From contig CAYSFB010000001.1 in NCBI GenBank assembly GCA_964430735.1, positions 232,674 through 296,673 on the forward strand: a stretch of 64,000 nucleotides of DNA. Reading direction: 5' to 3'. This stretch comes from an uncultured Planctomycetia bacterium. Lineage in GTDB: Bacteria; Omnitrophota; Gorgyraeia; 2-02-FULL-51-18; JAGOUK01. Both the position numbers and the translations under genes were made by a program. The notes beneath the pieces are model-generated. The model had not been told where the DNA came from, searched no databases, and saw nothing but the letters and a program-made list of their open reading frames with translations. Positions 1-64,000 of the stretch are shown here, one piece after another; within the stretch, counting starts at the first letter, position 1; each line of letters opens with the position of its first letter.

Positions 1-778
1 GGCCGCCGGGCCAGGAATGGGCGAAGTTCTTGATCGTGTAAAAAATGACTTCCGCTCCGCCGCGGCCGTTCGAGAACTGCTCGCGGACAAAGTCGGCGTT
101 CTCGGTGCGGGCCGGGTCGTTGACGCAGCCGTTCGCCCGCACCCAAATATCGATCCCGTCGCGCACCGGCCGGTCGGCGCGCTTAAACAGAGACTTCTCG
201 CCCGTCCCGCCGTCATACGGCGCGTGGCGGTCGGTCAGACCATGGAACGTGATCACCGACACCGGCCCGGCCGGCGTCACGCCGTCGATATTAAACCCGC
301 CCGCCACCGGCGCGATCGCCGCGATCCGGTCCGCGTGCTCGGCCGCAACGCGATGCGTCATCATCGCGCCGTTCGACAGGCCCGTGACGAACACGCGCTT
401 CGGGTCCACGGCGAACCGCTCGATGAAGAAGTCGATCATCGCGATCAGGAACCCCGAGTCGTCCGCGTTAGTCTCCAGCGCATACGCACAGCAGCGGCCG
501 GCGTTCCAGGTGAACACGCGGTCCCCCGGCCTGCCCGTGCCGTCGGGATAAAGCAGAATGAAGTCGTCGCGGTCGGCGAGCGCTTCCATGTCCGCCATGC
601 GCATCGCGTTCTCGCCGTTGGCGCCGCCGCCGTGCAGCACAAGCACCAAAGGCCGCGCGCGGTCCGGCGCAGATTCATATGACTCAGGGAGATAGTGAAG
701 GTAGGAGCGGTCGACGCCGCTGTACCGGAACAGCGACTTGTCGGAAAAACGGATCAGACGATCGATGTCGCCGGCCAT
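1..778 (-). CDS. alpha/beta-hydrolase esterase, PHB-depolymerase/LpqC-like (3' end lies beyond window start)
   Basis: Open minus-strand frame running off coordinate 1, hence absent from the ORF track. Translation from ATG at 778 reads MAGDIDRLIRFSDKSLFRYSGVDRSYLHYLPESYESAPDRARPLVLVLHGGGANGE...VFVTGLSNGAMMTHR, with an HGGG oxyanion motif and a G-L-S-N-G nucleophile elbow. Confidence 0.6.
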   Translation of the reverse strand, partial: MAGDIDRLIRFSDKSLFRYSGVDRSYLHYLPESYESAPDRARPLVLVLHGGGANGENAMRMADMEALADRDDFILLYPDGTGRPGDRVFTWNAGRCCAYALETNADDSGFLIAMIDFFIERFAVDPKRVFVTGLSNGAMMTHRVAAEHADRIAAIAPVAGGFNIDGVTPAGPVSVITFHGLTDRHAPYDGGTGEKSLFKRADRPVRDGIDIWVRANGCVNDPARTENADFVREQFSNGRGGAEVIFYTIKNFAHSWPGG

Positions 779-814
779 TGAGACAACGAAGCGGGTGGGA
801 CTTTGTTCGGTCGG

Positions 815-1051
815 CTATTCCAGGAAGGCCATGGCTTCGTTGATGATCGGAAGCACGCCCTGCACTTCGGCCTTGGTCATGCGTCCGAGTTTGGCAAAAC
901 GGGTTTCGCCTTCGGCGCTGAGGCCCTCGCGCGAAAGCTGAAGCTTTTTCACGCCCTTGTTGTAGGAATAAACGCTCACGACCACGCGGTCGTTCTCGCC
1001 TTCGTAGAACTTGGAAAAAAGCTTTTCATCGAGCTTCGCGTCATACGGCAT
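815..1051 (-). CDS. small PC4/YdbC-like protein (putative ssDNA-binding), hypothetical
   Basis: 78-aa ORF with good codon usage; GGAGG upstream of the ATG and a CATAAT -10-like box in the 58-nt gap after pirin. Pattern VVVSVYSYNKGVKKLQLSREG...KLGRMTKAEV resembles bacterial PC4-like proteins; assignment is tentative. Confidence 0.35.
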   Translation of the reverse strand: MPYDAKLDEKLFSKFYEGENDRVVVSVYSYNKGVKKLQLSREGLSAEGETRFAKLGRMTKAEVQGVLPIINEAMAFLE

Positions 1052-1109
1052 GGGACCTCCTGGGTGTAAGCATCATTATGCCATATCCGGCACGGCAGTC
1101 GTGAGCGGG

Positions 1110-1805
1110 TCAGGCGAGGTCAAAAAGCAGGAATTCAGCCGTTTCCGGCGCACGCAGGACGATTTCCCCGCCCATCTCGCCGTACAGACCGTCGCCGGCG
1201 GAACCGGTGACTCCGCCCGCTTCGACGGATCCGGAGATGACCTGGATCCAGACGGCGCGGCCGGGCTTCAGCGTATGGCGGACCGACTGTCCGGCGTCCA
1301 GGCGTGAGTCGTACAGGCGCACGTCCTGATGGATCTTGACCGCTTCCCCGCCCTCGGGTGACGCGACCAGCCGGAGCGTGTTGCGCTTGCCGGCCAACGG
1401 GAACATCTTCTGCTCGTAGCCGGGCGTAATCGACCGCCGTTCGGGCATGATCCAGATCTGCAGCAGATGCACCGGCTCCAGACTCATGTGGTTGTATTCG
1501 CTGTGGGTGACGCCCGTTCCGGCGCTCATCCGCTGGACTTCGCCGGGCTTGATCTCCGAAGCGTTGCCCATCGAATCCTTGTGGGCCAGCACGCCCTTGA
1601 GAACATACGTGATGATTTCCATATCGCGATGGCTGTGGGGCGGAAACCCCTCTCCCGGCGCGACCCAGTCTTCGTTGATCACGCGGAGGGTCCGGAAGCC
1701 CATCCACTTGGGGTCACGGTAATCCCCGAACGAAAACGAATGGTAGGTCTTGAGCCAGCCGTGATCAAAGAACCCGCGCTCGCCGGACGGACGTACAGAA
1801 ATCAT
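1110..1805 (-). CDS. pirin family protein
   Basis: HSHRDMEIITYVLKG cupin metal-binding motif. ORF track extends to 2096, but the start was trimmed to ATG at 1805 (MISVRPSGERGFF), which is preceded by AAGGAG. Confidence 0.85.
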   Translation of the reverse strand: MISVRPSGERGFFDHGWLKTYHSFSFGDYRDPKWMGFRTLRVINEDWVAPGEGFPPHSHRDMEIITYVLKGVLAHKDSMGNASEIKPGEVQRMSAGTGVTHSEYNHMSLEPVHLLQIWIMPERRSITPGYEQKMFPLAGKRNTLRLVASPEGGEAVKIHQDVRLYDSRLDAGQSVRHTLKPGRAVWIQVISGSVEAGGVTGSAGDGLYGEMGGEIVLRAPETAEFLLFDLA

Positions 1806-1831
1806 CGTCTCAAACTCCTTTATATCGCGGA

Positions 1832-2518
1832 TCAGCCGCGGGCCTTGACCCGCGGATACAGTTGAACCACGGGGTCCGATTGCCAGAACTGCTTCGTCTC
1901 GACGTCCATCAAGGTCAGCCGGCCGCTCCAGCCGGCCCCCGTATCGAGCATCCACAGATTTGCCAGATTCAAGGGCTGATCCGTTCCGAACTTGAGCGTC
2001 GGCGTATGACCCACATAAATTTCTTGGTAAGCACCAATCCGGCCCCCGCCGCCGAGAGCCAGGTTCTTGGCCGTTTCGACAAGCGAGCGGTCCCATGCCA
2101 GCTCTTTAAGACTGTGCTCGCCGAGCGGCCGTTCCGGATCAAACCCGCCGTGCACAAACAGCCGCCCCGCTTCCTCCAGGTAAGACCGGCCCGCCGACAA
2201 GAACTCGATATGCGCCGCCGGCATCGGCTTGCCGCCGTAGGCCTTGATCGTGTTGCGTCCGCCTTCGGCCAGCCACATCTCCGGCTTGAGACCCTCCCGG
2301 GCCCAGCCCAGAGCCCACAAATCGTGATTCCCCGTAATGAGCTCCAGCCGGGGAAGCCCGCGCAACTCATCGATGCAGGCCTTCACATCCGGATACCCGT
2401 CGCAGATATCCCCCAGCGCGATCAGCCGGTCGGCTTGGCGGTCAAAGCCCGACCGCTCCAAACACTGCAACAGCGCCTTGTGCGCTCCGTGTAAATCGCC
2501 AAGGACAAAGGTCTTCAT
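1832..2518 (-). CDS. metallophosphoesterase (Ser/Thr phosphatase / ApaH-like)
   Basis: MKTFVLGDLHGAHKA...GDICDGYPD...GNHD motifs. Trimmed from the track's 2746 to ATG 2518. Confidence 0.8.
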   Translation of the reverse strand: MKTFVLGDLHGAHKALLQCLERSGFDRQADRLIALGDICDGYPDVKACIDELRGLPRLELITGNHDLWALGWAREGLKPEMWLAEGGRNTIKAYGGKPMPAAHIEFLSAGRSYLEEAGRLFVHGGFDPERPLGEHSLKELAWDRSLVETAKNLALGGGGRIGAYQEIYVGHTPTLKFGTDQPLNLANLWMLDTGAGWSGRLTLMDVETKQFWQSDPVVQLYPRVKARG

Positions 2519-2522
2519 CGGA

Positions 2523-2903
2523 TTACGAGTTTTCTTTGGCGTGTAACTGAATGAGCTCGAGCAGATAAGGCCTGTCTTCTTCGGACAAGGATTCGAATTC
2601 GGCTCCGATTTCGTAGATTCTTTCGGACCCACCGATCCATGCGCACCAGCGGATGCGCACCGAAGCGGCGATATCGCGGCGGAGCGTGTGGAGACGGACC
2701 GGATAGACCTCACCCGGATCGAGCCGGACGGAAGTTCTGAAGCCAATGCCGCACTCCGAAAGATCCGTGATGTTGAGCACGAGAGGACCTTGAGGCAATC
2801 CCTTGGTATCGATCCGGATCAGGTTGACCGCGGCGACTCTCAGGTGCCGCCTCCGATGGTCCGTACCCGCTTCGATATCCAGGAACCAGTTTTTGATACT
2901 CAT
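2523..2903 (-). CDS. PilZ domain protein (c-di-GMP receptor candidate)
   Basis: RRRHLR (RxxxR) and DLSECGIGF (D/NxSxxG) PilZ motifs. Its ATG overlaps the TGA of the upstream priming GT (ATGA at 2900-2903). Confidence 0.75.
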   Translation of the reverse strand: MSIKNWFLDIEAGTDHRRRHLRVAAVNLIRIDTKGLPQGPLVLNITDLSECGIGFRTSVRLDPGEVYPVRLHTLRRDIAASVRIRWCAWIGGSERIYEIGAEFESLSEEDRPYLLELIQLHAKENS

Positions 2904-4042
2904 ATTTGACCGCCGATCTTATGTGAACCCGACGCGCTCATCTCGCCCGAATGGCGGGCGGAATGATACTCCAGGATGGCGATGATCATCAGCAGCATGC
3001 AGTAGATGGCCACAATGATCGCATTGCCCTTCAGCGATGCGATTTGCGTCGAAAGAACCCCGATGAGTCCGGTCGTGATTCCGACCATGTAAGAGAAAAA
3101 AACCGCGTCGTTTCCGTCCAGACCCATCCGGATCAGCCGGTGCGCGAAGTGGTTGCGGTCCCCGCGCCAGGGCGGCAGCCCGCGGTACAGCCGCACGCAA
3201 ACCACGCTCACAAAATCGTAAATCGGAACGCCGAATATGAAGAGAGGGACAAAGGGCGTGAGCGATACGGGCTGCAGAATCCGGTAGGTCGCCTGCAGCG
3301 AAGCGACCGCCATCATATACCCCAGGAACAGGCTTCCGTTGTCGCCCAGGAACGCCTTGGCCTTGTTAAAATTGTACGGCAAAAATCCGAGGATGGCGCC
3401 GCCGAGAATCACCATCATGATCCCCAGAATCGGCTGGTACATCGCCTGCGAGATCAAAAAAAACGCCCCGCATGCGATAAACACGATCCCGGCGCAATGC
3501 CCGTTGATCGAGTCGATAAAATTAAACGCGTTGAGCAGCAGGACGATCCAGAACACCGTGATGACACGGCCGAACGGACCCAGGTCCAGCATGAACTCCG
3601 CGATAAAGCCGGATTGAACGAGATACGCAGCCACCAGGATTTGGCCCGCGAACTTGACCGACGGCTTCAGGGCAAATCGGTCGTCGATCAACCCCAAAAC
3701 GAGAATCATCACTCCACCCGCAAACATCGGGAGCATCTGGTCTTTGAAGCGCGCGTATTCCGTCAGAGTGGCGGTGCTGAAAAATGACAGAAACGTCCCC
3801 GAATACCCTTCCGAGTTCAGTATCAGCAGACAGGCCCCAAAAACGGCCCAAAACGCCGTAAAGATGGCCAGGCCGCCCAGATAGGGCGTGGGACCGGGAT
3901 GCAGCTTGATCTTGCCGGGGTAATCCAAAAATCCCACCCGGTGGGCCAGCTGGATGCACAGGGCGCTGCACACAAACGACAGGGTCATGGCGAGGCAAAA
4001 AAGCGCGCTCAAGGTTCCCAGAGAGCCATAGGACGACGTCAT
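2900..4042 (-). CDS. WecA/MraY-family polyprenol-phosphate sugar-1-phosphate transferase (glycosyltransferase family 4 priming enzyme)
   Basis: Polytopic membrane protein with the LDYPGKIKLHPGPTPYLGGLAIF motif of WecA/WbpL-type enzymes. Confidence 0.85.
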   Translation of the reverse strand: MTSSYGSLGTLSALFCLAMTLSFVCSALCIQLAHRVGFLDYPGKIKLHPGPTPYLGGLAIFTAFWAVFGACLLILNSEGYSGTFLSFFSTATLTEYARFKDQMLPMFAGGVMILVLGLIDDRFALKPSVKFAGQILVAAYLVQSGFIAEFMLDLGPFGRVITVFWIVLLLNAFNFIDSINGHCAGIVFIACGAFFLISQAMYQPILGIMMVILGGAILGFLPYNFNKAKAFLGDNGSLFLGYMMAVASLQATYRILQPVSLTPFVPLFIFGVPIYDFVSVVCVRLYRGLPPWRGDRNHFAHRLIRMGLDGNDAVFFSYMVGITTGLIGVLSTQIASLKGNAIIVAIYCMLLMIIAILEYHSARHSGEMSASGSHKIGGQI

Positions 4043-6003
4043 GGCTGCCTCCCGTCTTCCGGATGTTCGTCCGAATACTTCTCCGCAACGGCGAGGTATT
4101 CCTTCCAGTATCTTCTCTGAGGCTCATTGCTCATCCGCACGTCCCGGATCTTGATTTTGGATGCGGTGGTAAGCCGCTTGATCGATTCGTACAATTCCCT
4201 GGCCCTCAGATTCCAGCGGTTGCGCCGAAGAAGCGAATCGGTGTTTTTGGCCTCAAAGACGTACATCAGCATGAGGTCGGCCTTGAATTTGATGTTCGGG
4301 CTCGACAGCTCAACAGCCCGTTCCATCAGTTCGAGAGCCTGCTCGATGTTCCGCTGCGCGTAAAGAATCTGGCCCTGCAGATAATAGTACGGACCGTATT
4401 CAGGCATGAGGTTCAACGCCCGGTCCGCGGCCTGCTCCGCCTGCCCCAGCATCTCCCGTCGGGTGACAAGGTCCTTGGAGCGCGTGGCGGTCCGCAACAA
4501 CTCTCCGGCATAGGCGCTCCAACGCTCCGGATTGTGCGCGTCGACCCGGGTCAGGATCTGCAGGGTCTCAAGCTTGCTCGTGTTCAGTATTTTAGCGCGG
4601 TAGATCTGCAGTTGAAATACGGTTTCTACCCCCAAGGTGGCGATCAGCGCCGCGAGGATGCAGGCGATCACCGGAGTTCTCAGCAGGGGTTTTTCGGTGG
4701 CGGCGGGGTACCGACCGGCGGACGGGCGCTCCTCCTGAATATAGGGGTCCCGCGACCGCGCGAGCAGTCCCAGCTGCAGAACAAAATGCATGGCGACAAT
4801 CGGCACCCGAAGCAGCGAATCCGACAGCAGCATGAACCCGAACGGAATCAAAGCCAGAGCCGCCTGCGTCCGGATCATCCTCCGCTGCGAACCCGGCTGA
4901 TCGCCATTCGGCTTGAGCAGAGGCGGCACAATCAAAAAGCCCAGCATGAGCACGATCAAAACGGCTCCGACCACCCCCGCCTCGGTCAGCAGATCCAGAT
5001 AGCTGCTGTGCGCATGCTCGTAATGCCCCCAGGAATTGATCACATCGCCGACCACTGTCTCATAGGCGGGCGAAACAAACCCGAACATTCCCATCCCCCA
5101 CCCGAACAAAGGCTGTTCAACAAAGATTCTAAAATTGGTTTGAGCCAGGGACAAGCGAAGCAGAATGGACTGCTGTATGGCTTCGGCATCAAAAGCACCG
5201 CGCCACTCAGGCCCCAGATACCGGCTGCCCGCGTAAACGGCGGCAATCCCGCCGCCCGCGACCACGAGCATGATGCCTTTGAACTTGCGGAATCCGCCGA
5301 CCAATAGGACCAGGATGTAAAAAACCGTCATGACAATCAGGGCAAAACGGGCTCCGGACCAGATAAGTCCCGCCGTCAGCACGAGAGCCGACAGACCCAG
5401 CAATAAGGAAACGCCGGAGAACTTCCGCCGGAACAGGAGAGCGAAGACGATCGGAAGCGTCAGGGCCGCATAGGCCCCGTAGGCGTTTTCGTAATAAAAC
5501 ACGCCGAAGGATCGGGAAGAGATGGATGCCAGTTCCGTCCCCGCCAGGTTCCAGGTTCCGGAATACCGGTGCGCCAAACCCGACGCGGTCCCGAACAATC
5601 CGATCATCAAGCCGCCGATCAGAAGCCGGAACATCCGCTTGGGCCGCGAAAGAATCGGCAACAACGTCACCCCGAAGGCGCAAAACCCGATCCAGGCCAC
5701 GAAGGCCCTATAAATCGGGGCGTGTCCCGACCGAATGGCCGTGGTCAAAACATAAAAGGCGAAGAGGCACCCGATCAATAATGCGATCAGAATATGGGAG
5801 GGATACTCGTCTTTGGCCTTGCGGGGCGAGAGGAAGCTGATTTGCAGAGCGAGAGCAAGTATCAGGAGGGGCGGCAATAAGGCGTTGGCCCATTGAGGAG
5901 ATCCGCTCGAGGCGTACAGGCCTGCGAACAGGGCCATCCATACCGCCGCTTCATGGAGATTTCGACGCGTGATCGCGTTGTCAAAAGCCGCTGCCGGAGA
6001 CAT
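4039..6003 (-). CDS. O-antigen-ligase-like (Wzy_C) polytopic membrane protein with C-terminal TPR domain
   Basis: About 10-12 TM segments; NSWGHYEHAHSSYLDLLTEAGVVG matches the Wzy_C/O-antigen-ligase motif. C-terminal roughly 200 aa are soluble TPR-like helices. Start overlaps upstream stop by 4 nt. Confidence 0.7.
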   Translation of the reverse strand: MSPAAAFDNAITRRNLHEAAVWMALFAGLYASSGSPQWANALLPPLLILALALQISFLSPRKAKDEYPSHILIALLIGCLFAFYVLTTAIRSGHAPIYRAFVAWIGFCAFGVTLLPILSRPKRMFRLLIGGLMIGLFGTASGLAHRYSGTWNLAGTELASISSRSFGVFYYENAYGAYAALTLPIVFALLFRRKFSGVSLLLGLSALVLTAGLIWSGARFALIVMTVFYILVLLVGGFRKFKGIMLVVAGGGIAAVYAGSRYLGPEWRGAFDAEAIQQSILLRLSLAQTNFRIFVEQPLFGWGMGMFGFVSPAYETVVGDVINSWGHYEHAHSSYLDLLTEAGVVGAVLIVLMLGFLIVPPLLKPNGDQPGSQRRMIRTQAALALIPFGFMLLSDSLLRVPIVAMHFVLQLGLLARSRDPYIQEERPSAGRYPAATEKPLLRTPVIACILAALIATLGVETVFQLQIYRAKILNTSKLETLQILTRVDAHNPERWSAYAGELLRTATRSKDLVTRREMLGQAEQAADRALNLMPEYGPYYYLQGQILYAQRNIEQALELMERAVELSSPNIKFKADLMLMYVFEAKNTDSLLRRNRWNLRARELYESIKRLTTASKIKIRDVRMSNEPQRRYWKEYLAVAEKYSDEHPEDGRQP

Positions 6004-7823
6004 TACCGGTCGGTTTTTGAATTCCGAGAGTAGTAGTGGTACCCCTGATAATAATCCCGGTTCAGAGTCGTCATACGGTTCAAGATCGTTCCGTAGAGAA
6101 TGGTGTTCATCAGCTTCAGTTTTTCAATCGCCCGCATCAGCACTTTGCGCTTCAGCATCCCGCAGCCGACGACAAAGAGGGTTCCGTGCATTTTCTGGGA
6201 AATGATCGCGGCTTCCGGAATGCTGAGGAAAGGAGGCGAATCAAAAATGATCCGCTCGTACTTCGATTCGACCGCTTTGATCAGCTCGTCAAACGTCTTT
6301 GAAGTGAACAATCCTTCGGGATTTTTGGAAGCGGTGCCTGCGGAGATGATGTCGACGTTGGGCTGGCCGATGATGGGGCGGATGATCTGCTGAAGGGTCG
6401 CCGCGCCGGTCAAATAATCGGCCAAGCCCGGGGCCGACGGATCCGCGAGATCCAAGCGTCCGGTGAGCCCGGGTCTGCGGATATCGGCCTCAACCAGAAG
6501 GATCCGCTGCTCCGGCAGCCGCTCCGCCGCTCCTTTGCCGGCACCCAGATTCGCCATCGTAAACGCCAGGAGGGCGCTGATGGATGACTTCCCTTCCCCG
6601 GGTATGCAGCTCGTGATCATGATGAGCTTGTTCCGATCCTTGGGCATCGAAAAAATAAACGCCGTATGCAGCATGGCCATCGAGTCCCGGACGGCCTGAA
6701 CGTTCAGAAGATCTTCAAATTTTTCGGACTTGCAGACCTTCGAGTCGATGACGGGCATATGCCCCAGATACGGGACATTCACCATTCTCGCGAGGTCCTC
6801 CTCGCTGTTCACCGTCACGACCAGCGCGCCCATGAACATGATGAACATAAAAGAAACTATGATCCCCGCGGCGCCGAAGACCAAAACGAGCTTGGTGCGG
6901 TTCGGAGCAAAGGGCTCGTCCGCGGGCTTGGCCCGTTCAAAGATGCTCATGTTGGTGGACTTGAACTCGCTGGCGAGGTTCCGCTTGAGGCCGGCGACCA
7001 CACCGGCGGTCTCGATCTTGGTCTGCTGTTCGTTGTGCTCAATCTGGCGGAGCATTTCGATCACGGCGGGATTTTCGTCCGTGTACCGGGTCTTGAGCTG
7101 CGCGAGTTCGCTGTTCAGCCGCAATTTTTCGCGTTTGAGCTCTTGGATCGTCGGATTGTCCTGTACGCTCGGAAGACTTTCGATAAAATACGGATCGGCC
7201 ATTTTTTCCATCAGAACCGTCGGATCCGATTCCGCGCCGCCGGGAAGCAGCTTCAGCAGCTCCTGATTGCTCCTGAGACTCTGACGAAGACTCTCCTCAA
7301 TAAAGTTCTCGGCGGTCGCATTCGCGAGCTTGGACGCCCACACGGCATCGCCGTCATCCACTTGAATGTAAAAAATATTGGTTTTTTTGTACTGGAAGGA
7401 GCGGGTGTTTGCCTGCAAAAGGCCGGCTGCCTGCTGGTCGGTTGCCACGGCATAGTGGGTCTTGGCGTCCGTATCCTTCGCCGCCTGGAGGAGCACGGGC
7501 ATGCTGGTCGCTATGGCGATCTGCGTGTCAATCAGCCCCCTCACCTCGCCCGACATATTGCCGCTGATCGCTTCTCGATAGGTCGTGGTCTGTGTTTTGG
7601 CGTTGTCGACAAGGATGCTGGCGGAGGACTGATATCGGTCTTTGAGCGCGGAGGCGTAAAAAATTCCGAGGAGAACGAAGGCAAAAACAATAGTGGCGAC
7701 ATACCAGCGGTACCGCATGAACGATTCCGCGAGTTGAATAATCCCGGTTATCTCGCCCGAATCACCTTCATGTGATCCGTGATGCGGGTGATGCTCGGCG
7801 CCCCCGCTGTTCACGTTCAACAC
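6003..7823 (-). CDS. wzc: polysaccharide co-polymerase / BY-kinase (Wzc-like tyrosine autokinase)
   Basis: N-terminal TM followed by a periplasmic coiled-coil, second TM, Walker A CIPGEGKSSISALLA, ILLVEADIRRPG, and a C-terminal Tyr cluster YYQGYHYYSRN. GTG start at 7823; His-rich N-terminus. Confidence 0.85.
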   Translation of the reverse strand: MLNVNSGGAEHHPHHGSHEGDSGEITGIIQLAESFMRYRWYVATIVFAFVLLGIFYASALKDRYQSSASILVDNAKTQTTTYREAISGNMSGEVRGLIDTQIAIATSMPVLLQAAKDTDAKTHYAVATDQQAAGLLQANTRSFQYKKTNIFYIQVDDGDAVWASKLANATAENFIEESLRQSLRSNQELLKLLPGGAESDPTVLMEKMADPYFIESLPSVQDNPTIQELKREKLRLNSELAQLKTRYTDENPAVIEMLRQIEHNEQQTKIETAGVVAGLKRNLASEFKSTNMSIFERAKPADEPFAPNRTKLVLVFGAAGIIVSFMFIMFMGALVVTVNSEEDLARMVNVPYLGHMPVIDSKVCKSEKFEDLLNVQAVRDSMAMLHTAFIFSMPKDRNKLIMITSCIPGEGKSSISALLAFTMANLGAGKGAAERLPEQRILLVEADIRRPGLTGRLDLADPSAPGLADYLTGAATLQQIIRPIIGQPNVDIISAGTASKNPEGLFTSKTFDELIKAVESKYERIIFDSPPFLSIPEAAIISQKMHGTLFVVGCGMLKRKVLMRAIEKLKLMNTILYGTILNRMTTLNRDYYQGYHYYSRNSKTDR

Positions 7824-8474
7824 TTAGAACAGGGACTCCGGAACGTAAATGGAATCACCCCGGGAAATGGCCGGATCTTCCGCGCGTCCTTCGAGCACAT
7901 CGAACAGATTGTACACCTTGGTCTGGCGGGTTCCGGTCGCATACGACACGACTTTAACGGCACGCGGATTGGCGGAAACGCCGAATCCACCAGCCTGCGC
8001 AATCGCCTGAAGGAGGGTTGAACCCTCGGGATTCAGGGCTTGAAGCCCCTGGCTCTTCACCTGGCCGAGCACGATCACCGTATTGGCGTCCGCCGCTTGC
8101 GAGCCGTTGCTATTGATCGCCTCTTCGACATGGTCGATCCGGACCAGCGGATCTTTGATGAACTTTTTAAGACCCTCGGTCAGCGCCACCCTGAAGCTTT
8201 CCATCGACAGTCCGGCCGCCTGGGCTTCTCCGATCATCGGAAAAATGATCTTCCCTGTTTCGTTGACGCGGTACTGGCCGGTCAGATTCTTTTCGTTAAA
8301 GACATCAATGGCCAGCAGATCCCCCGTCGAAATGACTCGGTGGGCGGCTTGCGCGGTGGCGGACACAGGAGCCGTTTCGCCCGCGTCGGCGGCGCAGAGG
8401 GAGGCCGAAAACACCACAAGTCCGGATAGGGCCAGACCGAAAAATCGGCTGAGGCCTTTAGAATTTTTTTTCAT
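7824..8474 (-). CDS. short outer-membrane polysaccharide export (OPX/Wza-family, Poly_export+SLBB) protein
   Basis: Signal peptide MKKNSKGLSRFFGLALSGLVVFSASLCAA, then a Poly_export-like region and an SLBB-like C-terminus. Only 216 aa, so it lacks the Wza C-terminal OM helix. Track start 8534 trimmed to ATG 8474. Confidence 0.75.
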   Translation of the reverse strand: MKKNSKGLSRFFGLALSGLVVFSASLCAADAGETAPVSATAQAAHRVISTGDLLAIDVFNEKNLTGQYRVNETGKIIFPMIGEAQAAGLSMESFRVALTEGLKKFIKDPLVRIDHVEEAINSNGSQAADANTVIVLGQVKSQGLQALNPEGSTLLQAIAQAGGFGVSANPRAVKVVSYATGTRQTKVYNLFDVLEGRAEDPAISRGDSIYVPESLF

Positions 8475-9897
8475 AACTGATCTCGCATATTTGGTTGGTG
8501 CGGTCACTCGTTTTAATGGTGGTATCGACATCAAGGAACATGTAATTCAATTGAAGGCTCGAAGTGGAGTCGATGGCGTAAACAAGAGAGACATTGGTGT
8601 CCCAGCGGACATCCTGCCGCGAAACATTGACCGTGCTGTTCGGATAATCCGGATCCTGAAATATGACGGGATCTGCGTCGTAATCGATCAAACGCACCGA
8701 CTGCCCCGCCCGAAGCGAGATGTGGCGCGTTGCTTGATAGTCGACCGACAGTCCGAACGTGTAGTTAAGAGGGTCGGTGGCTGTTTGCGTGACCTGCGGG
8801 ACATAGTCGGATTGCGAAGTCAGCGTAAAGCGGGTCTTGGCCGAATACAGATAAGTCAGAGCCGCCGCGTAAAGAAAAGCGTCCCGCGACTCAGTCCCGT
8901 CCAGATCCCCCTCGGTGATTTGGTAAATCAAGCGGGTGCGGTACAACAACTTGTCCGTAAACTTGCCGTTAAAGCCGGTGTAGATATTGTCGAAGTCCAC
9001 ATCGACCATGACGCCCTCCGGCGGCCGGCTGAGACGCTTGGTGTAACCGTTGACCCATTCGATTCTGTCCGAAAGATCGTATGCGAGGTTCAAGTCGAGG
9101 TCGTGGGCGCGGGAACTGATGTTGCTCTTGGTGTCGGACAAAAATGAGCGTGCGCTCAGTCCGTAGCTCGCCTTCAGTCGCATTTTGTCCGATACGGTGA
9201 ACAGCGACTCCACGGAATAGGAATGAGTCATGTACTGGGAAGGCTTCTGAGTATCGAGTTCGGTCCGAATGGCGGACATCCCAAAATTGCCGGTGAAGTT
9301 CCACGCGATCCTCCCCCCGCGCGAAAGCGACTGGGTCCAATCATGATCCGCCCGGTCGTTGTGGTCAAAGTTCTGGTGCAGCAGCCGTGTCAGCTCGTAA
9401 TCGCTGCGGTAAGTCCAGCCGTTCCAGCGGCCGGTCGCTTCGATGCCGGGGCTGTAGGAATAAATGATTTCGGGCTCGGCATCAATGCGCTTTTCGAAGA
9501 CGTTGCTCTCGGCCCGCGTCTTCATCCCGATGGTCGGATGCAGATCCAAGGGCACATTCGTCCGTTCCGCGCTCGCCTGCAAGCCAAAAAGCTCTTTGAG
9601 ATTATCCTTGGGAATAACCGGCTGTTGCGAATCGACCGTGGTCAGACCCTTGTCCTGCGGGCTTTTTTTTCCTGCGGTGCCGGCGGGGCTCTCGGTTCGG
9701 ATGCTTTCTTCGATCTGCCGGGAGGTCAGGGCGAGCTCTTCAAGCTGGGTGTCAATATCCTTCCGAAAGTCTTCCAGCACCTTCGAGGATTGTTTGCGGT
9801 TCAGGCTTTCGAGCTCGCTTTCGAACGACGCGTGAGCGGTCCACGAAAAGGCGAACGAACCTGCCAGCAGAAGGAATGCGGTTTTTTTATGCATCAA
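8458..9897 (-). CDS. outer-membrane beta-barrel protein, likely partner of the short OPX protein
   Basis: Signal peptide MMHKKTAFLLLAGSFAFSWTAHA; alternating amphipathic beta-strand pattern throughout; C-terminal ...YEKKF aromatic terminus typical of OM barrels. Encoded immediately upstream of the short OPX gene with a 17-nt overlap. Confidence 0.55.
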   Translation of the reverse strand: MMHKKTAFLLLAGSFAFSWTAHASFESELESLNRKQSSKVLEDFRKDIDTQLEELALTSRQIEESIRTESPAGTAGKKSPQDKGLTTVDSQQPVIPKDNLKELFGLQASAERTNVPLDLHPTIGMKTRAESNVFEKRIDAEPEIIYSYSPGIEATGRWNGWTYRSDYELTRLLHQNFDHNDRADHDWTQSLSRGGRIAWNFTGNFGMSAIRTELDTQKPSQYMTHSYSVESLFTVSDKMRLKASYGLSARSFLSDTKSNISSRAHDLDLNLAYDLSDRIEWVNGYTKRLSRPPEGVMVDVDFDNIYTGFNGKFTDKLLYRTRLIYQITEGDLDGTESRDAFLYAAALTYLYSAKTRFTLTSQSDYVPQVTQTATDPLNYTFGLSVDYQATRHISLRAGQSVRLIDYDADPVIFQDPDYPNSTVNVSRQDVRWDTNVSLVYAIDSTSSLQLNYMFLDVDTTIKTSDRTNQICEISYEKKF

Positions 9898-9924
9898 AAA
9901 TGACGGCTGTTTTCAGCCCCCTGA

Positions 9925-10353
9925 TTACGGAGTTACGATGGTGCCGGACGGCGTTTCGACCAGCAGCAGGTTTTGGTTCGCCTCGACAATCTCGTCTTCT
10001 TGCGCGGCCGTGAGGTTCTCGCCCAGCGCCGCGATCGATTGCTGCTCCAGAGTCGCTTCTTCGATCTGAGTTTGCGCCTCTTCAACTGCCGCATTGAGCG
10101 CCGCGCGCTCGGAGTCCGTAATGCTGGAATCCGCCAATTTCGTCATTACCGCCGCCAAAGCCTCTTCCGCAAGCACACGGCCGTAGGACTTCAATCCGGC
10201 TTGGGCGTCCGCCTGGGTGTAGGGGCGGTAGGTCCCTGAGCCCTCGTCAAAAAACACCTTGTACGGGTTCTCGAAGGTCGGCTTCAGCGAAGCGGCCATC
10301 CCGGGCGCCGCGATTCCCAAACACAGAGCGAGAATCAATGCTGATTTTTTCAT
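9925..10353 (-). CDS. secreted hypothetical protein
   Basis: Signal peptide MKKSALILALCLGIAAPGMAAS; Ala/Glu-rich helical C-terminal half; no recognisable family. Confidence 0.5.
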   Translation of the reverse strand: MKKSALILALCLGIAAPGMAASLKPTFENPYKVFFDEGSGTYRPYTQADAQAGLKSYGRVLAEEALAAVMTKLADSSITDSERAALNAAVEEAQTQIEEATLEQQSIAALGENLTAAQEDEIVEANQNLLLVETPSGTIVTP

Positions 10354-11225
10354 GATTTGCTCCCGGTAGTCTTTTCATCCATGCTCAAGCTGAACATCAG
10401 TTCACCAGAAAAATTATGCACCTTTGTGCTGCCGTCCGGCTCAAGTGTTCCCACGGACATGACAGAATCGGGTCCCTCCAAACGGAACGTGAGCGGCGCA
10501 AAATCCGGTTGCAGCACCAACGTTTCCCCCGGAATCAGGCTTCTAAATTCACGGCCGGAAGCCGTAGGAACCGCGATCTCGGCCTTCTGTGCATGCAACA
10601 CGCGAAGGGTTTCTTGTGACTTCCTGTCGGAGCGCAAATAGTCAATCGCGGGACCCAGCTTGGCGATGACTTTGGCCGCACCGCGGGGAATCAATGAATG
10701 CGTCTTGATCTTTTCGGATCCGGAAACCAGCGCCGTGCTGCCGGACTCGAGGCTGATTTCCGGCTCACCGCCGACGGGGCGGATTCGGGCAGGGCGGCTG
10801 GAGTTGGCCAGCGAAACGAACGTGCTGTTCGCGCGGCTGAAAAGATAAATGTCGCCGAATCCGTTATCGGTCACGACCTCGAACTTTTCGGTCGCCAACG
10901 CGAGTCTTGGAGCGTCGCGGACGATCAGCTCGCCGACACGGAGTGTAATCTTGGTCTCCTGGAGCAATAGGGAGGAATTCTGAAATATTTGAAGATATCC
11001 ACCGCTGGCTTTTTGAAGAAAAAGCACCCCGCCCACATCGACGGTAATGCGCTCATCATCCAGCTTGGTCTGGGGAAGTAGCGTGCTGACCGCCTTACCC
11101 TGAACATCCGTGGTATAAGCGCCCGAAGCATACAAAACCTCGTACTCGGCTGCCTGGGCTGGCGCCGTTAGTCCAAGACTTATTAAAAACAAACCGATCG
11201 AGAAGCGTAAGGCCTTCATACTCAT
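10350..11225 (-). CDS. secreted hypothetical protein (alternative leaderless start at 11219)
   Basis: Signal peptide MKALRFSIGLFLISLGLTAPAQAA. The first ATG (11225) lies 1 nt after a TATAAT box; the third codon (ATG 11219) is 7 nt after it. Confidence 0.5.
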   Translation of the reverse strand: MSMKALRFSIGLFLISLGLTAPAQAAEYEVLYASGAYTTDVQGKAVSTLLPQTKLDDERITVDVGGVLFLQKASGGYLQIFQNSSLLLQETKITLRVGELIVRDAPRLALATEKFEVVTDNGFGDIYLFSRANSTFVSLANSSRPARIRPVGGEPEISLESGSTALVSGSEKIKTHSLIPRGAAKVIAKLGPAIDYLRSDRKSQETLRVLHAQKAEIAVPTASGREFRSLIPGETLVLQPDFAPLTFRLEGPDSVMSVGTLEPDGSTKVHNFSGELMFSLSMDEKTTGSKS

Positions 11226-11226
11226 A

Positions 11227-11254
11227 ATTATACATTTTTGTATATTAGAGTCAA
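11227..11254 (-). promoter_or_regulatory. near-consensus sigma70 promoter TTGACT-16-TATAAT
   Basis: Minus-strand reading gives ccaTTGACTctaatatacaaaaatgTATAATtATGAGTATG. The -10 ends 7 nt before ATG 11219, suggesting a leaderless transcript. Confidence 0.45.
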
Positions 11255-11295
11255 TGGAAGATTACTATAATATTAAATGTAAAAGCGGGTGGGCT

Positions 11296-13155
11296 CTAAG
11301 CGAACTTTTGCTCTTGCCAGGCCTGGTAGAACTTCCCCCTTAGAGCGAGCAGGTCGTCCATCGCGCCGGATTCCAGAGCTTTACCGTCTTCCATGTAGAC
11401 GATATGGTCGGCGTTTCGGATGGTCGAGAGCCGATGGGCAACCACAACGGCTGTTTGACCATGCATTAGCTCGTTTAACGCTTCTTGGACCAAGTTCTCT
11501 GTTCCCGAATCCAAAGCGCTGGTGGCTTCATCTAAAAGAAGGATTTGGGACTTTTTTAACATCGCGCGAGCGATCGATACGCGCTGACGTTCTCCTCCAG
11601 ACAGCGTAACGCCCCGCTCGCCAATCACGGTATGGATCCCGTCAGGGAGCTTCTGGACCACATCCAAAAGCCGGGCGCGTCGGATCGCTTCTTCGAGTTC
11701 GCCCGCATCCACGTCGCGCTCGATACCGAAGAGGAGATTGTTTTTGAGGGTGTCCGCAAAAATCACCACATCCTGACTGACCCAGGCAACCCTCCTTCGC
11801 AGCGAGTCGATCGAATATTCCCGGATATCGATCCCGTCAATCAGAATCGCGTCCGGCGCGCAGTCATAGAAGCGCAGTAAAAGATGAATGATGGTTGATT
11901 TGCCGGCCCCACTGGGTCCGACCAGCGCCGTCATTTTTCCGCGCGGCAGCTTGAGATGAAGCCGCTTCAAAATCGGCTGACCGCCGCCGTAGCCGAATGT
12001 AAGATCTTTGACCTCGATCCCCTGCTTCAGAGACTCGAACTCCCGGACTCCGCCCTTCACATACGGTTTTCCCTCATCTTCCAAAACCTCGAGCACTTCG
12101 CGGATCGGGCTGGCAACCGATGCCAAATCGGCCTTGAACTGGTTGAAGACATGGACGGTGTAAATCATGCGTCTGAGAATATAAAAGAAGACGATGTAGG
12201 AAGCCGCCGATGCGGCCTGATGCCGGGCCATCAGCACCGACATGAAGCCGAGCATGATCAGCAAAAAAACCAGCGAAAGAATTTCCTGGGCCGGCGGAAC
12301 GATCAGCCGCTTTTGATCAATGCTGAATTCGGCGGTGAGGAGCCGCTCGCTCAGGCGACGGTATTCGGCCGTCTCGAGCTTTTCGGAACACTGGGATTGG
12401 ATCAGCGGAATCCCTTGAAGGATATTCACCGTTTTTTGGCTGAGAGCGGCGCGCGCCGAGCGGTCGGCTTCCGAGGATGTTTTAATCCGGTTGATGAGCG
12501 ATCGAAGTGAGAGCATGAGGAGCGGGATCATCAGCAACGCCACCAGCGTCAGCTGCCAGGAGATGATGCAGATCCCCGCCGCATAAATCAGAATCAGGAA
12601 CACGGCGCTCAACAGTCCGTTCAGACCAGAAAGCGCCTGCATGATGCGGACCGGATGGGTCATCAGCACTTGAGCCACTTCGCCGGTGCCGGCGCGGTCA
12701 AAATAAAGCTTTCCGAATTTGAGGTACCGATCGATCAGGAGTATCCGGAGATCGTGATTGAGCTTTCTGGCCTGATGCCAAAGAATAATTTGACTGAGGT
12801 AGGTCGCCAGACTCTTCAGAGTCATGGCCGCCACGAGCGCCAGAATCAGCAGTGCAAAAAGAGCGGTATTGGAAGACTGGGCCTCCGCCGGAAGCAGAGC
12901 GGTCACGTGCCGGATCATCGACGATTGATTCACGAATGAATAGTCGTGGGCCAAAAAACCCTGGATCAGCGGCGTCATCACAATCAGGGCCATCGCCTCG
13001 AAGGCGGAAGCGGCCAGCGCAAAGAACACCGGAACCATGATGTGTTCCGGACGCGCTTTGAGCGCCGACAAGAACTTGACTACTTTGATCGAGCCCTCGT
13101 AGAGCGCGTTCTTATTTTTCATGTTTGAAGACAAACTGGGGTAGTTTTTGAACAT
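11296..13155 (-). CDS. fused TMD-NBD ABC exporter (MsbA/PglK-like) within polysaccharide locus
   Basis: Six-TM N-terminal domain; Walker A GPSGAGKST; signature LSGGERQRVSIARAML; Walker B ILLLDEATSALD. An alternative ATG at 13122 (MKNKNALYEG) would reduce overlap with the upstream GT2 gene. Confidence 0.8.
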   Translation of the reverse strand: MFKNYPSLSSNMKNKNALYEGSIKVVKFLSALKARPEHIMVPVFFALAASAFEAMALIVMTPLIQGFLAHDYSFVNQSSMIRHVTALLPAEAQSSNTALFALLILALVAAMTLKSLATYLSQIILWHQARKLNHDLRILLIDRYLKFGKLYFDRAGTGEVAQVLMTHPVRIMQALSGLNGLLSAVFLILIYAAGICIISWQLTLVALLMIPLLMLSLRSLINRIKTSSEADRSARAALSQKTVNILQGIPLIQSQCSEKLETAEYRRLSERLLTAEFSIDQKRLIVPPAQEILSLVFLLIMLGFMSVLMARHQAASAASYIVFFYILRRMIYTVHVFNQFKADLASVASPIREVLEVLEDEGKPYVKGGVREFESLKQGIEVKDLTFGYGGGQPILKRLHLKLPRGKMTALVGPSGAGKSTIIHLLLRFYDCAPDAILIDGIDIREYSIDSLRRRVAWVSQDVVIFADTLKNNLLFGIERDVDAGELEEAIRRARLLDVVQKLPDGIHTVIGERGVTLSGGERQRVSIARAMLKKSQILLLDEATSALDSGTENLVQEALNELMHGQTAVVVAHRLSTIRNADHIVYMEDGKALESGAMDDLLALRGKFYQAWQEQKFA

Positions 13156-13870
13156 TTTTCAAAAAAACCGTCCACATAGGATGAGGAATGCCGGCTGCCC
13201 TGCAAATCCTGAGGTCCTCCAGGGACTTTTGCGCCATGGCGCCGATGTTACGGTTGCTGGCTCCGCCGAGTCTCATGCGCACGCAAAGCCGGTCCAGGTA
13301 ATGCGTCGAAATCCCCTCCCGGTACAAAAGCCGGAGCATCAGCTCGTAATCCGCGGCGATCCGGTACCGGACGTCGTATCCGCCGTAATCGCTGTACAGC
13401 TGGCGCTTCACAAAAAATGCCGGATGCGGAGGCATCCACCCGCGGAGCATCTGCCGCTTGCCGCCAATTCCTGATTTCCAGTACCGCACCGTGCGCTGGA
13501 GATCGGTCCGGCGCACATACGCCACATCACCGTACACACAATCGGCGCCCGTGACCTCAAATGCTTTGACGACGTCGGCAAGGACGGATGGATCGGCGTA
13601 AGCGTCGTCTCCATTCAAGACGGCGATCACGTCGCCGGTCGCGCACCCGATCCCCTTATTGATTCCTTCGTACATCCCGCCGTCTTTTTCCCGGACATAC
13701 CCGGCCAGCCGGCTCCCGTACTCTCGCACCACCTCCGGAGTGTTATCCGTCGAACAGGCGTCAATCACCCAATGCTCGATATCGGGGTGCGTCTGATCGC
13801 GAACGCTCTGAAGGCAGGACGCAAGCGCCGGGCCGCAGTTGAGAGACGCGGTGATGACCGATACCTTCAA
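13112..13870 (-). CDS. glycosyltransferase family 2
   Basis: MKVSVITASLNCGPAL...DACSTDNT...NGDD (DxD-type) GT-A fold motifs. TTG is the only in-frame start after the upstream stop. Confidence 0.8.
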   Translation of the reverse strand: MKVSVITASLNCGPALASCLQSVRDQTHPDIEHWVIDACSTDNTPEVVREYGSRLAGYVREKDGGMYEGINKGIGCATGDVIAVLNGDDAYADPSVLADVVKAFEVTGADCVYGDVAYVRRTDLQRTVRYWKSGIGGKRQMLRGWMPPHPAFFVKRQLYSDYGGYDVRYRIAADYELMLRLLYREGISTHYLDRLCVRMRLGGASNRNIGAMAQKSLEDLRICRAAGIPHPMWTVFLKNVQKLPQFVFKHEK

Positions 13871-13877
13871 CGGGAGA

Positions 13878-14429
13878 TCACGCGCTCATTTTTCTCGGTC
13901 GAACCGCTTGCGCCGGATTGCCCGCATAAATGGTCCAGGCCTCCAGATGGCCGGTAGCCACACTGCCGATGGCCAGCACGGCGCCCTCTCCGACGGTGAC
14001 GCCGGACGCGACGATGGAGCGGGCGCAGATCCAGCACCCCTTCTCCAAACGGATGGGAGATGCGGTCAGGCGGAAGGCCGGGTCGGTCCAATCATGATTG
14101 CCGTTTCCGATATACGCGCCTTGCGAAATGCAAACGTCCGAACCGATCTTCACGGACACGATATTATCAATCCATACGCGCTCGCCGATCCAGGAGTCGT
14201 CGCCGATCTCAAGCTTCCAGGGATATTTGACGTGCACGGACGGCTTGATCACGACTCCCCGCCCGATTTTGGCGCCAAAGCCGGTCAACACCGCCCGTTT
14301 GACTCCGCTCCAGACGCAGAGCGGGTTCCGCAGCGTCAACAGGCTTGTGATTTGCCAGCAGGCGTCGATCAGGATCGAGCGCCCCCGAACACCGGGTTCC
14401 GGTCTAAAATTTTTATTGTTGATCTGCAT
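13878..14429 (-). CDS. hexapeptide-repeat acetyltransferase (WcaF-like)
   Basis: Left-handed beta-helix repeats (IGDDSWIGERVWI, IGSDVCISQGAYIG). Trimmed to ATG 14429 (MQINNKN). Confidence 0.75.
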   Translation of the reverse strand: MQINNKNFRPEPGVRGRSILIDACWQITSLLTLRNPLCVWSGVKRAVLTGFGAKIGRGVVIKPSVHVKYPWKLEIGDDSWIGERVWIDNIVSVKIGSDVCISQGAYIGNGNHDWTDPAFRLTASPIRLEKGCWICARSIVASGVTVGEGAVLAIGSVATGHLEAWTIYAGNPAQAVRPRKMSA

Positions 14430-14514
14430 GTGCCGGCCTCCGCTCCGCATATTTGATCTTCATCCCTGCCGCATCCATCATATCCCACGAAGCTCTGTTT
14501 TGGGACGGGCGCCG

Positions 14515-15696
14515 TCAGGACGCCAACCGCTCCAGCGCTTCGGCGGCGGGATTGCTCCGCTCGTCCCAACTCAAATGTTCGAGAACATAGTCGTGCCCGG
14601 TTCGGCCCATCGCTTCGGCGCGAAGCGGATCGGCGAGTAAACGGTTCACCGCTTCCACAAGCGCCTCCGGGTCCGGCGACGCAATCAGCCCCATCGCGCC
14701 GTCCAGCTGCGGCCAGCCGCATCCGGGAGACGCAACGACCGGAATGCCGTAGCTGAGGGCCTCGGGGATCGTCAACGGCTTATCGTCCGCTGACGGCAAT
14801 ACGAACAAATCCGCCGAGCAGAACATTTCCTCTTTGGCTTTGCCGGCCACCGCGCCGGCAAAAGTCACGCTCCGGTCCAGTCCGAGCCGGGCGACCTCGT
14901 TCCGGATCTGCCGCATGTAATCCTTGTCTTCGACGGGTCCCGCGGCGATCAGCCTGGCATCAGGATTCTTCGCCAAAATCCCCGGCATGGCGCCAATCAG
15001 ATGAACGAGTCCTTTCTTCGGGTGAATCCGCCCCAGATAAAGAATGACGGATTCGCCGGCCTGGCGGCTGTGACGGGCGGCTTCGCGCTTTTCGCGGGCG
15101 GCCTTCACGGCGGCGCGATGTGTGCGCGGCAGATAGACACTCCGGTCGGGGTGCCGGATTCCGCTGCGATCCATGATGCCGAACTCGTCCTCGCGCATGA
15201 CAAAAACGGCACGTGCACGGTCGAGATTGTTTTTTTCGAACAGATTCCAATAAATTTTTTTCCGCAAAGGCTTCTGAGCCAGACTCCAGGGGGTCAGCAT
15301 GTTGTGTGTGAACACAACGTACGGAATACCCCTTCGGGCGCACTCGGCGGCGGCAAACGTGCACGGAAATCTCCACAAGCCGTGGATGCACACCATTTGA
15401 GAGCGCTCCGCCAGCACCCGGAACCGGCTCACAAAATCGGGCGAATACGCCAAAGGCAAGCCTGAAGCACCAGCCAGCCGGACCGGAATATCGACGGTCC
15501 GGCCGCCGGCCGGACGGATGCAAACACGCTCGGTTCCGCCCAAGCCCGGGGCTCCGATCGCCAGAATCGTCACCGCGTGACCGCGGGTTCGCAATGCCGC
15601 GGACAATTCGCCGATCAGCTCGACGGGCCCGCCGACCTGCGGCCCCCAATAGGAGACCACCTGAAGCACGTTCAGACGGCGCGCGTCCGGACTCAT
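14515..15696 (-). CDS. glycosyltransferase family 4 (GT-B)
   Basis: N-terminal domain LNVLQVVSYWGPQVGG and C-terminal EGLG-like motif. Start set at the ATGA overlap (15693-15696) with the upstream gene's stop. Confidence 0.8.
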   Translation of the reverse strand: MSPDARRLNVLQVVSYWGPQVGGPVELIGELSAALRTRGHAVTILAIGAPGLGGTERVCIRPAGGRTVDIPVRLAGASGLPLAYSPDFVSRFRVLAERSQMVCIHGLWRFPCTFAAAECARRGIPYVVFTHNMLTPWSLAQKPLRKKIYWNLFEKNNLDRARAVFVMREDEFGIMDRSGIRHPDRSVYLPRTHRAAVKAAREKREAARHSRQAGESVILYLGRIHPKKGLVHLIGAMPGILAKNPDARLIAAGPVEDKDYMRQIRNEVARLGLDRSVTFAGAVAGKAKEEMFCSADLFVLPSADDKPLTIPEALSYGIPVVASPGCGWPQLDGAMGLIASPDPEALVEAVNRLLADPLRAEAMGRTGHDYVLEHLSWDERSNPAAEALERLAS

Positions 15697-17015
15697 GTCC
15701 GCAAGCCTGCGGCCCATTTTCGGCCGCGCTTGGTCATTCCAAAATAATCACGGCGAACCCACAGCAGCAAAAAACACGGCCAAAACGCCATCCCCGTCCA
15801 CGCGATGACTCCGGGCAGATCGCCTCCGCGCAAGAGCGGTATCAGCACCGCGCAAAAAATGGCCTGCACCATAAGACCCGGGAACGGCCGGATCTCAAGG
15901 CTGTAATTCATAATCGCGGCAAAAAGCGCTCCATAAATCACGGACAGCAGCAAAATACCGATCCATCCGCCCTCCGCATAAAATGTTCCGATCAAAGTCG
16001 GAGAAATTCCCACCGTCCCCTGCCCGTCATCGATCGTCCAGCCCAATTTATTCATATACCCGCCGACGGGTTTGTTGTGCCACCAGGCGCGCGGAATCGG
16101 TCTCAGGAGCACTTCCAGATGCTCGCCTCCTTTGGAGTACGGAAGCATCTTGGGGTAAATTTGCCGCAACATGACGAACCCGTCCAGCATATTGGCGTCT
16201 TCCGCCTGGATGGCCCGCTGTATCGACAAGTCTTTGAGAGCTTGAGATTGGTCGTAAGTTTTAATGGTGCGCACGCTTCCAGAAGCCGAAAAAGCCGTCA
16301 ACGCCGCGACGCCGACCAAGGCATAAACGATGACCTTGATGCGGGGCTGAAGCCCCGCGGTCACGACCATTGCAGACGCGATGATCCATCCCAGTAATTG
16401 GAAACGTCCGTAAGGCTGGAACGTCTGAAAAATAAAGGCGATCACAACCATGAGCCCGAGAGACTGGGTCAGCGGAATCCTGAAATATCCGAACTTCCAC
16501 AGCAAAACGGTCAGCAGCATGATGCCGATCATGACCATGGGAAACAGGGACAGGTATCCGCTGATATCAAACGCCTGCGAAGCGCCTTGAATCACCTGCT
16601 CCATCACCTGGCGGCGCAGCATGATCACCATAGGCAGACATGCCGCCCCGAACAGCAGAACTTGGGGTCCAAGCCAGTTTAAAAAAGCCCGGTCCGGCAC
16701 CGTTCGCAAAATATGCACCGGCTTTCGGCGTGCAAAACAGTACGTGATCAGTAAAATCGTCTGCCCGAGGATGATATAGAGCAGCGCTTCGCGGGCCGCC
16801 TCGGAAGAGATTGGATCAAAACTCCATTCGTCTGACATGACCACCCAACGGCCGATGCCCGACGTCGCCGAAAAATAACGGTAAGCGCCCGAATACAAAA
16901 GGAAGCTGCTGATGATGAGCGGGACGACGTCGTTCATGCTAATCAACCAATACATCCCAAAAACCGTCAGAACGACCTGGATCCCTAGAAGAATGTCAAA
17001 ATCAAGTATGGGCAT
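15693..17015 (-). CDS. wzy: Wzy-like oligosaccharide repeat-unit polymerase (polytopic membrane protein)
   Basis: About 10-11 TM helices plus one large periplasmic loop with RPIPRAWWHNKP; no nucleotide-binding motifs. Trimmed to ATG 17015 (MPILDFDILLG), which overlaps the upstream stop. Confidence 0.6.
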   Translation of the reverse strand: MPILDFDILLGIQVVLTVFGMYWLISMNDVVPLIISSFLLYSGAYRYFSATSGIGRWVVMSDEWSFDPISSEAAREALLYIILGQTILLITYCFARRKPVHILRTVPDRAFLNWLGPQVLLFGAACLPMVIMLRRQVMEQVIQGASQAFDISGYLSLFPMVMIGIMLLTVLLWKFGYFRIPLTQSLGLMVVIAFIFQTFQPYGRFQLLGWIIASAMVVTAGLQPRIKVIVYALVGVAALTAFSASGSVRTIKTYDQSQALKDLSIQRAIQAEDANMLDGFVMLRQIYPKMLPYSKGGEHLEVLLRPIPRAWWHNKPVGGYMNKLGWTIDDGQGTVGISPTLIGTFYAEGGWIGILLLSVIYGALFAAIMNYSLEIRPFPGLMVQAIFCAVLIPLLRGGDLPGVIAWTGMAFWPCFLLLWVRRDYFGMTKRGRKWAAGLRT

Positions 17016-18225
17016 CGCATGCTCCGATAAGTTGACGCCCCAACCGGCTGATTCCGGACCCGGATGGCAAAACCGACCGGTCCGACTGTGCCTTGAGCCG
17101 GGAAGGATTAAGGAGATAGGACCGCAGCGCATCGGCGACGGCCTTCCCGCTGATCTCCCTGAGAACCGTGCCGTTTTCTCCGTCCCTCACAACAGCGCCG
17201 CAACGATCCGAAACGATCAGCGGCAGACGGTGCGCCTGCGCTTCAAGCTGCGTCAGGGCAAACCCGTCGGAGTGCGTCGGCAAAATAAAGACGTCCGCAG
17301 CCCGGTAATGGCCGGCCGCTTCCAACCGGCTCACCCGGCCCCGAAGACGCACGTTGGCGCATCCGGCAAAAAGCCCGTTCACGGCCGCATCCGCCGGACC
17401 CACGACGGAGAATTCAACCGGCTGCCCCTCAAGCATCCGGGCCGCCTCCGCCAACTCGGCCGCACCTTTCCGGAGACCCACCTGGCCCAAAAAAAGAACG
17501 CGCAAAGGGCGGTCGTGCGAAAAAGTCGGAGGATAGGAACGGGGGGCTAAGGATGCGGATCCGGCAGAATCATAAGCCAGCGGGATGGTGACGATTTTAC
17601 GCGCCGGCACTCCGGCCCGCCGCAATCCCTGGGCGGACCAATCGGAATTGACGATGATGATGTCGGCGAGGGCAGTTTCTTCGCGCCAATCGTCCCAATA
17701 GCCGGACGGGACGGGGTCAGGGGCCGGGACAATCCCAGCGTACTTGGCGTACAACTCGCGGACAATCTCTTCCTCATACGGACCTGGATCGATTTGACCC
17801 AGCACCGTCGTCCAGCCCGAGGCCTTGGCAAAACGGAACGGCTTCAGCGCCGTATAGCTGTAAGAAAATAGAATCTGGCGATTTTTTTTTGATTCCGAAA
17901 CGAGCCCGGACAATCGGGCAACACACCGGTCCTGGAACCAGCGGTTGCGGGCCAGAACCTGCGCCCAGCCCCGGACACCTTTGAGCCGCAACCCGCCTTC
18001 GAGCGCAAGCAGACGGCCGGTGAATGCGTGGACAGGGGCCGACGCCAGAGCGGAATCGAACCGTCCCTTTAAGGCGTTTGAATGGGCCCACACGGATTTG
18101 GGCCGAACCCAAGCGTCGGTAAGCAAAGCGCTGAGCCGGGACTCGAGATGCAGCGCGCGGGGAATCGCATAATGCTCCCGCGCGCCCAACTGGCAACAAA
18201 TCCAGGATCGGGACCGGTCAGACAT
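17002..18225 (-). CDS. glycosyltransferase family 4 (GT-B)
   Basis: GT-B C-terminal domain with ...FILPTHSDGFALTQLEAQAHRLPLIVSDRCG. Trimmed to ATG 18225 (MSDRSRSWICC). Confidence 0.75.
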   Translation of the reverse strand: MSDRSRSWICCQLGAREHYAIPRALHLESRLSALLTDAWVRPKSVWAHSNALKGRFDSALASAPVHAFTGRLLALEGGLRLKGVRGWAQVLARNRWFQDRCVARLSGLVSESKKNRQILFSYSYTALKPFRFAKASGWTTVLGQIDPGPYEEEIVRELYAKYAGIVPAPDPVPSGYWDDWREETALADIIIVNSDWSAQGLRRAGVPARKIVTIPLAYDSAGSASLAPRSYPPTFSHDRPLRVLFLGQVGLRKGAAELAEAARMLEGQPVEFSVVGPADAAVNGLFAGCANVRLRGRVSRLEAAGHYRAADVFILPTHSDGFALTQLEAQAHRLPLIVSDRCGAVVRDGENGTVLREISGKAVADALRSYLLNPSRLKAQSDRSVLPSGSGISRLGRQLIGACDAHT

Positions 18226-19342
18226 GGTCCGCGGCGGGTTGGTGCATGTTTCCAAAAATGTTCTGATCGATGGCCTCAAACCAGCCGACAGCCAATTCGC
18301 GCGTACCGGCTTCGTTGAAATGTACGAAGAGGGGGCCCTCCCGGTACCGGGCTTCCGCCAGACGGTCCGTGTCGGGCCCGCAGATGACCGTTCCGTCCAG
18401 GCATAGCTGCCGCTGCGCGGTCCGAACCGATTCAGAAGTCACGCGTCCGTTGTAGGTCGAAACCGCGACCATCCAGGGAATGTCGACGTCCGACCGGTCG
18501 CGGGCAGACTTGATGATTTGAACGAGGCGGTCCCGGTACTCTTCGGTGCTCATGTGCCCGTCCGACTCGCCCTGCGCCCACAACACGGCTCTCGCGCCGT
18601 TGGGACCCGCGGCCTTCATCGCCTTCACGAGGCGATTGAAGTTTGCGCTGCCCGGCTCCCATTTGCGGATACTGCTTCCACCCTCGGCGACATTGATCCA
18701 TCCCACCGGCACACCGAGTTTTTGAACCAACAGATCTCCCGTCAGCGGCCAATGCGATCCGCCTCCTCCGCGAATCTGCGGATCATCCCCCCGCATCCAC
18801 CGCAGACTCCCGTCCGCCTGAACCTGCCCCTTCCGCACGTCATCGCTCGTTGCCTGAAAAAGGGTCGAGCTGCTTCCGGAGGCATTCGATTGACCCGCCA
18901 CCAGAAACACCTCCCCCGCTCCCAACATAAGACTGTTGGCGGACCGAAATCCCTCGCCATGACTGCGGCCGAAGATACGGCTCCATCCGTCTTGAACCTG
19001 GACATTGCCGGCAAAACGCGACATCTTGGGTGCGGCATCCAAAGATACCCAATCCTCCGGCCGGACAGGGTCTTGAGCACGGGCTGGCGGCATGACGCAA
19101 ACTTCCACGGACTTGGCCCGGATTCCGCACCGGCCCAAAAGACTCACAACGGTTCTTTCGCCGTCGGAACGCTGGATCACCTGGCCGTCCTGAATATCCC
19201 AGGAATAAATCTTCGTACCCAGACAGAACCGATCGCGGAGAACTTCGTCGTACTTCAGGATTCCCAGAAAGGCCGCGAATGCGGTGACGGTCAACAACGC
19301 CGGGACAGCCAAACGCGCAGGGGTCCGGTGGGACGTTGGCAT
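18218..19342 (-). CDS. membrane-anchored carbohydrate esterase (DUF303/sialate-O-acetylesterase-like, SGNH-type)
   Basis: N-terminal TM anchor and the FLVAGQSNASG motif (GQSNMxG-like) of DUF303 esterases. Confidence 0.55.
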   Translation of the reverse strand: MPTSHRTPARLAVPALLTVTAFAAFLGILKYDEVLRDRFCLGTKIYSWDIQDGQVIQRSDGERTVVSLLGRCGIRAKSVEVCVMPPARAQDPVRPEDWVSLDAAPKMSRFAGNVQVQDGWSRIFGRSHGEGFRSANSLMLGAGEVFLVAGQSNASGSSSTLFQATSDDVRKGQVQADGSLRWMRGDDPQIRGGGGSHWPLTGDLLVQKLGVPVGWINVAEGGSSIRKWEPGSANFNRLVKAMKAAGPNGARAVLWAQGESDGHMSTEEYRDRLVQIIKSARDRSDVDIPWMVAVSTYNGRVTSESVRTAQRQLCLDGTVICGPDTDRLAEARYREGPLFVHFNEAGTRELAVGWFEAIDQNIFGNMHQPAADHV

Positions 19343-19872
19343 TACTGGAGGCGGTAGGTCAAATTCTTGTTGCGGGTGCCGATGGGGCGGGCGGGATTAC
19401 CGGCGACGATCGTATAGGGGTCCACGTTCTTTGTCACCACGGCGCCGGCGCCGATCACCGCGCCTTCGCCGATGGTCACGCCGGGGAGAATCACGGCGCG
19501 GTAACCGATCCATGCCCGGTCGCCGATGACGACGTCGCCTCCCCGGTCTTCGAATCCGGGTGACTGCGGATCGTGCCCCAATGTCAGTATGGAAGCTTCG
19601 GGCCCGATCGAAACGTCGGACCCGGTGATGATGCGATAAGTGCGTCCGTCAAGCATGCATCCGGAGTTCACGACATTGCGCTCTCCGAGAAACACCTTGC
19701 GTCCGTTCAGAAAATTGCAGCCCCTCAGAACGTCGGTGCCGGCGCCGAGTCGGCCCAGATACATCCCCAAATACACGCGGCGCAAGATACGGCTCGGAAA
19801 TTTGCCGATCCAGCCGGCGTACAGATAGCTGGCCAAAGACCCGAACATCAGTCTGAAGTTCATCGCCGCCAT
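19342..19872 (-). CDS. hexapeptide-repeat O-acetyltransferase (WbbJ/maltose-acetyltransferase-like)
   Basis: [38 protein letters not shown]. The first ATG overlaps a TATAAT box; the 4th codon (ATG 19863) lies 7 nt after it, making it a leaderless candidate. Confidence 0.75.
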
Positions 19873-19914
19873 TATAGCACCAACGGGACGACGGGCAGAC
19901 CGGCTGCCGGCGGT

Positions 19915-21126
19915 CTAGAATTTGTAAACGACCAGGCCGGACAGGAGCTTCGGGTAGAAGTAGGTCGACTTCTGCGGCAGTTTGATGCCGAGGTCGGAGA
20001 CGCGCATCATTTCGGACACGGGCATGTACGGAAGGATAAAGGCGAGATCCGCGCCTTCCTTGCGCACGGCGGTGTCCGCTTCCTTGGGATCGCGGCTGAA
20101 CCGGATCTTGTCGGATTTGGCGACTTCCTCGCCGAGGAGCTTGGAGATGAGGAGCTTCTGGAGGACGGTCACATCGAGGTCGCGCGTTTTGGTCTTGAGC
20201 GTGAGCTTGCGGTATTCGCCGCAGCAGATCATGCCGATCGTGAGCCCGCCCTTGGGCTTCTTCTCGATCGCGGCGACCAGTGCCGCCAGCGACGCGACTT
20301 TTTCGGACTTGAAGTGTTTGGCGACGACTTTGGTGACCGTGGCCTTCCAGTCCCCCTCGAGCCCTTTGAGGATGCGGTGCGTCGGATAGATCGTGAAGTC
20401 GTTGCGGAACGCGTCGCAGAGGTATGTCAGGACGACGCCTTTGCCGCCGACGCGGTCCTTGGCGTGGCGTTTGTAATACTCGGTGGCGACTTCGAAGCGG
20501 TGATGGCCGTCGGCGATGTACATGTTCTGCGGACCGACCGCCTGCGAGATCTTCGCGATCGCCTTCACATCGGCCACGGGGAAAAAGCGGTGCCGCACGC
20601 CGGACACGGTCACGTCGATCGCGGGTTCGGCCTTGGCGAGCTTCTTGAGCTCGGCGTGGGCCGTGCCTTTGGGGTCGCGGAACATGCCGAAGATCGGCGA
20701 GAGCTGCGCGCGCAGCGTCTCCATGAGCGCGGTGCGGTCGACCTTGGGTCCGGCCAGCGTATGCTCGTGCTTCTTGACCTTGCTCTGATCGATTTTCATC
20801 AAAGAGATGAATCCGACGCGCGACGCGGGTTTGCCGGCGAGGTTCTTGTAATCCTGGGCGTACACGTAAATCGTCGGAGTCGCGTCCTGCTTGAGGACTT
20901 CGTCGGTGATCCAGCGGTCGATCACGCCGGCGGTCGCGCGATAGGCGTCCTGGCCGGTGACTTTTTTGGAAAGGTCGACACGCACAAAATTGTAAGGGCT
21001 TTTGGCGTAGAGCGCTTCCTGCTCCTTCTGCGAGATGACGTCGTAAGGAGGGCTCAGAACGTCGTCGAACTTCTTGATCTTGGCGGAATTATAGCGGTAA
21101 CCATGGAACGGCAGGATCTGCGGCAC
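19915..21126 (-). CDS. DUF1015 family protein
   Basis: Conserved ...NMYIADGHHRFEVA... block typical of DUF1015; 403 aa. Confidence 0.7.
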   Translation of the reverse strand: MPQILPFHGYRYNSAKIKKFDDVLSPPYDVISQKEQEALYAKSPYNFVRVDLSKKVTGQDAYRATAGVIDRWITDEVLKQDATPTIYVYAQDYKNLAGKPASRVGFISLMKIDQSKVKKHEHTLAGPKVDRTALMETLRAQLSPIFGMFRDPKGTAHAELKKLAKAEPAIDVTVSGVRHRFFPVADVKAIAKISQAVGPQNMYIADGHHRFEVATEYYKRHAKDRVGGKGVVLTYLCDAFRNDFTIYPTHRILKGLEGDWKATVTKVVAKHFKSEKVASLAALVAAIEKKPKGGLTIGMICCGEYRKLTLKTKTRDLDVTVLQKLLISKLLGEEVAKSDKIRFSRDPKEADTAVRKEGADLAFILPYMPVSEMMRVSDLGIKLPQKSTYFYPKLLSGLVVYKF

Positions 21127-21192
21127 GTGGGCTCCTTGATAAAAGTGGTTGAAACGAAGGGGTTATTCTAGCGCAAAAAGACCGGCGCTGCG

Positions 21193-21441
21193 TTATTTGC
21201 AGGCGGGCTTGCCGCAACCGCCGCCGGGACCGCAGGCGCCGGAGGACCCGGAAGCGCCCGCGCGCTTGTAGTCGGTGACGTAGAAGCCCGTGCCTTGATA
21301 CGTGACTCCCGCGCCGGCGCCGAAAAGGCGTTGGACTTTTTTACGGCACTGGGGACACTTGGTGGCGGGCTTTTCGGTGATGCCCTGAAAAAGTTCGTAT
21401 TCGTGTCCACAGGACAGGCAGCGGTAATCGTAATTCGGCAT
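21193..21441 (-). CDS. FmdB-family zinc-ribbon protein
   Basis: MPNYDYRCLSCGHEYE...KCPQCRKK CxxC...CxxC motif; AAGGAG RBS. Trimmed from 21777. Confidence 0.7.
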   Translation of the reverse strand: MPNYDYRCLSCGHEYELFQGITEKPATKCPQCRKKVQRLFGAGAGVTYQGTGFYVTDYKRAGASGSSGACGPGGGCGKPACK

Positions 21442-21458
21442 GGCGTCTCCTTTGGTCC

Positions 21459-22577
21459 TCAGACCTTCAAGAGGTCTTTCATTTTTTTCATGAACGAATG
21501 CGAAATCGGATGGGCCTTCTCGCCCGAAATTTCTGCGAATTGCTGCAGAAGCTCCTTCTGCTTGGAGCTCAACGCGGTCGGCGTCTCGACGACGACGCGA
21601 ACATGCTCGTCGCCGCGCCCGTCGCCCTTGATCGAGTGAATCCCCTTGCCCTTGAGGCGGAACACCTTGCCGGTCTGCGTGCCCGCCGGGACCTTGAGCT
21701 CGGTCGGACCTTCGAGCGTCGGGACTTTGATCTCGGCACCCAATGCGGCCTGCGCGAAGCTGATCGGCACGTCGCACAGGATGTCCGACCCGCTGCGTTT
21801 AAAAATCTCGTGCTCGTCGACGTGGATGTCCACGTAAAGGTCGCCCCGGTGGCCGCCTTTATGCCCTGCCTCGCCCTCGCCGGACACGCGCAGCCGCATC
21901 CCCGAATCCACGCCAGCCGGAACCTTGACCGTGATGGTCCGCTCAGTCGACTCGCGTCCGGAACCGCGGCAGGAACCGCAGGGTTTTTCGATGATCGACC
22001 CCTGCCCCGCGCAGGACGGACAGGGCCGGCGGATCTGAAAAAATCCGCTCGACGCCAGGACTTCCCCGGCGCCGCGGCAGGTCGTACAAACTTTTTTCTG
22101 GGTTCCGGGAGCGGCGCCCTGGCCGGCGCAGGTGCGGCAGACTTCTTCACGGCGGACGGGAACTTTTTTATCGCAACCATGGACGGCTTCCAAAAATGTG
22201 AGCTCCAGCTCGACGCCCAGGTCCGCGCCGCGCGCGGCGCGCTGGGTGCGGTGCTGGCCGCCGCGGCCGCCGCCGAAAAAGTCTTCGAAGATGTCCGAAA
22301 AAACGTCCGAAAAACCTTCCGCCCCTCCCGCGCCGCCGAACCCGGCTCCGCCGTTCACGCCGTCCATTCCGTAGCGGTCGTACGCCGCGCGCTTTTCGGG
22401 ATCCGAGAGGATCTCGTAGGCGCGGGAGTACTCTTTGAACTTTTCCTCGGCGTGTTTGTCGCCGGGGTTGCGGTCCGGATGGTGTTTGAGCGCGTGCTTG
22501 CGGAACGCGCTCTTGATCTCTTCGGCCGAAGCCGTCTTGGCGACGCCGAACAGAACGTACAAATCCTGAGTGGACAT
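21459..22577 (-). CDS. dnaJ: chaperone DnaJ
   Basis: J-domain HPD, G/F region, four CxxCxGxG zinc-finger repeats, and a C-terminal domain. Confidence 0.95.
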   Translation of the reverse strand: MSTQDLYVLFGVAKTASAEEIKSAFRKHALKHHPDRNPGDKHAEEKFKEYSRAYEILSDPEKRAAYDRYGMDGVNGGAGFGGAGGAEGFSDVFSDIFEDFFGGGRGGQHRTQRAARGADLGVELELTFLEAVHGCDKKVPVRREEVCRTCAGQGAAPGTQKKVCTTCRGAGEVLASSGFFQIRRPCPSCAGQGSIIEKPCGSCRGSGRESTERTITVKVPAGVDSGMRLRVSGEGEAGHKGGHRGDLYVDIHVDEHEIFKRSGSDILCDVPISFAQAALGAEIKVPTLEGPTELKVPAGTQTGKVFRLKGKGIHSIKGDGRGDEHVRVVVETPTALSSKQKELLQQFAEISGEKAHPISHSFMKKMKDLLKV

Positions 22578-22634
22578 ATCTGCCTATCTTATTGAAAAAC
22601 TGTTAAACCTAAAGATTCTAAAAAAACTTAACCA

Positions 22635-22756
22635 CAGTTCGTTCAAAAAGCCGCATATGCGAGGCGCCGGCGATGCGACCGCGGAGGCGTAGCAGCGCTA
22701 CGCCGCACAAGGGAGCGAGCCGGCAACGAAGCAGATGCGGCTTTTTCAACGAACTG
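22635..22756. repeat. 122-bp nested palindromic element (22-bp terminal inverted repeats around a GC-rich core), copy A
   Basis: CAGTTCGTTCAAAAAGCCGCAT...(78 nt)...ATGCGGCTTTTTCAACGAACTG with 21/22 arm complementarity. Inner hairpin GGCGTAGCagcGCTACGCC. Abuts the dnaK stop codon. Confidence 0.6.
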
Positions 22757-24673
<1,917 letters not shown>

Positions 24674-24713
24674 GACTCCAATCCTCCGTTAATGTCAGCG
24701 GAAAAATTTCCGC

Positions 24714-25217
24714 TTATGATTTTTTGCTAATCTTCACTTTGCTCGGACGCACGAGGCGGCCGTGCAGCGTAAAACCTTTTTGAACTTCCTCGATCACCGT
24801 CTCCTCGTCGCGCGACGCGTCCGTGACTTCCGCGACCGCTTCGTGCAGATTCGCATCGAAGGGCTGGTTGACGCTCGCGATCACTTCGACGCCGTTCTGC
24901 TCGAGAATCTTGTGGAACGTGTTCTGCGCCAGGTGCAGCCCCTTGAGGACCGTCTTCGGGTCGTGGCCCTGGTCGAGGCTCGAGATCGCGCGGTCGAAGT
25001 CGTCCACGACGAGCAGGAAGTCCGTGACGACCTTTTCGATCGCGTACTTCACCGATTCGTCGGCGCGCTTCTGGAGGCGCTTTTTCATGTTTTCGAAATC
25101 GGCGGCGGCCAGGAGATACTTTTCCTCCGCCTCTTTGAGCTTCTGCTGCAGCGCGTCCCACTCCGCCTGGGGAACGGTGACGGTCGGCTGCTGCTCGGCC
25201 TGTGATTCGTGCGTCAT
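24714..25217 (-). CDS. grpE: nucleotide exchange factor GrpE
   Basis: GrpE coiled-coil plus C-terminal beta domain; position between hrcA and dnaK. Confidence 0.9.
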   Translation of the reverse strand: MTHESQAEQQPTVTVPQAEWDALQQKLKEAEEKYLLAAADFENMKKRLQKRADESVKYAIEKVVTDFLLVVDDFDRAISSLDQGHDPKTVLKGLHLAQNTFHKILEQNGVEVIASVNQPFDANLHEAVAEVTDASRDEETVIEEVQKGFTLHGRLVRPSKVKISKKS

Positions 25218-25236
25218 GGTATGACCAACCTTCGGT

Positions 25237-26046
25237 TTAAATTTCGTCGAGCGTTTCGCTGACTTCGTCCGCCAGCCGCGACACGATGCCCACGGTGCGG
25301 TCGTAACGCATCCGGATCGGGCCCATCACGGCAAGGCAGCCGATCGGGCGGCCGTGGAACGTGTAGCGCTTCACGATCATGCTCACTTCGCGCAAACCCT
25401 CGCAGGTGATCTCTTCGCCGATGTAGACGTGCGTCGCGTCGTCGTCGATGTCCTTTTCGAGGAATTGCATGAGCGCCCGCTTGATCTCCAGTGCCCGGAG
25501 CAGCGCCTGCGCCCGCTGAATGTCGCTGAACTCCGGCTGTCCGAACACGTGCCGCGCGCCGTCGACATAGAGCCGGTGGAAGTCCCCCGTCCGGCGGGCC
25601 GCCGCGGCATCCGCCGCTCCGCCGCGCGCGTCCAAGTCCTGAATATACGAAAAGCGCGAAAGGTTCCGGACAAAGGCGAGCCCCGCGTTCTGGGTCAGCT
25701 CGGCCAGGATCTGCGCGGCCGTTTCGGCCACGTCTTCGATATCGTTGGCCCGGGCCAGCGTTTCATGGGCTTCCGGAAGATCGGCGGGCTGCTTGGCCTC
25801 GCCGGCAATCATCCGGTCGACGTAATAACGGTAACCGCGCGCGGTCGGGATGCGGCCGGCGGAGGTATGTGGCTGCTGGATGAAGCCCATTTCTTCGAGA
25901 TCCGCCATCACGTTGCGGATGGATGCCGGCGAAAGGCCTGCCGGGTACATGCGCGAAACAGTCCTCGACCCGACCGGCTCAGCGGTCTGGATATAGGCCT
26001 CGACGATGCATTTAAAGATACCGTCTAAACGGTCGTCTTGGTACAT
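25237..26046 (-). CDS. hrcA: heat-inducible transcription repressor HrcA
   Basis: N-terminal wHTH (IVEAYIQTAEPVGSRTVS); CIRCE operators immediately upstream; first gene of the hrcA-grpE-dnaK-dnaJ operon. Confidence 0.85.
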   Translation of the reverse strand: MYQDDRLDGIFKCIVEAYIQTAEPVGSRTVSRMYPAGLSPASIRNVMADLEEMGFIQQPHTSAGRIPTARGYRYYVDRMIAGEAKQPADLPEAHETLARANDIEDVAETAAQILAELTQNAGLAFVRNLSRFSYIQDLDARGGAADAAAARRTGDFHRLYVDGARHVFGQPEFSDIQRAQALLRALEIKRALMQFLEKDIDDDATHVYIGEEITCEGLREVSMIVKRYTFHGRPIGCLAVMGPIRMRYDRTVGIVSRLADEVSETLDEI

Positions 26047-26079
26047 GGCTTGCGTCAGATCCTCTCGTGTAAATGGTTT

Positions 26080-26106
26080 TTAGCACTCTTGACTGTCGAG
26101 TGCCAG
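26080..26106. promoter_or_regulatory. CIRCE operator 1 (TTAGCACTC-N9-GAGTGCCAG)
   Basis: Left arm perfect, right arm 7/9 to the CIRCE consensus TTAGCACTC-N9-GAGTGCTAA. Lies just downstream of the predicted -10 of hrcA. Confidence 0.7.
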
Positions 26107-26110
26107 AGGT

Positions 26111-26138
26111 AGTTTATCACGAGGGAAAAAGTTGTCAA
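26111..26138 (-). promoter_or_regulatory. hrcA promoter TTGACA-16-TAAACT (TG-extended -10)
   Basis: Minus-strand reading gives caacTTGACAactttttccctcgTGaTAAACTacct; positioned between the two CIRCE elements. Confidence 0.45.
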
Positions 26139-26142
26139 GTTG

Positions 26143-26169
26143 CTGGCACTCCAAAAAGTGGAGTGCTAG
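26143..26169. promoter_or_regulatory. CIRCE operator 2 (CTGGCACTC-N9-GAGTGCTAG)
   Basis: 7/9 and 8/9 arm matches to CIRCE. Lies immediately upstream of the -35 and overlaps the hflX stop codon. Confidence 0.6.
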
Positions 26170-27470
26170 CTGCGTTTGGAGACCGGCTTCTTGGAGGACC
26201 GGACGGGCTTAGCGGACTTGGGCTGGAGGGCCTTCACTTGGGCACGGATGGAGTCGCCGATGGCAGGCGCCAAAGCGACCTTTAGGTTCACGAATTGACC
26301 GTCATCCGAACGAGTGATCACCCGGCCTTCCTGGTAGATCCGATGGATGAGCTTCGCCTCCCCGGCCGGGATCTTGAACCGGTATTCATGGATCCAGGGC
26401 TTGAGCCCTTGGGCGACATGCTTGGCCAAGGTATCAAATCCGGTGCGATTGACGGCCGACACCCAAACCCCGTCACCCCATTGCCTGGCGAGTTTTTTTT
26501 GGTCCGCTTCGGTCACTTGATCGGCCTTGTTCAGAACCGTGATGAGGGGCTTGGTCGAAGCGCCCATTTCGTCGAGAATGCCGCGCACCGAGCGCTCAAG
26601 GATCACAGCCTTAGAGTCTGCCACGTCCATGACATGCAGCAGGAGGTCCGCGTTCATCACCTCTTCGAGCGTCGCCTTGAACGCGTCAATCAAATGATGC
26701 GGCAGGAGATGCAAAAAACCGACCGTGTCCACGAGCATGACCTTTTGTCCGCCTGGGATCTCGAACACGCGCACCGTCGAGTCGAGCGTGCTGAACAGCT
26801 GGTTCTTCGCGATGACTTCCGAACCGGTCAGCGCGTTAAAAAGCGTCGACTTCCCCGCATTGGTGTAGCCGACCAGCGCAACCACCGGCAATTCGTGCTC
26901 GCGGCGGCGTTCGCGATAGCTCTCGCGGCGGTCCTGCATTTTTTGAAGTTCTTTTTTGAGGAAGACAATGCGGTCGCGAAGACGGCGGCGGTCGACTTCG
27001 AGTTTTTGTTCGCCCGGACCGCGCGTACCGATGCCGCCGCCCTGCCGGGTGAGCATGACGCCCTGGCCGGCAAGACGCGGCATGAGGTAGGAGAGCTGCG
27101 CGAGCTCGACCTGCACCTTGCCTTCGTTGGAACGGGCGCGCTTGGCGAAGATGTCGAGGATGAGCTGGGTCCGGTCGATGGTCTTGCGGCCCACCAGCTC
27201 TTCGAGATTGCGCTGCTGGGTCCCCGAGATGTCGCGGTTGAGGATGACGACGTCGGCTTCGACGGCTTCCGCGCGGCGGCGGATTTCGTCCGCCTGCCCC
27301 GGCCCCATGTACATGCGGGGCTGCGGCGCCTTCATGACGAAGGTGAGCTCCAGCACGGCGGAGACGCCGGCGGATTTGGCGAGCTCCGCCAGCTCGCGCG
27401 CAGAATCCTGCGCCGACCAGCCGTCAGCCCGGTCCGCGAACATCAAGGTGACTAGAACCGCCTTTTCCAT
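26166..27470 (-). CDS. hflX: GTPase HflX
   Basis: N-terminal HflX domain followed by G-domain GYTNAGKST...DTVGF...NKAD. Confidence 0.9.
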   Translation of the reverse strand: MEKAVLVTLMFADRADGWSAQDSARELAELAKSAGVSAVLELTFVMKAPQPRMYMGPGQADEIRRRAEAVEADVVILNRDISGTQQRNLEELVGRKTIDRTQLILDIFAKRARSNEGKVQVELAQLSYLMPRLAGQGVMLTRQGGGIGTRGPGEQKLEVDRRRLRDRIVFLKKELQKMQDRRESYRERRREHELPVVALVGYTNAGKSTLFNALTGSEVIAKNQLFSTLDSTVRVFEIPGGQKVMLVDTVGFLHLLPHHLIDAFKATLEEVMNADLLLHVMDVADSKAVILERSVRGILDEMGASTKPLITVLNKADQVTEADQKKLARQWGDGVWVSAVNRTGFDTLAKHVAQGLKPWIHEYRFKIPAGEAKLIHRIYQEGRVITRSDDGQFVNLKVALAPAIGDSIRAQVKALQPKSAKPVRSSKKPVSKRS

Positions 27471-27499
27471 AAGGCGGTTATTGTATCAGAGGCGGACGA

Positions 27500-28156
27500 T
27501 CACCCCTCGATCGGAATCTGCACCTTCCGCGCCGCCTCGCCTTTGGGAACGCGCAACGTCAACACGCCGTCCTTGAGACTGGCCTTGATCTTCTTGGGAT
27601 CGACTCCCGATCCCACACGGAACCGGCGCTCGGTCGTGCCGTAGGAGCGTTCGCGGTAGTGGTACTTTTGGCCGCCCTCGTCGCCTGACCGTTCGACGCC
27701 GGAATCGCGGACCGCGCGGACGAGCAGCACGCTGCCGTCCACGTCGATCTGAATCCGGTCTTTGGGCACGCCCGGCAGCTCACAGGTAATGATGAACTCC
27801 TTGTCGGTCTCGGCGACATCGGCGTGCATTTCGGTGTTGGAATAGCTGTAGACCGAGGTGTGCGTCGGGCGGCTCAATCCACCGCCGGACCAGCCCCAAC
27901 CGCCCATCGAACTCAGCATCGACTGGTGCATCCGGTTCATCTCTTCCCACATGCTCTGCAAATCGTCTTCGGCGTCATAGGCAGCGGCCGGAGGCGGGGC
28001 GGATTCCTGGGATGACGGGGCGGCAGGCGCTTCCCATCGGATGGACTCGTCGGCCTTGCCCTTGTCTTTGTCGGCCGCTCCGGCGCATCCGGCACCGGCA
28101 AAAGCCGCAACAAGAAGAACCGCGCTGACGGCGGTTAATTTGGCATGTGTTTTCAT
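27500..28156 (-). CDS. signal-peptide-bearing small heat-shock protein (Hsp20/alpha-crystallin domain)
   Basis: MKTHAKLTAVSAVLLVAAFAGAGCAGA signal/lipoprotein-like leader, then an alpha-crystallin domain (...EFIITCELPGVPKDRIQIDVDGSVLLVRAV...KDGVLTLRVPK). Confidence 0.65.
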   Translation of the reverse strand: MKTHAKLTAVSAVLLVAAFAGAGCAGAADKDKGKADESIRWEAPAAPSSQESAPPPAAAYDAEDDLQSMWEEMNRMHQSMLSSMGGWGWSGGGLSRPTHTSVYSYSNTEMHADVAETDKEFIITCELPGVPKDRIQIDVDGSVLLVRAVRDSGVERSGDEGGQKYHYRERSYGTTERRFRVGSGVDPKKIKASLKDGVLTLRVPKGEAARKVQIPIEG

Positions 28157-28233
28157 CTCGATTTCCTCCTTACTCATTAAAGATGGATGTCGGATAAAAA
28201 CCGGTCAGGACCGGTCGAAGCTATTTTGTATTT

Positions 28234-28623
28234 TTAGAACGAAACGCCGCCCGGCGTCGAAACGCCGGGAAGCTCGGGGGCCTGGTAGGTGACGGAATAT
28301 TTTTTCTCGGCAGTCTCGCCGTCCAAGTCGTCTCCGCGCACCCATCCGGTAATGCCCTCGTACGTGACCAAATACCAATTTTCTTTGAACTTGCCGAGCT
28401 GGATCACCCGCATGTCCTCGATCGCGATCTCGGTCGCGGGTGGGATCTTGGCCAGCGACTTGAAGCTGTCCGGCTCCGGCCTCAGCTGCGTCGGAAAGTC
28501 CGCGTTCGTTGTCCGGGTCCGGGACTCGGAAGCGGCGGAATCCGCGCTGGCCGGGGCTGAGCCCAAGCCGGCGGCGGACAAGAATACCGCCAGAACCATC
28601 ATGACGAGTCGGGATGAAGACAT
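28234..28623 (-). CDS. secreted SH3b-domain protein
   Basis: Signal peptide followed by NWYLVTYEGITGWVRGDDL, a bacterial SH3 signature. Confidence 0.55.
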   Translation of the reverse strand: MSSSRLVMMVLAVFLSAAGLGSAPASADSAASESRTRTTNADFPTQLRPEPDSFKSLAKIPPATEIAIEDMRVIQLGKFKENWYLVTYEGITGWVRGDDLDGETAEKKYSVTYQAPELPGVSTPGGVSF

Positions 28624-28647
28624 GGGCAGTATTCTAGTGCCGCTTCC

Positions 28648-31272
28648 TCATACGGTCAAATCCGCAGGTTTACGGCCGGCGGCCGCGCCGGCCTGAAGCT
28701 CGAATTCCCCGTCCTTGCCCACGGCGACCGTGACCGTCTGTCCGGCTTTGAGCGTGCCCTTCAGGATATCGAGCGCCAGCCGGTCCTGGATCTCCTGCTG
28801 GATGAGGCGGCGCAAGGGCCTGGCCCCGTAGATCGGGTCGTAGCCGTCCTGAGCGAGCTTGGCCTTGGCTTCCTTCGACAGGACGAGCTTCATCCCGCGC
28901 GCCTCGACCTTCTTGGCAAGCTCGGCGATCTGGATATCGACGATCTTCACCAGGTCCTCTTCCGACAACCGGTTGAACACGACGATGTCGTCGACACGGT
29001 TCAGGAGCTCGGGACGGAAGAACTTCTTCAGCTCCGCGCGCACCTGGTCCTTCACACCCTGACTCATTTTGGGCGCTTCCTGCAGGATTTGACTCCCGAC
29101 ATTGGATGTCATGATGACGACCGTGTTCTTAAAGTTCACGACGCGGCCCTGACCGTCCGTGAGGCGGCCGTCTTCCAGGATCTGGAGCAGCACGTTGAAC
29201 ACGTCCGGATGCGCTTTTTCGATCTCGTCGAAGAGGACGATGGAATACGGCCGGCGGCGGACTTTTTCGGTGAGCTGGCCGCCCTCTTCGAACCCGACAT
29301 AGCCGGGCGGTGCGCCGATGAGGCGCGAGACCGAATGCTTTTCCATATACTCCGACATGTCGATGCGCGTCACGGCGTTTTCGTCATTGAACAGGAACCA
29401 CGCGAGCGACTTGGCCAGATGCGTTTTGCCGACGCCGGTGGAACCGAGGAAGATAAAGGAACCGATCGGGCGGCGTTCGTCGCCGAGCCCCGAGCGCGAC
29501 CGGCGGATCGCGTTGGCGATTGATCGCACGGCTTCTTCCTGGCCGACGACGCGTTTGGCGACTTCGTCTTCCATGCGGACGAGCTTTTCCATCTCGCCTT
29601 CCATGAGCTTGGAGACGGGAATGCCGGTCCATTTGGAAACGACTTCGGCAATATCCTCCTCGTCGACTTCTTCCTTCAGCATCTTCCCCTGCTTCTGGAC
29701 CTCGGCGAGGCGCGCGTTCTCGGTCTCGACGGTTCGCTCGAGCTCCTTGAGCTTGCCGTAACGGATTTCCGCGACGCGGTCGAGCTTGCCCTCGCGCTCG
29801 TAACGCTCTTCCTCGGAACGCGCCTTGTCCATCTCGGCCTTCGCCTTGCGGATCCGGTCGATCACGTCTTTTTCCTTTTTCCAGCGGGCTTTGAGCGTAT
29901 CGGACTGAGACTTGAGCTCCGCGATCTCGCGGGTGACCTTGTCCAACTGCCCCTTGGCTCCGGCGTCTTTTTCTTTTTGGAGCGCCTGCTTTTCGATCTC
30001 CAGCTGCGTGGTGCGGCGTTCCAGCTCGTCGATCTCGGTGGGCATGCTGTCGATCTCGATGCGCAGCTTGGACGTCGCCTCGTCAATGAGGTCGATCGCC
30101 TTATCCGGGAGGAAGCGGTCCGAAATATACCGATGACTCAGGTTCACCGCGGCCAGGATCGCAGAATCCTTGATCCGCACGCCGTGATAGACCTCGTACT
30201 TGTCCTTGAGGCCGCGCAGAATGCCGACCGCGTCCTCCGGCGTGGGCTCGGTCACGAACACCGGCTGGAAGCGCCGTTCGAGCGCCTTGTCTTTTTCGAT
30301 GTATTGGCGGTACTCGTCGAGCGTCGTCGCGCCGATGCAGCGCAGCTCGCCGCGCGCAAGCGCGGGCTTGAGCATGTTGGACGCGTCCATCGCGCCGTCG
30401 GATTTACCCGCGCCGACCAGCGTGTGCAGCTCGTCAATGAAGAGAATGACTTCGCCGGCCCTGGACTGAACTTCCTTGAGGACGGCCTTGAGCCGCTCCT
30501 CGAATTCGCCGCGGTACTTGGCGCCGGCGATGAGCGCGCCCAGATCCAGCGAAATGAGGCGCTTGTTCTTGAGCGTCGTCGGCACGTCGCCGTCGGTGAT
30601 GCGTTTGGCCAGGCCTTCGACGATGGCGGTCTTGCCGGTGCCGGGCTCGCCGATGAGAACAGGATTGTTCTTCGTGCGGCGGGACAGCACCTGGATCGCG
30701 CGGCGGATTTCCTGGTCGCGGCCGATCACGGGATCGAGCTTGCCCGTGCGGGCCGCTTCGGTGAGGTCGCGGCCGTATTTTTCGAGCGCCTGGAATTTAG
30801 ATTCGGGGTCCTGGTCGGTGACGCGCTGGGAGCCGCGGATGTCCTTGAGCGCCGCCAAAACCGCGGGCTTGGTGATCTTGTGCCGGCGGATCAGATCGCC
30901 CGTGGCGTCCTTGGCTTCCTGAACCAGTCCGAGCAGAAGATGTTCGACGCTGACATAGTCGTCCTTCAGATCCCGGGCTTCGGCTTCCGCCCGTGCGAGC
31001 ACGGCCTTGGCCTGGGATGACAGGTAACGCTCGACGCCGTCGCCCTGCACGCGCGGCCGGACCTTGAGCGCCGACTCCAGATCCTGGGCGATACGCTCCG
31101 GATCGGCGCCGATTTTTCCGAGCACCGAACCGATGATGGTGTCCGGGACCGTGATCAGCGCCAGAAACAAATGGTCCGCGCCGACTTCCTGATGCCCGAA
31201 TTCCTCGGCCGACCGGACAGCGCCCTGTACGGCCTCCTGCGCCTTGATCGTAAATTTATCGAGTTGAGCCAT
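28648..31272 (-). CDS. clpB: chaperone ClpB (Hsp100 disaggregase)
   Basis: Two AAA+ modules ([12 protein letters not shown]; [12 protein letters not shown]) with the middle coiled-coil domain; 874 aa. Confidence 0.95.
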
Positions 31273-31302
31273 GGGCCACCTCTTCTTCCGGCCCGGGCCG
31301 GA

Positions 31303-31995
31303 TCATGCTTTTTTATTGATGCGAATCTGAACCAATAGGTCGCCGTTTTTGCCGCAGCATTTGCATTCGCGGCCTTGATTGGCCAACCGCAGCTTCTGAC
31401 CGTCCTTGATCCCCATCGGGACCTTCACGGTGAACTGCTGCCCTGAACGCGTCTTGAACTTCACCTCGCCGCCCTTCTGCGCCAAAGCCGGCGGCACCGT
31501 CACTTCGGTTTGAATATCCGTGTCCTCGCGGTCCCCTTCGACTCCGTCGAACCCGCCGTCCGAGCCGCCGGGAGCATTCGAATAATAAAACTGCTGACCT
31601 CCGCTCCGACCGCCCGTCCCCTTGAACAGATCGCCCAAAATATCCTCGAACGCCCCGAATCCGGCCCCGCCGCGCGCGCCGCCCGCTCCGCCCCGCGCCC
31701 CGCCGCCCGACCGGAAAAAATTCATGAACTCGCCGGGATCAAACCCCTGCGCACCCTGATACGACCCGCCGCCAAACCCGCCCTTGCGGACCATGTCGTA
31801 CTCGTCGCGGCGCTTCTTGTCGCTCAGGACGTAATACGCCTCCGAGATCTCTTTGAACTTTTCCTCAGCGGCCTTGTTCCCGGGGTTCTTGTCCGGATGA
31901 TGCTTGAGCGCCAGCTTCCGGTACGCCGATTTGATCTCGGCTTCCGCCGCTGTCTCTCCGACCCCGAGAATTTTGTAATAGTCTTTCTGACTCAC
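31303..31995 (-). CDS. J-domain co-chaperone (CbpA/DnaJ-like, no zinc finger)
   Basis: J-domain YYKILGV...HPDKN, G/F-rich linker, and C-terminal beta domain. Confidence 0.8.
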
Positions 31996-32037
31996 GTGCT
32001 GCCTTTCGTGTACCGGGCCGGACCGGGCCGCGCGGCC

Positions 32038-32059
32038 GGCGGATGATCGCTCATCCGCC
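32038..32059 (-). terminator. stable hairpin GGCGGATGA-tcgc-TCATCCGCC downstream of hsp20 (putative attenuator/partial terminator)
   Basis: 9-bp perfect stem with a 4-nt loop, located 10 nt after the hsp20 stop. No U-tract, so readthrough into the J-protein/clpB genes is likely. Confidence 0.3.
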
Positions 32060-32068
32060 GCCGAACCG

Positions 32069-32425
32069 TCACTTGATCTCGACTCTGCGGGCTGTGGACT
32101 TGACCTCTTCGCGCTTCGGAAGGGTCACTTCAAGGACCCCGTCTTTATACTGCGCCGAGACCTTCGCTTCGTCAACCTCCACCGGAAGCTCCAGAACCCG
32201 GGCGAAGCTGCCGTGCACGCGTTCCGTGCGCAGATAATCCCGGTCCTCGACCCTGGCTTCTTCCTTCTTCTCGCCGCGGATGACGAGCGTGGCACCCTCG
32301 ACCGAGACCTCGACGTCCTTCCGGTCGATACCGGGAAGGTCCGCCTTGACCACGATCTTGTCCGCAGCCTCCTGGACGTCCACTGCGGGCCCCCAGAAGC
32401 AATTCCGACGTGTGATGATATGCAT
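32069..32425 (-). CDS. small heat-shock protein Hsp20
   Basis: Alpha-crystallin domain. Start trimmed to ATG 32425 because the longer TTG-initiated form would encode the CIRCE element; AAGGGGG RBS. Confidence 0.8.
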
Positions 32426-32451
32426 GCTAACCCCCTTTGTTATTGGTAACT

Positions 32452-32478
32452 TTGGCACTCTCAAATACCGAGTGCTAA
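32452..32478. promoter_or_regulatory. CIRCE operator 3 (TTGGCACTC-N9-GAGTGCTAA)
   Basis: 8/9 and 9/9 arm matches; lies 27 nt upstream of the hsp20 ATG. Confidence 0.7.
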
Positions 32479-32495
32479 TTCATGGACAAAAAAAT

Positions 32496-32795
32496 TTACC
32501 GGGTTTTCCGGACCTTCAAAATCTGCTGCTCCATCTCGAGAACCACCTTGACCCCCTGCACTTTGAGCTTCTTGGTTTTCATGTAATGCCAGATCTTTCT
32601 CAGAACGACCATCTCGCGCTTGGAGTACAGCCGCGAACAACCCTCGCTCGGCCGCGGCGGACAGACCACGCATTCCCGATCCAGCTGCTTCAAGACCCAG
32701 ACCGGAATCCCGATGAGACGCGTCACCACCCCGGTCGTGAATACCGGCTCGTCCATGTCGAACTCAAAATCCTCTTCGGCCGGACGACGCTTCAT
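32496..32795 (-). CDS. MerR-family transcriptional regulator (HspR-like)
   Basis: N-terminal MerR HTH (FTTGVVTRLIGIPVWVLKQLDRE...RLYSKREMVVLRKI) plus a short coiled-coil. AGGAG RBS; sits upstream of the hsp20/J-protein/clpB genes. Confidence 0.7.
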   Translation of the reverse strand: MKRRPAEEDFEFDMDEPVFTTGVVTRLIGIPVWVLKQLDRECVVCPPRPSEGCSRLYSKREMVVLRKIWHYMKTKKLKVQGVKVVLEMEQQILKVRKTR

Positions 32796-32827
32796 CGGTG
32801 ACTCCTGTACCCCTTGAGCACACCCAC

Positions 32828-32856
32828 AGTATGCCCCCGCCCCGCCGGAATGTCAA
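32828..32856 (-). promoter_or_regulatory. promoter of MerR/HspR-like gene: TTGACA-17-CATACT
   Basis: Minus-strand reading gives agTTGACAttccggcggggcgggggCATACTgtggg; the -35 hexamer is perfect. Confidence 0.45.
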
Positions 32857-32858
32857 CT

Positions 32859-32884
32859 ATAATCGAAATATTTTTTTCGATTAT
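32859..32884. promoter_or_regulatory. 10-bp perfect inverted repeat ATAATCGAAA-N6-TTTCGATTAT (candidate operator)
   Basis: Lies 3 nt upstream of the -35 of the MerR-like gene and is followed by a third half-site copy (ATCGAAAATA). AT-rich within a GC-rich genome. Confidence 0.45.
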
Positions 32885-32895
32885 CGAAAATACCT

Positions 32896-33648
32896 TCAAG
32901 CCAGCTCCAGCCCCACCGGGCAATGGTCCGACCCCTTCACGTCCTTGAGGATCCAGGCCCGTTTGAGCTTCCCCTTGAGCCGGGGCGAAACCACAAAGTA
33001 GTCGATCCGCCACCCGATATTCCGCGCCCGGCAATTCGACAACCGGCTCCACCAGGTGTAATGTCCGCCGCCCTTCTCAAACTCCCGGAACGTGTCGATG
33101 AACCCCGCCTTCACGAGCGCGTCGAACCCCGCCCGTTCCTCGGGCGTGAACCCGTGGTTCTTCACGTTGGCCTTCGGGTTGGCCAGGTCGATTTCGCGGT
33201 GCGCGACGTTCAGATCCCCGCAAAAAATCACCGGCTTCTTCTTATCGAGCTTCTTCACATACGCCAAAAAATCCTTGTCCCACTCCTTCGTCCGGTACGG
33301 CAGCCGCTCCAGCCCCCGCTTGGAATTGGGTACGTAAACGCTGATCACATAAAACCCCGCAAACTCCGCCGTGAGCACCCGCCCCTCGCCGTCGTGCTTC
33401 GCCGCGCCGATCCCGCGCGTCACCTTGAGCGGCTCCTGCCGGCTGAACAGCGCCGTGCCCGCATACCCCGGCTTCACGGCGTCGTTCCAGAACTCGCGGT
33501 ACCCGGGCAAATCGAGCTTCATCCCGCCCGCCGGGGCCTTGGTCTCCTGAAGGCACAGCACGTCCGGCTTCTCGGCCGCGACGAATTCCCTGAGTCCGGC
33601 CTTCACGGCAGCCCGCACCCCGTTGACGTTCCAAGAAATCAGCTTCAC
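32896..33648 (-). CDS. xth: exodeoxyribonuclease III
   Basis: MKLISWNVNG...LCLQETK...SDHCPV endonuclease/exonuclease/phosphatase-fold motifs. Confidence 0.9.
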   Translation of the reverse strand: MKLISWNVNGVRAAVKAGLREFVAAEKPDVLCLQETKAPAGGMKLDLPGYREFWNDAVKPGYAGTALFSRQEPLKVTRGIGAAKHDGEGRVLTAEFAGFYVISVYVPNSKRGLERLPYRTKEWDKDFLAYVKKLDKKKPVIFCGDLNVAHREIDLANPKANVKNHGFTPEERAGFDALVKAGFIDTFREFEKGGGHYTWWSRLSNCRARNIGWRIDYFVVSPRLKGKLKRAWILKDVKGSDHCPVGLELA

Positions 33649-33692
33649 CCGACCCGTCCTCCCAAATCCCCGATTTTTAGTACAATGGGCCC

Positions 33693-34118
33693 ATGAACAA
33701 GGCCGTGCTCATCAAAGAATTCATGGTCACCAACCCCAAGTCCGTCCGCGACACGGACAGCCTCTACGAGGCCTATCAGCTGATGCGCCTCTATGGCATC
33801 CGCCACCTGCCGGTCGTCGACCGCGACGACAAAGTCATCGGCATCTTCACGCACACCGACCTCAACAAGTGCTATCCGCCCAAGGAAAATGAAGACAGCT
33901 GGTATTACGAAAAGGACGAATTGAGCGCGATGCGGGTCGGCATGCACATGACCAAGGAGCCGGCGGTTCTCATCCCGGAAGACACGCTCCGCGAGGCCGC
34001 CCTGACCATGGTCCGCGGCAAATACGCCTGCGTTCCCATCATCTCCCCCCAGACCCGCAAGCTGGTCGGGATCATCACCTACATCGACGTCCTCAAAAAA
34101 GTCGCCGACCTCGTCTAG
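33693..34118 (+). CDS. CBS-domain pair protein
   Basis: Two CBS motifs (IRHLPVVD; ACVPIISPQTRKLVGIIT). TACAAT box 6 nt upstream of the ATG. Confidence 0.75.
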   Translation: MNKAVLIKEFMVTNPKSVRDTDSLYEAYQLMRLYGIRHLPVVDRDDKVIGIFTHTDLNKCYPPKENEDSWYYEKDELSAMRVGMHMTKEPAVLIPEDTLREAALTMVRGKYACVPIISPQTRKLVGIITYIDVLKKVADLV

Positions 34119-34141
34119 CTTCTTCTGGAAAAAGCTTCCGC

Positions 34142-35569
34142 TTAGAACCCCGTCTGGACCTTGTACTTGAGCGTCGTGCTGGAATTCGCCGGCACCGTCA
34201 CTTCGAACCGCACGTTGAAGGCGTCCAGCTTCTTGTAAGGGATCGACGAACTCAAAATCTTCCAATTGGTCCCCAGCGGCTCGTCCACGAGCACCGTCAC
34301 CGGCACATCCTTCGCATTCTTCAGCGTGATCTCCCACTCGGATTCGTTCATCCGCGTCGTCAGCTGCTGGAAGCTCATCTGTTTGCGCTTGAAGTTGACG
34401 TCAAACGCGCGGCCGACATTGAGCTTGAGCTCATCGTCCTTGGGCGTATGCTGGATCCTGTCCTCGCCCACGAACTGCAGCCCGCCCTCCTTGTCTTCCT
34501 TGTACATCCGGATGATGCCCGCCGGCAGCGGAAGCCCGAGACCGTTGGTCTTGGCGTTGAGGAAGCGGATCGACACGTTCACCGGCTGCGGCTGGTCGTT
34601 GCCGGACCACTGCTGCATGAAAAAGTAATTCTCCGACCGGACCGTGTATTCCTTTTGGAGCTTGAGCGGCGTCGACGGCAGGAAGCTGATCTGCTTGGTC
34701 TGATTGTTCTTGAGCGTCGTCCGGCGCTTCAGGTCGTACGTGTGGTATTCGAACATCGCCTGCTCCGAGAACTGCGCCGCGCCCGCGTCCATCGCCATGA
34801 CGCCGCGCATCATCATCGCCTTGGGCGCGTATTCGGGCGCCGACACGCGGTTGACGTCCCCCGCGACGAGCTTGAGCTTGGCGTTTTTGTAAGTCGCGCC
34901 GGTGTTGTTGTCGATCGTGACCCAACCGGACAATTCGCCCGCCGCGTCGTCCTTGCCGACCGTGAGCACGTAGTCGGCCTTCCAGCCGAAGCCGTTCGTG
35001 AGATAGGTCGCCTCGACTTCGTGCGCGGCGGCCGACTGGTTCTTGTACTGCCAGGTGAGCGTGGGCTTGGTGATGAGGTCTTCGGGGATCTCGGGCAGGA
35101 CGTGATAGCCCGGATGCCCGATCCAGATGTTGTCGTTGATCTTGTAGACGCGCTGACCCGCCGTGGACAAGAGCGTCGCGGTCACCTGCTCCTTGCGGTC
35201 CTGGAACTCGTTCTCGGTGAGGATCTGGATGTCCTTGCCGATGTATTTTTCGAGGAGCTTTTCGGGATCGATGAGGTCGTATTCGTAGTTCTGCTCGATC
35301 AGGGCGAGTCCGGCGGGCTGGTTGAGCGACTTCACGCGCACCGTCTCGGGCTGCACAAGCTGCGCGACGTCCATGAACCGCAGCTCCCCTTCACCGACCG
35401 GGAGAAGGATCGTCCGGGTGTCCTTGATGAGCCCCAGCTGATTGTTGTAAACGGTGACTTGGAGGTTTTTTTGGTCGGCTAGCGTCGAACTCTGCGTTTC
35501 GCCGGCGATTGCCGTCGAAGCGGCCGTCAAAAAAGTCAGGAACGAAAAAAGCGGGGGGTTTTTCATCAA
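34142..35569 (-). CDS. DUF4139/DUF4140 family secreted protein (MuiA-like)
   Basis: Signal peptide MMKNPPLFSFLTFLTAASTAIAG; length and composition match the conserved DUF4139 family. TATAAT and GGAGG elements lie upstream. Confidence 0.6.
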   Translation of the reverse strand: MMKNPPLFSFLTFLTAASTAIAGETQSSTLADQKNLQVTVYNNQLGLIKDTRTILLPVGEGELRFMDVAQLVQPETVRVKSLNQPAGLALIEQNYEYDLIDPEKLLEKYIGKDIQILTENEFQDRKEQVTATLLSTAGQRVYKINDNIWIGHPGYHVLPEIPEDLITKPTLTWQYKNQSAAAHEVEATYLTNGFGWKADYVLTVGKDDAAGELSGWVTIDNNTGATYKNAKLKLVAGDVNRVSAPEYAPKAMMMRGVMAMDAGAAQFSEQAMFEYHTYDLKRRTTLKNNQTKQISFLPSTPLKLQKEYTVRSENYFFMQQWSGNDQPQPVNVSIRFLNAKTNGLGLPLPAGIIRMYKEDKEGGLQFVGEDRIQHTPKDDELKLNVGRAFDVNFKRKQMSFQQLTTRMNESEWEITLKNAKDVPVTVLVDEPLGTNWKILSSSIPYKKLDAFNVRFEVTVPANSSTTLKYKVQTGF

Positions 35570-35748
35570 AGGCCTCCGTGGTGAAGCGCTATTATAAACG
35601 ATTCTCCCCCATTAGACGCCCCCAACCCCTACAAGGTTTAGTCCCTAGACCGAGCGCCGCCCCAGCGGCGTAACTCCCCCACACGAGCGCCGCGTGCAAC
35701 GCGGCGTACGCAAAAAAACCGATTCCCAATATGCCCCAACTCAGGCCC

Positions 35749-35856
35749 ATTTTTTCCAAATAACAGGTTCAGATGCAAGGCGCGAGGGAGCGCCGCGCAC
35801 TCTACGGTGCGCAAGCTCCCGAGCAACGCAGCAGATGAGCCTGTTATTTGGAAAAA
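35749..35856. repeat. 108-bp nested palindromic element (18-bp perfect terminal inverted repeats), copy B
   Basis: TTTTTTCCAAATAACAGG...(72 nt)...CCTGTTATTTGGAAAAAA. The core has nested hairpins GGGAGC.../GCGCACcgtagaGTGCGC and the motif GCAACGCAGCAGATG shared with copy A. Ends 1 nt from the tRNA-Lys 3' end. Confidence 0.6.
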
Positions 35857-35857
35857 A

Positions 35858-35933
35858 TGGTGAGACCGCTGGGGATCGAACCCAGGACACCTTCCTTAAA
35901 AGGGAAGTGCTCTACCAACTGAGCTACGGTCTC
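35858..35933 (-). tRNA. tRNA-Lys (anticodon UUU), CCA encoded
   Basis: Minus-strand sequence GAGACCGTAGCTCAGTTGGTAGAGCACTTCCCTTTTAAGGAAGGTGTCCTGGGTTCGATCCCCAGCGGTCTCACCA folds as a canonical cloverleaf: 7-bp acceptor, GCTC/GAGC D-stem, CTTCC/GGAAG anticodon stem, loop CTTTTAA, TTCGATC T-loop. Confidence 0.9.
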
Positions 35934-35991
35934 GTGAAGATTGCGCGGGCCGTTCGAGGCCCGATCGGGCGGGGCGAAAAACAGGTCCGGA

Positions 35992-36549
35992 CTAGACGGT
36001 CATCAATTCCTTTTCCTTGGCCGTCGCAAGTTCGTCGACCGCCTTGGTCTGCGCGTCGGTGGCCTTCTGGATCATGTCCTCAGCCTTCTTGCGGTCGTCT
36101 TCGGTGATCTTCTTGTCCTTCTCGAGCTTCTTGATCTCTTCGTTGCCTTCGCGGCGGGCGTTGCGGATCGAGACACGGCCGTCTTCGGCGACTTTTTTGA
36201 CGACCTTCACGAGTTCTTCGCGGCGTTCCTTGGACAGCGCCGGCACGGGCACGCGGATCATTTTGCCTTCGATGATCGGGGTCAATCCCAGATCCCCCGA
36301 CTGGATGGCCTGACCGATGGCCGCGACGCTTCCCGCGTCGAACGGCTGGATGACCATCATCCGGGGTTCCGGCGCGCTGATCGTCGCCAGCTGCTTCAGG
36401 GGGGTCATGGCCCCGTAGTAATCGACGCGCAGCGTATCGAGCAGGGACGGGTTGGCGCGGCCGGTGCGCAGGCGCGCGAATTCGTGAACGGTCGCTTCGA
36501 CCGCCTTTTTCATTTTGGACTCAAAATTTTTGACCGTATCCTGCCACAT
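35992..36549 (-). CDS. frr: ribosome recycling factor
   Basis: MWQDTVKNFE... 185 aa, AAGGAG RBS. The track ORF extends artificially to 37029. Confidence 0.95.
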   Translation of the reverse strand: MWQDTVKNFESKMKKAVEATVHEFARLRTGRANPSLLDTLRVDYYGAMTPLKQLATISAPEPRMMVIQPFDAGSVAAIGQAIQSGDLGLTPIIEGKMIRVPVPALSKERREELVKVVKKVAEDGRVSIRNARREGNEEIKKLEKDKKITEDDRKKAEDMIQKATDAQTKAVDELATAKEKELMTV

Positions 36550-36586
36550 ATTCCGCTCCTTGCCGGCTGCGAAGCCGGCGGTACGT

Positions 36587-37303
36587 TTACTCTTTGACCA
36601 GCGTTCCGATTTTTTCGCCGAGAACGGCGCGCTTGATGTTGCCCGGTTTAGACAGGTCGAACACCAGGATCGGAAGCTTGTTGTCCATGCACAGACTGAT
36701 CGCGGTCGAATCCATGACCTTGAGGCCGCGCTTAAGCACTTCCATGTAACGGATCTCTTTAAAGCGCTTGGCCTTGGGATCCTTCTTCGGGTCCGCCGTA
36801 TAGATGCCGTCGACCTGCGTGGCCTTGAGAATGATGTCGGCGCCGATCTCGGTGGCGCGCAGCGCGGCGGTCGTGTCGGTCGTAAAGTAAGGGTTGCCCG
36901 TTCCGCAGACGAGGATGACGACGCGGCGCTTTTCCAGGTGGCGGATCGCGCGGCGGCGGATGTACGGCTCGGCGATCGTCGCCATCGGGATCGCGGTCTG
37001 GACCCGGGTGAACACGCCGACGCGCTCAAGCGCGTCCTGCATCGCCAACCCGTTGATCACGGTCGCCAGCATGCCCATGTAATCGGCGGTGGCGCGCTCA
37101 ATCCCCTTGGCGGACGCGTTGGTCCCGCGGAGGATGTTGCCGCCGCCGACGACGACGGCCGTCTGGACGCCGAGCTCGTGGATCTCTTTGATTTGTTTGG
37201 CGAGGCTGAGGGCGACTTCGGGACTGATCCCGTACCCGTCCTTGCCGCCGAGGTATTCTCCGCTGATTTTGAGGAGGATGCGGCGGTAGGCGGGTTTGGC
37301 CAT
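36587..37303 (-). CDS. pyrH: UMP kinase
   Basis: [16 protein letters not shown]...VVVGGGN... Trimmed from 37441. Confidence 0.95.
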
Positions 37304-37311
37304 GACGGAAC

Positions 37312-37899
37312 TTACTCGCCCAGGACGAAGCGGCTGAAACGCTTGATGACCATGTTCTCGCCGGTCTTGGCGATCACTTCGGTCAGGTACTCCTGGATGG
37401 TTTTTTTGTCGTCTTTGACGAAGGCTTGTTCGAGCAGGCAATTCTCTTTGTAGAACTTGTCGAGCTTGCCTTCGAGGATCTTATCGACCACGTTGGCCGG
37501 CTTGCCCTTGACGCTCTCGAGGAAGATCGCCTTCTCGCGCTCGACGGCGGCGGCCGGAACGTCTTCGCGGCGGATGCAGATGGGGTTCGTCGCCGCGATC
37601 TGCATGGCCACGTTGCGGCAGAATTCGGCGAACTGATCGGTGCGGCCGACAAAGTCGGTTTCGCAGTTGATCTCGACGAGCACGCCGATCTTGCCGCCCA
37701 TGTGGATGTAGCTCTCGACGCGGCCGTTGTTGGTCTCGCGGCCGGCCTTCTTGCCGGCGATCTGGGCGCCCTTCTTGCGAAGTTCGTCCACGGCCTTTTC
37801 GACGTTCCAGGAGGTTTCCACGAGCGCCTTGCGGCAGTCGAGGATCCCGGCGCCGGTCTTCTCGCGCAGTTCTTTGACCAGTTCCGCTTCGTTGGCCAT
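37312..37899 (-). CDS. tsf: elongation factor Ts
   Basis: [26 protein letters not shown] (UBA-like N-terminus) followed by the EF-Ts core; short 195-aa form. Confidence 0.9.
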
Positions 37900-37900
37900 T

Positions 37901-38665
37901 TTAGGCTTCCTTGGCGACGGCGACCGCGGGCCGGACGCGTTCGATGACCTTGGGGGCCTTCGAGTCGATGAGCGGGGTGGTGCGACCGCCGTGGCCTTCG
38001 ATGGCCGCATCGGCGATGGACTTGGAAATGAGACGGATCGAGCGCAGCGCGTCGTCGTTGCCCGGGATCACATAGTTGACGATTTCGGGATCGGAATCCG
38101 TGTCGGCAAGACCGATGACCGGGATGTCGAGGCGGATGGCTTCCTTGACCGCGATGATCTCATGCTTCACGTCGACGACAAAAACCGCCGCGGGAAGCTT
38201 GTCCATCTGGGCCACGCCCGCCAGGTTCTTCTCGAACTTGACGATTTCCTTGCGGATGCCGGCGGCTTCCTTCTTGGTGATCTTTTCGAACGTGCCGTCG
38301 GTCGTCATCGTCAGGAGTTCCTGATAACGCGCGACGCTCTTGCGGATGGTGTTGAAGTTGGTGAGGAATCCGCCGAGCCAGCGGTTCACGACGTAGGGCA
38401 TTCCGGAACGGATCGCCTCTTCCTTCATGATCTCGCGGGCCTGGGGCTTGGTTCCGACGAAGAGGATCTTGCCGCCCTGGGAGGCCGTCTTCCGTGCGAA
38501 CTCACGCGCAAGCTCAAGCTTGCTGACCGTCTTTTCGAGGTCGATGATGTGAACCCCGTTCTTGATGCCGTAGATGAAACGCTTCATCTTGGGGTTCCAC
38601 TTACGCGTCTGGTGGCCGAAATGCACGCCGGCTTCCAAGAGATTGTTCGCTAATTCAGTAGACAA
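37901..38665 (-). CDS. rpsB: 30S ribosomal protein S2
   Basis: GVHFGHQTRKWNPKM motif. Start placed at the TTG 8 nt after a GGAGG; the track's longer form (38680) starts inside the SD. Confidence 0.88.
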   Translation of the reverse strand: MSTELANNLLEAGVHFGHQTRKWNPKMKRFIYGIKNGVHIIDLEKTVSKLELAREFARKTASQGGKILFVGTKPQAREIMKEEAIRSGMPYVVNRWLGGFLTNFNTIRKSVARYQELLTMTTDGTFEKITKKEAAGIRKEIVKFEKNLAGVAQMDKLPAAVFVVDVKHEIIAVKEAIRLDIPVIGLADTDSDPEIVNYVIPGNDDALRSIRLISKSIADAAIEGHGGRTTPLIDSKAPKVIERVRPAVAVAKEA

Positions 38666-38800
38666 AAACACGTCCTCCAATTCGAATCCGGCACGCAGCG
38701 TTCGCTTGCGCGCCGGTACACGACAGTGATGATCTTACGACTATAAAAGATGACGAGAAGCGGTGAGACTTCCGCGGCCCCGAGTTTTCGAGGTCCGGGC

Positions 38801-38829
38801 ATTATACCGACCGGGACTCATCCCTGCAA
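38801..38829 (-). promoter_or_regulatory. rpsB-tsf-pyrH-frr promoter TTGCAG-17-TATAAT
   Basis: Minus-strand reading gives acTTGCAGggatgagtcccggtcggTATAATgcc; yields a roughly 128-nt leader. Confidence 0.5.
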
Positions 38830-38900
38830 GTCTATTTCACAGGGAAAAGGATTACAAGGCACGGGACGAAAAAGGTATTTGTTAGTAGAACAAAAACTAA

Positions 38901-40715
38901 TTAGGCGTTGAACTGCATCTCGTACAGGCGCGCGTAGAGCCCCGGCTGTTTCACGAGGTCGTCGTGACGGCCTTCCTGGACGATGGCGCCGTTCTGCAGC
39001 ACGAGGATGCGGTCGGCGTTCTTGACCGTGCTGAGGCGGTGGGCAATCACGAGGACGGTGCGGCCGACCATGAGTTTGTGGATGGCATCCTGAACCAGCC
39101 GCTCGGACTCGGTGTCGAGCGCGGAAGTCGCTTCGTCGAGGATGAGAATGGGCGGGTTCTTGAGGACGGCACGGGCGATCGCGAGGCGCTGCTTTTCACC
39201 GCCGGAAAGCTTGAATCCCCTGTCCCCGATCCGGGTGTTGTAGCCCTCGGGGAGCTTTTGGATGAAGTCATGCGCGTTGGCGACGCGGGCCGCTTCTTCG
39301 ATGAGGGCGGGATCGAAGTCGCTTTTGCCGTAGGCGATGTTGGCGCTCACGGTGTCGTTGAAGAGGATGGTCTCCTGCGTCACGATGCCGATCTGTCCGC
39401 GCAGCGACTGGATCGCGGCCTGGGTCAGCGGACGGCCGTCCATGCGCACCTCCCCCTCGGTCGGGTCATAAAAACGCGGCAACAGATTGAGCAGCGTCGT
39501 CTTGCCCGAGCCGCTCGGACCCACGAGCGCGACGATTTCACCCTTCTTCACCGTGAAGCTGACGCCGTCGACCACCTTGCGGGACGGCTCGTAGGAAAAG
39601 GAGATATTCCGGTATTCGATCGTGTCGGCGAGCTTGGGCAGATACACGGGGTTGGCCGGCTCGAGGATCTCCTCCTTTTCGTCCAGCACCTGGAACACGC
39701 GTTCGGCCGCGGCCATCGAAGTCTGGTTGATCGCGTGGAGGCGCGACAGGCGCTTCAGCGGCCGGAACAGCGAGAACAGCGCCGTCGCGAATGCGAGGAA
39801 GGCGCCGGCGGACATTTCGTGATTGATGACGCGCGTCGCGCCGATCCAGGCGACCGCGCATCCGCAAAAAATTCCGATGAGCTCCGTGACCGGCGCGATC
39901 AACTGGTTGCGCGCGACCAGGCTCATCGTGGAGCGGTAGAACTCGTCGTTGAATTTGCCGAAGCGGCTCTTTTCGTACCCTTCCATACCGAAGGCCTGCA
40001 CGACGCGGACGCCCGTGACCGTTTCGTACAGGGACGCGTTGATGTCGGCCATCGCCTGCTGCGAGCTGCGGCTCATTTTTTTGAGCATCTTGCCGATCTG
40101 GACGACCGGAACGATGACGAGCGGCGTCACGACGGTGATCAGGATGACGAGCGACCAGGGGATGCCGAAGATCCAGCGGATCGACAGGAGCATCGCGATG
40201 TTCACGACGAGTTCGATCGGCTGGAAGATGAGGTCCATGAGACCTTCGGAGATCGCGTCGCGGACGATGCCGGTGTCGTGCGTCACGCGCGACACCAGTT
40301 CCCCCGACCGGCGCTTCGCGAAGAAGCTCAAAGGGCTGTGGATGAGCTTCGCATACAGATCTTTGCGCATGTCGTGGATCACGCGGTGGCTCATGTCGTT
40401 CATGAGGTAGGTCTGCCAGTACATGAACAGGGATTTGAACAGCGTCATGAAGACGGCCGCGGCGATGATGATGTTGAGCATCGTCGTGCGGGGCATGGCG
40501 TTGATCTGATCGATCCAGCCGAGGACAAAATCGGGGATGCCTTGAGTCTGCGGGACGACGACGGGCCGGTCGGCGATGATGCGGTCGATGAGCGGAATGA
40601 GCATCGCGATGGGCGAGGCCTTGAACAGGGATGTGAGCAGCATCGCGACGACCGAAAGGACGAAGATGCGCGTGTGCTGGCGGATGTATTGGAGCAGGCG
40701 CAGATACGGGTTCAT
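38901..40715 (-). CDS. msbA: MsbA-like fused ABC exporter (lipid A/lipid flippase candidate)
   Basis: Six-TM domain plus NBD (GPSGSGKTT, LSGGEKQRLAIARAVL, ILILDEATSALD). Divergently adjacent to the Gfo/Idh/MocA-lpxB pair. Confidence 0.8.
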   Translation of the reverse strand: MNPYLRLLQYIRQHTRIFVLSVVAMLLTSLFKASPIAMLIPLIDRIIADRPVVVPQTQGIPDFVLGWIDQINAMPRTTMLNIIIAAAVFMTLFKSLFMYWQTYLMNDMSHRVIHDMRKDLYAKLIHSPLSFFAKRRSGELVSRVTHDTGIVRDAISEGLMDLIFQPIELVVNIAMLLSIRWIFGIPWSLVILITVVTPLVIVPVVQIGKMLKKMSRSSQQAMADINASLYETVTGVRVVQAFGMEGYEKSRFGKFNDEFYRSTMSLVARNQLIAPVTELIGIFCGCAVAWIGATRVINHEMSAGAFLAFATALFSLFRPLKRLSRLHAINQTSMAAAERVFQVLDEKEEILEPANPVYLPKLADTIEYRNISFSYEPSRKVVDGVSFTVKKGEIVALVGPSGSGKTTLLNLLPRFYDPTEGEVRMDGRPLTQAAIQSLRGQIGIVTQETILFNDTVSANIAYGKSDFDPALIEEAARVANAHDFIQKLPEGYNTRIGDRGFKLSGGEKQRLAIARAVLKNPPILILDEATSALDTESERLVQDAIHKLMVGRTVLVIAHRLSTVKNADRILVLQNGAIVQEGRHDDLVKQPGLYARLYEMQFNA

Positions 40716-40767
40716 AGGCCGGCTATTTTAGCATCGCCTCCAACACCCGTGTTATAATTCACCGATT

Positions 40768-41715
40768 ATGTCCCGACTTCGAGTGGGTGTGGTCGGATGC
40801 GGAGTCCTCGGCTCCCGCCACGCCGAAATTTATCGCCAGCTTCCGGACGTCGACGTCGTCGCCGTCGTGGATCCCCTTCCCGAAAAAGCCGAAGCGCTCG
40901 CCAAGGCCGTCGGCGCGCGGGCTTTTTCGCGCATCGAGGACTGCATCGGTCTGATCGACGCGGCCAGCGTCTGCACGCCGGCCGTCAGCCACCACCAGGT
41001 CACCCGCCCCCTGCTCCAGGCCGGCGTGCACGTGCTGGTCGAAAAGCCCATCACCACGCGCCTCGAGGACGCCGACGACCTCATCGCCCTCGCCGGGGCC
41101 AAAAAGGCGATCCTCCAGATCGGCCACATCGAACGCTTCAACGGCGCCGTCAGCACCGTCAAAAAACTCGCACAGGATCCCGTCTTCATCGAATGCGACC
41201 GCATCGGCCCTTACGACCCGCGCATCAGCGACGTCGGCGTCGTCCTGGACCTCATGATCCACGACATCGACATCGTCCTCGACCTGGTCCAGTCGCCGGT
41301 GACTTCGGTCGAAGCGGTCGGCATGAACCTTTTTTCGGAACGCGAAGACTTCGCCCACGGCCGCATCCTCTTCCGGAACGGCGCGGTCGCCAGTCTGACC
41401 GCCAGCCGCATGGCCCAGAAGCGCCTGCGCAAGATCCGCATCTTCGACAAACATCAGTACTTCTCGCTCGACTACTTCCAGCAGGAGCTCATGACCCTCA
41501 CCCGCCAGCGTGCGGCCGAAGGCCGGACCGCGTACGAGCCCGTCCCCGTCACCAAGTCCCAGCCGCTCGAAGAAGAAGTGAAGAACTTCGTTTCCTGCGT
41601 CCGCGGCGGTCAGGTGCGCGGCGTTTCGGGTGCCGACGGACGCGCGGCGCTGGCCGTCGCCCTCCAGATCCTCGACCAGATCCAGCGCAAAAAAGTTGAA
41701 AAAATCTCCGTCTGA
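40768..41715 (+). CDS. Gfo/Idh/MocA-family NAD(P)-dependent oxidoreductase
   Basis: Rossmann N-terminus VGVVGCGVLGSRHAEIY plus the EKP motif (VLVEKPIT). Confidence 0.8.
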   Translation: MSRLRVGVVGCGVLGSRHAEIYRQLPDVDVVAVVDPLPEKAEALAKAVGARAFSRIEDCIGLIDAASVCTPAVSHHQVTRPLLQAGVHVLVEKPITTRLEDADDLIALAGAKKAILQIGHIERFNGAVSTVKKLAQDPVFIECDRIGPYDPRISDVGVVLDLMIHDIDIVLDLVQSPVTSVEAVGMNLFSEREDFAHGRILFRNGAVASLTASRMAQKRLRKIRIFDKHQYFSLDYFQQELMTLTRQRAAEGRTAYEPVPVTKSQPLEEEVKNFVSCVRGGQVRGVSGADGRAALAVALQILDQIQRKKVEKISV

Positions 41716-42838
41716 CGGAAAAAAAATCCTGATCATCACCGGCGAAGCGTCCGGCGACCAGCTCGGCGCCGCGCTTGCCGTTTCGCTCCGGGAGATCGAT
41801 CCGGCCGTCCGGCTGCACGGCGTCGGCGGCTCCAAGATGGAAGCGCTCCGCCTGGACAGCTTCCGGTCGAGCGGAACCTCGCACGCCACGGGACTCACCG
41901 AAGTGCTCAAGCATCTGCCCGAATACTTCCGGCTGTTCCAACAGATCCTCGAAGACATCCGCACGATCCGTCCCGACCTCATCGTTCTGGTCGACAACCC
42001 CGGCTTCAACCTGCGCCTCGCCAAAAAATTGCTGCCGTCCGGAATTCCCGTCGTCGGCTACGTCTCCCCCCAGGTCTGGGCCTGGAAGGAAGGCCGGACC
42101 CGGACGATGGCCAAAGTTTTCAAAAAAGTCCTGACGCTGTTCGACTTCGAAGAGGATTTTTTGGAAAAGCGCGGCGTGAAGGCCAAGTGGGTGGGACATC
42201 CGATCGTCGAAGCCTGGCCGGCCGACCCGGGCCGCGCCCCCGAGCGGGATGCCGCTCCGGCGCAACGAATCCTGCTCCTGCCGGGCTCGCGTCCGCACGA
42301 AGTCCGGAAGCTCCTCCCGGTCATGCTGGAAGCCGCCGGGCGTATTTCCAAAAAATATCCGGACATCCGGTGGTCGCTCCTGGAAGCCGACACGCTGCCC
42401 GACGCTTTTTACGCGCCTCTTTTGGCCCCGGCTGCCGGCCCCCGCCTCGAACGCGTCCGCGGCGGCGACAAGCAAAAGCTTTTTCTAAAGTCCGACCTGG
42501 CCTGGGCCTGCTCCGGCACCGTCACGCTCGAATGCGCGCTCGCCCAGCTCCCCAGCATCATCGGCTACCGCACCTCCACAATCACCGTCGTCATCGCCCG
42601 CTTCCTGGTGAAGGTCAAATATCTCGGCATGCCCAACCTCCTGGCCGGCAAAGAAATCATGCCCGAACTCCTCCAAGAAAAATTCACCCCGGAAAATCTA
42701 GAGTCCCTGACGCTGAACTGGCTCCAAAACCCCTCCGCCCTCGCCCTCTCCCGCTCTTCTCTCTCGTCCATCCGCCCCCACCTAGGCGCCCCCGGCTCTG
42801 CGCAGCGCGCCGCCCACGAACTCCTCTCGCTCATCTGA
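41696..42838 (+). CDS. lpxB: lipid-A-disaccharide synthase
   Basis: KKILIITGEASGDQLGAALAVSLRE N-terminal motif and GT-B fold. Start tentatively the TTG at 41696, a 20-nt overlap with the oxidoreductase; the track maximum is 41630. Confidence 0.8.
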   Translation: MKKSPSDGKKILIITGEASGDQLGAALAVSLREIDPAVRLHGVGGSKMEALRLDSFRSSGTSHATGLTEVLKHLPEYFRLFQQILEDIRTIRPDLIVLVDNPGFNLRLAKKLLPSGIPVVGYVSPQVWAWKEGRTRTMAKVFKKVLTLFDFEEDFLEKRGVKAKWVGHPIVEAWPADPGRAPERDAAPAQRILLLPGSRPHEVRKLLPVMLEAAGRISKKYPDIRWSLLEADTLPDAFYAPLLAPAAGPRLERVRGGDKQKLFLKSDLAWACSGTVTLECALAQLPSIIGYRTSTITVVIARFLVKVKYLGMPNLLAGKEIMPELLQEKFTPENLESLTLNWLQNPSALALSRSSLSSIRPHLGAPGSAQRAAHELLSLI

Positions 42839-42842
42839 CCCA

Positions 42843-42993
42843 AGGACGCCCTGCGGCAGATGCAGGTCTTCTACGAACAGAGCCGCTCGCGCGCTGTCAA
42901 AGACTAGGCGCGCTTGCTCCTTGCTCCTCCTCGGCGGGGACGCCTCGTCGGAGCAAAAGTTCTACGAAGACCTACATCTGCCGCAGGGCGTCC
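42843..42993. repeat. 151-bp nested palindromic unit 1 (about 35-bp imperfect terminal inverted repeats)
   Basis: AGGACGCCCTGCGGCAGATGCAGGTCTTCTACGAAC ... GTTCTACGAAGACCTACATCTGCCGCAGGGCGTCCT. Interior holds GCGCGC...GCGCGC, TTGCTCC...GGAGCAA and the 23-mer CCTCGGCGGGGACGCCTCGTCGG. Begins 5 nt after the lpxB stop. Confidence 0.6.
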
Positions 42994-43025
42994 TAAATCT
43001 ATTCGCTTGAACGCAGTTGCTGGGT

Positions 43026-43176
43026 GCCCGCAGGGAGGAAGCGGTATGGCTTCGAAGGGCTTTTTGTCCGACGAGGCGTCCCCGCCGAGGAGGACAAATG
43101 GAGCGGGCGCGCCTCGTCTTAGACAGCGCGCCCGCGGCTATGCCCGGAAAAGCCATGCTGCTTCCTCCCTGCGGGC
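43026..43176. repeat. 151-bp nested palindromic unit 2 (17-bp perfect terminal inverted repeats), with interior similar to the reverse complement of unit 1
   Basis: GCCCGCAGGGAGGAAGC...GCTTCCTCCCTGCGGGC. Interior holds CCGACGAGGCGTCCCCGCCGAGG (exact reverse complement of the unit-1 23-mer) and GCGCGCctcgtcttagacaGCGCGC (about 85% to the reverse complement of the unit-1 counterpart). Ends 22 nt before the glnA stop. Confidence 0.6.
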
Positions 43177-43197
43177 AAACCGATCAACGAAGAGAAA

Positions 43198-44583
43198 TTA
43201 TAGTGTGGGAAGGTCTTTCTTGAGCTCGTACTGGGAGATGTGGTGGCGGTAGTTTTCCCACTCGATTTCTTTGTTTTCGATCAGCGAGTGGAAAATGTGG
43301 TCGCCCAGCGCCTCGCGGAGGAACTTGGACTTGCGTGCGACTTCGATCGCTTCGCCCAGGCTCGTCGGCATTTCTTCGACGCCGGCCTTCGCTTTTTCTT
43401 CGCGGGACCAGCTGACGACGTCGCCTTCGGCGGCTTTGGGAAGCTTGTACTTTTGCTCGATGCCCTTCAGACCCGCGGCCAGCATCGTGCTGAACGCGAG
43501 GTACGGGTTGCAGGCCGGGTCCGGCGAGCGGAATTCGGCGCGGGCCGTTTCGTCGCGGCCGGCCTTGTTGGCCGGGATGCGGACGAGGGCAGAGCGGTTT
43601 TTCTGCCCCCAGAGGATGTGCGTGGGCGCTTCGTAGCCGGTCACGAGCCGCTTGTAGGAATTGACCCACTGGTTGGTCACGATCGCCATTTCGCGCGAGT
43701 GGCGGAGGAGGCCGGCGACATAGGCCTTGGCCACCGGCGACATCTGGGCCTTGTCGCGCGCGTCGTAGAACGCGTTGCGCTCGGCGACGCCCTTGCGCGC
43801 CGCGTGGAACAGCGACTGGTGCACGTGCATGCCGCTGCCGTTCTGGCCTTCGATCGGCTTGGGCATGAAGGTCGCGTGAACGCCGTTGCGCAGCGCGATC
43901 TCTTTGGCGGTCAGGCGGTACGTCATCACGCTGTCGGCCATCGTGAGCGCGTCCATGTGCTTGAGGTCAATCTCGTGCTGGCCCGGGGCCACTTCGTGGT
44001 GGCTCGAATGGACGGGAATCCCCATCTCCTCGAGCGTCAGCACCGTCTGGCGGCGCATGTCGCTGCCGGTATCGAGCGGCGTCAGGTCAAAATAGCCGCC
44101 CTGGTCGGTGGGCTCGGGCTTGTCGGTCGACTTGAAATAAAAGAACTCGATTTCGGGTCCGACGTAAAACGTGAAGCCGAGCTGGGCCGCGCGCTTGAGC
44201 TGGCGCTTGAGGCAGTGCCGCGGGTCGCCCTCGAAGGGGCGGCCGTCCATGTGATGGATGTCAGCGAACATGCGGGCCACGGCGTTCTCGCGCGGGCGCC
44301 ACGGCAGGACCTGGAAGGTCTTCGGGTCGCAGACGGCGATCATGTCGTGCTCTTCGGCGCGGGCGAAGCTTTCGATCGACGAGCCGTCGACGCCGACGCC
44401 CTCCTCGAGGGCCTTGTCGAGCGCGTCGATGGTGATCGCGAAGCTTTTCAGGAAGCCGAGGATGTCGGTGAACCAGATGCGGATGAATTTGACGTCATGC
44501 TCACGGGCCTGCTGGGTCAAAAAGACGGCGGCGTCGCGGCGGGCTTTGGCTCCGGAACGGGAAGGGCTGGTTTGGGGGCTCAT
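43198..44583 (-). CDS. glnA: glutamine synthetase type I
   Basis: VKFIRIWFTDILG beta-grasp N-terminus, catalytic core ...NGSGMHVHQSLF..., and adenylylation-region-like C-terminus. Start set at ATG 44583 (AAGGAAAC RBS); an alternative ATG is at 44598. Confidence 0.9.
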   Translation of the reverse strand: MSPQTSPSRSGAKARRDAAVFLTQQAREHDVKFIRIWFTDILGFLKSFAITIDALDKALEEGVGVDGSSIESFARAEEHDMIAVCDPKTFQVLPWRPRENAVARMFADIHHMDGRPFEGDPRHCLKRQLKRAAQLGFTFYVGPEIEFFYFKSTDKPEPTDQGGYFDLTPLDTGSDMRRQTVLTLEEMGIPVHSSHHEVAPGQHEIDLKHMDALTMADSVMTYRLTAKEIALRNGVHATFMPKPIEGQNGSGMHVHQSLFHAARKGVAERNAFYDARDKAQMSPVAKAYVAGLLRHSREMAIVTNQWVNSYKRLVTGYEAPTHILWGQKNRSALVRIPANKAGRDETARAEFRSPDPACNPYLAFSTMLAAGLKGIEQKYKLPKAAEGDVVSWSREEKAKAGVEEMPTSLGEAIEVARKSKFLREALGDHIFHSLIENKEIEWENYRHHISQYELKKDLPTL

Positions 44584-44611
44584 AAGTTTCCTTTTCATGC
44601 TCCAGAAGGGG

Positions 44612-45301
44612 TCAGTCGGAGTCGGGTTGAATGAATTTGTAGCCGATGTTCCGGACCGTCTCGATAAAGGCGCGCTTCTTGATCTCGATCTTGGACCGCA
44701 GGCGGCGGACGTGAACGTCGACCGTCCGGGCTCCGCCGAAGTACTCATAACCCCAGACCTTGTTGAGCAGCGCGTCGCGGTCGAAGACCTGGCCCGGATG
44801 GCTGGCCAGGAACTTGAGCAATTGATATTCGGTGTAGGTCAGATCGACCTTGTCCCCGCCCACGCGGACTTCATAACGGCCGATGTCGATTTCGAGGTCG
44901 CCGGAGATGATGACGTTTTTGTCGGTGATCCGGTGGAATTTTTTGTAGGCAAGGACGAGGCGCGCGACGCATTCCTCGACCCGGAGCGGACGGGTGAACA
45001 CATCGTACACGCCGGCCGGGATCTGAAAGGACGGATGCGCCAGCTCCTTCACGTCGAGCACGGCGAACAGCGGAAGTTCGGCGAGCGCTTTTTCGGACTT
45101 GATGCGCTCGCAGACGGCGAGAAGGGCGGCGGAAGAAGCGGCGGAAGCCACGAGAAGCTCGGGCTTGGCTTTGGCGGCCAGATCGGCCGTGACGTCTTTG
45201 ACGGCCGCCTGACGGCTGACAAAATGCGGCGAGTCTTTGAGCGCCTGCTGAAGGGCTTTGAGGTCGTCGGAATCCGATATCAACAAAACTTTGGCGTTCA
45301 T
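44612..45301 (-). CDS. OmpR-family winged-helix regulator with atypical (Asp-less) receiver domain
   Basis: C-terminal trans_reg_C domain (LTYTEYQLLKFLASHPGQVFDRDALLNKVWG...RTVDVHVRRLR). In the receiver-like N-terminus the acidic pocket DSDD is present, but the phospho-acceptor position reads PELLVAS instead of DLVLLD. Confidence 0.7.
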   Translation of the reverse strand: MNAKVLLISDSDDLKALQQALKDSPHFVSRQAAVKDVTADLAAKAKPELLVASAASSAALLAVCERIKSEKALAELPLFAVLDVKELAHPSFQIPAGVYDVFTRPLRVEECVARLVLAYKKFHRITDKNVIISGDLEIDIGRYEVRVGGDKVDLTYTEYQLLKFLASHPGQVFDRDALLNKVWGYEYFGGARTVDVHVRRLRSKIEIKKRAFIETVRNIGYKFIQPDSD

Positions 45302-45311
45302 GCTGCTTTTC

Positions 45312-46154
45312 CTATGATCCGATGAGAACGATTCCGAGCCGGTCGGCCAGAGTGACCATTTTACCCGGATCCGCCAGAAGTGTCCTTCCTTTTTCGGCGC
45401 ACACGGCGGCGAACCCGGCGCGGGCGGCGCGCTCGATCGTCTCTTCGCCGAGCACGGGCATGTCGAATCGGAGGTCCTGTTGGGGTTTGGCCGTCTTGAC
45501 CAGCACCGCGCCATGGATCCCCAGCGCTCCGACCCGGTCGATCATCGCGTCCGTGCCCTCGATCCCTTCGACCGCGATCACAGTCCCGCCGCGGATCGCG
45601 ACGGCCTGACCGATGTCGAGGCGGCCCACGGCACGGGCTTTTTTGAGACCGACGGCGATGTCCGACTTCATCTGGTCGTCCGGAGCGAGGCGGCCGAGGA
45701 TACGGCCGGGCGCGATCCACTGAGGCAGAAGCTCGTGAATCCCGAACACGCGAATCCCCTGCACGCGCAGAAAAGCCGAGAGCGCCTTGAGGATCTGATG
45801 GTCGCCTTTTTCGCGGCCGGCGGTCCGGATCACGGTCCCGGACACTTCGTCGGGCTTGAATCCGGGGTCATAAATTTTGCGTTTGACGATTTTACCCACG
45901 AACGTCACCCGGCGGATCGCCCGCGACTTGACGGCTTCCAGCGCCTTGGCGCCCTCGCTCACGGATACTTCAAGGAGCTCATCCGCGAACGGACCAAACA
46001 CATCGCTCGAATCCCGCTCCACGCTGATGACAAGCACCTTAGCCCCGGCGCGGCGCAATTCCTCGGCGGCGCGCACGGCGAACCCGCCGCGGCCCGCGAC
46101 CAGCGCGACCCGCTCGCCTTTTTTGATCGGTTGGGCTCCCCGCCAGACCGGCAT
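45312..46154 (-). CDS. lpxI: UDP-2,3-diacylglucosamine pyrophosphatase LpxI (DUF1009)
   Basis: DUF1009 two-domain architecture (VALVAGRGGFAVRAAEE ... GTDAMIDRVG); located immediately downstream of lpxA. Confidence 0.7.
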   Translation of the reverse strand: MPVWRGAQPIKKGERVALVAGRGGFAVRAAEELRRAGAKVLVISVERDSSDVFGPFADELLEVSVSEGAKALEAVKSRAIRRVTFVGKIVKRKIYDPGFKPDEVSGTVIRTAGREKGDHQILKALSAFLRVQGIRVFGIHELLPQWIAPGRILGRLAPDDQMKSDIAVGLKKARAVGRLDIGQAVAIRGGTVIAVEGIEGTDAMIDRVGALGIHGAVLVKTAKPQQDLRFDMPVLGEETIERAARAGFAAVCAEKGRTLLADPGKMVTLADRLGIVLIGS

Positions 46155-46166
46155 GGCGCGCTTCCG

Positions 46167-46961
46167 CTATTCCTCGCCCGAGCCGACGGCCCTGGGCGCG
46201 ATGCCGCGTTTGGATGCGGCCACAAAATCCAGGATCCGCCGGACATCCGGCGACTGGGATGCGAGCGGCGCAACCGCCTGCAGCGCGTCGCCTCTCAAAA
46301 GCCCTGAAAAGTACAGGATCTGGATCGCTTGCTTGATGTAACGAACGCGGTCCGACGGGAACTTGGCCCGGCGCAGACCGATGGAATTGACGCCGCGGAC
46401 CCGGGCGGGGTTGCCGTCACACAGGGCGAAAGGGATGACATCCGTGACCAGCTTGGTGAGCCCGCCGACCATGGCGTACTCGCCGATCTTCACAAACTGA
46501 TGGACTCCCAAAAGACCGCTCAAAAAGACGTGATCACTGACCTCCACATGCCCGGACAACTGGGTCCCGTTGGCGATGACGATGTCGTTGCCCAGCCGGC
46601 AATCGTGCGCCACGTGAACGCCGGACATGATGTAATTGCGGTCGCCGACGACGGTCGCGGCTCCCTGGGTGCCGGAGGCATGGATTGTCGCGTACTCGCG
46701 GAACGTGTTGGCGGCGCCGATCCGGAGCGCGCCGACGGCGTGCGCGGCCTTGATCTGGGAGTCTCCTCCGACGATGCAGCCGGCGCCGATCATGTTCCCG
46801 GGCCCGATCTGCGTGTCTCCGGACAGGACCGCGTGCGGTCCGATGCGGGTTCCGGCACCGACCCGGACCCCGTCTCCAACGATCGCATAAGGACCGACTT
46901 CGACGTCCGGTTCCAGAACGGCTTTGGAAGAAACGATGGCGGTCGGGTGGATTGCAGTCAC
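46167..46961 (-). CDS. lpxA: acyl-ACP--UDP-GlcNAc O-acyltransferase
   Basis: IHPTAIV... hexapeptide left-handed helix plus the C-terminal helical domain. Confidence 0.9.
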   Translation of the reverse strand: MTAIHPTAIVSSKAVLEPDVEVGPYAIVGDGVRVGAGTRIGPHAVLSGDTQIGPGNMIGAGCIVGGDSQIKAAHAVGALRIGAANTFREYATIHASGTQGAATVVGDRNYIMSGVHVAHDCRLGNDIVIANGTQLSGHVEVSDHVFLSGLLGVHQFVKIGEYAMVGGLTKLVTDVIPFALCDGNPARVRGVNSIGLRRAKFPSDRVRYIKQAIQILYFSGLLRGDALQAVAPLASQSPDVRRILDFVAASKRGIAPRAVGSGEE

Positions 46962-46968
46962 GGGATTG

Positions 46969-47400
46969 TTATTCCGCCAGAAAAAGCATCAGCTCGGCTT
47001 CGCAGGCCAGCTTGCCGTTGACGGTCGCCGAGGCCTGGGCGATGTAGAACTTGGTTTTGTCTTTGACGTGGACCGCTTCGAGGCGAAGCTCGTCGCCGGG
47101 GCGGACCAGCTCGCGAAAACGGACGTTGTTGATCGAGGCGAAGTAGCCGAGCTTGCCCTTGTGCTCCGGCCGCATGAGCACCATGACACCCATCGTCTGC
47201 GCCAGCGCTTCCAGCATCAGGACGCCCGGCATGATCGGGTTGCCCGGAAAGTGTCCCGCGAGGTAATACTCGTCCGGAAGCACTTTTTTCCAGCCGACGA
47301 CATGTTTGTCGTCGAGCTCGGTGATCCGGTCGACGAGCAGAAACGGCTCGCGGTGCGGGATGATCGATTTGATCGCGTCACGGTCCATCGGAAGATTCAT
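46969..47400 (-). CDS. fabZ: 3-hydroxyacyl-ACP dehydratase FabZ
   Basis: IPHREPFLLVDRI...GHFPGNPIMPGVL hot-dog motifs. Confidence 0.95.
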   Translation of the reverse strand: MNLPMDRDAIKSIIPHREPFLLVDRITELDDKHVVGWKKVLPDEYYLAGHFPGNPIMPGVLMLEALAQTMGVMVLMRPEHKGKLGYFASINNVRFRELVRPGDELRLEAVHVKDKTKFYIAQASATVNGKLACEAELMLFLAE

Positions 47401-47427
47401 GAACGTCCCCTTCTTTATTTGAATCGT

Positions 47428-48279
47428 CTAAGAAGCGGCGGCCTGGGCGGCCAGCGCTTCGCGAAGCTTGTGATTGAGCGCGTGTCCGCTGCGCACCGCG
47501 ACGATGTGCGCGCGCAGATCGCTGCCCAAAAGACTCAAGTCCCCGATCAGATCCAGAATTTTGTGCCGGGCGCATTCGTCGCGGAAGCGCAGCCGGTTGT
47601 CCAAAGGCCCGTCCGCTGTCATGACGAGCGTGTTCGCCGTCGTCGCGCCCTTGCCGAACCCTTGCGCCCGCAGCCGCTCCGCCTCTTCGCGCGCGCAGAA
47701 CGTACGGGCCGGAGCGATCGCTTCCGCGAACCGTTCCGGCGTGAGGTCGATCGAAACGGTCTGCGCCTCGAGGCCCGGATACGGGTAGTCCAGCGTGTAC
47801 GTCACCCGGAACCCGTCGTGCGGAAGCGCGAGAATCGCGCTGCGCTCGCCGCTGACAAAAACCGGTTCCCGGACGATCAACGATCCGATCGGGGCGCGCT
47901 GATCCTCGAGCCCCGCGGCAGTGAAGGGCTCAATGAAGCCGGCCGCGCTGCCGTCCAGGATGGGAAGCTCGGGTCCGGTCAACTCCGCCTTCAGGTTCGC
48001 GATTCCCAAGGCCCACAACGCCGCCAAAAAGTGTTCGACCGTCTCCACCGATCCGCCGGCGCCCGACAGGAGTGTCCGCCGGCCGGCGCCCTGTTGAACC
48101 GCGTCAGCCGCCAACCCGCCGGTGAGATTCCAGCGCGGCTCCCCGGCCAAATCGGTCCGCGACAGGACGATACCTGTCCCCTCGGCGGCCGGACGGCATA
48201 CGAGCCGGGAGGGTTCCCCCGTATGGATGCCGATCCCTTCGATCACCGCCTCGCGGCGCAACGTCCTCTGGAAGCGCAC
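47428..48279 (-). CDS. lpxC: UDP-3-O-acyl-GlcNAc deacetylase
   Basis: QRTLRREAVIEGIGIHTGE...HKILDLIGD... ; GTG start overlapping the lpxD stop. Confidence 0.9.
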   Translation of the reverse strand: MRFQRTLRREAVIEGIGIHTGEPSRLVCRPAAEGTGIVLSRTDLAGEPRWNLTGGLAADAVQQGAGRRTLLSGAGGSVETVEHFLAALWALGIANLKAELTGPELPILDGSAAGFIEPFTAAGLEDQRAPIGSLIVREPVFVSGERSAILALPHDGFRVTYTLDYPYPGLEAQTVSIDLTPERFAEAIAPARTFCAREEAERLRAQGFGKGATTANTLVMTADGPLDNRLRFRDECARHKILDLIGDLSLLGSDLRAHIVAVRSGHALNHKLREALAAQAAAS

Positions 48280-49331
48280 TAGCGGTCCTGGAGCTTTTTC
48301 TGAATTTCTTTGAAGTCTTTGAAGAGCTTGGGCAGGCGCGAGATATAGATGATCCGCTCCTTTTCCTCGCGGAACGGAAGCGGCGGGCTGCCCAACAGGG
48401 TCGACTGCTCGGGAACGTCGGTGAAGACACCGCTCTGCGCGCCGATGATGGACCGCGCGCCGACGGTCACATGGCCCACGACGCCGACCTGGCCGGCGAG
48501 AATGACGTTGTCGCCCAGCTTGGCGGAGCCGGCGATGCCGACCTGCGCGATGATGAGGCAGTTCTCACCGATTTCGACGTTGTGGGCGATCTGAACGAGG
48601 TTGTCGACCTTGGTCCCCCGCTTGATGAGCGTCGTGCCGAACCGGGCGCGGTCCACGCAGGAATTCGCGCCGATCTCGACGTCGTCCTGGATCCAGACGT
48701 TGCCCCGCTGCGGCACTTTGATGTAGCGGCCGCCGATGTTCTCGTAGCCGAATCCGTCGGCGCCGATGACGGCGCCGGCATGCAGCACGACCCGGTCGTC
48801 GATCCGCGAACGGTCGCGCACCGAAACGTTTTCGTAAATGAGTGTGTCTTTGCCGATACGGCAATCGTCGCCGATGACGGCGCCGGACATGATGCTCGAG
48901 CCTTCGCCGACCTGGGTCCGCTCACCGACCACGGCTCCGGCGCCGACATAAACGCCTTTTGCCAGCACGGCGGTCGGGGCGACCGACGCGGAGGGATGAA
49001 CGCCCGTGCGGGCCAGATCCTCTTTGCCGGTGGTCCAGACGGAAAGCACCTGGAGAAACGCTTGCGCGGGATTGTCCGTGACGACCACGGGCCGTTCGCG
49101 GTAGGCGGAATCGCGGCCGACGATGACGGCGCCGGCGCGGCTCTTCTGGAGAGCCGGGAGATGCTTGGCGTCCCTTAAAAAAGTAATTTCCGCGGGACCG
49201 GCTTCCTGAATACCACAGGCGCCGGACACGCGGAAATGTGGGTCGCCGACGACCTCGCCCCCGACCAGCGCGGCGACTTGCGCCAGCGTCAGGTCGGAAA
49301 CGGGAGCGGCTTCTGAATTACTTTTTTGCAT
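48279..49331 (-). CDS. lpxD: UDP-3-O-acylglucosamine N-acyltransferase
   Basis: LTLAQVAALVGGEVVG N-terminus plus long hexapeptide-repeat helix. Confidence 0.9.
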   Translation of the reverse strand: MQKSNSEAAPVSDLTLAQVAALVGGEVVGDPHFRVSGACGIQEAGPAEITFLRDAKHLPALQKSRAGAVIVGRDSAYRERPVVVTDNPAQAFLQVLSVWTTGKEDLARTGVHPSASVAPTAVLAKGVYVGAGAVVGERTQVGEGSSIMSGAVIGDDCRIGKDTLIYENVSVRDRSRIDDRVVLHAGAVIGADGFGYENIGGRYIKVPQRGNVWIQDDVEIGANSCVDRARFGTTLIKRGTKVDNLVQIAHNVEIGENCLIIAQVGIAGSAKLGDNVILAGQVGVVGHVTVGARSIIGAQSGVFTDVPEQSTLLGSPPLPFREEKERIIYISRLPKLFKDFKEIQKKLQDR

Positions 49332-49818
49332 TCAGGCGGGCGGTGATTTCCTTGGACAGATCGCTCTGGTCCTTCTTGAAGACCAGCACGCGGTCGTTGT
49401 AGATGTAATCGTAGCCCTTTTCCTTGCCGTAAGCCTGGATGACCTCGTCGATCTCCTTGAGGATGTCGCGGATCATGTCGTCGCGCTTCTTGCGGAGCGT
49501 GAGACGGGCGTCGCGGTCGAAGGCCTGGAGCTCCTGAACTTTCTGGTCCATCTGGCGCTGCTTCTCTTCGCGCGCTTCGGGGGCCATAAGCTCGACTTCG
49601 TCGCGGAGCTTCTTGATCGCGTTGACCAGCGTATCGCGCTGGACGCGCTTGGATTCGGATTCCTTCTGGAGGTCGGCGTCGAACTGCTTGGTCTTCTCAT
49701 AGGAATCGAACACCTGCGAGATATTGATGAAGCCGATCTTGGCTTCGGCGAACGCGGAACCCGCGGTGAGAAAAACGGCCAGCACAAGTAAACTCAGGAC
49801 GCGCAACTGTGACTTCAT
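49318..49818 (-). CDS. skp: periplasmic chaperone Skp/OmpH
   Basis: Signal peptide then coiled-coil OmpH family; positioned between bamA and lpxD. Confidence 0.8.
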   Translation of the reverse strand: MKSQLRVLSLLVLAVFLTAGSAFAEAKIGFINISQVFDSYEKTKQFDADLQKESESKRVQRDTLVNAIKKLRDEVELMAPEAREEKQRQMDQKVQELQAFDRDARLTLRKKRDDMIRDILKEIDEVIQAYGKEKGYDYIYNDRVLVFKKDQSDLSKEITARLNAKK

Positions 49819-49857
49819 GGTCTCATATCTCCTTGTTAATTGATGGGATCAAAAATG

Positions 49858-52176
49858 TTAGAAGCCGCGGCTCATGTTGAAGTAGAACCGCACTTCCTTG
49901 CTCTCGCCTTCCACGTCATCGAGCGGGTAACCCGCGTCGACCTTGAGGGGGCCGATCGGAGTTTTGACCCGGATGCCGACGCCGACGCCGGAATAAAGTC
50001 CCTGGTCGCCGATGTCGTCGATCGTGGCGTCCACGGTACCCATGTCGTAGAAAGCAGCGCCCTTGATCACTCCGGGAAACACCGGGAAGGTGTACTCGAC
50101 GTTGCCGACCCAATAGGCGTTGCCGCCGATGGGGTCCTGGGTGCCGGTGTCACGGGGACCGATGCGGCGCTCGCGGTAACCGCGGATCGTGTTCGCACCG
50201 CCCGCATAGTAACGCTCGAAGATGGGCACCTTCTCGGAGTCGTCATAAGCGTCCGCGATACCGCCGCGCAGCTTGAGTTCCAGCACGTTGTCTTTGAAGA
50301 GTTCGCGGTACGCCGCGCCCAAGCCGGTGACTTTCCAGAAGTCGCGGTCGCCGCCGAACATGCCGCCGGCCAATTCGCCGCCGCCCTGCAGCAGGACGCC
50401 TTCGGTCGGAACAAAGCGGTTGTCGCGGGTATCGTGCGTCAGCATCGCACCGACGCGCGAAATATTGGTCTTGCCGAGTTCGGCCTTGAGGTCCGCGGAG
50501 GCCTCGTCGGGAATGTCGGAAATTTCGACCTGCTCATAGCCGTAGAAGGTGCTGAGCGTGTCGTAGTCGGTGAGCTCCTTGCCGACGCGGATGCGGCCGC
50601 CGGTCTGCTCCTGATCGAAGAAGAGACCCGAGCTGCGGGTCTTGTTGAACTCGCGGCGGTACACGTCGAAGCCCAGCGAGAAGGGGTTGCCCATGAACCA
50701 GGGGTCGGTCCAGGACAGCTCGCCCTGCGAACGGACGGAGCCGAGCTGAATGCGCGCGGTCAGGTCCTGTCCGGCGCCGGTGAACGAAGGCCAGTCAGCG
50801 ATGTTGAAATTGGACTGGCGCACCTGGACAAATCCGACCGCTTTGTCGATGGAGCTGAATCCGCCGCCGAAGCTGAATTCGCCGGTCTTGGTCTCCTTGA
50901 CCGTGACGACAAGATCCTTGGAGTCGGGGTTTTCGGTGTCCTGCGTGTCGAGCTGAACTTCTTCGAAGTAGCCGAGGTTGAAGAGGCGTTCCTTGGAGCG
51001 CTTGAGGGCCGCGCCGTTGAACGGTTCGCCGGGATAAACCCGCAGTTCGCGGCGGATGACGATGTCCTGGGTCTTGTTGTTGCCGCGGATGATGATGCGG
51101 TTCACGGAGGTCACATTGTTCTCGGTGATCCGGTACGAAACGTCGACCTTCTGGGTCTGCTCGTTGTAGACGGAATCGAACGCGACCTTGGCGTTCATAT
51201 AACCTTTTTCGAAATAAAGGTCCTGGATGTTCGTCACGCTCTGGCGGAGGCCCTTGCGCGAGAATGCCGAACCGCTCTTGAGCTCCATCGCCTTGAGAAT
51301 TTCTTCGTTGGTGAAGACCTTGTTGCCCTTGAACGTCACATCGCCGACCTGGTAGAGGCGGCCTTCTTCGACCACGAAGATGAGCCGGATGTCGCCCTTG
51401 TCGTTCAGGTTCTCGGTCTTGTACGTGGCTTTCGCGTCGCTGTAGCCGTATTCGTCGTACAGGGCCTGGATGCGCTGGAGATCGAGGTCGAGCGCGTCCT
51501 TCTTCAGCACGCCCGAGATCCAGAACCACTGGGCGGCCTTCGTCTCAATCTTGGAACGGATATCCCCTTCCTTGACGGACTTCACGCCCTCGAAGTCGAT
51601 CCGCTTGACGACGAGCTTGGCGCCTTCGTCGGCGATGATCGAAAGCTTGGCCTGGTTCGCGGTCGGGTCGAAGTCCATTTTGTAGCGGACGCCGGCGTCG
51701 TAATAACCTTTTTCTTCGTAGAGCTTCTTGACGGCGTCGACGTCGCGGCGGACCTGCTGTTCGTCGAAGAAGTCGCCGGCTTTGGATTTGACCTTGGCTT
51801 CAATGTCCTTGAGCTTGATCTTCACGTTGCCCACGATTTCGACTTCGCGCAGGACGGGCTTTTCTTTGACGATGAAGAGAACCTTGACCTTGCCGGTGGC
51901 GGGGTCCGTCTCCTGCTTGATCTGGACGTCCTTGAAGTAACCGAGGCTGTAGAGACGCTTCAAGTCTTCGCTCAGCACCTGCGGCGAGACGGGCTTGCCG
52001 GCGACGGTGCGCAGCTGGGTCAGGATGGTCTGAAGGGCGACGGTCTCGTTGCCCTGGACGACGACCTCGGAGACCGAGGAGCCGGAGTCATCGGCGAAGG
52101 CGCCGGCGGACAAAGCCCCGGAGCCCGTGAAAAGGATCGCGGCGGCCATCAACAAACGAAGGTATTTGAGCATCAT
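49858..52176 (-). CDS. bamA: outer membrane protein assembly factor BamA
   Basis: Signal peptide, five POTRA-like repeats, and C-terminal 16-strand barrel ending ...FYFNMSRGF. Trimmed to ATG 52176 (GAGGA RBS). Confidence 0.9.
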   Translation of the reverse strand: MMLKYLRLLMAAAILFTGSGALSAGAFADDSGSSVSEVVVQGNETVALQTILTQLRTVAGKPVSPQVLSEDLKRLYSLGYFKDVQIKQETDPATGKVKVLFIVKEKPVLREVEIVGNVKIKLKDIEAKVKSKAGDFFDEQQVRRDVDAVKKLYEEKGYYDAGVRYKMDFDPTANQAKLSIIADEGAKLVVKRIDFEGVKSVKEGDIRSKIETKAAQWFWISGVLKKDALDLDLQRIQALYDEYGYSDAKATYKTENLNDKGDIRLIFVVEEGRLYQVGDVTFKGNKVFTNEEILKAMELKSGSAFSRKGLRQSVTNIQDLYFEKGYMNAKVAFDSVYNEQTQKVDVSYRITENNVTSVNRIIIRGNNKTQDIVIRRELRVYPGEPFNGAALKRSKERLFNLGYFEEVQLDTQDTENPDSKDLVVTVKETKTGEFSFGGGFSSIDKAVGFVQVRQSNFNIADWPSFTGAGQDLTARIQLGSVRSQGELSWTDPWFMGNPFSLGFDVYRREFNKTRSSGLFFDQEQTGGRIRVGKELTDYDTLSTFYGYEQVEISDIPDEASADLKAELGKTNISRVGAMLTHDTRDNRFVPTEGVLLQGGGELAGGMFGGDRDFWKVTGLGAAYRELFKDNVLELKLRGGIADAYDDSEKVPIFERYYAGGANTIRGYRERRIGPRDTGTQDPIGGNAYWVGNVEYTFPVFPGVIKGAAFYDMGTVDATIDDIGDQGLYSGVGVGIRVKTPIGPLKVDAGYPLDDVEGESKEVRFYFNMSRGF

Positions 52177-52245
52177 GGTATGGGTTTGTCCTCGGTGATT
52201 AAGCGAATAATATAGCACAGGACCGGGCTGTCAAGAAGCCCGGAC

Positions 52246-53625
52246 TTACGCTCCCGATTCGTCCGGCGACCTGCGGACCAGGTCGAGGTTCTGGAAGCGC
52301 GTGAATTCCTTGACGAAGGCCAGTTTGATCGTCCCGACCGGGCCGTTACGCTGCTTGCCGATGATGACTTCGGCCATGCCGCGGTTCTCCTCGGTGGGCT
52401 TGTAATATTCTTCGCGCATCAGCATGATCACCATGTCGGCGTCCTGTTCGATCGCGCCCGATTCGCGCAGGTCGGACAGCTGCGGACGGTGGTCCGTGCG
52501 GCTCTCCACGGCGCGCGACAGCTGACTGACCGCGATCACGGGGCAGTGCAGCTCGCGGGCCAGCGCCTTGAGCGAACGGCTGATGGTCGAAATTTCCTGC
52601 TGACGGCTCTCGAAGCTGTCGTCCCCCCGCATGAGCTGCAGGTAGTCGATGATGACGAGCTGGATGTTGTGCTGGGCCTTGAGGCGGCGGGCCTTGGCGC
52701 GCAGCTCCAGGACCGAAATGCCGGGAGTGTCGTCGATAAAAATGGGGGCCTTGCTGAGCTTGGCGGCCGCGTCGGTCAGCTTGGGCCAGTCGGCCTGGGC
52801 CAAAAAGCCCGTGCGGACCTTGTGCGCGTTGACGCGCGCCTGGGAGCACAGCATGCGCTGCGTCAGCTGCTCCTTGGACATTTCGAGCGAGAAGATCGCG
52901 GTCGGTATTTTTTCGACGATGCCGACGTGTTCGGTGATGTTGGTGACGAACGCGCTCTTTCCCATCGACGGACGCGCCGCGATGATGATGAGGTCGGACG
53001 GCTGGAGACCGGCCGTCTGGATGTCGAATTCGTGGAAGCCGGTCGGGACGCCGGTGATGTTTTCTTTACGCTGGTAGAGCCGGTCGATGGTCTCGATGCA
53101 GTTCTTGACGATGTCCTTGATTGCGATCATCTCGCTGCCGAAGCGGTGGCCGGCGATTTCGAAGATCGCCTTCTCCGCCCGGTCGAGGAGGGCGTCGGCA
53201 GTATCGGACGCCTCGTAGCCGTCCTGAACGATCTGCGTCGCCGAATGAATGAGGCTGCGCAGGATGAACTTCTCATGGACGATCTTGATGTAGTAGCCGA
53301 TGTTCGCGCTGGTCGGGACCGCCGCAGAAAGTTCGGAAATGTACGAGGCGCCGCCGACCGCGTCGAGCGTCTGGTCCTGCGCGAGCGCTTCGGTCAGCGT
53401 GACGAGGTCGACCGCGCGGTTGCCTTCGAACAGCGTGACGAGCGCGCGGAAAATCTGCTTGTGCGGGGGGTGATAAAAACTTTCTGGGCGGAGCTTTTCG
53501 ATCGCCTGGGGGATGGCGAGGTCGTCGATCAGCATCGAGCCGATGACGGCCGCTTCGGCTTCGATGTTGTGCGGCAGCGTCTTGGACCGGGCGAGCTCGG
53601 CCGTTTGGGAAAATTGAAGTGCCAT
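52246..53625 (-). CDS. dnaB: replicative DNA helicase DnaB
   Basis: N-terminal NIEAEAAVIGSML; Walker A ARPSMGKSAF; ...IIDYLQLM.. Trimmed to ATG 53625. Confidence 0.92.
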   Translation of the reverse strand: MALQFSQTAELARSKTLPHNIEAEAAVIGSMLIDDLAIPQAIEKLRPESFYHPPHKQIFRALVTLFEGNRAVDLVTLTEALAQDQTLDAVGGASYISELSAAVPTSANIGYYIKIVHEKFILRSLIHSATQIVQDGYEASDTADALLDRAEKAIFEIAGHRFGSEMIAIKDIVKNCIETIDRLYQRKENITGVPTGFHEFDIQTAGLQPSDLIIIAARPSMGKSAFVTNITEHVGIVEKIPTAIFSLEMSKEQLTQRMLCSQARVNAHKVRTGFLAQADWPKLTDAAAKLSKAPIFIDDTPGISVLELRAKARRLKAQHNIQLVIIDYLQLMRGDDSFESRQQEISTISRSLKALARELHCPVIAVSQLSRAVESRTDHRPQLSDLRESGAIEQDADMVIMLMREEYYKPTEENRGMAEVIIGKQRNGPVGTIKLAFVKEFTRFQNLDLVRRSPDESGA

Positions 53626-53846
53626 AGTCGTCAAACCCCCGGGGGATCGGGTAAGGAGCCGGTTGCCGCGGGGGATGTCCCGCGGCAACTGCGGCGAATT
53701 CGTCGTGATCACTCAAAACCCGTGCTCGACCGGTCTGGCCGGCGCCTCCGTTACCGCGGAACATCCCCCGCGGCTTCGTGCGCAAGCCCCGAATCCGCAG
53801 TGCTGGTGTCAGTCAGACGCCAGGCACTCGGAAACAGCTGGATAAG

Positions 53847-54425
53847 TTACTTCTTCGAGGCCTTTTTTTCCTTGGCGGCTTTGGGGGCCTTGGCTTCGGG
53901 AGCTTCGGCGGCTTCCGCGACGACCTTGGGTTCCTTGGGCTGCTTCGGTTCTTTGGCTTCCTTCACCTCTTTGCCGGCGGACTTCTTCGTGGTGACCTGC
54001 ACCTTGAGGAGCGCGCGGACGTTCTGGTGGAGGCGGAGTTCGATGTCGTGGGAACCGGTCTTGCGGATCGCCTTCGGGACGCGGACCTGCTTTTTGTCCA
54101 CTTCGACGCCCAGCGCGGCGAGCGCTTCGGCGATTTCGGCGGACGTGACCGAGCCGAACAGCTTGCCGTCATCGCCGACCGCCGCTTCGATGGCGACGGT
54201 GAGCGTGCGGGCGCGCTTGGCGATTTCTTCGGCCTTGGAGCGGGTCTCTTTTTCCTTCTCGATGGCCTTGGCCTGCTTGATGGCGATCGCGCGGATGTTG
54301 CCGGCGGTCGCGGGGGCGGCCCAGCCCTGGGGGATCAGGTAGTTGCGCGCGAATCCGTCCGAGACCTTGACGACTTCGCCGACGGCGCCGACGTTCTCGA
54401 CGTTCTGGTTCAAAATGACTTTCAT
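53847..54425 (-). CDS. rplI: 50S ribosomal protein L9 with Lys/Ala/Pro-rich C-terminal extension
   Basis: MKVILNQNVENVGAVGEVVKVSDGFARNYLIP... plus a KEPKQPKEPK tail; AAGGAG RBS. Confidence 0.9.
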   Translation of the reverse strand: MKVILNQNVENVGAVGEVVKVSDGFARNYLIPQGWAAPATAGNIRAIAIKQAKAIEKEKETRSKAEEIAKRARTLTVAIEAAVGDDGKLFGSVTSAEIAEALAALGVEVDKKQVRVPKAIRKTGSHDIELRLHQNVRALLKVQVTTKKSAGKEVKEAKEPKQPKEPKVVAEAAEAPEAKAPKAAKEKKASKK

Positions 54426-54443
54426 GGGTTTCTCCTTAATCCC

Positions 54444-54710
54444 TTAGGCCGCGTACGGCAGGAGGGCGATTTCGCGCGCCAGTTTGATGGCGGCGGTCAG
54501 TTCCTGCTGGCAGCCCGTGCAGCTTCCGTTGATCTTGCGGGAAATGATCTTCCCCTTCTCGGTCAGGAAGCGCTGCAGGCGCGGGGTGTCCTTGTAGTCG
54601 ATGATGAAGATCTTGTCCGTGCAGAACTTGCAGACCTTCTTGCGGAAAACTTTTTTCTTCTTGTTCTTGTTCTTAGCCGCGGCTGCGCGGCCGCGTTTGA
54701 TGGGCGGCAT
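54444..54710 (-). CDS. rpsR: 30S ribosomal protein S18
   Basis: ...CKFCTDKIFIIDYKDTPRLQRFLTEKGKI...LPY. Confidence 0.9.
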   Translation of the reverse strand: MPPIKRGRAAAAKNKNKKKKVFRKKVCKFCTDKIFIIDYKDTPRLQRFLTEKGKIISRKINGSCTGCQQELTAAIKLAREIALLPYAA

Positions 54711-54734
54711 GTTTTTCTCCTATCGTTTCTGTAA

Positions 54735-55202
54735 TTAAAAAGGCGCGACGTCTCCGCCGATCCCCGCAGGGGGCTCGGACGGCATATCCAGCGAAATTTC
54801 TTCAAGAGGCCCCTGCCCGGCGGACGCGTGCTGGGGTTCTCCGTACTCTTCGGACGAGCGGCCCGAACCGGGACGTCCGCCGAGGAATTGAACGTTGAGC
54901 GCGTTGACTTCGGTGATCGAACGCTTCTGGCCGTCCGGGGCGTCCCAGCTGCGGCTCTGCAGACGTCCTTCGACGAAGCAGGAGCTGCCCTTCTTCAGGT
55001 ATTCGGCGCAGGTCTCGCCCATCTTGCCCCAGACGACGACGCGGATGAAGCTGACTTCCTCCTTCTTCTCGCCGGACGGCGTCTTGTAGACGCGGTTGAC
55101 GGCGAGCGTGAACGTCGTGACGGCCGTGCCGCTCGGAATGTAACGCAATTCCGGGTCGCGGGTCAGATTGCCGATCAGCATCACGCGGTTGAGACTGGCC
55201 AT
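54735..55202 (-). CDS. ssb: single-stranded DNA-binding protein
   Basis: OB-fold N-terminus NRVMLIGNLTRDPELRY plus Gly/Pro-rich tail ending DVAPF. Confidence 0.9.
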   Translation of the reverse strand: MASLNRVMLIGNLTRDPELRYIPSGTAVTTFTLAVNRVYKTPSGEKKEEVSFIRVVVWGKMGETCAEYLKKGSSCFVEGRLQSRSWDAPDGQKRSITEVNALNVQFLGGRPGSGRSSEEYGEPQHASAGQGPLEEISLDMPSEPPAGIGGDVAPF

Positions 55203-55229
55203 AAATGCTCCTTGAGTTTCCCGTGCGGG

Positions 55230-55583
55230 TTAGGCGTTGACCGGGCTCTCGTACCGGGACTCTTCGCGCGGCGCGTCGGTGACGACCTGGCGCGGGACAC
55301 GGCGGACGATGAGAAAACGCAGGATCTGCTCGTTGAGGATGAACAGGCTGCGCACGCGCGCGATCTTGTCGGGCGCGATGTCGAAGTTGACGAGGACGTA
55401 ATGTCCGTCGGCGTGCTTCTTGACGAGATACGCGAGCTTGCGGCGGCCCCACTCCTCGACGCCGGGATCGACGATCTTGCCGCCTTCGCGGGTCAGGATG
55501 TCCTGGATGTCGGTGACGGTCTTGCGGATCGCGGTCGCGTCCATCGTCGCATTGATGATGAACATGCCTTCGTATTGATTCAT
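55230..55583 (-). CDS. rpsF: 30S ribosomal protein S6
   Basis: MNQYEGMFII...; AAGGAG RBS. Confidence 0.9.
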   Translation of the reverse strand: MNQYEGMFIINATMDATAIRKTVTDIQDILTREGGKIVDPGVEEWGRRKLAYLVKKHADGHYVLVNFDIAPDKIARVRSLFILNEQILRFLIVRRVPRQVVTDAPREESRYESPVNA

Positions 55584-55603
55584 GGGCTCTCCTTCTTACC
55601 TGC

Positions 55604-56188
55604 TTAAGCTTCAGTTCCGTTAAACCGGTTCATGGCTTCGTCGATCCCGCGCTCGGCCCACAGCTGGGCCGCGTCAGCGGCGCGGACGATCGTCTCGTCC
55701 AAAACTTTGTGTTCCTGGGGCGCGAACGCGGCCAGCACGAAGCCGGCCAGATCGCCCCCGGGCCTCTCGGCCCCGACCCCGAACCTCAGCCGCGCGATCT
55801 CCTGCGTGCCGGCCGTGTTCAGGATGTCTTCGAGCCCTTTTTGTCCTCCCGACGAGCCGGCCGGTTTGAACCGGAGCTTGCCGAGCGGGAGGCTGACGTC
55901 GTCCAAGACGACCAGCACGTCCGAGGGCGCGAGACCAAAATCTTTGAGCGCGGCCGCAAAGGCCGAGCCCGACGCGTTCATGAACGTCTGGGGCTTCAAG
56001 GCCGCCATTCCGTTCCCCTGGAGCGCATAACGGTAGCGGACCGTCTGCCCTCCAAACGTGGAGCGTTTTTCGCGCTCCTCGCCCCATCCGCGCCGGCGGA
56101 TGAGTTCGTCGACCACCCGGAAGCCCGCGTTGTGACGCGTCTCCCGGTATTCCGGACCCGGGTTCCCCAAACCGATGATGAGTTTCAT
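55604..56188 (-). CDS. pth: peptidyl-tRNA hydrolase
   Basis: MKLIIGLGNPGPEYRETRHNAGF. Confidence 0.9.
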   Translation of the reverse strand: MKLIIGLGNPGPEYRETRHNAGFRVVDELIRRRGWGEEREKRSTFGGQTVRYRYALQGNGMAALKPQTFMNASGSAFAAALKDFGLAPSDVLVVLDDVSLPLGKLRFKPAGSSGGQKGLEDILNTAGTQEIARLRFGVGAERPGGDLAGFVLAAFAPQEHKVLDETIVRAADAAQLWAERGIDEAMNRFNGTEA

Positions 56189-56223
56189 GGTTGTGAGGCG
56201 GCTCGGGGCCGTTCAGCGGCCGT

Positions 56224-56934
56224 TTACTTTTTCTTTTCCTCAGCCTTCGGCGCAGCGGTCTTCGCGTCGCCGCCCTTCGCCTCGCCTTCCACTTCCTTCT
56301 TCGGCTTCTCGATACGCTCCGGTTCCGTCGCCGCAGCCGCGGTCTCGTCCACCGGCTTCTCGACGAACGGCGCCGCGACGTGCGCGACGACCGCATGCGG
56401 ATCGCTCATGAGTTCCATGCCCTGGCCGAGCTTGACGTCGGCGACGTGGATCGACTGGTTGAGCTTCAGGTTCGTGATGTCGACGTCGATGTGCTCCGGC
56501 AGCTGGGTGACCAGGCAGCGGATCGCGATTTCGCGGGTCGGGGCTTCGAGAACGCCGCCGTCCGTCTTCACGCCGACCGCGTCGCCCTTCAGGACGATCG
56601 GAACGACGAAGCGGGTCTTCTCGGTGAGCGAAATCTGCAGGAAGTCGACGTGGATCGGATGACCGGAAACGGGGTGGTTCTGGATCTCCTTGAGCACCAC
56701 GAGGCGCGGGTCCTTGCGGGCCGCTTCACCGGCGACGGTGAGATTGATCAGCGCGTTGTGGCCCGCGTCCGAGTGGAGGATCTGGCTCAACTCCTTGGAC
56801 GACAGCGACACGCTCTTGGAGGCCTCGCCGCGGTGATAGACCACGCCGGGGATCCGGCCGTCGCGGCGGATGACCTTGTTGGATGATTTGCCGGACGTCG
56901 CCCGCGCTTCGACCGAAAGGGATACCTGTTTCAT
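56224..56934 (-). CDS. rplY: 50S ribosomal protein L25 / general stress protein Ctc, with charged C-terminal tail
   Basis: L25/Ctc N-terminal and beta-domain plus a Lys/Glu/Ala-rich tail. Confidence 0.85.
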   Translation of the reverse strand: MKQVSLSVEARATSGKSSNKVIRRDGRIPGVVYHRGEASKSVSLSSKELSQILHSDAGHNALINLTVAGEAARKDPRLVVLKEIQNHPVSGHPIHVDFLQISLTEKTRFVVPIVLKGDAVGVKTDGGVLEAPTREIAIRCLVTQLPEHIDVDITNLKLNQSIHVADVKLGQGMELMSDPHAVVAHVAAPFVEKPVDETAAAATEPERIEKPKKEVEGEAKGGDAKTAAPKAEEKKK

Positions 56935-56960
56935 GACTTCGTTCCTCCTAAAAAGTTCGT

Positions 56961-57917
56961 TTAAATGACGATCGACCCGAACAGGCCGCTCACCGATTCT
57001 GAATGGTGGATGCGGCGGATCGCCTCACCCAACAGCGGCGCGACCGACAAGACCTTGATCTTGGGGTGCACCTTTTCCTTCGAAAGCGGAATGGAATTCG
57101 TGATGCACAGCTCGTCGATGCAGGACTTTTCGATCCGCTCGATCGCGGGACCCGACAAAATCCCGTGCGTCGCCGCAGCGGTGATGCTCTTCGCCCCTGC
57201 GCGGCGCAGCGCTTCGGCCGCTTCGCACAGCGAGCCGGCGGTCGCGACGATGTCGTCGACCATCAGCACGTTCTTATCCTTCACTTCACCGAGAATATTC
57301 ATCACTTCGACCTTCGTGTCGTCCGTGCGGCGTTTGTCGACTACGGCGAAGTCGCAGTTCATGCGCTTGGCGTAGGCGCGGACCATCTTGATGCCGCCGA
57401 CGTCGGGCGACACGACCACGAGGTCCTTGATGTTCTTGCGCTCCATGTGGTCGATGAACACGTTGACCGCGTACAAATGGTCGAGCGGAATGTCGAAAAA
57501 TCCCTGGAGCTGGCCCGCATGGAGATCCAGCGTCAGCACGCGGTTGGCGCCGGCGACCGTGATCAGATTCGCGACGAGCTTGGCCGTGATCGGAACGCGC
57601 GGGCGGTCCTTGCGGTCCTGGCGCGCGTAACCGTAATACGGCAGCACGGCGGTGATGCGGTCGGCCGACGAGCGGCGCAGCGCGTCGATGAGCGTCAAGA
57701 GCTCCATCAAATTCTTGTTCGGGTCCGGACAGGTCGGCTGGATCACAAAACAATCCGAGCCGCGCACGTCGTCGAGCACCTGGACGCGGATTTCGCCTTC
57801 GGAGAAGGAGTCGACCACAGCTCCGCAGAGCGGGATCGAAAGGTACTTCGCGACTTCCTCCGCGAGGGGCTTGTTCGCGTTTCCGCTGACCAACAGTAAT
57901 CTATCGCCTCTGGGCAT
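56961..57917 (-). CDS. prs: ribose-phosphate pyrophosphokinase
   Basis: PRPP-binding motif VLMVDDIVATAGSL and R5P-binding region. Confidence 0.95.
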   Translation of the reverse strand: MPRGDRLLLVSGNANKPLAEEVAKYLSIPLCGAVVDSFSEGEIRVQVLDDVRGSDCFVIQPTCPDPNKNLMELLTLIDALRRSSADRITAVLPYYGYARQDRKDRPRVPITAKLVANLITVAGANRVLTLDLHAGQLQGFFDIPLDHLYAVNVFIDHMERKNIKDLVVVSPDVGGIKMVRAYAKRMNCDFAVVDKRRTDDTKVEVMNILGEVKDKNVLMVDDIVATAGSLCEAAEALRRAGAKSITAAATHGILSGPAIERIEKSCIDELCITNSIPLSKEKVHPKIKVLSVAPLLGEAIRRIHHSESVSGLFGSIVI

Positions 57918-57918
57918 G

Positions 57919-59184
57919 CTATTTTTTCCTTTTAGCCGGTTTGGCCGGAATCCCGACCACCGTTTGACCGGACTTCACGCGGGTTCCGCGCGTCACCACG
58001 GCGCCTGCGCCCGTGACCGCGCCGTCTCCGACCGTCACCGGCGCCACAAAAATTGTTCCGCTGCCGACCTTGACCTTGCGTCCGATCACGGTGCGGTGCT
58101 TGTTCTTCCCGTCGAAGTTCGCTGTGATCGTTCCGGCGCCGACGTTCGTGTCCGAACCGACCGCCGAGTCGCCGATATACGTCAAATGCTTCACGAGCGT
58201 CCGGTCGCCCACGGTCGAGCGGACCACTTCGACAAAATTTCCGACCGTCACTTCGTTGCCGAGCGTCACGCCCGCGCGGATATGCGCGAACGGTCCGATC
58301 GAGCATTTGCGGCCGATCACCGCCGGTCCGTCGATCACCGTGTTCGGATGAATCACGGTGTCCTGCCCGATCTTGACGCCTTCGCCGATGAACGTCGTCG
58401 CAGGGTCTTCGATCGTGACCCCCTGGTCCATCAGCTGCTCGAGGATCTCGGTCTTCCGGATCTTCGTCACGAGTGCGAGGTCCTTTCGCGTGTTCACGCC
58501 GAGCGTTTCTTCGGGCCGGTCCGTCTCAATCGCTTCGACCCTGCCTTCGGCGGCCAGGATCGCGACCGCGTCGGTCAGATAAATCTCTTTTTTGATCGGG
58601 TCCGGCTTCACCTTCGCCAGCGCCTTGAACAGCGCCTGCGCGTCGAAGCAGTACACGCCCGAATTCACTTCGCGCACTTGCCTTTCGGCCGGAGTCGCGT
58701 TTAATTCTTCGACGATGCGGACGACTCGGCCCTTGGCATCACGGAGGATGCGGCCGTAGCCGGTCGGGCGTTCGGGACTAAAGGTTAAGATGACACAGGA
58801 GGCGGCTTTTGCCTGGCGGAACCGGATGAGGGACTCCAGCGACGAGCGCCTGATTAAAGGAGCGTCGCCGCAGAGCACGAGCACCGAACCGCAGTAAGAC
58901 CGCAATTGCTTGCGCGTCTGCAAAAGAGCATGGCCTGTTCCGCGAGGCGGCCACTGCGTAACCACCTCGGCCCTTTTTCCAATATATGAACGCACCTGGG
59001 CGCGTAAATGCCCGGCGACCACAAGGGTCTTCCGGACGCCCAGCGCTTCAACCGTGCTGAGAACATGTCCCAGCATCGGGACCCCGCAAACGGGGTGCAA
59101 AACTTTGGGAAGATCGCTTTTCATCCGTGTACCCGCCCCGGCGGCGAGAATAACGGCAGCTGCTTCCCGATTGAACTTCACCAA
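57919..59184 (-). CDS. glmU: bifunctional UDP-GlcNAc pyrophosphorylase / GlcN-1-P acetyltransferase
   Basis: AVILAAGAGTRMKSDLPKVLHPV plus C-terminal hexapeptide helix; TTG/GTG start. Confidence 0.9.
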   Translation of the reverse strand: MVKFNREAAAVILAAGAGTRMKSDLPKVLHPVCGVPMLGHVLSTVEALGVRKTLVVAGHLRAQVRSYIGKRAEVVTQWPPRGTGHALLQTRKQLRSYCGSVLVLCGDAPLIRRSSLESLIRFRQAKAASCVILTFSPERPTGYGRILRDAKGRVVRIVEELNATPAERQVREVNSGVYCFDAQALFKALAKVKPDPIKKEIYLTDAVAILAAEGRVEAIETDRPEETLGVNTRKDLALVTKIRKTEILEQLMDQGVTIEDPATTFIGEGVKIGQDTVIHPNTVIDGPAVIGRKCSIGPFAHIRAGVTLGNEVTVGNFVEVVRSTVGDRTLVKHLTYIGDSAVGSDTNVGAGTITANFDGKNKHRTVIGRKVKVGSGTIFVAPVTVGDGAVTGAGAVVTRGTRVKSGQTVVGIPAKPAKRKK

Positions 59185-59300
59185 TGCTTATCTCTTTTTA
59201 CGAGGAGGCGGTGAGACCCGACCTTAGGTCGAGGGCGCGTATATTAGCACAGGGACTTTGCGGGAGGGAAGGAAAAATTTGGGCGGCGGCAAAAAGCCGC

Positions 59301-59699
59301 TTATCGGGTCCAATCCACGATCTGCAGACCGGGAATACGGCTGAACTCGCGCGTATTATGGGTCACCAGGGTCCCATGATGGGCCAGCGCCGTCGCGGCG
59401 ATCACCAAATCTGCCGTGCCGATGATTTGACCTGATTTTGCAAGGATTGAACGGATTTCCGCGTACGCGCCAGCAGCCAGTCCGTCGAAAGGAACAGTTT
59501 CGTAGGGCGCCAAAAAAGTTTCGAGCTCCTGAGCCGATCGCAGGGGGTCGCGGGATGCCCGGACCCCCGTCATGAGTTCCGCTTGGACCATCGAAGGCAT
59601 CTTGACATCACGAGGTGGCAGCTTTGCGAGCTTTTCCTCACAGGAAAACCTTCCACGCAGGATAAAAACGCAAATATCCGTGTCTAAGAAGTAGGTCAC
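59301..59699 (-). CDS. vapC: PIN-domain toxin VapC
   Basis: MTYFLDTDICVF..., conserved acidic residues of the PIN fold. GTG start overlaps the vapB stop (GTGA). Confidence 0.8.
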   Translation of the reverse strand: MTYFLDTDICVFILRGRFSCEEKLAKLPPRDVKMPSMVQAELMTGVRASRDPLRSAQELETFLAPYETVPFDGLAAGAYAEIRSILAKSGQIIGTADLVIAATALAHHGTLVTHNTREFSRIPGLQIVDWTR

Positions 59700-59935
59700 A
59701 GCTTTGGAACCGGGCGGTCGTATTTGGGGTCGATGTCTTCCGGCAACTCAATATCCACGGGATTATTTTTTAATGACCGTAGCCATTCGAAGTACCCCGG
59801 CGGCCACCCCTTGTGAGTCAACGAAGCCTCCAGTTTGGACTTGACCCATTTAGACACAGAAGTCCCCTCCCTCTTCGCTTCCATGTGAATTTTTTTGAAT
59901 GTATTCTCATCTATATAGACGGTCAACTGCGCCAT
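59696..59935 (-). CDS. vapB: antitoxin VapB-like
   Basis: 79-aa ORF translationally coupled to vapC; GAGGTG RBS; palindromic operator in its promoter. Confidence 0.6.
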   Translation of the reverse strand: MAQLTVYIDENTFKKIHMEAKREGTSVSKWVKSKLEASLTHKGWPPGYFEWLRSLKNNPVDIELPEDIDPKYDRPVPKL

Positions 59936-59955
59936 ATTTATTCACCTCTGAAAAA

Positions 59956-59984
59956 ATTATATATCCCTGCATTAAATATATCAA
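59956..59984 (-). promoter_or_regulatory. vapBC promoter TTGATA-17-TATAAT
   Basis: Minus-strand reading gives acTTGATAtatttaatgcagggataTATAATtttttcagaggtgaatATG. Confidence 0.45.
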
Positions 59985-60005
59985 GTATATGTGCACATAT
60001 ACTTG
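59982..60005. promoter_or_regulatory. 24-bp perfect palindrome CAAGTATATGTG|CACATATACTTG (candidate VapB/VapBC operator)
   Basis: Exact dyad symmetry; its promoter-proximal arm overlaps the -35 hexamer. Confidence 0.5.
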
Positions 60006-60056
60006 CATATTCACAAAGTATGACTGGCAGAAAATTGGCGTTCTAAAGAATGGATA

Positions 60057-63000
60057 TTATGCGGCCGAATCGACCGACTGGCGAATGATGTCCAGGTATC
60101 GGACAAGCTCATTGAGCATACGCGCGAGGGTCGGCAGCTCAATCTTCTGAAGGGCTTTAAAATATTCCTCGGTCATTTCTATGTGAAACACCAATCGGAT
60201 CGCTTGAGGTCCGACTTCTCCCAACAAGGATCGGGAGCCCATCTCAAAATCACTGAATTGCTCATAGGCCTTATTCATATCGCCGTTTGTCCGCTTTTTG
60301 ATACCCGCAAATGCAAAACCGCGCAAATGACCAAAAGGCAGATCCGCCATCTCTCCCGGTTCGGCAACCGGCTTTACCGGGCTCACGACCGCATATTTGT
60401 TAATAAACTCGGCCGTCTGAACCGTTGCACCGTCAGCCGCAATGAATTCCGCCGGAAGTTTTTTGAACAACGCCTGGAGCGCATCGGAACTCATGGTGAA
60501 CACAATCATCTCCCCGCGTACCGTGACCGCCTCGTACATTGCTTGAAGAAGATCCGGAATGCCGGGGGTCAGATGATAAGAAACGTCGTATAAGTCCTGA
60601 TGATCTCCTTTCACATCCGTCGTCAAGATCGAGATAGGCGCGCCCAACCGGCTGTCCCAGGAATCTATTTGCTCCTGGACCCGGGCATGCCCTTCCGCTG
60701 AATCCCGACTTGAACCCACATCAGAGAGATCCGAAATCGTCAGGATAGGAACGGGGGGGAGGGACTGCTCAACCCGCTTGAATCTCCGCACCAGATTCGT
60801 GACGCTTCTGCGGATTTCGCCAAACAGACTCCGCGCATAAGAGAGAGACAATTCCGCCGCTCCCGTCGGATCGATGCCCGTCGAACGCATATTCCCCTTG
60901 CGCGGCAGAGGGAAGCGGGTCTTGCCTGACGCAGCGAACATATTGCCGTTTTGATCGATCTCGATTATGACGGTCAATTTTTGAGTCTCGCTCACAGCAA
61001 GCGGCAGCGCCTCCCCCGCCTTCACCGCATCATGTGCGACCGCTTCGGACACAGGCCCTGTTACTACCGCCTCAGCCAGTGCCACGTCTTGATCGGGAAG
61101 TTTTGCTCGATCATCCAAAAGCGCGTGGGGTCCGTCAGCCAGCCGTGCGCCATAACCGATCTGTCTGGCGGATGCCTCAGGCAAAGTCGCAGCTATTTTG
61201 GATAACTTATCCACAAACGTATTCAGCGCGCGGGTGGCGTTCGCTTTGTCAAACTCCGGGTTCGATGCTTCGTAAAAAATGCTTAGCTCATGCCGCTTTG
61301 CGCTTAACGTCACCAAGGCCTCGAATGCGCGGTCTAGTTTTAGATTTTGCAAAGCGGAGATAATGTTGAGCGCGGCGGTCTGATAGGACTCGACTTTGAA
61401 CCGAAGACTGGTGTTGGAATCCGAATCCTGTTCCAAATCGGAAATCGGCGCATGAGCCCTGTCAAACCTGATGCTCGCGGCTAATGCGGCGAGGTTGGAC
61501 AAAGTACCGTAAAGCTTCTGAACATCAGAATCATAGATGGTTCGCAAATCATCCTGGATCTGACTCAGATCCGTCAGTCGGCCCGAAAGGTCCGCCTTCG
61601 ACGGATGCATCCGGATAGTCGAGGGCTTACCAGTCTTCTTATCGATCCGCTGAACCCTCGCGGGCGGAGTCAGGCTGCGAATCGCTAGATCCAAATGAAA
61701 CGTAAGTTTGTGCAAATCCTCGACGGTCTCATCACCCCGCACGCTCTCGGGTCCGTCCTGCACCACCGCCATCCGGGCTCCGCCGGGCATGATTGGCAAT
61801 CCGGCGACAGCGGACTTTATCTGCTCGCCGTCCTTGCTGAGAGTTTGATAGGCGGCGGCTATTTTTTTATTCAGATCCCCGGCCATGGCCGGCTCTTTGT
61901 TGACCAGCCCCAGTTTTGGATCATTAATGTCTCGATAGAGCATGATCAAACGATCAAGCAAAGTGCCCACGTCTCTCCGCTCCTTGTACCCGAGTTCGAT
62001 CCCGCCCCGGGCATTCAAAAGTGTGAGATAACTCAGCAGTATTGTCCGGATCGTCCAAAGACCGTTAGGATTGGGAGCATATCCGGGGGACGTGAGATTG
62101 GGGGATCCGATTACAAACCATGCCAACCATGCCATGTCGGGCTCCGAAAGCATCAGATCCGGCACATTGTCAAATCCGGCCTCACCCCTAACAAAAGTCA
62201 ACCTGGCCGACCCGTCCGCATTCGGCTTAAGCACCGTACTCATATTCTCAACGATGCTTTTATAATCCTGTACCTTAACGATAACATGCATAACCCTGGC
62301 AATCGCAGACTCGACTTGACGGACGGCCTCCTCCACGTCTTTCACATTGTCGGTCACCGCCAGCCGAGAGCCGTCTGTTGTTTTGGGAAGATGCTTCAGC
62401 TGCTCGTCGGCCGCGTGATAGTACATGCTCGACGGGTCGTTGGCCCATTGCTCAAGCAGACCGACTATTTGCCGCCGCTCGTCGCTTTTGCCGGTCCCGA
62501 TGTTCATACGAGTCAGCGGGTCGCTGGCCAGCAGCTCCCGATACCGTCTCATCAAATAATCGGTAAATGCCTTTGCGACCATCGGCTTAAATATGGGGTA
62601 GACCTTGAGGCGACTGGCGGCCCGGACTTCCTCAACGGTGAGATCAGCAGGCATATCCTTCACCGCTCCGACCCGCAGAATTTGCAGAAACAGGTCATAA
62701 TTGACATCCCTCGGCCTTCCTCCGCGCTTCTCCTCAAGAATCCGGCGGGCGTTGGCAATTCCTTCTTTATGAAAAAAGTTGTCCGCCTTCAGGTATTCGG
62801 ACGAACCGGTGTGCGCGTAAAGCTGGACCAAAACTGCATTGAGCGCTTTTTCATCTTCATACCACCGAATCCTCGTGTCGAGAAGCCCGTCCACCGCGCT
62901 GCCCTCCCAGCGATCGTTGGCGACTTCGTATTGAAGCCCTTTGACAACCGCCTCGGACTTGCTCCGCCACTCCGTATTCGGGCTCTCCAAGCCCGCCAGG

Positions 63001-63953
63001 ATAGCGCCCCAATACTCCTCTTGAGACTTAAAGTGAGGATAGGCCCATGTCTCGTCGATCGCGGACACAACTTTATGAGCGTCATTGGTTCGAACGCCTT
63101 CATGCAGTTCATGCAGAACTTGGGACGTCCAGTCCTTTCCGAAGCGTGCTTTGAGGTAAAGCGAATTCGAGTGGAACCACAGCGTTATGGATATCGCCGT
63201 GACACCCAGGAGCATTTCCGCCATCGTAAACTGCAGCCGGGCCCACCTCTTAACCGCGTCAACAGCCCGCAAAGCCAGGCGGGAGCCTTTGGGGAGGAGC
63301 GACTCCAAATGATCGAGCCAGTTGTCGTGGCCCGGGTATCGTCCGTCCGTAACTCGAGTGATGTGGGTCAGAAACTGTGCGGCAGAAACCAGCATCCGCT
63401 CATCGTTGTCGCCATACTCTCCGGCAAGATCGACGTACTCTATGGAGTTGATAAACGTTTCCCATGACATGATGACCCGAAGATCGTCCGTTTGAGAGAG
63501 CACCCGCTCCTCGAATGTCTTCAGCCGCTCATTGATCATTTCCGATAGAAGTTTGCTTGCGCTAGGATTCAAGGAGCCGTCGTACAACGTTTGCATGCTC
63601 TCTATGCTGGCTTTCGTCGCAACAATCCACGTTCTCATGGCATCTGCCGCGTCGCCGTTGATCGGTGTGCCGTCGGGTCGCTTGCCAAAAACTTTTCTCG
63701 ATTCTCGGATCAGCGCCAACTTCATCCCTGGGGTCCAGTGCAGGATAAGTTTCTGAAGCTCTGTCTCTCTGATCAGATTCAATGACAACCCTGACAGCAA
63801 GTCGCTGTCTTGATCGTACATCCTGGAGACCTTCAGCGCGGCGACGATGAGCAGGACCAGCTTGGAGCCGATTTGGCGCTGTTCCTCCGCGGTGATTTCG
63901 TAACCGCCAACAGCCGCCGCTTCTCGCAGCGCCTTCCAAACACTGTGATGCAT
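60057..63953 (-). CDS. very large hypothetical protein (1298 aa or more; frame stays open to the window edge so the N-terminus may lie outside)
   Basis: Single uninterrupted ORF of about 50% GC inside a roughly 65% GC genome. No P-loop, HExxH, GxSxG or other recognisable catalytic motif, only one possible TM segment; mostly alpha-helical composition. Confidence 0.6.
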   Translation of the reverse strand: MHHSVWKALREAAAVGGYEITAEEQRQIGSKLVLLIVAALKVSRMYDQDSDLLSGLSLNLIRETELQKLILHWTPGMKLALIRESRKVFGKRPDGTPINGDAADAMRTWIVATKASIESMQTLYDGSLNPSASKLLSEMINERLKTFEERVLSQTDDLRVIMSWETFINSIEYVDLAGEYGDNDERMLVSAAQFLTHITRVTDGRYPGHDNWLDHLESLLPKGSRLALRAVDAVKRWARLQFTMAEMLLGVTAISITLWFHSNSLYLKARFGKDWTSQVLHELHEGVRTNDAHKVVSAIDETWAYPHFKSQEEYWGAILAGLESPNTEWRSKSEAVVKGLQYEVANDRWEGSAVDGLLDTRIRWYEDEKALNAVLVQLYAHTGSSEYLKADNFFHKEGIANARRILEEKRGGRPRDVNYDLFLQILRVGAVKDMPADLTVEEVRAASRLKVYPIFKPMVAKAFTDYLMRRYRELLASDPLTRMNIGTGKSDERRQIVGLLEQWANDPSSMYYHAADEQLKHLPKTTDGSRLAVTDNVKDVEEAVRQVESAIARVMHVIVKVQDYKSIVENMSTVLKPNADGSARLTFVRGEAGFDNVPDLMLSEPDMAWLAWFVIGSPNLTSPGYAPNPNGLWTIRTILLSYLTLLNARGGIELGYKERRDVGTLLDRLIMLYRDINDPKLGLVNKEPAMAGDLNKKIAAAYQTLSKDGEQIKSAVAGLPIMPGGARMAVVQDGPESVRGDETVEDLHKLTFHLDLAIRSLTPPARVQRIDKKTGKPSTIRMHPSKADLSGRLTDLSQIQDDLRTIYDSDVQKLYGTLSNLAALAASIRFDRAHAPISDLEQDSDSNTSLRFKVESYQTAALNIISALQNLKLDRAFEALVTLSAKRHELSIFYEASNPEFDKANATRALNTFVDKLSKIAATLPEASARQIGYGARLADGPHALLDDRAKLPDQDVALAEAVVTGPVSEAVAHDAVKAGEALPLAVSETQKLTVIIEIDQNGNMFAASGKTRFPLPRKGNMRSTGIDPTGAAELSLSYARSLFGEIRRSVTNLVRRFKRVEQSLPPVPILTISDLSDVGSSRDSAEGHARVQEQIDSWDSRLGAPISILTTDVKGDHQDLYDVSYHLTPGIPDLLQAMYEAVTVRGEMIVFTMSSDALQALFKKLPAEFIAADGATVQTAEFINKYAVVSPVKPVAEPGEMADLPFGHLRGFAFAGIKKRTNGDMNKAYEQFSDFEMGSRSLLGEVGPQAIRLVFHIEMTEEYFKALQKIELPTLARMLNELVRYLDIIRQSVDSAA

Positions 63954-64000
63954 TCCAAAGTAGTGGTTCGGCCTCGGAGCCCGGATGATCAGAGTATTGG

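Follow-up and report, generated by a model that had tools for sequence, protein, structure and literature searches.

A conserved TTTCGA half-site array and an intercistronic CIRCE suggest two-repressor control of a regulator-hsp20-clpB operon

The window, i.e. the whole stretch of 64,000 nucleotides that was analysed, carries a gene for a 99-residue MerR-family protein followed by hsp20, a J-domain protein gene and clpB (Table 1). As the original prediction had stated, the four genes are co-directional, and all features of the array, promoter and operon are read on the minus strand. Among relatives, the order regulator-hsp20-clpB, or clpB-regulator, is kept, clpB being a conserved member of the operon. 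The J-protein gene is lineage-specific and lies outside the conserved module: it occupies the position seen in the window only in the close relatives L001, L164 and L165, it is placed after clpB in L035, and most orthologous operons have no J protein. The Hsp20 protein of the window is short by about 37 residues of its N-terminal arm, with 10 residues before the W.P..D motif vs 46-50 in orthologs; those of L164 and L165 are full length. A GGGGG ribosome-binding site serves the hsp20 ATG at 32425, and the MHIITRR start fits the M.LIP.R of the orthologs. The maximal hsp20 open reading frame (TTG at 32464) would run over the CIRCE element found between the regulator gene and hsp20. Because of the ribosome-binding site and the ortholog-like first residues of ATG 32425, we place CIRCE outside the hsp20 coding sequence, and the concern voiced with the original prediction, that this element might lie inside a longer hsp20, is not borne out.

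Table 1. Coordinates of the genes and elements of the locus within the window
Feature	Position	Strand	Remark
xth	33648..32896	-	gene directly upstream of regulator
Half-site A1, TTTCGA	32884..32889	-	left arm of N3 dyad TTTCGATAATCGAAA (site I); read from sequence
Half-site A2, TCGAAA	32875..32880	-	common to N3 dyad and N6 dyad; best-conserved half-site
Half-site A3, TTTCGA	32863..32868	-	21 bp from A1, begins site II; 8.4 bits
Perfect 10-N6-10 inverted repeat, ATAATCGAAA-N6-TTTCGATTAT	32859..32884	.	originally predicted repeat; pattern search
Sigma-70-type operon promoter, TTGACA-17-CATACT	32828..32856	-	promoter scan, 10/12 positions
HspR-like MerR regulator, 99 aa	32496..32795	-	Pfam MerR_1, NCBIfam HspR
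AAATTTTTTT tract (A3T7)	32488..32497	-	conserved; ends 9 nt before CIRCE
CIRCE, TTAGCACTC-N9-GAGTGCCAA	32452..32478	.	between regulator gene and hsp20; 1 mismatch to consensus
hsp20, 118 aa	32069..32425	-	Pfam HSP20, E 1.8e-25
Stem-loop, GCGA loop, without U-tract	32037..32060	-	directly 3' of hsp20; folding
J-domain protein, 230 aa	31303..31995	-	Pfam DnaJ and partial DnaJ_C
clpB	28648..31272	-	Pfam Clp_N, AAA, AAA_2, ClpB_D2-small
Two further CIRCE elements	26080..26169	.	flanking hrcA promoter; CIRCE search

The operon promoter is near consensus, as predicted, with its hexamers TTGACA (32856..32851) and CATACT (32833..32828) separated by 17 nt. The perfect 10-bp inverted repeat on which the original prediction was built exists upstream of it and is unique, with a single match in the 64-kb window at up to 3 mismatches and 0 in 100 shuffles; its gap to the -35 measures 2 nt instead of the predicted 3 nt. 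The third half-site announced next to this repeat is also present. It is not a lone add-on, since TTTCGA (32889..32884) forms a second perfect dyad, TTTCGATAATCGAAA at 32875-32889, which is conserved at least as well as the 10-N6-10 repeat. Site II, starting at A3, extends into the -35 hexamer. We conclude that a half-site lattice phased at 21 bp, and not a single repeat, makes up the functional unit. A position weight matrix (PWM) trained on other loci only gave 48.6 bits to the array of the window and 11.1 bits to the next unrelated site of the window. The TTTCGA array was not found at the hrcA promoter region (26080..26169) in the window scan. Another perfect N3 dyad, at 24058-24072, falls within the dnaK coding sequence and is for this reason probably coincidental; the stretch appears to encode a conserved S-I-L-E motif.

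The array is found at orthologous regulator-hsp20-clpB promoters in about 38 of 40 related loci with GC contents of 30-65 %, 28 of the array-bearing loci being Omnitrophota-type and 10 low-GC. Conservation upstream of orthologous regulators had been raised as a refuting test in the original prediction, which withstands it. Half-site A1 reaches 7.9 bits in Omnitrophota-type and 11.1 bits in low-GC loci, and A2 9.4 and 11.1 bits, respectively. Across loci, the CpG of A2 keeps a distance of 7 bp to the CpG of A1 and of 14 bp to the CpG of A3, so that the CpG cores form a rigid 7/14/21 bp spacing (relative positions 0, +7 and +21), and this lattice moves as one block relative to the -35. A fourth half-site is present at +42, within the promoter spacer, in most relatives. 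The window lacks it, and promoter occlusion here would therefore depend on site II alone. The 26 promoter windows held 75 half-site 5-mers, vs 3.1 +/- 2.1 in shuffled sequences; AT-matched controls held 0.08 per window. In the clpB-regulator operons L016, L021 and L031, the array stands upstream of clpB, the first gene; the array thus tracks the operon promoter and not the regulator gene. Array and regulator occur together in every assessable locus, under several phylum labels.

The promoters of relatives read TTGACAAA...TGgTATAAT; the 17-nt spacer is shared by the window and its relatives and an extended -10 is frequent. Neither hexamer varies in L001, L164 and L165. In close relatives the array is likewise invariant together with the hexamers, while the spacer and 5'UTR have diverged, and A3 is unchanged in the four closest relatives despite the diverged promoter spacer. 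In the low-GC group the strong dyad lies about 85 bp upstream of the predicted start site, as estimated from the sequences. A metagenome scan with TTCGAWWWTCGAAANNNNNNTTTCGA returned an unrelated 7-bp-periodic palindrome, AATTCGAATTTCGAAATTCGAATTTCGAAATT, in 79 of the 80 loci examined; the sole true array, L099, has the regulator and then clpB downstream. Resemblances to Fur-box, Cheo/LexA-box, CtsR and sigma-54 sites, noted by eye, were dropped because the would-be matching positions are not the conserved ones. HAIR (CTTGAGT-N7-ACTCAAG) has 0 matches in the 64-kb window at up to 3 mismatches, and no HAIR-like match was seen near any operon promoter of the 40 loci, in agreement with the original description of the repeat as AT-rich and unlike the Streptomyces HAIR.

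The regulator matches Pfam MerR_1 with 31.2 bits, above the cutoff of 21.6. Its best family match is HspR, as originally proposed, and HspR is the top NCBIfam match in 35 of 35 members (best E-value 1.8e-16); it is not a canonical HspR, its 47.9 bits to NF047375 being below the curated equivalog cutoff of 105. As for HspR, the gene is encoded inside a heat-shock operon, in a conserved order. The members are about 97-100 residues long; the recognition helix, VWVLKQLD, is invariant, and so are the wing residues R48, R55 and Y57. The structure model (pLDDT 87.6) contains helices 21-28 and 32-40, a wing and helices 59-74 and 79-98, and the protein has no sensor domain. All top fold matches of the model are MerR-family proteins bound to DNA. 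The nearest solved folds are DNA-bound GlnR/TnrA, with TM values of 0.7-0.89, and a sequence-profile search also gave GlnR/TnrA as the nearest solved structures (E 1.7e-07). The sequence and the model thus indicate a diverged relative of HspR with a fold closest to GlnR/TnrA. A literature search returned nothing relevant on an Omnitrophota heat-shock MerR regulator or on an HspR-like regulator of hsp20.

CIRCE was searched with the consensus TTAGCACTC-N9-GAGTGCTAA. The element upstream of hsp20 is present as predicted, with one mismatch where 0 matches are expected, and the gap between it and the hsp20 ATG (32425) is 26 nt and not 27. It begins 17 nt after the stop codon of the regulator gene, a distance of 15-18 nt in 21 of 26 loci and of 21-34 nt in the remaining five. 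Array and CIRCE are conserved together in one operon in about 26 loci. In 24 of 26 loci, CIRCE is preceded by a run of at least five T that ends about 9-10 nt ahead of it; in 23 of these the run starts 14-17 nt ahead of CIRCE, and the value of -7 for L029 is a search artefact, a second T-run having been picked. CIRCE is placed between two operon genes without a recognisable internal promoter: there is no conserved -35/-10 before it, the best matches reaching 6-9 of 12 positions across loci and 7 of 12 in the window. An internal sigma-70 promoter with the T-tract for its -10 was rejected, as was a reading of the CIRCE arms as a -35 and an extended -10, for lack of a conserved -35 and because the -10 candidates are inconsistent. 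The T-tract does not behave as the U-tract of an intrinsic terminator either, no hairpin being conserved ahead of it (mean z -0.65). The genome encodes the HrcA system: an hrcA-grpE-dnaK-dnaJ operon (26046..21459) lies 6 kb downstream, HrcA (25237-26046) matches TIGR00331 with 226.9 bits vs a cutoff of 197.2, and a pair of CIRCE elements accompanies the gene. The conserved AAATTTTTTT tract and CIRCE-bound HrcA could, with rather low probability, work as a terminator without a hairpin: HrcA would stop RNA polymerase coming from the array promoter while its RNA 3' end lies in the U-tract, and the polymerase would be released; the regulator would then be constitutive, and hsp20-clpB would be transcribed only after HrcA leaves.

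The strong hairpin without U-tract that had been predicted right after hsp20 holds up, with -25 kcal/mol, z -3.2 and 0 of 200 shuffles as stable. The fold of the entire 86-nt hsp20-J spacer gives z -0.49, the signal appearing when only the post-stop segment is folded. L164 (z -5.2) and L165 (z -7.5) have stem-loops of unrelated sequence at the equivalent position, and stable post-hsp20 hairpins, again unrelated in sequence, occur in 9 of 18 loci tested. Rfam gave no match at E <= 1 on 31200-33100, and thus no known RNA thermometer there.

The elements, their geometry and conservation, and the family and fold of the protein described above form the basis of the reading that we favour: the array is probably the operator of the co-encoded 99-residue HspR-like MerR protein acting as an autorepressor, with HrcA at CIRCE as an additional checkpoint. 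The pairing of protein and array is deduced from their adjacency, and the direction of regulation, the cooperativity and the heat signal are proposed as follows. Binding by dimers of the protein would start at the full dyad, site I, and spread cooperatively, in a register of two helical turns, onto the half-consensus sites over the -35 and, in relatives, also in the spacer, so that the bound protein would repress its own operon. A dimer may bind either the N3 or the N6 dyad. Upon heat shock, repression would be released by chaperone titration or by intrinsic thermal lability, which we propose because the regulator has no sensor domain. HrcA bound at CIRCE, 17 nt past the regulator stop, would govern whether transcription continues into hsp20, the J-protein gene and clpB, and the post-hsp20 stem-loop would additionally tune how much hsp20 transcript is made relative to the transcript downstream. 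The convergence of two repressor systems, HspR-like and HrcA/CIRCE, on one cluster had been put forward originally and is supported by the co-conservation of array and CIRCE in about 26 loci and by the presence of hrcA. Several observations count against parts of this model. In the N3 dyad the centres are 9 bp apart, a short distance for MerR-type dimers. The array is seen once in the 64-kb window and at one promoter per locus, with no sign there of a regulon beyond the regulator's own operon, and the distance of about 85 bp in the low-GC group is far for simple occlusion. For the HrcA checkpoint, the lack of a recognisable promoter next to CIRCE makes the mode of action of HrcA less certain.

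We consider it unlikely that the same protein binds the array and activates the operon from upstream sites, the centre of site I being near -61. In favour of this reading, activators are common among MerR-family proteins, both site I and the N6 dyad are located upstream of the -35, and the strong dyad of the low-GC group is far upstream. The layout nevertheless departs from that of MerR-activated promoters, whose dyad operator sits inside an over-long -35/-10 spacer. The array is mostly upstream of the -35, and the promoters are already near-consensus, often with an extended -10, with optimal spacers of 17 nt vs 19-20 nt in MerR-activated promoters, which calls for a repressor rather than an activator. 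Moreover, site II reaches over the -35, the spacer contains a half-site in most relatives, and the closest family, HspR, is a repressor (PMC7464140).

It is also improbable that the array is bound by another factor encoded elsewhere, or is a structural or UP-like AT-rich element, the MerR protein having a different target. The link between protein and sites is one of adjacency, and an AT-rich array upstream of the -35 has the position of UP elements. The information, however, lies in CG-containing TTCGA cores on a rigid lattice and not in general AT-richness. The co-occurrence of array and regulator in every assessable locus, the movement of the array with the operon promoter and the dyad symmetry, which fits a dimeric helix-turn-helix protein, also argue against this reading.

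It is very unlikely that the 99-residue protein does not bind DNA and instead modulates the adjacent J protein in the manner of CbpM. It has the size of CbpM and a MerR-like fold (match to CbpM 3ucs, TMq 0.70), two homologs have a precomputed match to Pfam MerR_2 (PF13591), which we take to be the domain of CbpM, and the J-protein gene is two genes downstream in the window. Yet the J protein is missing from most orthologous operons, the best sequence and fold matches are DNA-bound GlnR/TnrA and HspR, and a conserved dyad array accompanies the regulator gene. The invariant R48, R55 and Y57 are DNA-contact Arg/Tyr residues that CbpM lacks (PMC4063869). Finally, a chance palindrome or an xth terminator, for which one could invoke the position of the repeat 7-37 nt past the xth stop codon and its potential hairpin, is refuted by the conservation of the repeat in dozens of loci without xth upstream; the 0 shuffle matches, the PWM score of 48.6 bits and the AT-rich repeat being followed by the -35 with no U-tract also speak against it.

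The autorepressor reading can be set against known systems. GlnR/TnrA of Bacillus and relatives share with the regulator a PxF/PVF N-terminal motif, a winged helix-turn-helix, a short C-terminal helix and the absence of a ligand domain. A partner protein switches the DNA binding of GlnR/TnrA, and GlnR acts at a pair of adjacent operators; both points offer a helpful precedent for a multi-site repressor gated by chaperones. The identity is about 20-26 %, there is no nitrogen-metabolism context and the neighbours are chaperone genes. The GlnR/TnrA operator motif is TGTNA-N7-TNACA, whereas the promoter as read carries TTTCGA dyads. A glutamine synthetase gene lies at 43198-44748, 10 kb away.

CbpM, the modulator of the co-chaperone CbpA, is similar in its length of about 100 residues, its MerR-like fold and, in the window, a nearby J-protein gene. 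It is evolutionarily linked to HspR and lacks the DNA-contact Arg and Tyr residues (PMC4063869). The family described here keeps these residues and does not classify as CbpM. Its gene is upstream of the J-protein gene, whereas that of CbpM is downstream of cbpA, and the proximity to a J-protein gene is not conserved.

The one-mismatch CIRCE, and hrcA leading a typical hrcA-grpE-dnaK-dnaJ operon with two CIRCEs around its promoter, correspond to the HrcA/CIRCE system. Classical CIRCEs sit at or just downstream of the promoter, whereas the one described here is intercistronic, at a fixed distance past the regulator stop, with the conserved A3T7 tract before it and no recognisable promoter. Termination that depends on a repressor is a candidate mechanism for this fixed unit of T-tract and CIRCE.

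The closest parallel is HspR/HAIR of Streptomyces, Mycobacterium, Helicobacter, Campylobacter and Deinococcus, likewise a small MerR protein inside a chaperone operon with presumed autoregulation and several dyad sites upstream of and over a strong promoter. In HspR, the repressor activity is modulated by DnaK or CbpA. The family described here differs in being shorter (about 97-100 residues, 47.9 vs 105 bits, helix VWVLKQLD), in its operator, TTTCGA-based with 7/14/21 spacing instead of HAIR, and in its conserved partners, hsp20 and clpB and not dnaK or cbpA. To our knowledge, few operator types are known for repressor-based heat-shock control, and none in Omnitrophota or in nearby uncultured phyla. 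Together, the TTTCGA lattice and the 99-residue protein may represent an undescribed heat-shock repressor-operator pair of Omnitrophota-type and Melainabacteria-labelled bacteria, apart from HAIR, CIRCE, CtsR boxes and ROSE. The lattice provides a precise cis-element with a likely regulator, made of about 27 defined bases in a rigid geometry with about 40 natural variants, and the PWM can be used to map stress regulons in metagenome-assembled genomes. In C. jejuni and H. pylori, HspR binds cooperatively to multiple sites upstream of promoters and is combined with HrcA at CIRCE (PMC7464140). The array and the HrcA checkpoint are most likely a variation on this known HspR and HrcA scheme, the two-repressor logic of Epsilonproteobacteria appearing to recur in distant phyla with another operator.

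The original prediction had read the regulator, hsp20, J-protein and clpB genes as one co-directional string, and all four are indeed on the minus strand. On this strand, the sequence upstream of the regulator gene reads, 5' to 3', TTTCGA-TAA-TCGAAA-AAAATA-TTTCGA-TTATAG-TTGACA-(17 nt)-CATACT, where the three half-sites, named A1, A2 and A3, precede a promoter that matches the consensus at 10 of 12 positions, as had been proposed. The predicted 10-bp inverted repeat with a 6-nt spacer (A2 and A3, N6 dyad) is perfect; with up to 3 mismatches allowed, nothing else in the 64 kb matches it, and 100 shuffled sequences gave no match. The "third half-site" (A1) forms with A2 a second perfect dyad, TTTCGATAATCGAAA (N3 dyad). 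With a weight matrix derived from 26 other loci, the array scored 48.6 bits versus 11.1 bits for the next unrelated site in the window. No array was found at hrcA-dnaK, the window's only other heat-shock operon, which carries CIRCE, the HrcA operator. Another perfect TTTCGA-N3-TCGAAA dyad lies inside dnaK, where the coding strand reads TCG ATC CTC GAA, which in the assumed frame would spell the conserved S-I-L-E motif; a coincidence of the coding sequence is more probable here than an operator.

Positions of the chaperone genes and of the associated control elements in the window
Feature	Position	Strand	Remark
xth	33648..32896	minus	upstream of the intergenic region
Intergenic region, 100 nt		minus	between xth and regulator gene
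A1 half-site	32889..32884
N6 dyad, 10-N6-10 repeat	32859-32884
MerR-family regulator gene	32795..32496	minus	99 aa
A3T7 tract	32488-32497	minus	AAATTTTTTT
CIRCE upstream of hsp20	32452-32478		one mismatch
hsp20	32425..32069	minus	118 aa
J-domain protein gene	31995..31303	minus
clpB	31272..28648	minus
129-aa ORF	28234-28623	minus	after clpB
Second Hsp20-domain protein gene		minus	after the ORF
hflX		minus	stop codon 26166-26168
Upstream CIRCE of hrcA promoter	26143-26169		overlaps hflX stop codon
hrcA-grpE-dnaK-dnaJ	26046..21459	minus	canonical operon
N3-type dyad in dnaK	24058-24072

We aligned about 60 close homologs of the regulator (95-105 aa; Omnitrophica in most sources naming an organism) and compared the 40 genome loci retrieved through the alignment, numbered with the prefix L. 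The same architecture recurs upstream of the orthologous regulator operons, in genomes of 30 to 65% GC: TTTCGAwAATCGAAA - N6 - TTTCGAaa - 3-5 nt - TTGACAAA - ..TTCGAaAT.. - TGgTATAAT, with a fourth half-site, A4, in the promoter spacer. The 26 promoter windows of 75 nt contain 75 TTCGA/TCGAA 5-mers (3.1 ± 2.1 in shuffles), and AT-matched control windows of the same loci 0.08 each. The CpG cores are rigidly spaced at 7, 14 and 21 bp and typically lie at -30, -23, -9 and +12 from the start of the -35; this lattice moves against the -35 by 1-2 nt as a unit, and in L014 it is offset by about one helical turn. Alignment on this lattice gave 7.9, 9.4, 8.4 and 3.7 bits for A1 to A4, A2, the half-site common to both dyads, being the best conserved. 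In the window and its close relatives L001, L164 and L165, array, -35 and -10 show no change, in contrast to a diverged 17-nt spacer and 5'UTR. The repeat is a conserved array and no chance palindrome.

Five loci (L007, L009, L016, L031, L034) kept only A2/A3, and a low-GC Melainabacteria-labelled group kept mainly A1/A2, with weaker N3-type dyads at +21; evolutionary support is thus seen for both dyads. In three loci with the order clpB-regulator, the array lies upstream of clpB and not of the regulator: it tracks the promoter. The exceptions are L013, cut by a contig end, and L028, whose regulator is a pseudogene interrupted by a stop codon within the helix-turn-helix; this copy lacks promoter and array and retains CIRCE and hsp20. 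The low-GC group (L002, L004, L006, L011, L012, L015, L018, L020, L039, L040; labelled Melainabacteria or "Gammaproteobacteria") carries an N3 dyad that precedes the regulator gene by about 100 nt, and an extended -10 (TGGGTATAAT), with no clear -35 and no CIRCE after the regulator gene; every CpG core of L012 is now TpG. A metagenome scan for further arrays was dominated by another sequence, a near-identical 32-bp palindrome of 7-bp periodicity, AATTCGAATTTCGAAATTCGAATTTCGAAATT. At least 79 unrelated contigs (among L044-L123; 32-70% GC) carry it, many of them of soil or sediment origin; unrelated to the regulator operon, it is perhaps a REP-like element.

The regulator scores above the Pfam MerR_1 cutoff. 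For each of the 35 aligned members, HspR is the top NCBIfam model; the window protein reaches 47.9 bits, below the cutoff of 105, and is therefore not an HspR equivalog by membership. The recognition helix PVWVLKQLD and wing residues R48, R55, Y57 and S58 are invariant in the alignment. The AlphaFold model (pLDDT 87.6) consists of a winged helix-turn-helix and two helices, with no sensor domain, and among solved structures DNA-bound GlnR and TnrA come closest in both profile and fold comparisons. CbpM also superposes on it (TMq 0.70); this identity was rejected, as the family keeps the Arg and Tyr DNA contacts that CbpM lacks (PMC4063869). In a search of 1.84 billion representatives, scores above 95 bits were confined to about a dozen clusters at 50% identity; lower scores grade into longer HspR-like proteins (120-170 aa). 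The family is a small, distinct branch beside HspR.

Which protein binds the array, whether it represses or activates, its cooperativity and the heat signal are all inferred. The HspR-like protein would bind the array and repress its own operon, nucleating on the full dyad and then spreading in a 21-bp register across the -35 and, in relatives, into the promoter spacer. Repression, and not activation of the MerR type, is favoured by promoters that are close to consensus and have 17-nt spacers.

The CIRCE announced upstream of hsp20 is present; it ends 26 nt before the ATG (27 in the original prediction) and starts 17 nt past the regulator stop codon. HrcA is above its equivalog cutoff, and two further CIRCEs flank the hrcA promoter. 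About 26 Omnitrophota-type loci have a CIRCE after the regulator gene. Its start lies 15-18 nt past the stop in 21 loci; in L026, L027, L029, L030 and L032 the distance is 21-34 nt. In the simplest reading, the operon is read from the array promoter and HrcA acts on the CIRCE between genes. A conserved A3T7 tract (L001-L037) ends 9-10 nt before this intercistronic CIRCE, at a constant distance even where the regulator stop codon has shifted; no such tract accompanies the CIRCE pair of the hrcA promoter. It is unlikely, though conceivable, that tract and CIRCE form an HrcA-dependent terminator without hairpin. A classical terminator U-tract or a recognisable promoter was dismissed, neither hairpin nor conserved -35 being found there. 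In L003 (4267-4400, an Omnitrophota MAG), regulator gene, T-tract and CIRCE precede groES in place of hsp20; the same control cassette therefore serves a different chaperone operon.

The conserved gene order is regulator, hsp20 (one to three copies), clpB; besides the window, the J-protein gene lies inside the operon in its close relatives L001, L164 and L165 alone, and in L035 it follows clpB. The nearest relatives are Omnitrophota-type MAGs, some under other automatic taxonomic labels. Some genomes carry two regulator-hsp20 modules (L028 and L034 in MAG DAOWGP01, L004 and L039 in MAG CALBDR01). The 129-aa ORF has no Pfam or NCBIfam match; its position is kept in L001 (66% identity, tblastn) and in L164 (124-aa gene, weak SH3_3 match). 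Between 32.8 and 21.5 kb, the 11 genes that begin with the regulator gene and end with dnaJ all point the same way; the gaps are short, and two of the junctions carry CIRCE elements. This stretch may constitute a chaperone super-operon with HrcA checkpoints. The window Hsp20 retains the M..I..RR start and the alpha-crystallin domain, its N-terminal arm being short by about 37 residues; hsp20 is full-length in L164 (6391-6867, 158 aa) and L165 (6417-6881, 154 aa) and reduced to a short remnant in L001 (3470-3620). Decay of the operon's first sHSP gene appears to be under way in this lineage. The strong hairpin expected right after hsp20 was recovered (-25 kcal/mol, z -3.2). L164 (z -5.2) and L165 (z -7.5) also have a stem-loop at this position, as do 9 of 18 loci overall, but the sequences are unrelated; no U-tract accompanies any of those inspected. 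These structures resemble attenuators or 3'-end stabilisers setting the ratio of hsp20 to downstream transcript.

In C. jejuni and H. pylori, HspR was shown experimentally to bind, upstream of the promoter, a high-affinity site with low-affinity sites at its flanks, and HrcA acts on CIRCE at the same genes (PMC7464140). The nucleation and spreading proposed here would resemble this binding, and the two repressor systems predicted on one chaperone cluster would correspond functionally to the HspR and HrcA scheme. The difference from HspR/HAIR lies in a regulator under the HspR equivalog cutoff and in an operator that, as foreseen, is not HAIR, the HspR operator of known systems; the window has no HAIR-like site. 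The searchable literature yielded no description of the regulator subfamily or of a TTTCGA-type heat-shock operator. The two-repressor scheme is thus known, while the regulator subfamily and its TTTCGA-type operator are apparently new.

Follow-up and report, generated by a model that had tools for sequence, protein, structure and literature searches.

The window analysed here is a stretch of 64,000 nucleotides (64 kb) whose nearest named relatives are Omnitrophota, at 58-64% identity (DnaJ, Frr). It contains a single tRNA gene, tRNA-Lys(UUU), which lies on the minus strand and encodes its CCA at 35860..35858. Adjoining this gene is a long hairpin, referred to here as copy A. It is flanked on one side by rpsB-tsf-pyrH-frr-tRNA and on the other by DUF4139, CBS, Exo_endo_phos, MerR, HSP20 and a DnaJ-domain protein (Pfam DnaJ, DnaJ_C). 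No integrase or transposase is found among the neighbouring genes, in agreement with an earlier note on this DNA. The features of the locus are as follows.

35858..35933, minus strand: tRNA-Lys(UUU) gene (ARAGORN; Rfam tRNA, 72 bits; sequence)
35750..35767, plus strand: left arm of copy A, TTTTTTCCAAATAACAGG (exact inverted-repeat search)
35768..35839, plus strand: core of copy A, short type, 72 nt (fold; exact two-motif match; 60.6 bits with covariance model CM R1, whose training alignment included this copy)
35770-35776, plus strand: CAGAUGC, preceded by UU at the start of the core (fold)
35777-35781, plus strand: 5' side of the internal loop, AAGGC (fold)
35782-35783, plus strand: GC, 5' side (fold)
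35784-35791, plus strand: stem P2, GAGGGAGC (fold)
35795-35812, plus strand: hairpin P3, GCGCACU-CUAC-GGUGCGC (fold)
35815-35822, plus strand: P2', GCUCCCGA (fold)
35823-35824, plus strand: GC, 3' side (fold)
35825-35830, plus strand: 3' side of the internal loop, AACGCA (fold)
35831-35837, plus strand: GCAGAUG, followed by AG at the end of the core (fold)
35840..35857, plus strand: right arm of copy A, CCTGTTATTTGGAAAAAA, adjoining the tRNA CCA without a gap (sequence; inverted-repeat search)

The earlier note had placed this hairpin at 35749-35856. The hairpin is real and the numbers were one base too low, the arms occupying 35750-35767 and 35840-35857. Its 18-bp inverted repeat is indeed perfect: the arm TTTTTTCCAAATAACAGG and its reverse complement each occur once in the window, and none of 100 shuffles matches it. 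The single nucleotide thought to separate the hairpin from the CCA does not exist, since the right arm adjoins the CCA directly and pairing runs on into it (CCA at 35747-35749 with TGG at 35858-35860), giving 21 contiguous pairs. Among relatives with frr-tRNA-Lys, the CCA is encoded in some and not in others, so this 3-bp extension of the helix is incidental. Both nested stems noticed within the 72-nt core, GGGAGC/GCTCCC and GCGCAC..GTGCGC, are part of the predicted fold. As RNA, the 114-nt copy A is predicted to fold at -72.0 kcal/mol on the plus strand (z = -11.8) and at -65.2 kcal/mol on the minus strand (z = -9.9), and on neither strand was any of 200 shuffles as good. With the tRNA on the minus strand, the better-folding and constrained strand of copy A is antisense to it. 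A 93-aa ORF called in the window reads through the hairpin element.

The spacer between dnaK and dnaJ holds a second hairpin, copy B, which is built from the same parts in the same order, with quite different arms.

22634..22757, plus strand: copy B, long type, in the dnaK-dnaJ spacer (sequence; fold; 90.2 bits with CM R1, whose training alignment included this copy too)
22634-22653 and 22738-22757, plus strand: arms of copy B, of the common TTCAAAAA/TTTTTCAA type with a C·C mismatch (sequence)
22654-22737, plus strand: core of copy B (sequence; fold)
22587..22603, plus strand: putative degenerate outer left terminal repeat of copy B, cttaTTGAAAAActg (weak; by analogy with full-length members only)

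The right end of copy B overlaps the dnaK stop codon (22757-22759), and the element is antisense to both dnaK and dnaJ. The core motif said to be common to the two hairpins is present as a 15-mer in each, GCAACGCAGCAGATG at 35823-35837 and GCAACGAAGCAGATG at 22723-22737. A second common motif, ATGCRAGGCGC, begins at 35773 in copy A and at 22657 in copy B. The family motifs ATGCRAGGCGC and GCAACGMAGCAGATG are found in both elements alike. Each has a long closing stem, CAGAUG/CAGAUG, an RAGGC/AACGMA loop, a GC:GC clamp and an inner stem-loop. By pattern scan and covariance model, exactly two family copies are present in the window. Consensus scans for a sigma-70-like promoter or terminator found none at either copy. 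A terminator scan of the dnaK-dnaJ region returned a single terminator-like site at 22462-22478, which lies outside copy B and is within the range of shuffles.

A search pattern was derived for the family, ATGCNAGGCGC-N(30-60)-GCAACGNAGCAGATG, and scanned on one genome per species of GTDB; its chance expectation of ~0.1 in 596 Gb is our own estimate rather than one computed by a tool. The pattern matches at least 120 genomic stretches, with more than 20 phyla among the matches listed, and the hairpins are a dispersed repeat family, as had been suspected from the two copies in the window. Among the matches listed are Omnitrophota, Kiritimatiellae, Verrucomicrobia, many Desulfobacterota, Acidobacteriota, Rokubacteria, Methylomirabilota, Nitrospiria, Gemmatimonadota, Planctomycetota, Chlamydiae, Elusimicrobia, Bdellovibrionota, Bacteroidales, several Firmicutes orders, Spirochaetes, CPR (Kaiserbacteria, Saccharibacteria) and Alpha-, Beta- and Gammaproteobacteria, including two cultured Pseudomonas. 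A covariance model (CM R1) built from 115 distinct members and run over 679 kb of loci added ~14 further copies outside the strict pattern. Several copy-bearing contigs can occur in one MAG (e.g., SMAG_U11850, CAXYUZ01, CAZYDG01 and WC_9), and one locus (L048) has four copies in 8 kb. The elements measure 110-190 bp, and their core lengths are bimodal: one group, of 62-66 nt, resembles copy A and the other, of 80-85 nt, copy B. The cores (62-85 nt) do not come in multiples of three and contain no conserved ORF; a conserved small ORF starting from the core ATG was dropped as a candidate because the lengths are not in frame. The core of copy A is 81-82% identical to those of two Omnitrophota copies (L020 and L031), and its arms are unlike those of any other family member. 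The core motifs are widespread, and the arms were found only at the orthologous locus, with no other copy carrying them in the window or in JGI metagenomes except one further ortholog.

The family is defined by its conserved internal core, which is in part conserved base for base, and not by its ends. Of 118 cores, 112 fold as a single rod. Read on the plus strand from the outside inward, the rod begins with a variable outer stem, often TCAAAAA...TTTTTGA, in which about half of the copies have a non-Watson-Crick position 8-10 bp outside the core (C·C in 27, G·A in 20). Next come 4-6 freely covarying base pairs; then CAGAUG pairs with CAGAUG via tandem G·A, followed by a C:G pair. The 5x6-nt internal loop (5'-RAGGC / 5'-AACGMA) and the GC:GC clamp lead to variable inner stems, which are interrupted again by G·A pairs. 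Copies missed by the strict pattern show which parts matter: Watson-Crick pairs can take the place of the tandem G·A (L093, L122) and the clamp can covary (GC:GC to GG:CC in L018). RAGGC and AACG persist.

The predicted pairing is strongly supported by the alignment of the 115 sequences. Standard pairs occupy 94.1% of pair cells (77.4% in shuffles) and 311 cells are changed on both sides (95 in shuffles). The covariation score is 0.451, against 0.142 in shuffles, none of 500 scoring as high, and 0.15 or less when partners are slid. The pairing is also specific to one strand. The outer stem has 125 G·U as opposed to 28 A·C, purine-purine mismatches are commoner than pyrimidine-pyrimidine ones, and the plus orientation is the more stable in 108 of the 115 members (means of -62.9 vs -53.5 kcal/mol). 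We infer that the constrained form is a single strand, either RNA or single-stranded DNA, in the plus orientation. An orthologous single copy lies in the purH-purD spacer of Pseudomonas saudimassiliensis, P. nitroreducens and a third Pseudomonas-like contig, antisense to the operon: 6 of its 46 predicted pairs are compensated, only 3 of 138 cells are broken and G·U is conserved on the plus strand. The compensated pairs point to structural selection in place, beyond transposition. As for the surroundings, 64 of 101 loci show negative GC skew over 8-kb flanks in the element's plus orientation (p = 0.009), and a rough ORF-based count gives 25 antisense and 16 sense copies in co-directional contexts. 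Together these suggest that the element favours either the antisense orientation to genes or the lagging strand, two alternatives that are not separable here.

Comparison of the tRNA-Lys 3' flank with relatives, which the earlier note had proposed, shows copy A present in two of them, truncated in a third and absent from a fourth. L122 (Frr 94% identical) has it at the corresponding position, as does L129, the sole JGI metagenome match of arm plus core. Both show compensatory changes, one T-A pair of the arm having become C-G and the tandem G·A having given way to Watson-Crick pairs; in L122 the inner hairpin differs as well. In L123 (Frr 85% identical), copy A is reduced to the tRNA-proximal arm and CTCATCTG, and the distant L124 (Frr 63% identical) has an ordinary terminator hairpin in its place. 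As judged from these sequences, copy A is an old copy, inherited vertically with compensatory changes. At the dnaK-dnaJ spacer, copy B is missing from the closest relative, L125 (58-nt spacer), and from L126 and L128. The spacer of L127 has a degenerate hairpin with arms of the copy B type and most of the core deleted. The genes past copy A are unlike in every relative compared, which marks the site as a rearrangement breakpoint.

Two local origins for copy A were weighed against this history. It is highly improbable that the hairpin arose in place as a terminator or 3'-processing structure of tRNA-Lys and that its likeness to the dnaK-dnaJ hairpin is convergent. Such an origin would suit a hairpin that begins exactly at the CCA, the plain terminator hairpin at the same place in L124 and the fact that the dnaK-dnaJ spacers of relatives carry hairpins too. 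However, no U-tract follows the hairpin on either strand (UGGGCCUGAG follows instead), a terminator scan found no site in 35450-36050, and the constrained, better-folding strand is antisense to the tRNA; the earlier suggestion of a plain termination structure is not borne out. Moreover, the hairpin agrees at 24 specified bases with a pattern that recurs, away from tRNAs, in more than 20 phyla. The tRNA 3' end is a classic integration site, and the break in synteny, with different genes beyond it in all relatives, is what a tRNA-targeting genomic island or phage might leave behind as a footprint or att site. That reading, also raised in the earlier note, is extremely improbable here: no integrase lies within ~6 kb, the 25-nt tRNA 3' end occurs only once in the 64 kb (up to 3 mismatches allowed) and the element is palindromic and does not directly repeat the end of the tRNA. 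Nor do family members target the flanks of tRNAs, as had been supposed, a tRNA being present within ~200 nt at only 1 of the 60 loci scanned. This low frequency and the lack of an att-like repeat suggest that the position beside tRNA-Lys is an accident of insertion.

The DNA of the family is mobile, as seen from target-site duplications and an empty site. Full-length members are bounded by subfamily-specific terminal inverted repeats (TIRs) of 15-25 nt, and at least 14 copies have identical flanks of 4-5 nt, mostly CTAG, CTAA, TTAG or CTAN. Those with their flanks are listed by locus.

L075: CTAG then TGTCCTGACACAG on the left, GGACA then CTAG on the right
L100: CTAG then CCCGC on the left, GCGGG then CTAG on the right
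L062: CTAAG on both sides
L008, L102 and L115: CTAA then CAG on the left, CTG then CTAA on the right
L096: CTAC on both sides
L010: CTAT on both sides
L104: TTAG on both sides
L058: AGGT before TGATG on the left, AGGT after CATCA on the right
L045: AAAT on both sides
L094: AATT on both sides
L090: AGAAT on both sides

Longer or variable duplications also occur (5 and 7 nt, and ~29 nt in L027). The TIR termini vary by subfamily (TG..CA, CAG..CTG, CCCG..CGGG, GGAAC..GTTCC) and the core loops are invariant. In Desulfobacterota subfamilies the left end is doubled, an outer repeat lying ~10 nt from an inner one that pairs with the right end; some copies are left-truncated and have no outer repeat. 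A filled and an empty site are seen in two Porticoccaceae genomes that are 92-94% identical, where a 142-bp element present in L078 is absent from L103 at a GTAA site; its flanks agree in just 2 of 4 positions (GTAA/ACAA). Decayed copies, minimal copies, copies lacking the inner stems, core-deleted copies, solo arms and nested hairpins all exist. In its TIRs, 4-bp repeats, filled and empty site and decayed copies, the family behaves as the miniature inverted-repeat element (MITE) that the earlier note had put forward as one possibility. An automated scan for target-site duplications over all copies gave a weak signal, palindromic CTAG flanks being absorbed into the maximal hairpin stem. There is no target-site duplication around copy A and no clean one at copy B.

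Copy A is probably a relic copy of a non-autonomous, MITE-like mobile palindromic element of 110-190 bp that has been vertically inherited beside tRNA-Lys. The copies would have spread by cut-and-paste or copy-paste transposition, with a DDE transposase supplied in trans. Duplications of 4 bp with a CTAR preference we take to be the product of IS5-group transposases, and an enzyme of that group would fit the YTAR-like duplications of the family. The core may be needed in cis, or may otherwise be selected as a single-stranded structure (RNA or ssDNA) that binds some factor. At the present locus, the element would have been inserted or fixed 3' of tRNA-Lys in the ancestor of a small Omnitrophota-related clade. 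Vertical inheritance with compensatory changes would then have followed, with partial deletion in one lineage. Today it may have at most a passive role, as a very stable hairpin in the 3' trailer of the tRNA-Lys precursor.

Several observations sit uneasily with a MITE of the ordinary kind. A DDE MITE conserves its ends, whereas here the interior is fixed and the termini differ, and a mechanism acting purely on double-stranded DNA leaves the strand-specific G·U and G·A unexplained. A search of 0.9 Mb of loci turned up more decayed copies and no autonomous version, split core or extra TIR pair. The same loci contain no insertion sequence with matching ends that encodes a transposase, and the 776 flanking ORFs show no enrichment of transposases, integrases or reverse transcriptases (RTs), only generic HAMP and ABC clusters. 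The family was absent from the plasmids of PLSDB (72,556) and the phages of INPHARED (50,697) by blastn, and the core pattern from IMG/VR (2.9 million viral contigs). The single copies at purH-purD in Pseudomonas are kept with compensation. The absence of clean duplications at copies A and B, the arms peculiar to copy A, the weak signal of the automated scan and the half-matching flanks of the filled and empty pair likewise count against the MITE reading. The strand-specific conservation of the core could reflect a cis requirement of an unrecognised form of transposition, binding by a host factor or a function as RNA. A conserved, strand-specific interior with variable ends is the reverse of an ordinary MITE and points to a trans-acting partner that recognises the folded single strand, be it a transposase, a reverse transcriptase or a host factor.

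A reverse transcriptase as partner would make the family a SINE-like hairpin retroelement, in which the plus-strand RNA is recognised through its loop by an RT encoded elsewhere and copied into staggered nicks, the ends being set by the base of the hairpin. This is very unlikely, and we know of no bacterial precedent. It would be in keeping with a conserved core between freely covarying arms, G·U tolerated on one strand, unlike termini sharing a 4-bp duplication, the occasional longer or variable duplications (5, 7 and ~29 nt), left-truncated copies without the outer repeat and the lack of a linked protein gene. Yet no RT gene is associated with the family and the copies have no A- or U-rich tail. 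The constancy of the 4-bp duplications within subfamilies and their CTAR preference are typical of DDE transposases, and the extra outer left repeat of full-length copies resembles a transposase-binding end.

The same structural evidence could be taken to mean that the family is primarily a structured non-coding RNA gene or module, acting in trans or in an RNP, whose loop binds a protein or ligand and whose MITE-like ends are a vehicle or a by-product of the closing stem; copy A would then possibly be a functional antisense RNA gene. Strand-specific G·U and G·A pairs with strong covariation, loop nucleotides that are invariant across more than 20 phyla, and single orthologous copies maintained by compensatory changes in Pseudomonas and in the clade of the window all speak for an RNA of this kind. 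So does the conserved non-Watson-Crick position, which, one helical turn from the tandem G·A, resembles a protein-binding face. We nevertheless consider it unlikely. The copies in the window have no sigma-70-like promoter or terminator, the orientation to genes is mixed and if anything antisense, and many copies are decaying or core-less yet have not been removed. The target-site duplications and the empty site show mobility of the DNA, and no Rfam family matches. By-eye comparison with the K-turn, loop E, hammerhead, twister, SRP domain IV and attC found none that fits, and Rfam agrees where it has a model.

Less probable than not is a proposal that joins structure to mobility: the core may be a new class of structured module, of RNA or folded ssDNA, whose 5x6 loop and periodic G·A bind a widespread protein or catalyse, and which either rides several transposon lineages or directs a structure-dependent, end-independent transposition. 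It would account for variable ends around an interior fixed across more than 20 phyla, and for a fold kept by compensation in single orthologous copies (purH-purD, tRNA-Lys).

The hairpin family was found in no database or paper searched. At the gathering threshold, Rfam 15 recognised only tRNA in the window and 18 loci, and permissive Rfam searches with copies A and B gave only chance-level miRNA and sRNA matches. Exact core and arm strings had no relevant match in ~8 million papers, and a search of the MITE literature by concept found no match to the family, the Chunjie element differing in its 9-bp direct repeats. A blastn search of 5,426 E. coli genomes did not find it either. Small palindromic mobile repeats are a known kind of element; the present family differs in its conserved interior with variable ends, its range of more than 20 phyla and its single orthologs kept by compensatory evolution. 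If the reading of copy A as a MITE-like relic is true, the intergenic DNA of most of the major phyla of bacteria harbours one small, uncatalogued structured module that has either spread or been retained there. Contigs would repeatedly break at it, and spurious ORF calls could arise from its copies. It would also mark the synteny breakpoint at tRNA-Lys and sit in core operons (dnaK-dnaJ, purH-purD), where it probably affects transcript processing. The question is directly testable, since cultured hosts are at hand in Pseudomonas nitroreducens, P. saudimassiliensis and Desulforhopalus sp. IMCC35007.

The closest known systems are bacterial MITEs such as Correia (Neisseria), Chunjie (Geobacter) and Nezha (cyanobacteria), which are ~100-235 bp long, non-coding, palindromic and intergenic (PMC10969869, PMC3184786). 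They are multicopy elements with TIRs and short target duplications, and full-length copies occur alongside truncated and decayed ones; some lie within operons or overlap stop codons, and their transcripts form very stable hairpins (PMC10969869, PMC3184786). In Chunjie the TIRs measure 21 bp and the duplications 9 bp (PMC3184786). The hairpin family is like them in being small, palindromic and multicopy, with TIRs, short duplications, decayed forms and copies in operons. Known MITEs, however, are restricted to a genus or family and defined by their ends, whereas in the hairpin family the ends vary and the core is conserved across more than 20 phyla; constraint on the structure is confined to one strand and no parent insertion sequence was found. 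Correia elements duplicate TA; the hairpin family duplicates 4 bp, as opposed to TA in Correia and 9 bp in Chunjie.

REP/REPIN and IS200/IS605-derived elements share with the family a dispersed, intergenic hairpin in which the folded single strand matters, an orientation bias relative to the chromosome and an enzyme acting in trans. The ends of IS200/IS605 are two separate subterminal hairpins, with neither TIRs nor duplications. REPs are 20-40 nt long and carry a GTAG or CGTC tag (PMC3733652). They are lineage-specific and make no target duplication, whereas the hairpin family consists of single rods of 110-190 bp with duplications. REP/REPIN was rejected because size and architecture differ and the GTAG/CGTC tag is lacking; genes for RAYT or TnpA are not enriched near the family loci. 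Integron attC sites are also imperfect palindromes (~60-140 nt) acting as a folded single strand, with fixed unpaired bases, a variable terminal structure and a distribution over many phyla. They too were rejected: the R''/R' boxes (RYYYAAC / GTTRRRY) are absent from the consensus and the family AAC lies unpaired in the 3' half. Cassette arrays and intI are lacking, the copies being solitary, in both orientations and with flanking duplications.

Finally, intrinsic terminators have no conserved internal loops and no structured insert of 60-85 nt, unlike the hairpin family, and copy A differs from them in having no trailing U-tract. Most family members nonetheless resemble bidirectional terminators in their intergenic position and in the A-tract, GC stem and T-tract of the outer stem (TCAAAAA...TTTTTGA). 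With a terminator-like outer stem in this position, such members may well terminate or attenuate transcription.

A clean pair of filled and empty sites for the family of MITE-like palindromic elements is found in two Porticoccaceae genomes. One genome carries a 142-bp family member (L078, 4919-5060) that is flanked by GTAA and ACAA, while the corresponding position of the other (L103, ~6711-6713) is empty and reads GTAA. In each of three Pseudomonas-type genomes, the spacer between purH and purD holds one family copy, which lies 9-20 nt past the purH stop codon and has compensatory changes in its stems:

L009, 7190-7312, antisense to the operon, purH-purD family copy
L059, 1672-1795, antisense to the operon, purH-purD family copy
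L087, 1695-1818, antisense to the operon, purH-purD family copy

The family copies at L042 (5372-5563) and L081 (6214-6374) contain an additional nested GC-rich hairpin, GCCTGCCCCCGCGAAAGCGGGGGAGGC; possibly another small repeat, distinct from the family element, inserts into it. At L027 (around 2149-2292) the direct repeat bounding the family copy is ~29 nt long (AAATAAGACTATTTTGGGG.CTA.ACCT), far longer than the 4-bp duplication usual for the family.

The dnaK-dnaJ spacer, which in the window contains the second family copy (22634-22757), carries in one relative (L127, ~465-582; DnaJ 82% identical) the perfect hairpin AAAAAATCACAGATGCC...GGCATCTGTGATTTTTT. This hairpin shares its arm type with the window copy and has lost most of the core; it is apparently a decayed ortholog, by now resembling an ordinary attenuator hairpin. 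Upstream of the grpE-dnaK-dnaJ cluster of the window lies a tandem pair of CIRCE-like operators, which is the usual HrcA heat-shock control:

26081-26168, CIRCE-like operators, TAGCACTC-N9-GAGTGCC... and ...GGCACTC-N9-GAGTGCTA

The window also contains a nest of long inverted repeats (I1, I2, I3 and I6; 42843-43177) with arms of 28-66 nt, including GGCAGATGCAGG / CCTACATCTGCC, and CTAGGCGC strings occur with it at 42782 and 42904. The covariance model built from family members gave no score for these inverted repeats, which are probably other palindromic repeat elements, one inserted into another.

At the tRNA-Lys locus, CCA is encoded in the window and in two relatives (L123 and L124) and is not encoded in the orthologous genes of two others (L122, 1740-1813; L129, 6801-6874). 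Past the tRNA-Lys element, the gene call in the closest relative (L122, 2115-4684) is a giant ORF, 11,549 residues long; at this place the window has a DUF4139 gene instead. About 40 nt from the element (35750-35857) is a small GC hairpin, GCGCCGCG-TGCAA-CGCGGCG (35684-35712), the sole such hairpin within the window. It is also kept in L122, where the spacer around it is not conserved.

Follow-up and report, generated by a model that had tools for sequence, protein, structure and literature searches.

The window, that is the whole 64-kb stretch of DNA that was analysed, carries lpxB and glnA on opposite strands, with their stop codons converging across a 359-nt spacer (42839-43197). The real start of lpxB is probably at 41696, which gives a 380-aa product, P0001, 100% identical to the window LpxB; the closest relatives of this protein (60-70% identity) include Candidatus Omnitrophica/Omnitrophota proteins. 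In glnA, the first ATG probably precedes the true start (the L012 orthologue has 465 aa); the exact protein specified by the window glnA is not on record. Scans returned no promoter-like sites in the spacer and no terminator-like sites between 42500 and 43500. Two structured units fill the spacer; their parts and the flanking genes are as follows.

41630-42838, plus strand: lpxB, lipid-A-disaccharide synthase (ORF list; TIGR00215, 252 bits, 6e-75).
42840-42997, sense strand minus: unit 1, whole element (covariance model R1, 162.7 bits, E 2e-33).
42840-42871: left arm of the unit 1 outer stem, P1; pairs with 42966-42997, sequence locus-specific.
42880-42920, minus strand: unit 1 hairpin P3, whose GC-rich stem (GCGCGC...) is topped by a small apical stem GUC-UUU-GAC (from the folds and from helices 5 and 6 of the alignment).
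42921-42956, minus strand: unit 1 hairpin P2, UUGCUCC-GACGA-GGCG-UCCC-CGCC-GAGGA-GGAGCAA on the sense strand.
42966-42997: right arm of the unit 1 P1; pairs with 42840-42871.
42998-43023, no strand: central spacer between the divergently oriented units, not conserved and without a promoter-like site.
43024-43178, sense strand plus: unit 2, whole element (covariance model R1, 163.9 bits, E 1e-33).
43024-43052: left arm of the unit 2 P1; pairs with 43150-43178, with two G.U pairs on the plus strand.
43063-43098, plus strand: unit 2 hairpin P2, UUGUCC-GACGA-GGCG-UCCC-CGCC-GAGGA-GGACAA.
43100-43139, plus strand: unit 2 hairpin P3 and the conserved junction nucleotides GGAG and GGCU.
43150-43178: right arm of the unit 2 P1; pairs with 43024-43052.
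43198-44748, minus strand: glnA, type I glutamine synthetase (ORF list; TIGR00653, 2e-139).

The first-pass annotation had described two mirrored units filling this convergent spacer, and this is confirmed. Unit 1 begins 2 nt past the lpxB stop codon and unit 2 ends 19 nt short of that of glnA. Some of its figures needed adjusting. The units, given as exactly 151 bp each, measure 152 to 158 nt, and the identity of their interiors, put at about 85%, comes to 80% (a 115-nt blastn alignment between unit 2 and reverse-complemented unit 1; core columns). A 23-mer reported as an exact reverse complement between the units is indeed one, enclosed in a longer 28-mer with the same property, TCCTCCTCGGCGGGGACGCCTCGTCGGA. 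The inner hairpins, GCGCGC-N13-GCGCGC and TTGCTCC...GGAGCAA (42921-42956), are as described; in the latter, tandem G.A/A.G mismatches lie on both sides of a covarying C-G pair. The inverted arms extend over 36 nt in unit 1 (42843-42878 and 42959-42994, 89% match) and over 28 nt in unit 2 (43025-43052 and 43150-43177, 93%). Counting G.U pairs, the P1 stem of unit 1 comprises 31-32 bp, and its sole non-Watson-Crick position is a G.U on the minus strand and a C.A on the plus strand. The GC content of the element is 60-70%.

Each unit is predicted to form an outer stem (P1), an internal loop rich in purines or pyrimidines and a 4-bp helix (P1b) closing a three-way junction with P2 and P3. Computed fold energies lie between -99 and -117 kcal/mol (z = -9 to -11.6), and none of 200 shuffled sequences was as stable; by this modelling, the folding of the units is far beyond chance. 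An alignment of 11 copies from the family described below supports all six helices. In this alignment, 96.7% of pair cells form standard pairs and 33 of the 52 pairs show compensatory changes on both sides (21 of 23 pairs in P1 undergo double changes), with none of 500 shuffles matching any of these measures. When, as a control, the partners were slid by 1 to 3 columns, pairing amounted to only 36-46%. An isolated pair in the internal loop of P2 (53/70) is CG in seven of the 11 copies and GC in the other four. The unpaired segments UUUU, GGAG, GGCU and UCCC are invariant, or nearly so, among the copies. The structured character proposed at first pass is borne out.

The two strands are not equivalent. 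In unit 1, the minus strand folds at -109.3 kcal/mol, versus -98.6 kcal/mol for the plus strand; in unit 2 it is the plus-strand fold that is stabler, by 11-12 kcal/mol (-114.5 to -117 versus -103.0 to -104.6). The sense strand, which is thus minus in unit 1 and plus in unit 2 so that the units face away from each other, gives the stabler fold in 10 out of 10 copies. On this strand, pairs across copies include 16 G.U against 4 A.C, and mismatches are purine-purine in 14 cases and pyrimidine-pyrimidine in one. The same strand presents the purine-rich loops GACGA/GAGGA (the tandem G.A arrangement round the covarying pair) and CGAA/GGAG. This asymmetry fits RNA best, but G.T pairs would be acceptable in a folded DNA single strand too.

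The units belong to a dispersed family. With each prokaryotic species represented by one genome, a scan for the 23-mer located a complete element in L001, an Omnitrophota MAG, and a degenerate one in L002, a MAG labelled Planctomycetia. Scanning JGI metagenomes with a gapped pattern gave three further contigs (L003-L005), all from one sample. The covariance model R1, built from seven copies, then added a second copy in L003, a second and oppositely oriented copy in L004, two copies in L012, one in L014/L015, one full copy and three truncated ones across L016-L018, and another truncated copy in L011. Altogether, 12 full and 4 partial copies were found in Omnitrophota contigs, at no fewer than seven distinct loci and in several assemblies. 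Protein searches with the translated element bear on the same sequences: a six-frame chimeric query matched only P0121, a Ctp protease with a spurious N-terminal extension miscalled from the element, while an exhaustive HMMER search with the 33-aa frame returned two spurious ORFs. This translation-based route yielded one new locus (L014/L015) and indicates that databases contain few ORFs of this kind.

Within the window, neither blastn with each unit nor R1 with filters off revealed a third copy, so the element is not multi-copy there; weak R1 matches at 53.7, 35.8 and 22.7 kb arise from the long stems at these positions alone. No further copies were found in about 40 kb of relatives' flanks, and recent identical copies were found nowhere in the set. 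Copy number thus looks modest (2 in the 64-kb window). Among IMG/VR sequences, the core 18-mer had four matches, all lacking the remainder of the element, and the gapped core pattern had none; hence we see no sign of a phage origin.

In all relatives examined at 60-67% LpxB identity (L012, L016, L017, L018 and L013), the element lies directly 3' of lpxB, the L013 copy being in the opposite orientation. It also follows lpxB in L011, a second assembly of the window's own genome. In five assemblies the contigs end just past lpxB. Other copies have different neighbours. They lie between an SLT gene and ppc (L001), after nadA and after a Ysc84-like gene (L003), next to the 3' end of nrdR (L004) and between an M3 peptidase gene and maf (L005). 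The copies in the window, L012, L016, L001 and L005 are placed between converging genes, and those of L003 and L004 lie beside a gene 3' end on at least one side, some far neighbours being beyond the contig ends. In L005, L001 and L016, the stems abut or overlap neighbouring stop codons. An inverted doublet in the order (-)(+) occurs at the lpxB/glnA junction (window, L012 and L016) and, independently, beside nrdR in L004; the central spacers of the L012, L016 and L004 doublets differ in sequence and length.

The L014 copy is set between the co-directional genes gatB and ctp, begins 10 nt past the gatB stop codon, extends to the ctp ribosome-binding site and has its sense strand in the direction of the operon. 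This is the one informative co-directional locus supporting coincidence of sense and transcription direction; between converging genes, a unit is sense to one neighbour whichever way it points.

Conservation is concentrated in the apex of the structure. When copies are compared, identity amounts to 71-93% over the 95-nt core but to 15-67%, which is background level, over the distal arms of P1. The P1 stems, 20 to 33 bp long across copies, have in common only the proximal 7 bp or so (GNCUUC/GAAGNC) and, weakly, CC(G)G / C(C)GG at the distal end.

Stem sequences bear the marks of DNA-level events. The lpxB 3' coding ends of L012 and L016 are about 88% identical, and one arm of the unit b stem differs between the two at just 3-4 positions. 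In L012, however, pairwise alignment identifies a complete unit whose stem is new and to which a 49-nt remnant is fused, the left half of an L016a-like unit. The remnant contains AGAGCCGCTCGCGCGC, identical to the window unit 1, and a 9-nt complement of it is found on the far side of the complete unit. In L016, the last lpxB codons and the stop codon recur as a 9-bp inverted copy that lengthens P1, and in L005 and L001 the end of the neighbouring gene forms part of the stem. This nesting, partial duplication and inverted copying of flanks indicates that stems are remade by templated DNA events and not by slow compensatory substitution alone.

Core subfamilies do not track locus orthology, since the cores of L012 and L003 (93% identity for L012a versus L003a, 91% for L012b versus L003b) are closer to each other than unit 1 is to L012a (71%). 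Judging from the genomes compared, the lpxB/glnA synteny is old. In more distant relatives, R1 finds no match at this junction: the ends of lpxB and glnA overlap in L021 (LpxB 41% identity), where the spacer is absent, and L019 (45% identity) has a 271-nt spacer of unrelated REP-like palindromes (CGTCATTGCGAGG...). On this comparison, the spacer would seem to behave as a sink for palindromic repeats and not as an essential regulatory region.

A CAGATGC-type motif had been proposed to link the two units with hairpins at 22.7 and 35.8 kb. This link is not supported. The octamer GCAGATGC occurs six times in the window against 2.9 expected, a number reached by 11 of 100 shuffles; in unit 1 it sits within the locus-specific, variable stem, and it is missing from unit 2 and from the other copies of this family. 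The hairpins in question lie at 22634-22757 and, directly against the 3' end of a tRNA gene, at 35747-35860; they are akin to one another and to a hairpin that follows rpmE in L014. They are a second, distinct family, captured by the model R2, whose common junction reads CAUCUGCU(U/G)CGUUGC ... GCGCCU(C/U)GCAU(C/A)UG. The design of this second family is alike, with a locus-specific stem under a conserved cap, and its cap is unrelated to that of R1.

The properties of the element were also compared with those of known elements and genes. As in miniature transposons (MITEs), copies are dispersed at unrelated loci, but conserved terminal inverted repeats are lacking, the distal arms being the least conserved part. 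The flanks of the 12 copies contain no direct repeat indicative of target-site duplication, a feature that the first-pass annotation had proposed looking for; no conserved tetranucleotide was found at copy ends, and no T run in the 3' flanks. A REP/REPIN unit is about 20-40 nt long; the present one, of about 155 nt, already forms a capped hairpin on its own. With Rfam 15, only tRNA reaches the gathering score in the window. Relaxing the search to E <= 10 gave only spurious miRNA/viral matches far below threshold in the spacer and nothing in the other copies; classes covered include hammerhead, twister, twister-sister, hatchet, pistol, group II intron domains, 6S and Y RNA. A literature search returned nothing on repeats or RNA motifs of Omnitrophota, nor the core 12-mer in any relevant context.

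Three other identities were considered and rejected. A small coding ORF is contradicted by the fact that each frame contains stops in some copies, by a 1-nt indel (AAAUGGAG versus AAAGGAG) that shifts the frame between copies, and by the changes being compensatory base-pair changes. On inspection, an attC-like site does not fit either, the stem bases lacking GTTRRRY/RYYYAAC and the conserved part being the apex and not the base. The segment GAGCCG... presumably resembles domain V of group II introns, a lead that had no Rfam intron match to sustain it.

We propose, with a probability of about 0.5, that both units come from a family, apparently not described before, of dispersed palindromic intergenic repeats, about 150 nt long and found in one Omnitrophota clade, which would act as co-transcribed, cis-acting hairpins with a protein-recognised cap. 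At the DNA level, a unit would be copied, nested and remodelled, and would settle in "safe" spacers downstream of genes, in many cases as inverted doublets, with the perfect stem kept and extended through template-directed (quasi-palindrome) events. Stems that touch or run over a stop codon leave no space for a promoter of their own. With neither promoter nor room for one, any transcription would be via read-through, as 3' UTR or intercistronic RNA; for the same reason, and because several copies abut stop codons on both sides, the pair of small RNA genes suggested at first pass is unlikely. The promoterless unit would thus be read from the adjacent gene, placing in the mRNA a hairpin of about -100 kcal/mol. 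In cis, this hairpin could be a barrier to 3' exonucleases, a site for RNase III-type processing or an insulator of the converging lpxB and glnA transcripts. The conserved cap would be the recognition surface for a putative trans-acting protein, either a mobilising enzyme or an RNA-binding factor. The sequence data show the family itself, its structure, the asymmetry of its strands, its genomic settings and its remodelling as DNA; we infer transcription, the effect in cis on the mRNA and the protein partner from the features above and from the behaviour of ERIC, Correia and YPAL, which are co-transcribed hairpins affecting mRNA decay or RNase III processing (PMC2229807, PMC2649163).

Some observations run counter to this proposal. 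A single co-directional locus backs the assignment of sense to the direction of transcription, target-site duplications and recent identical copies are lacking, and copy number looks modest. In the doublets, the transcript of each gene reaches the antisense unit first. Besides, the conserved unpaired nucleotides and the G.A motifs exceed the needs of a simple stabiliser hairpin, and persistence after lpxB at 60-67% LpxB identity could reflect selection at the level of the host instead of selfish persistence. A rival reading is an RNA maintained by the host, whose cap would be a protein platform, a ligand fold or a self-cleaving ribozyme processed from 3' UTRs, with the stem serving only as a clamp. 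The very strong covariation, the invariant junction and loop nucleotides, the G.A motifs present on one strand only, a core 71-93% identical despite a randomised mid-stem, and the occurrence of the element behind lpxB in all relatives examined at 60-67% LpxB identity all speak for such an RNA. Nonetheless, we regard it as unlikely, if worth keeping in mind. Neighbouring genes are inconsistent (ppc, nadA, nrdR, maf, gatB/ctp and lpxB/glnA), and no ribozyme or other Rfam family matches even at E <= 10. The spacer is dispensable, being absent in L021 and filled with other repeats in L019, core subfamilies do not follow orthology, and nested and partial copies occur. Moreover, the sense copy of the doublet stands behind an antisense copy for both genes.

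The element can also be read entirely in terms of DNA. A REPIN-like non-autonomous element, the substrate of a single-copy tyrosine (RAYT/IS200-type) or other transposase in its folded single-stranded form, would leave the RNA hairpin as a by-product. REPINs provide a precedent (PMC3116915), and inverted doublets at two independent loci, positions in 3' intergenic niches and combined signals of persistence and turnover are all in accord with it. As G.T pairs are tolerated in DNA hairpins, the strand asymmetry, too, would suit single-stranded DNA. We consider this account rather improbable on the grounds that the unit is about 150 nt long with a three-way junction and not a REP of about 25 nt, that its ends carry no conserved tetranucleotide and that internal loops of the purine-rich G.A kind are typical of RNA.

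The idea of an ordinary bidirectional terminator common to lpxB and glnA derives from the presence of very stable hairpins between converging stop codons. The first-pass annotation had argued instead for a duplicated, inverted and structured element, and would have yielded to the terminator had there been no other copies and no conservation in relatives. Copies were found elsewhere, and relatives carry the element at the same junction. In addition, no U tract follows either unit on either strand, the terminator scan gave no site, stems of 28-32 bp carry a 95-nt structured cap, the element also lies inside the co-directional gatCAB-ctp operon, and overlapping lpxB and glnA ends suffice in a relative (L021). 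We judge this explanation highly improbable. Finally, a hairpin "guide" RNA, displaying shRNA- or spacer-like target information in a locus-specific stem on a constant scaffold, would account for variable 20-33 bp stems in the CRISPR spacer range, but it is scarcely credible given that 20-mers of both window stems have no exact match in IMG/VR, that neither unit has a further significant match in the window, that stems overlap neighbouring gene ends and are partly templated from them, and that no associated effector gene is present.

A more ambitious reading concerns the cap itself. There is an outside chance that it constitutes a new functional RNA or single-stranded DNA module, such as a self-cleaving ribozyme or a protein-recruiting fold, or else the recognition element of a new mobile "hairpin-capping" element, which would insert into long palindromes or build them by inverted copying of flanks. 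If so, the R2 family would be a sister system, pointing to a general lineage-specific system in Omnitrophota. Members of this phylum are mostly ultra-small cells. They have yet to be obtained as cultured isolates, and annotation of their non-coding repertoire has relied on Rfam alone (PMC10066038). Since the present element has no Rfam model, breaks assemblies and causes proteins to be miscalled, a covariance model would improve annotation as well as MAG contiguity. The family is a clear instance of a repeat with freely varying ends and a conserved apex, and gives direct sequence evidence for the remodelling and extension of a stem through templated DNA events. Were the cap to bind a specific protein or to be catalytic, it would represent a new RNA class; if not, the way of life of REP, ERIC and Correia would extend to another phylum. 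The value of the finding would rise sharply should the cap prove to be a new biochemically active RNA fold or the handle of a new hairpin-targeting mobile system.

Among known systems, the U-tract-less "I-shaped" terminators of mycobacteria are short, simple stems. They resemble the units in being stable GC-rich hairpins at gene 3' ends without a U run, but do not account for a conserved 95-nt three-way-junction cap or for a copy inside an operon. REP, BIME and REPIN-RAYT sequences are likewise extragenic palindromes at gene 3' ends, often in inverted doublets, that are inherited vertically, persist for long at the same positions and have the hairpin as their functional form (PMC3116915, PMC3337134; for vertical persistence of REPINs, also bioRxiv 10.1101/2021.07.10.451892). 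In REP, however, a unit of about 25 nt is conserved in sequence and it is the doublet that makes the hairpin, whereas here each unit of about 150 nt is a capped hairpin by itself.

Larger palindromes come closer. YPAL/RU-2 of Yersinia (168 bp) is also not AT-rich and has its conserved inverted repeats internally and not at the termini (PMC2229807). Its targets are regions of dyad symmetry, and insertion in or beside such regions (PMC2229807) fits the nesting of unit within unit seen here. YPAL differs in having direct duplications of 3-26 bp and known recent filled and empty sites, neither of which was found for the present family. Correia elements (CREE/NEMIS) of Neisseria share a length of 100-155 bp, closeness to genes and a conserved core, and their paired ends form an mRNA hairpin that can be bound and cleaved by RNase III (PMC2649163, PMC2229807). 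CREE, however, number in the hundreds, carry an IHF site and a TA duplication, and have terminal inverted repeats of 24-26 bp whose sequence is shared among copies; our units show none of these features. ERIC/IRU (127 bp) is similarly a non-coding imperfect palindrome in the 100-150 nt range, lying in transcribed intergenic regions in both orientations, forming a long RNA stem-loop with a conserved centre and present in modest copy number; it is co-transcribed, and its effect on mRNA decay depends on orientation (PMC2229807). ERIC, on the other hand, has short conserved terminal inverted repeats, TA ends, target-site duplications and conservation over the whole sequence, as opposed to the locus-specific mid-stem, lack of target-site duplication, GC richness and three-way-junction apex of the units. 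The likeness to MITE, Correia or ERIC elements put forward at first pass was therefore right as to the ERIC/Correia neighbourhood; it does not extend to transposon-style terminal repeats, target-site duplication or base composition. Variable ends with a conserved apex are the reverse of a transposon-like MITE with conserved ends. We would put it at even odds that the element works like ERIC, Correia or YPAL. By its features, it lies apart from MITEs, REP/REPINs, intrinsic terminators and the families of Rfam 15.

Two loci among the lpxB relatives bear on how units of the element are built. In L012, a 49-nt left-half remnant of a unit resembling the L016 copy (L016a) lies at 11161-11209, immediately before a complete unit, L012a. 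Behind L012a, at 11360-11370, is GAGAGGGCT, a 9-nt stretch complementary to this remnant. The arrangement of remnant, complete unit and complement is one of nested or partially duplicated units. In L016, the final lpxB codons and the stop codon read TCGGATAAG (7852-7860), and an inverted copy of this lpxB end, CTTATCCGA, is present at the opposite end of the unit (8000-8008). The inverted copy adds 9 bp to the outer stem, part of which is therefore templated from a coding flank.

The element leaves its mark on assemblies and annotations. Five independent assemblies (lpxB relatives L013, L016, L017 and L018, and L011, a second assembly of the window's genome) terminate 44-275 nt past the lpxB stop codon, with the contig ends falling inside the element or at it. 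Short-read assemblies are broken by the repeat. In L014, a gatB/ctp locus carrying a copy, gene callers join the element to the Ctp protease (protein P0121), whose spurious N-terminal extension of ~55 aa (10001-10170; ...SKGFLSDEASPPRRTNGASAP...) is derived from the element. The real ctp start is probably a GTG near 10170, preceded by GGAG.

Possible traces were found beyond Omnitrophota or outside full units, the first on a contig from a MAG that carries the label Planctomycetia:

L002 2861-3001, minus strand: degenerate element copy (48 bits), hairpin P2 intact, hairpin P3 decayed

Either this copy reflects a binning error or the family has spread past Omnitrophota. Two IMG/VR contigs from unrelated viruses (L007 3875-3910 and L010 8290-8325) have in common a 27-mer, GGCTCGGCGGGGACGCCTCGCCCTACC, which overlaps an 18-mer of P2; the remainder of the element is absent from both, and the 27-mer may be a different GC-rich repeat motif or a chance match. 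Adjoining the glnA stop codon in the window, TCAACGAAGA (43184-43193) is similar to the loop-proximal motif of unit 1, TCTACGAAGA, a likeness that constitutes direct-repeat family D1 in the window repeat analysis. TCAACGAAGA may be what is left of an older unit, or the likeness may be due to chance.

Covariance model R2 describes another family of long hairpins with a cap, listed here together with the tRNA gene beside one of them:

Window 22630-22761, minus strand: hairpin after a gene
Window 35743-35864, minus strand: hairpin after a tRNA gene
L014 20967-21082, plus strand: hairpin after rpmE
Window 35861-35933, minus strand: tRNA gene (Rfam, 72 bits)

The three hairpins score 101-124 bits, and no further copy was found across the loci examined. 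Their 25-30 bp stems are locus-specific in sequence, each with one stretch of A and one of T, and the junction is conserved: CAUCUGCU(U/G)CGUUGC...GCGCCU(C/U)GCAU(C/A)UG. The hairpin at ~35.8 kb starts at the first base past the 3' end of the tRNA, whose gene is the sole Rfam match within the window.

The window holds a third long inverted repeat:

Window 53665-53774: 32-nt arms, 88% complementary, 46 nt between

Its interior is unrelated, and it lies around the start region of an ORF (52246-53712, minus strand). The predicted fold is more stable on the minus strand than on the plus strand (-76 versus -66 kcal/mol).

Distant relatives differ in what separates lpxB from glnA. In L021 (LpxB 41% identical), the 3' ends of the two genes overlap by 6 nt (7120-7125), and the junction is an 'empty site' without any spacer. 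In L019 (LpxB 45% identical), the spacer (1938-2208) is occupied by unrelated REP-like palindromes, ACGTCATTGCGAGG / CCTCGCAATGACGG, present in several copies and in both orientations.

Follow-up and report, generated by a model that had tools for sequence, protein, structure and literature searches.

The gene at positions 44612-45301 of the window (the whole 64-kb stretch of DNA analyzed here) encodes a putative response regulator that lies between glnA and a string of cell envelope genes, and its receiver domain appears to lack the aspartate that is normally phosphorylated. The locus therefore raises two questions: how such a regulator might be controlled, and with which of its neighbors its function belongs. 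We addressed them by sequence and structure comparison and by examining the loci of its relatives.

The receiver domain and its acceptor position

The protein is 229 aa long and begins MNAKVLLISDSDD (translation of 44612-45301, minus strand). A longer open reading frame that extends to 45514 was rejected as the regulator gene, because the homologues begin at the same residue as the 229-aa protein and are 226 to 233 aa long. The gene, its domains and the residues discussed below are as follows.

44612..45301, minus strand: regulator gene, 229 aa, atypical OmpR/PhoB family, pseudo-receiver plus winged helix (open reading frame, translation, Pfam and AlphaFold2)
44927..45301, minus strand: pseudo-receiver, aa 1-125, five beta-alpha units with the phosphorylation residues lost (AlphaFold2; no PF00072 match)
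45143..45145, minus strand: Ser53 codon (in PELLVAS), phospho-acceptor position at the end of beta3 (alignments and AlphaFold2)
45053..45055, minus strand: Asp83 codon, a conserved acidic residue at the T+1 position, end of beta4 (AlphaFold2 and PhoB alignment)
44990..44992, minus strand: Arg104 codon, replacing the conserved receiver Lys, with the following Pro retained (alignment with PhoB Lys105)
44633..44857, minus strand: winged helix-turn-helix domain, aa 149-223 (Pfam and comparison with GlnR structures)

The initial annotation had assigned the protein to the OmpR family and described its C-terminal winged helix as canonical. Both statements were borne out: the sole Pfam match was to Trans_reg_C (PF00486; aa 149-223, E 2e-27), and the AlphaFold2 model (pLDDT 88.9) contains a receiver fold. 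The Pfam Response_reg profile (PF00072) gave no match to the regulator, even at E<=10; it does detect the receiver in a few relatives. NCBIfam returned full-length but subthreshold matches to PhoB, MtrA and NblR, and Foldseek matched the protein over its full length to GlnR, RpaA, PhoP, MtrA and KdpE. The receiver elements in the AlphaFold2 model are beta1 (3-8), alpha1 (15-23), beta2 (27-32), alpha2 (39-45), beta3 (49-53), alpha3 (57-74), beta4 (78-83), a short alpha4 (84-87), beta5 (98-104) and alpha5 (108-122).

The acceptor had been read as Asp-less from the PELLVAS motif. Three independent alignments, with Asp50 of Saccharopolyspora erythraea GlnR (HMMER), Asp53 of PleD (HMMER) and Asp53 of Escherichia coli PhoB (MAFFT), all gave Ser53 at this position, and in the model Ser53 forms the C-terminal end of beta3, the usual acceptor site. 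We also considered whether the Asp of the nearby AVLDVKE motif occupies the acceptor position. Both the AlphaFold2 model and the alignment with PhoB put this residue, Asp83, at the end of beta4, one residue past the conserved Thr; it was rejected as a substitute acceptor. The proposed acidic pocket, DSDD, held in part: Asp10 is aligned with Asp10 of PhoB, whereas Ser9 stands at the partner position, and Asp12 and Asp13 are specific to the lineage, these two positions being mostly Asn and Gln in relatives. The PhoB alignment revealed further losses that had not been remarked on, namely, Thr83 to Leu82, Lys105 to Arg104 and Tyr102 to Val101. The five phosphorylation positions of the regulator are Ser9, Asp10, Ser53, Leu82 and Arg104, which do not make up the canonical set. 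Because the acceptor, the Thr and the Lys are all replaced, the usual Asp phosphorylation should not be possible, and the sequence supports an OmpR/PhoB-family protein with a receiver unable to take it. A receiver fold in which at least one catalytic residue is missing is also the published definition of a pseudo-receiver, or atypical response regulator (PMC12632262).

These substitutions extend well beyond the window. Among 115 Omnitrophota family members, the acceptor position is Asn in 94, Ser in 17, Asp in 3 and Val in 1, position 83 is Asp in 91 and Glu in 8, and position 104 is Arg in 104 and Lys in 11. Ser53 is kept in 16 homologues at 80-94% identity and the pattern is family-wide; therefore, Ser53 is not an error or a chance change. 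The conserved Thr is absent from all 31 atypical proteins compared, S. erythraea GlnR included, and the conserved Lys is kept only by three Dehalococcoidia proteins (L016, L020 and L025) and one from Omnitrophota (L004). Of the 51 Firmicutes-type matches, referred to here as canonical, 50 have the full DD/D/T(S)/Y/K set; the exception (L066) has Gly at the acceptor position. The two groups also differ in the motif WGY..GG.RTVDVH, where the atypical proteins have GG (31 of 31) and the canonical proteins GD (12 of 13).

The initial annotation had seen no cognate histidine kinase in the window, and our searches agree: tblastn with 25 kinases from the loci of canonical relatives gave no matches in the 64 kb, and a kinase motif scan of the window was also negative. 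No kinase-like match was found within approximately 10 kb of 32 atypical loci; the 25 kinases recovered adjoining the canonical relatives served as a positive control. The regulator is an orphan, without a cognate kinase in the 64-kb window or at the 32 atypical loci, although the genome may encode one elsewhere.

Neighboring genes in the window and in relatives

Four features flank the regulator gene.

43198..44583, minus strand: glnA, glutamine synthetase, 461 aa, directly downstream (Pfam Gln-synt_N and Gln-synt_C, detected on a public contig of identical sequence)
44584..44611, minus strand: 28-nt spacer from the regulator stop to the glnA start, with AAGGAA before the ATG at 44583 (sequence; same gene calls on the identical contig)
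45312..46154, minus strand: lpxI, directly upstream across a 10-nt gap (Pfam LpxI_N and LpxI_C)
45358..45386, minus strand: weak sigma-70-like promoter match, AGGACA-17-TAAAAT, within lpxI at its 3' end (9 of 12 positions matched in a consensus scan)

The gene had been placed between glnA and the lpx string with only 10 nt separating it from lpxI. Both genes do adjoin it, and the gap is confirmed (lpxI ends at 45312 and the regulator ATG is at 45301), but the close, same-strand spacing to glnA had been overlooked. A scan of the spacer found no terminator on the minus strand, and the layout suggests that the regulator and glnA are probably cotranscribed. On the other side, lpxI is the last gene of the string bamA-skp-lpxD-lpxC-fabZ-lpxA-lpxI. 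At each of the 12 loci from this Omnitrophota lineage, the lpxI-regulator junction measures 0-20 nt or is a 4-nt overlap, and it persists down to approximately 40% protein identity; the cotranscription with envelope genes suggested earlier is therefore plausible, at least as far as lpxI is concerned. The sigma-70-like match, located 57 nt before the start of the regulator gene, is a possible internal promoter, to which we attach low confidence, and no convincing repeat lies adjacent to it within lpxI. A search for a riboswitch or leader upstream of glnA, run with Rfam gathering thresholds on the window and on four loci, gave only tRNAs. No amtB or PII gene was found in the 64-kb window.

The order lpxI-regulator-glnA recurs in three further close relatives. 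Within the lineage, the regulator-glnA spacer is 0-28 nt long, and the regulator-glnA module is placed between lpxI and a convergent lpxB. In contrast, lpx and bam neighbors are absent in the second Omnitrophota group (L011 to L013 and L017) and in the Dehalococcoidia, Acidimicrobiia and Acidobacteriota homologues. Wherever the contig continues beyond the gene, homologues outside the lpxI lineage adjoin glnA or amtB-glnK-glnA, and many relatives have a PII gene in the same cluster. Overall, glnA or amtB-glnK was present among the flanking genes at 25 of 29 atypical loci, the contigs of the other 4 stopping right after the gene, versus glnA near 1 of 51 canonical loci. The lpxI neighbor is thus limited to one Omnitrophota lineage, and the neighbors that are shared across phyla are nitrogen assimilation genes. 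The conserved context does not bear out the envelope role implied by the initial annotation; conserved gene order in several phyla points to control of nitrogen uptake rather than of the cell envelope.

Predicted operators and known regulators

The spacer between the regulator gene and amtB in relatives contains two to four, usually three to four, units of [G/T][T/A]AA[C/T]A with an exact 11-bp period, the last of which ends approximately 4 nt ahead of a -10-like TAnnnT. Arrays of this kind precede amtB at 12 related loci, 4 from Omnitrophota (L006, L015, L011 and L012) and 8 from Dehalococcoidia (L014, L018, L019, L020, L022, L023, L025 and L026), and L025 has one for each amt paralogue. Within the atypical loci, the strict three-unit pattern was confined to sites upstream of amt genes; TTAACA x3 arrays also occur in a canonical relative from Sporomusa. 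The published GlnR box has the consensus GTAAC (PMC10235972), and the array motif of the relatives equals published GlnR boxes, both this consensus and the t/gTAAC-n6-Gc/aAAC of Mycobacterium smegmatis. A GlnR box is typically made up of four GTAAC-type sites, designated a and b, with spacers of 6 nt. Neither the strict pattern nor a position-weight matrix nor relaxed patterns detected a GTAAC array near the regulator, glnA or lpxI in the window, and none was found at the other loci in which lpxI, the regulator gene and glnA are tightly spaced. The sole match of the operator search in the window, at 11244-11276 on the minus strand, is inside an AT-rich sigma-70 promoter, and none of the three genes downstream of it has a homologue at the nitrogen loci. 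With no array near the regulator or glnA and no amtB or PII gene in the window, no targets of this protein are seen there.

The DNA-binding domain itself is 52-56% identical to that of GlnR (8HML and 8HIG; root mean square deviation [rmsd] of 1.3-1.8 Å), and Foldseek rmsd values against the GlnR, VicR, YycF and PhoB domains range from 1.3 to 2.0 Å. S. erythraea GlnR contacts bases through Arg186, Val190, Arg193 and Arg194 of its recognition helix (PMC10235972), and the corresponding residues of the regulator, Arg192, Val196, Arg199 and Arg200, are identical. These contact residues and GTAAC-like half-sites are also common to WalR/PhoP-type regulators and therefore are not diagnostic of GlnR.

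By both sequence and fold, the closest solved relative of the regulator is actinobacterial GlnR, which controls nitrogen assimilation genes (glnA and amtB-glnK). The best sequence matches in the PDB are GlnR chains (8HIG_A, E 6e-33; 8HIH, E 5e-32; 8HML, E 8.5e-31), the next family following at E 7e-23, and the best Foldseek match is M. tuberculosis GlnR (8HIH_N, 34% identity). Two of these entries, 8HIH and 8HML, are described as GlnR in PMC10235972; the Foldseek table gives the third, 8HIG, as the DNA-binding domain of GlnR from S. erythraea. Like the regulator, GlnR (known from Streptomyces coelicolor, M. tuberculosis [Rv0818] and S. erythraea) is an OmpR/PhoB-type orphan that acts without Asp phosphorylation and whose receiver lacks the conserved Thr and Lys, and it is linked to glnA, amtB and glnK. 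The relatives of the regulator carry GTAAC-n6-GTAAC/GAAAC arrays before amtB, resembling the GlnR boxes of the amtB promoter. There are also differences. Identity to GlnR is only 21% in the receiver and 55% in the DNA-binding domain. GlnR keeps the acceptor Asp, unphosphorylated and required for homodimer stability through charge contacts (PMC12632262), whereas the regulator has Ser53 and most of its family Asn. GlnR belongs to Actinomycetota, but the present regulator is from Omnitrophota, its gene is set in a lipid A operon, and no binding site is seen in the window.

In neighbor-joining trees with limited outgroup sampling, bootstrap support for the atypical clade was 100% for the full-length protein, 100% for the receiver and 6% for the DNA-binding domain alone, whose tree was uninformative. 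The split between atypical and canonical proteins may merely reflect tight clustering of the sampled canonical receivers. The DNA-binding domain is 54% identical to the actinobacterial group versus 53% to the canonical Firmicutes regulators. On these comparisons, common ancestry with GlnR is a possibility.

The comparison with ChxR and HsrA made in the initial annotation stands as an analogy rather than as kinship. ChxR was absent among the best 60 of 71 PDB sequence matches and the 50 fold matches listed, and HP1043/HsrA (2HQR) ranked 37th in Foldseek at 22% identity. Chlamydia trachomatis ChxR is an atypical OmpR/PhoB protein that dimerizes, binds direct repeats and activates without phosphorylation (PMC3960148); its mode of action is, in general terms, like that of the regulator, but it belongs to chlamydial development and has no nitrogen gene context. 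Helicobacter pylori HsrA is an orphan OmpR-type protein with a highly degenerate receiver and is independent of phosphorylation (PMC8345958 and PMC5253667). HsrA differs in being an essential housekeeping regulator with an operator unlike tandem GTAAC repeats.

For the receiver alone, the best PDB sequence match was the second (adaptor) receiver of Caulobacter PleD (E 6e-5), a nonphosphorylated domain that serves in dimerization and carries the same set of replacements, with Asn at the acceptor position, an Asp after beta4 and Arg-Pro for Lys-Pro. PleD is a diguanylate cyclase, not a DNA-binding protein, and the resemblance is probably convergent or part of a general pseudo-receiver trend, in which Lys changes to Arg and acidic residues appear in the loop between beta4 and alpha4 (PMC12632262). 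The regulator gene of the Bacillus glnRA operon is directly upstream of, and cotranscribed with, glnA (PMC9249791); the likeness is one of operon layout only, since the MerR-family fold of that GlnR is unrelated to the OmpR/receiver fold.

Proposed role and alternative explanations

Taken together, these comparisons make it probable that the regulator is an orphan OmpR/PhoB-family factor, free of Asp phosphorylation, that belongs to a glnA-linked clade and binds GTAAC repeats at nitrogen promoters. This clade of atypical regulators has members in Omnitrophota, Dehalococcoidia, Acidimicrobiia and Acidobacteriota, and its best-studied relative is actinobacterial GlnR. We postulate a layout modeled on the solved GlnR-RNA polymerase complex, in which several protomers would bind head to tail on tandem GTAAC-type direct repeats 11 bp apart, covering the -35 region of the amtB-glnK and glnA promoters, and would thereby activate rather than repress. 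The regulator would be made from one transcript with glnA, and probably with lpxI too, and nitrogen status might reach it through its own abundance, through modifications of the kind reported for GlnR (Ser/Thr phosphorylation or Lys acetylation), or through a protein partner.

It is quite unlikely that the regulator, as the last gene of a bamA...lpxI operon, exerts constitutive, ChxR- or HsrA-like control over outer membrane and lipid A genes. The constancy of the lpxI junction in its own lineage and the position of the whole regulator-glnA module between lpxI and lpxB would suit such a role, but the homologues outside that lineage lack lpx and bam neighbors, no repeat arrays were found in or upstream of lpx/bam clusters, and neither ChxR (absent among the matches listed) nor HsrA (distant) is close. 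The short spacer to glnA and the PII gene present in many of the clusters could instead mean that the regulator is comade with glutamine synthetase (GS) and switched by GS or PII docking on the pseudo-receiver, perhaps as a repressor or autoregulator. The model for this would be Bacillus glnRA, where feedback-inhibited GS activates the MerR-type GlnR, and we regard the scheme as unlikely. Protein partners and ligands are documented inputs of pseudo-receivers (PMC12632262), and the conserved alternative set of Asp10, Asn/Ser53, Asp83 and Arg104-Pro105 argues that this surface is still under selection; however, these residues could equally stabilize a dimer, and arrays over the -35 region beside a -10-like element, as in the relatives, represent the layout of an activator.

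The conserved and nearby Asp83, the retained Asp10 and the reported Ser/Thr phosphorylation of S. coelicolor GlnR (PMC10235972 and PMC12632262) might suggest that phosphorylation is still the main switch, through Asp83 or Asp10 or through Ser53 and a Ser/Thr kinase, with the kinase encoded elsewhere. We consider this highly improbable: the acceptor, Thr and Lys are replaced, most relatives have Asn rather than Ser at position 53, Asp83 sits at T+1 and not at the acceptor, and a kinase is absent near all 32 loci. Unlikely, too, is a more far-reaching scheme in which the alternative set forms a new input site for nitrogen status, read from PII, GS or a metabolite, and the placement of regulator and glnA in the lipid A operon couples glutamine supply to lipid A synthesis in Omnitrophota. 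This coupling is plausible because GlmS consumes glutamine to make UDP-GlcNAc, a lipid A precursor.

A literature search found no paper on this regulator from Chloroflexi, Dehalococcoides or Omnitrophota and, in the searchable literature, no description of nitrogen assimilation control in uncultivated Omnitrophota and Dehalococcoidia. The regulator is a candidate nitrogen assimilation master regulator for both groups and suggests that glnA and amtB are under kinase-free control of the GlnR type beyond Actinobacteria as well. Its predicted operator, four GTAAC units at an 11-bp spacing before amtB, is concrete and testable; for the window itself, the gain is chiefly a better annotation. The family also provides a natural series at the acceptor position (Asp, Asn, Ser, Glu, His and Thr) that can be used to study how pseudo-receivers remain active.

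The regulator gene and its receiver domain

The open reading frame taken as the regulator gene starts at the ATG at 45301, because all homologues (226 to 233 aa) begin at the residue equivalent to MNAKVLL; a longer reading frame extending to 45514 is ruled out on the same ground.

44612-45301, minus strand: regulator gene, 229 aa

The lpxI stop codon lies 10 nt ahead of this ATG, exactly the gap given in the initial annotation, and 28 nt separate the regulator stop codon from the glnA start at 44583. An identical protein, in the same gene order, is present in Logan contigs, and the names carried by homologues assign the window to Candidatus Omnitrophota. A weak promoter-like site lies within the 3' end of lpxI, and Rfam detected no RNA element at the regulator locus; elsewhere in the window, it placed a tRNA gene at 35861-35933 on the minus strand (RF00005, 72 bits).

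The only Pfam domain of the regulator is the OmpR-type winged helix (Trans_reg_C, aa 149-223, E = 2e-27), with no receiver domain reported even at E <= 10, and this is also the sole Pfam match in nearly all of the best 120 of 6894 homologues (44 to 94% identity). Full-length NCBIfam matches to PhoB, MtrA and NblR fell well short of the cutoff (116 bits, with 296 required). The AlphaFold2 model, built from 115 homologues, comprises a five-unit beta-alpha receiver followed by the winged helix (mean pLDDT, 88.9).

The claim that the phospho-acceptor Asp is missing was borne out: Ser53, at the end of beta3 in the model, aligns with the acceptor Asp of Saccharopolyspora erythraea GlnR, of PleD domain 1 and of Escherichia coli PhoB. 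Leu82, Val101 and Arg104 stand in place of the conserved Thr, switch Tyr and conserved Lys, respectively. The acidic pocket, described as present, is only half retained, since Asp10 is kept and the other member of the pair is gone. The alignment was also checked for a nearby Asp at the acceptor position, such as Asp83 of AVLDVKE; this residue lies at the end of beta4, one residue past the Thr position (T+1), and is therefore ruled out as the acceptor.

Residues at receiver positions in 115 Omnitrophota homologues (regulator numbering)
Acceptor (53): Asn 94, Ser 17, Asp 3, Val 1
Thr position (82): Thr or Ser in none
T+1 position (83): Asp 91, Glu 8
Lys position (104): Arg 104, Lys 11

Pseudo-receivers generally tend to have Arg in place of Lys and additional acidic residues in the beta4-alpha4 loop (PMC12632262). 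The nonphosphorylated second receiver of PleD is the best match for the regulator receiver alone and has the same Asn, Asp and Arg-Pro set. The receiver has a real fold and is catalytically dead, and its replacement residues are a stable alternative constellation rather than the product of decay.

Relationship to GlnR and gene neighborhood

GlnR, the global nitrogen regulator, is an OmpR-type orphan that does not need Asp phosphorylation to act. Its structures 8HIG, 8HIH and 8HML lead the PDB sequence matches (E = 6e-33 to 8.5e-31; next family, 7e-23), and 8HIH_N leads the Foldseek matches at 34% identity. The Foldseek table labels 8HIG as the DNA-binding domain of S. erythraea GlnR; 8HIH and 8HML are Mycobacterium tuberculosis and S. 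erythraea GlnR, respectively (PMC10235972). A likeness to ChxR or HsrA had been proposed; ChxR was not among the matches listed in either search and HP1043/HsrA ranked 37th in Foldseek (22% identity). The closest known protein, by sequence and by fold, is GlnR.

All atypical proteins grouped with S. erythraea GlnR at 100% neighbor-joining bootstrap, both full length and with the receiver only, and at 6% with the DNA-binding domain only; this split from the canonical proteins may merely mirror the tight cluster of sampled canonical receivers. The DNA-binding-domain signature was GG in 31 of 31 atypical proteins and GD in 12 of 13 canonical ones. Unlike the regulator, GlnR keeps the acceptor Asp and uses it in dimer stabilization. 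The regulator is described here as a probable distant relative of GlnR rather than as an orthologue, and as GlnR-like in predicted function.

Sampling one genome per species gave 80 loci, 51 canonical Firmicutes-type and 29 atypical. The full DD/D/T(S)/Y/K set was present in 50 of the 51 Firmicutes-type proteins, the exception (L066) having Gly at the acceptor. The conserved Thr was absent from S. erythraea GlnR and from all Omnitrophota, Dehalococcoidia, Acidimicrobiia, other Actinomycetota and Acidobacteriota matches; the Lys was also missing from nearly all atypical proteins, with four exceptions, and the Asp from many. Of the 29 atypical loci, 25 had nitrogen-assimilation genes (glnA, or amtB-glnK in L018) in their flanking sequence; the remaining four contigs stop within about 300 nt of the regulator gene. 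Of the 51 canonical loci, only 1 had glnA nearby.

Gene order at atypical loci
Main Omnitrophota lineage (12 loci, three closer relatives among them): bamA-skp-lpxD-lpxC-fabZ-(lpxA)-lpxI-regulator, then glnA, with or without amtB-glnK before glnA, then convergent lpxB
Dehalococcoidia: regulator-amtB-glnK-glnA, lpx genes absent
Actinobacterial-type group: glnA-regulator

In the Omnitrophota lineage, very little sequence separates these genes; in one homologue locus (L084), the regulator start and lpxI stop overlap by 4 nt and 0 nt separate the regulator stop from the glnA start. This spacing supports predicted cotranscription of lpxI, the regulator gene and glnA, as had been suggested for lpxI.

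Predicted operator arrays

In all relatives in which amtB comes after the regulator gene, the spacer contains 2 to 4 (usually 3 to 4) units of [G/T][T/A]AA[C/T]A, directly repeated every 11 bp exactly, as in L022 (GTAACACAATT GTAACATTGCT GTAATATAGTG GTAATAAACAG). The final unit ends about 4 nt ahead of a -10-like TAnnnT, and the array therefore covers the -35 region. Arrays occur in eight Dehalococcoidia loci, L025 among them, in the Omnitrophota loci L006 and L015, and, with GTGAT or GTCAT as third unit, in group-2 Omnitrophota (L011 and L012). Among atypical loci, the strict three-unit pattern was found upstream of amt genes only. In Chloroflexota locus L025 (9463-12880), three consecutive amt paralogues follow the regulator gene, each with its own 3- to 4-unit array and -10-like element. 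Four-unit arrays not directly ahead of amtB lie at 12402-12445 in L011 and at 14562-14605 and 14963-15006 in L012; the gene downstream of the L011 array encodes a beta-barrel-like (porin-like) protein with a signal peptide and a coiled coil, and it heads a cluster that also includes amtB, glnK, a GS-like gene and glnA.

The motif equals the published GlnR boxes, in which a and b sites follow a GTAAC consensus and lie 6 nt apart, and to which four GlnR protomers bind head-to-tail at the amtB promoter (PMC10235972); the Mycobacterium smegmatis box is t/gTAAC-n6-Gc/aAAC (PMC10704036). The GlnR base readers Arg186, Val190, Arg193 and Arg194 are identical in the regulator (Arg192, Val196, Arg199 and Arg200). 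As a caveat, WalR/PhoP-type regulators also carry these base-reading residues and have similar half-sites. Near a canonical Sporomusa rhizae regulator (L024; Asp, Thr and Lys present), two to three TTAACA units at an 11-bp period occur at 10816, 16134-16160 and 17175-17201; GTAAC/TTAAC tandem repeats are therefore not exclusive to the atypical clade.

The window contains no amtB or PII gene. Strict, matrix and relaxed scans of the window found no array near the regulator gene, glnA or the lpx genes. The sole GTAAC-like tandem site in the window lies elsewhere.

11244-11276, minus strand: TTAAT-n6-GTAAT-n6-TTGAC

The third unit of this site doubles as the -35 element of a near-consensus sigma-70 promoter (TTGACT-17-TATAAT) in an AT-rich region, upstream of an unrelated gene for a 291-aa secreted protein (10350-11225) and then genes for 142-aa and 479-aa signal-peptide proteins; no homologues of these genes were found in nitrogen loci.

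Proposed role and the lipid A cluster

We favor, with reasonable though not full confidence, a role as a kinase-independent OmpR-type factor that would oligomerize along tandem GTAAC repeats covering the -35 region and activate promoters of nitrogen uptake and assimilation; in this Omnitrophota lineage, it would be expressed together with glnA. Residual phosphorylation is highly improbable. As initially stated, no cognate kinase was found in the window, by tblastn with 25 kinases adjoining canonical relatives or by motif scan, and the same queries gave 0 matches at 32 atypical loci.

An envelope role, suggested by the lpx neighbors, is unlikely: nitrogen assimilation is the partner conserved across phyla, since its genes flank 25 of 29 atypical loci, whereas the lpx neighborhood is limited to one lineage. 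Control through binding of GS or PII is doubtful, if somewhat less so. The initial observation is confirmed and its interpretation partly supported. Atypical OmpR regulators and GlnR are already well known; a literature search found no description of the atypical clade in Omnitrophota or Chloroflexota.

The regulator-glnA module, which in some genomes also includes amtB-glnK, sits inside the lipid A cluster, between lpxI and convergent lpxB, in all loci of the Omnitrophota lineage long enough to show lpxB.

Module within the lipid A cluster
Window: 43198-46154 and 41630-42838
Homologue loci: L004, L005, L007, L008, L015, L085, L086

It is conceivable that glutamine feeding UDP-GlcNAc synthesis links the module with lipid A. 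In Omnitrophota locus L005 (10694-11706), an ExbB/ExbD-like pair, assigned from sequence only, replaces amtB-glnK between the regulator gene and glnA. In Actinomycetota locus L021 (8365-9848), glnA upstream of the atypical regulator matched as four out-of-frame pieces and could be a pseudogene or reflect long-read frameshift errors. L006 has, between glnK (PII) and glnA (11379-11450), an inverted repeat of 17 bp without mismatches (CCCAGCCCTTCTTTAGA ... TCTAAAGAAGGGCTGGG) and then a T-rich run; this element has no Rfam match and could be a terminator or attenuator separating amtB-glnK from glnA; the 16-mer CCCTTCTTTAGAATAG is common to this region and L005, where it lies upstream of glnA.
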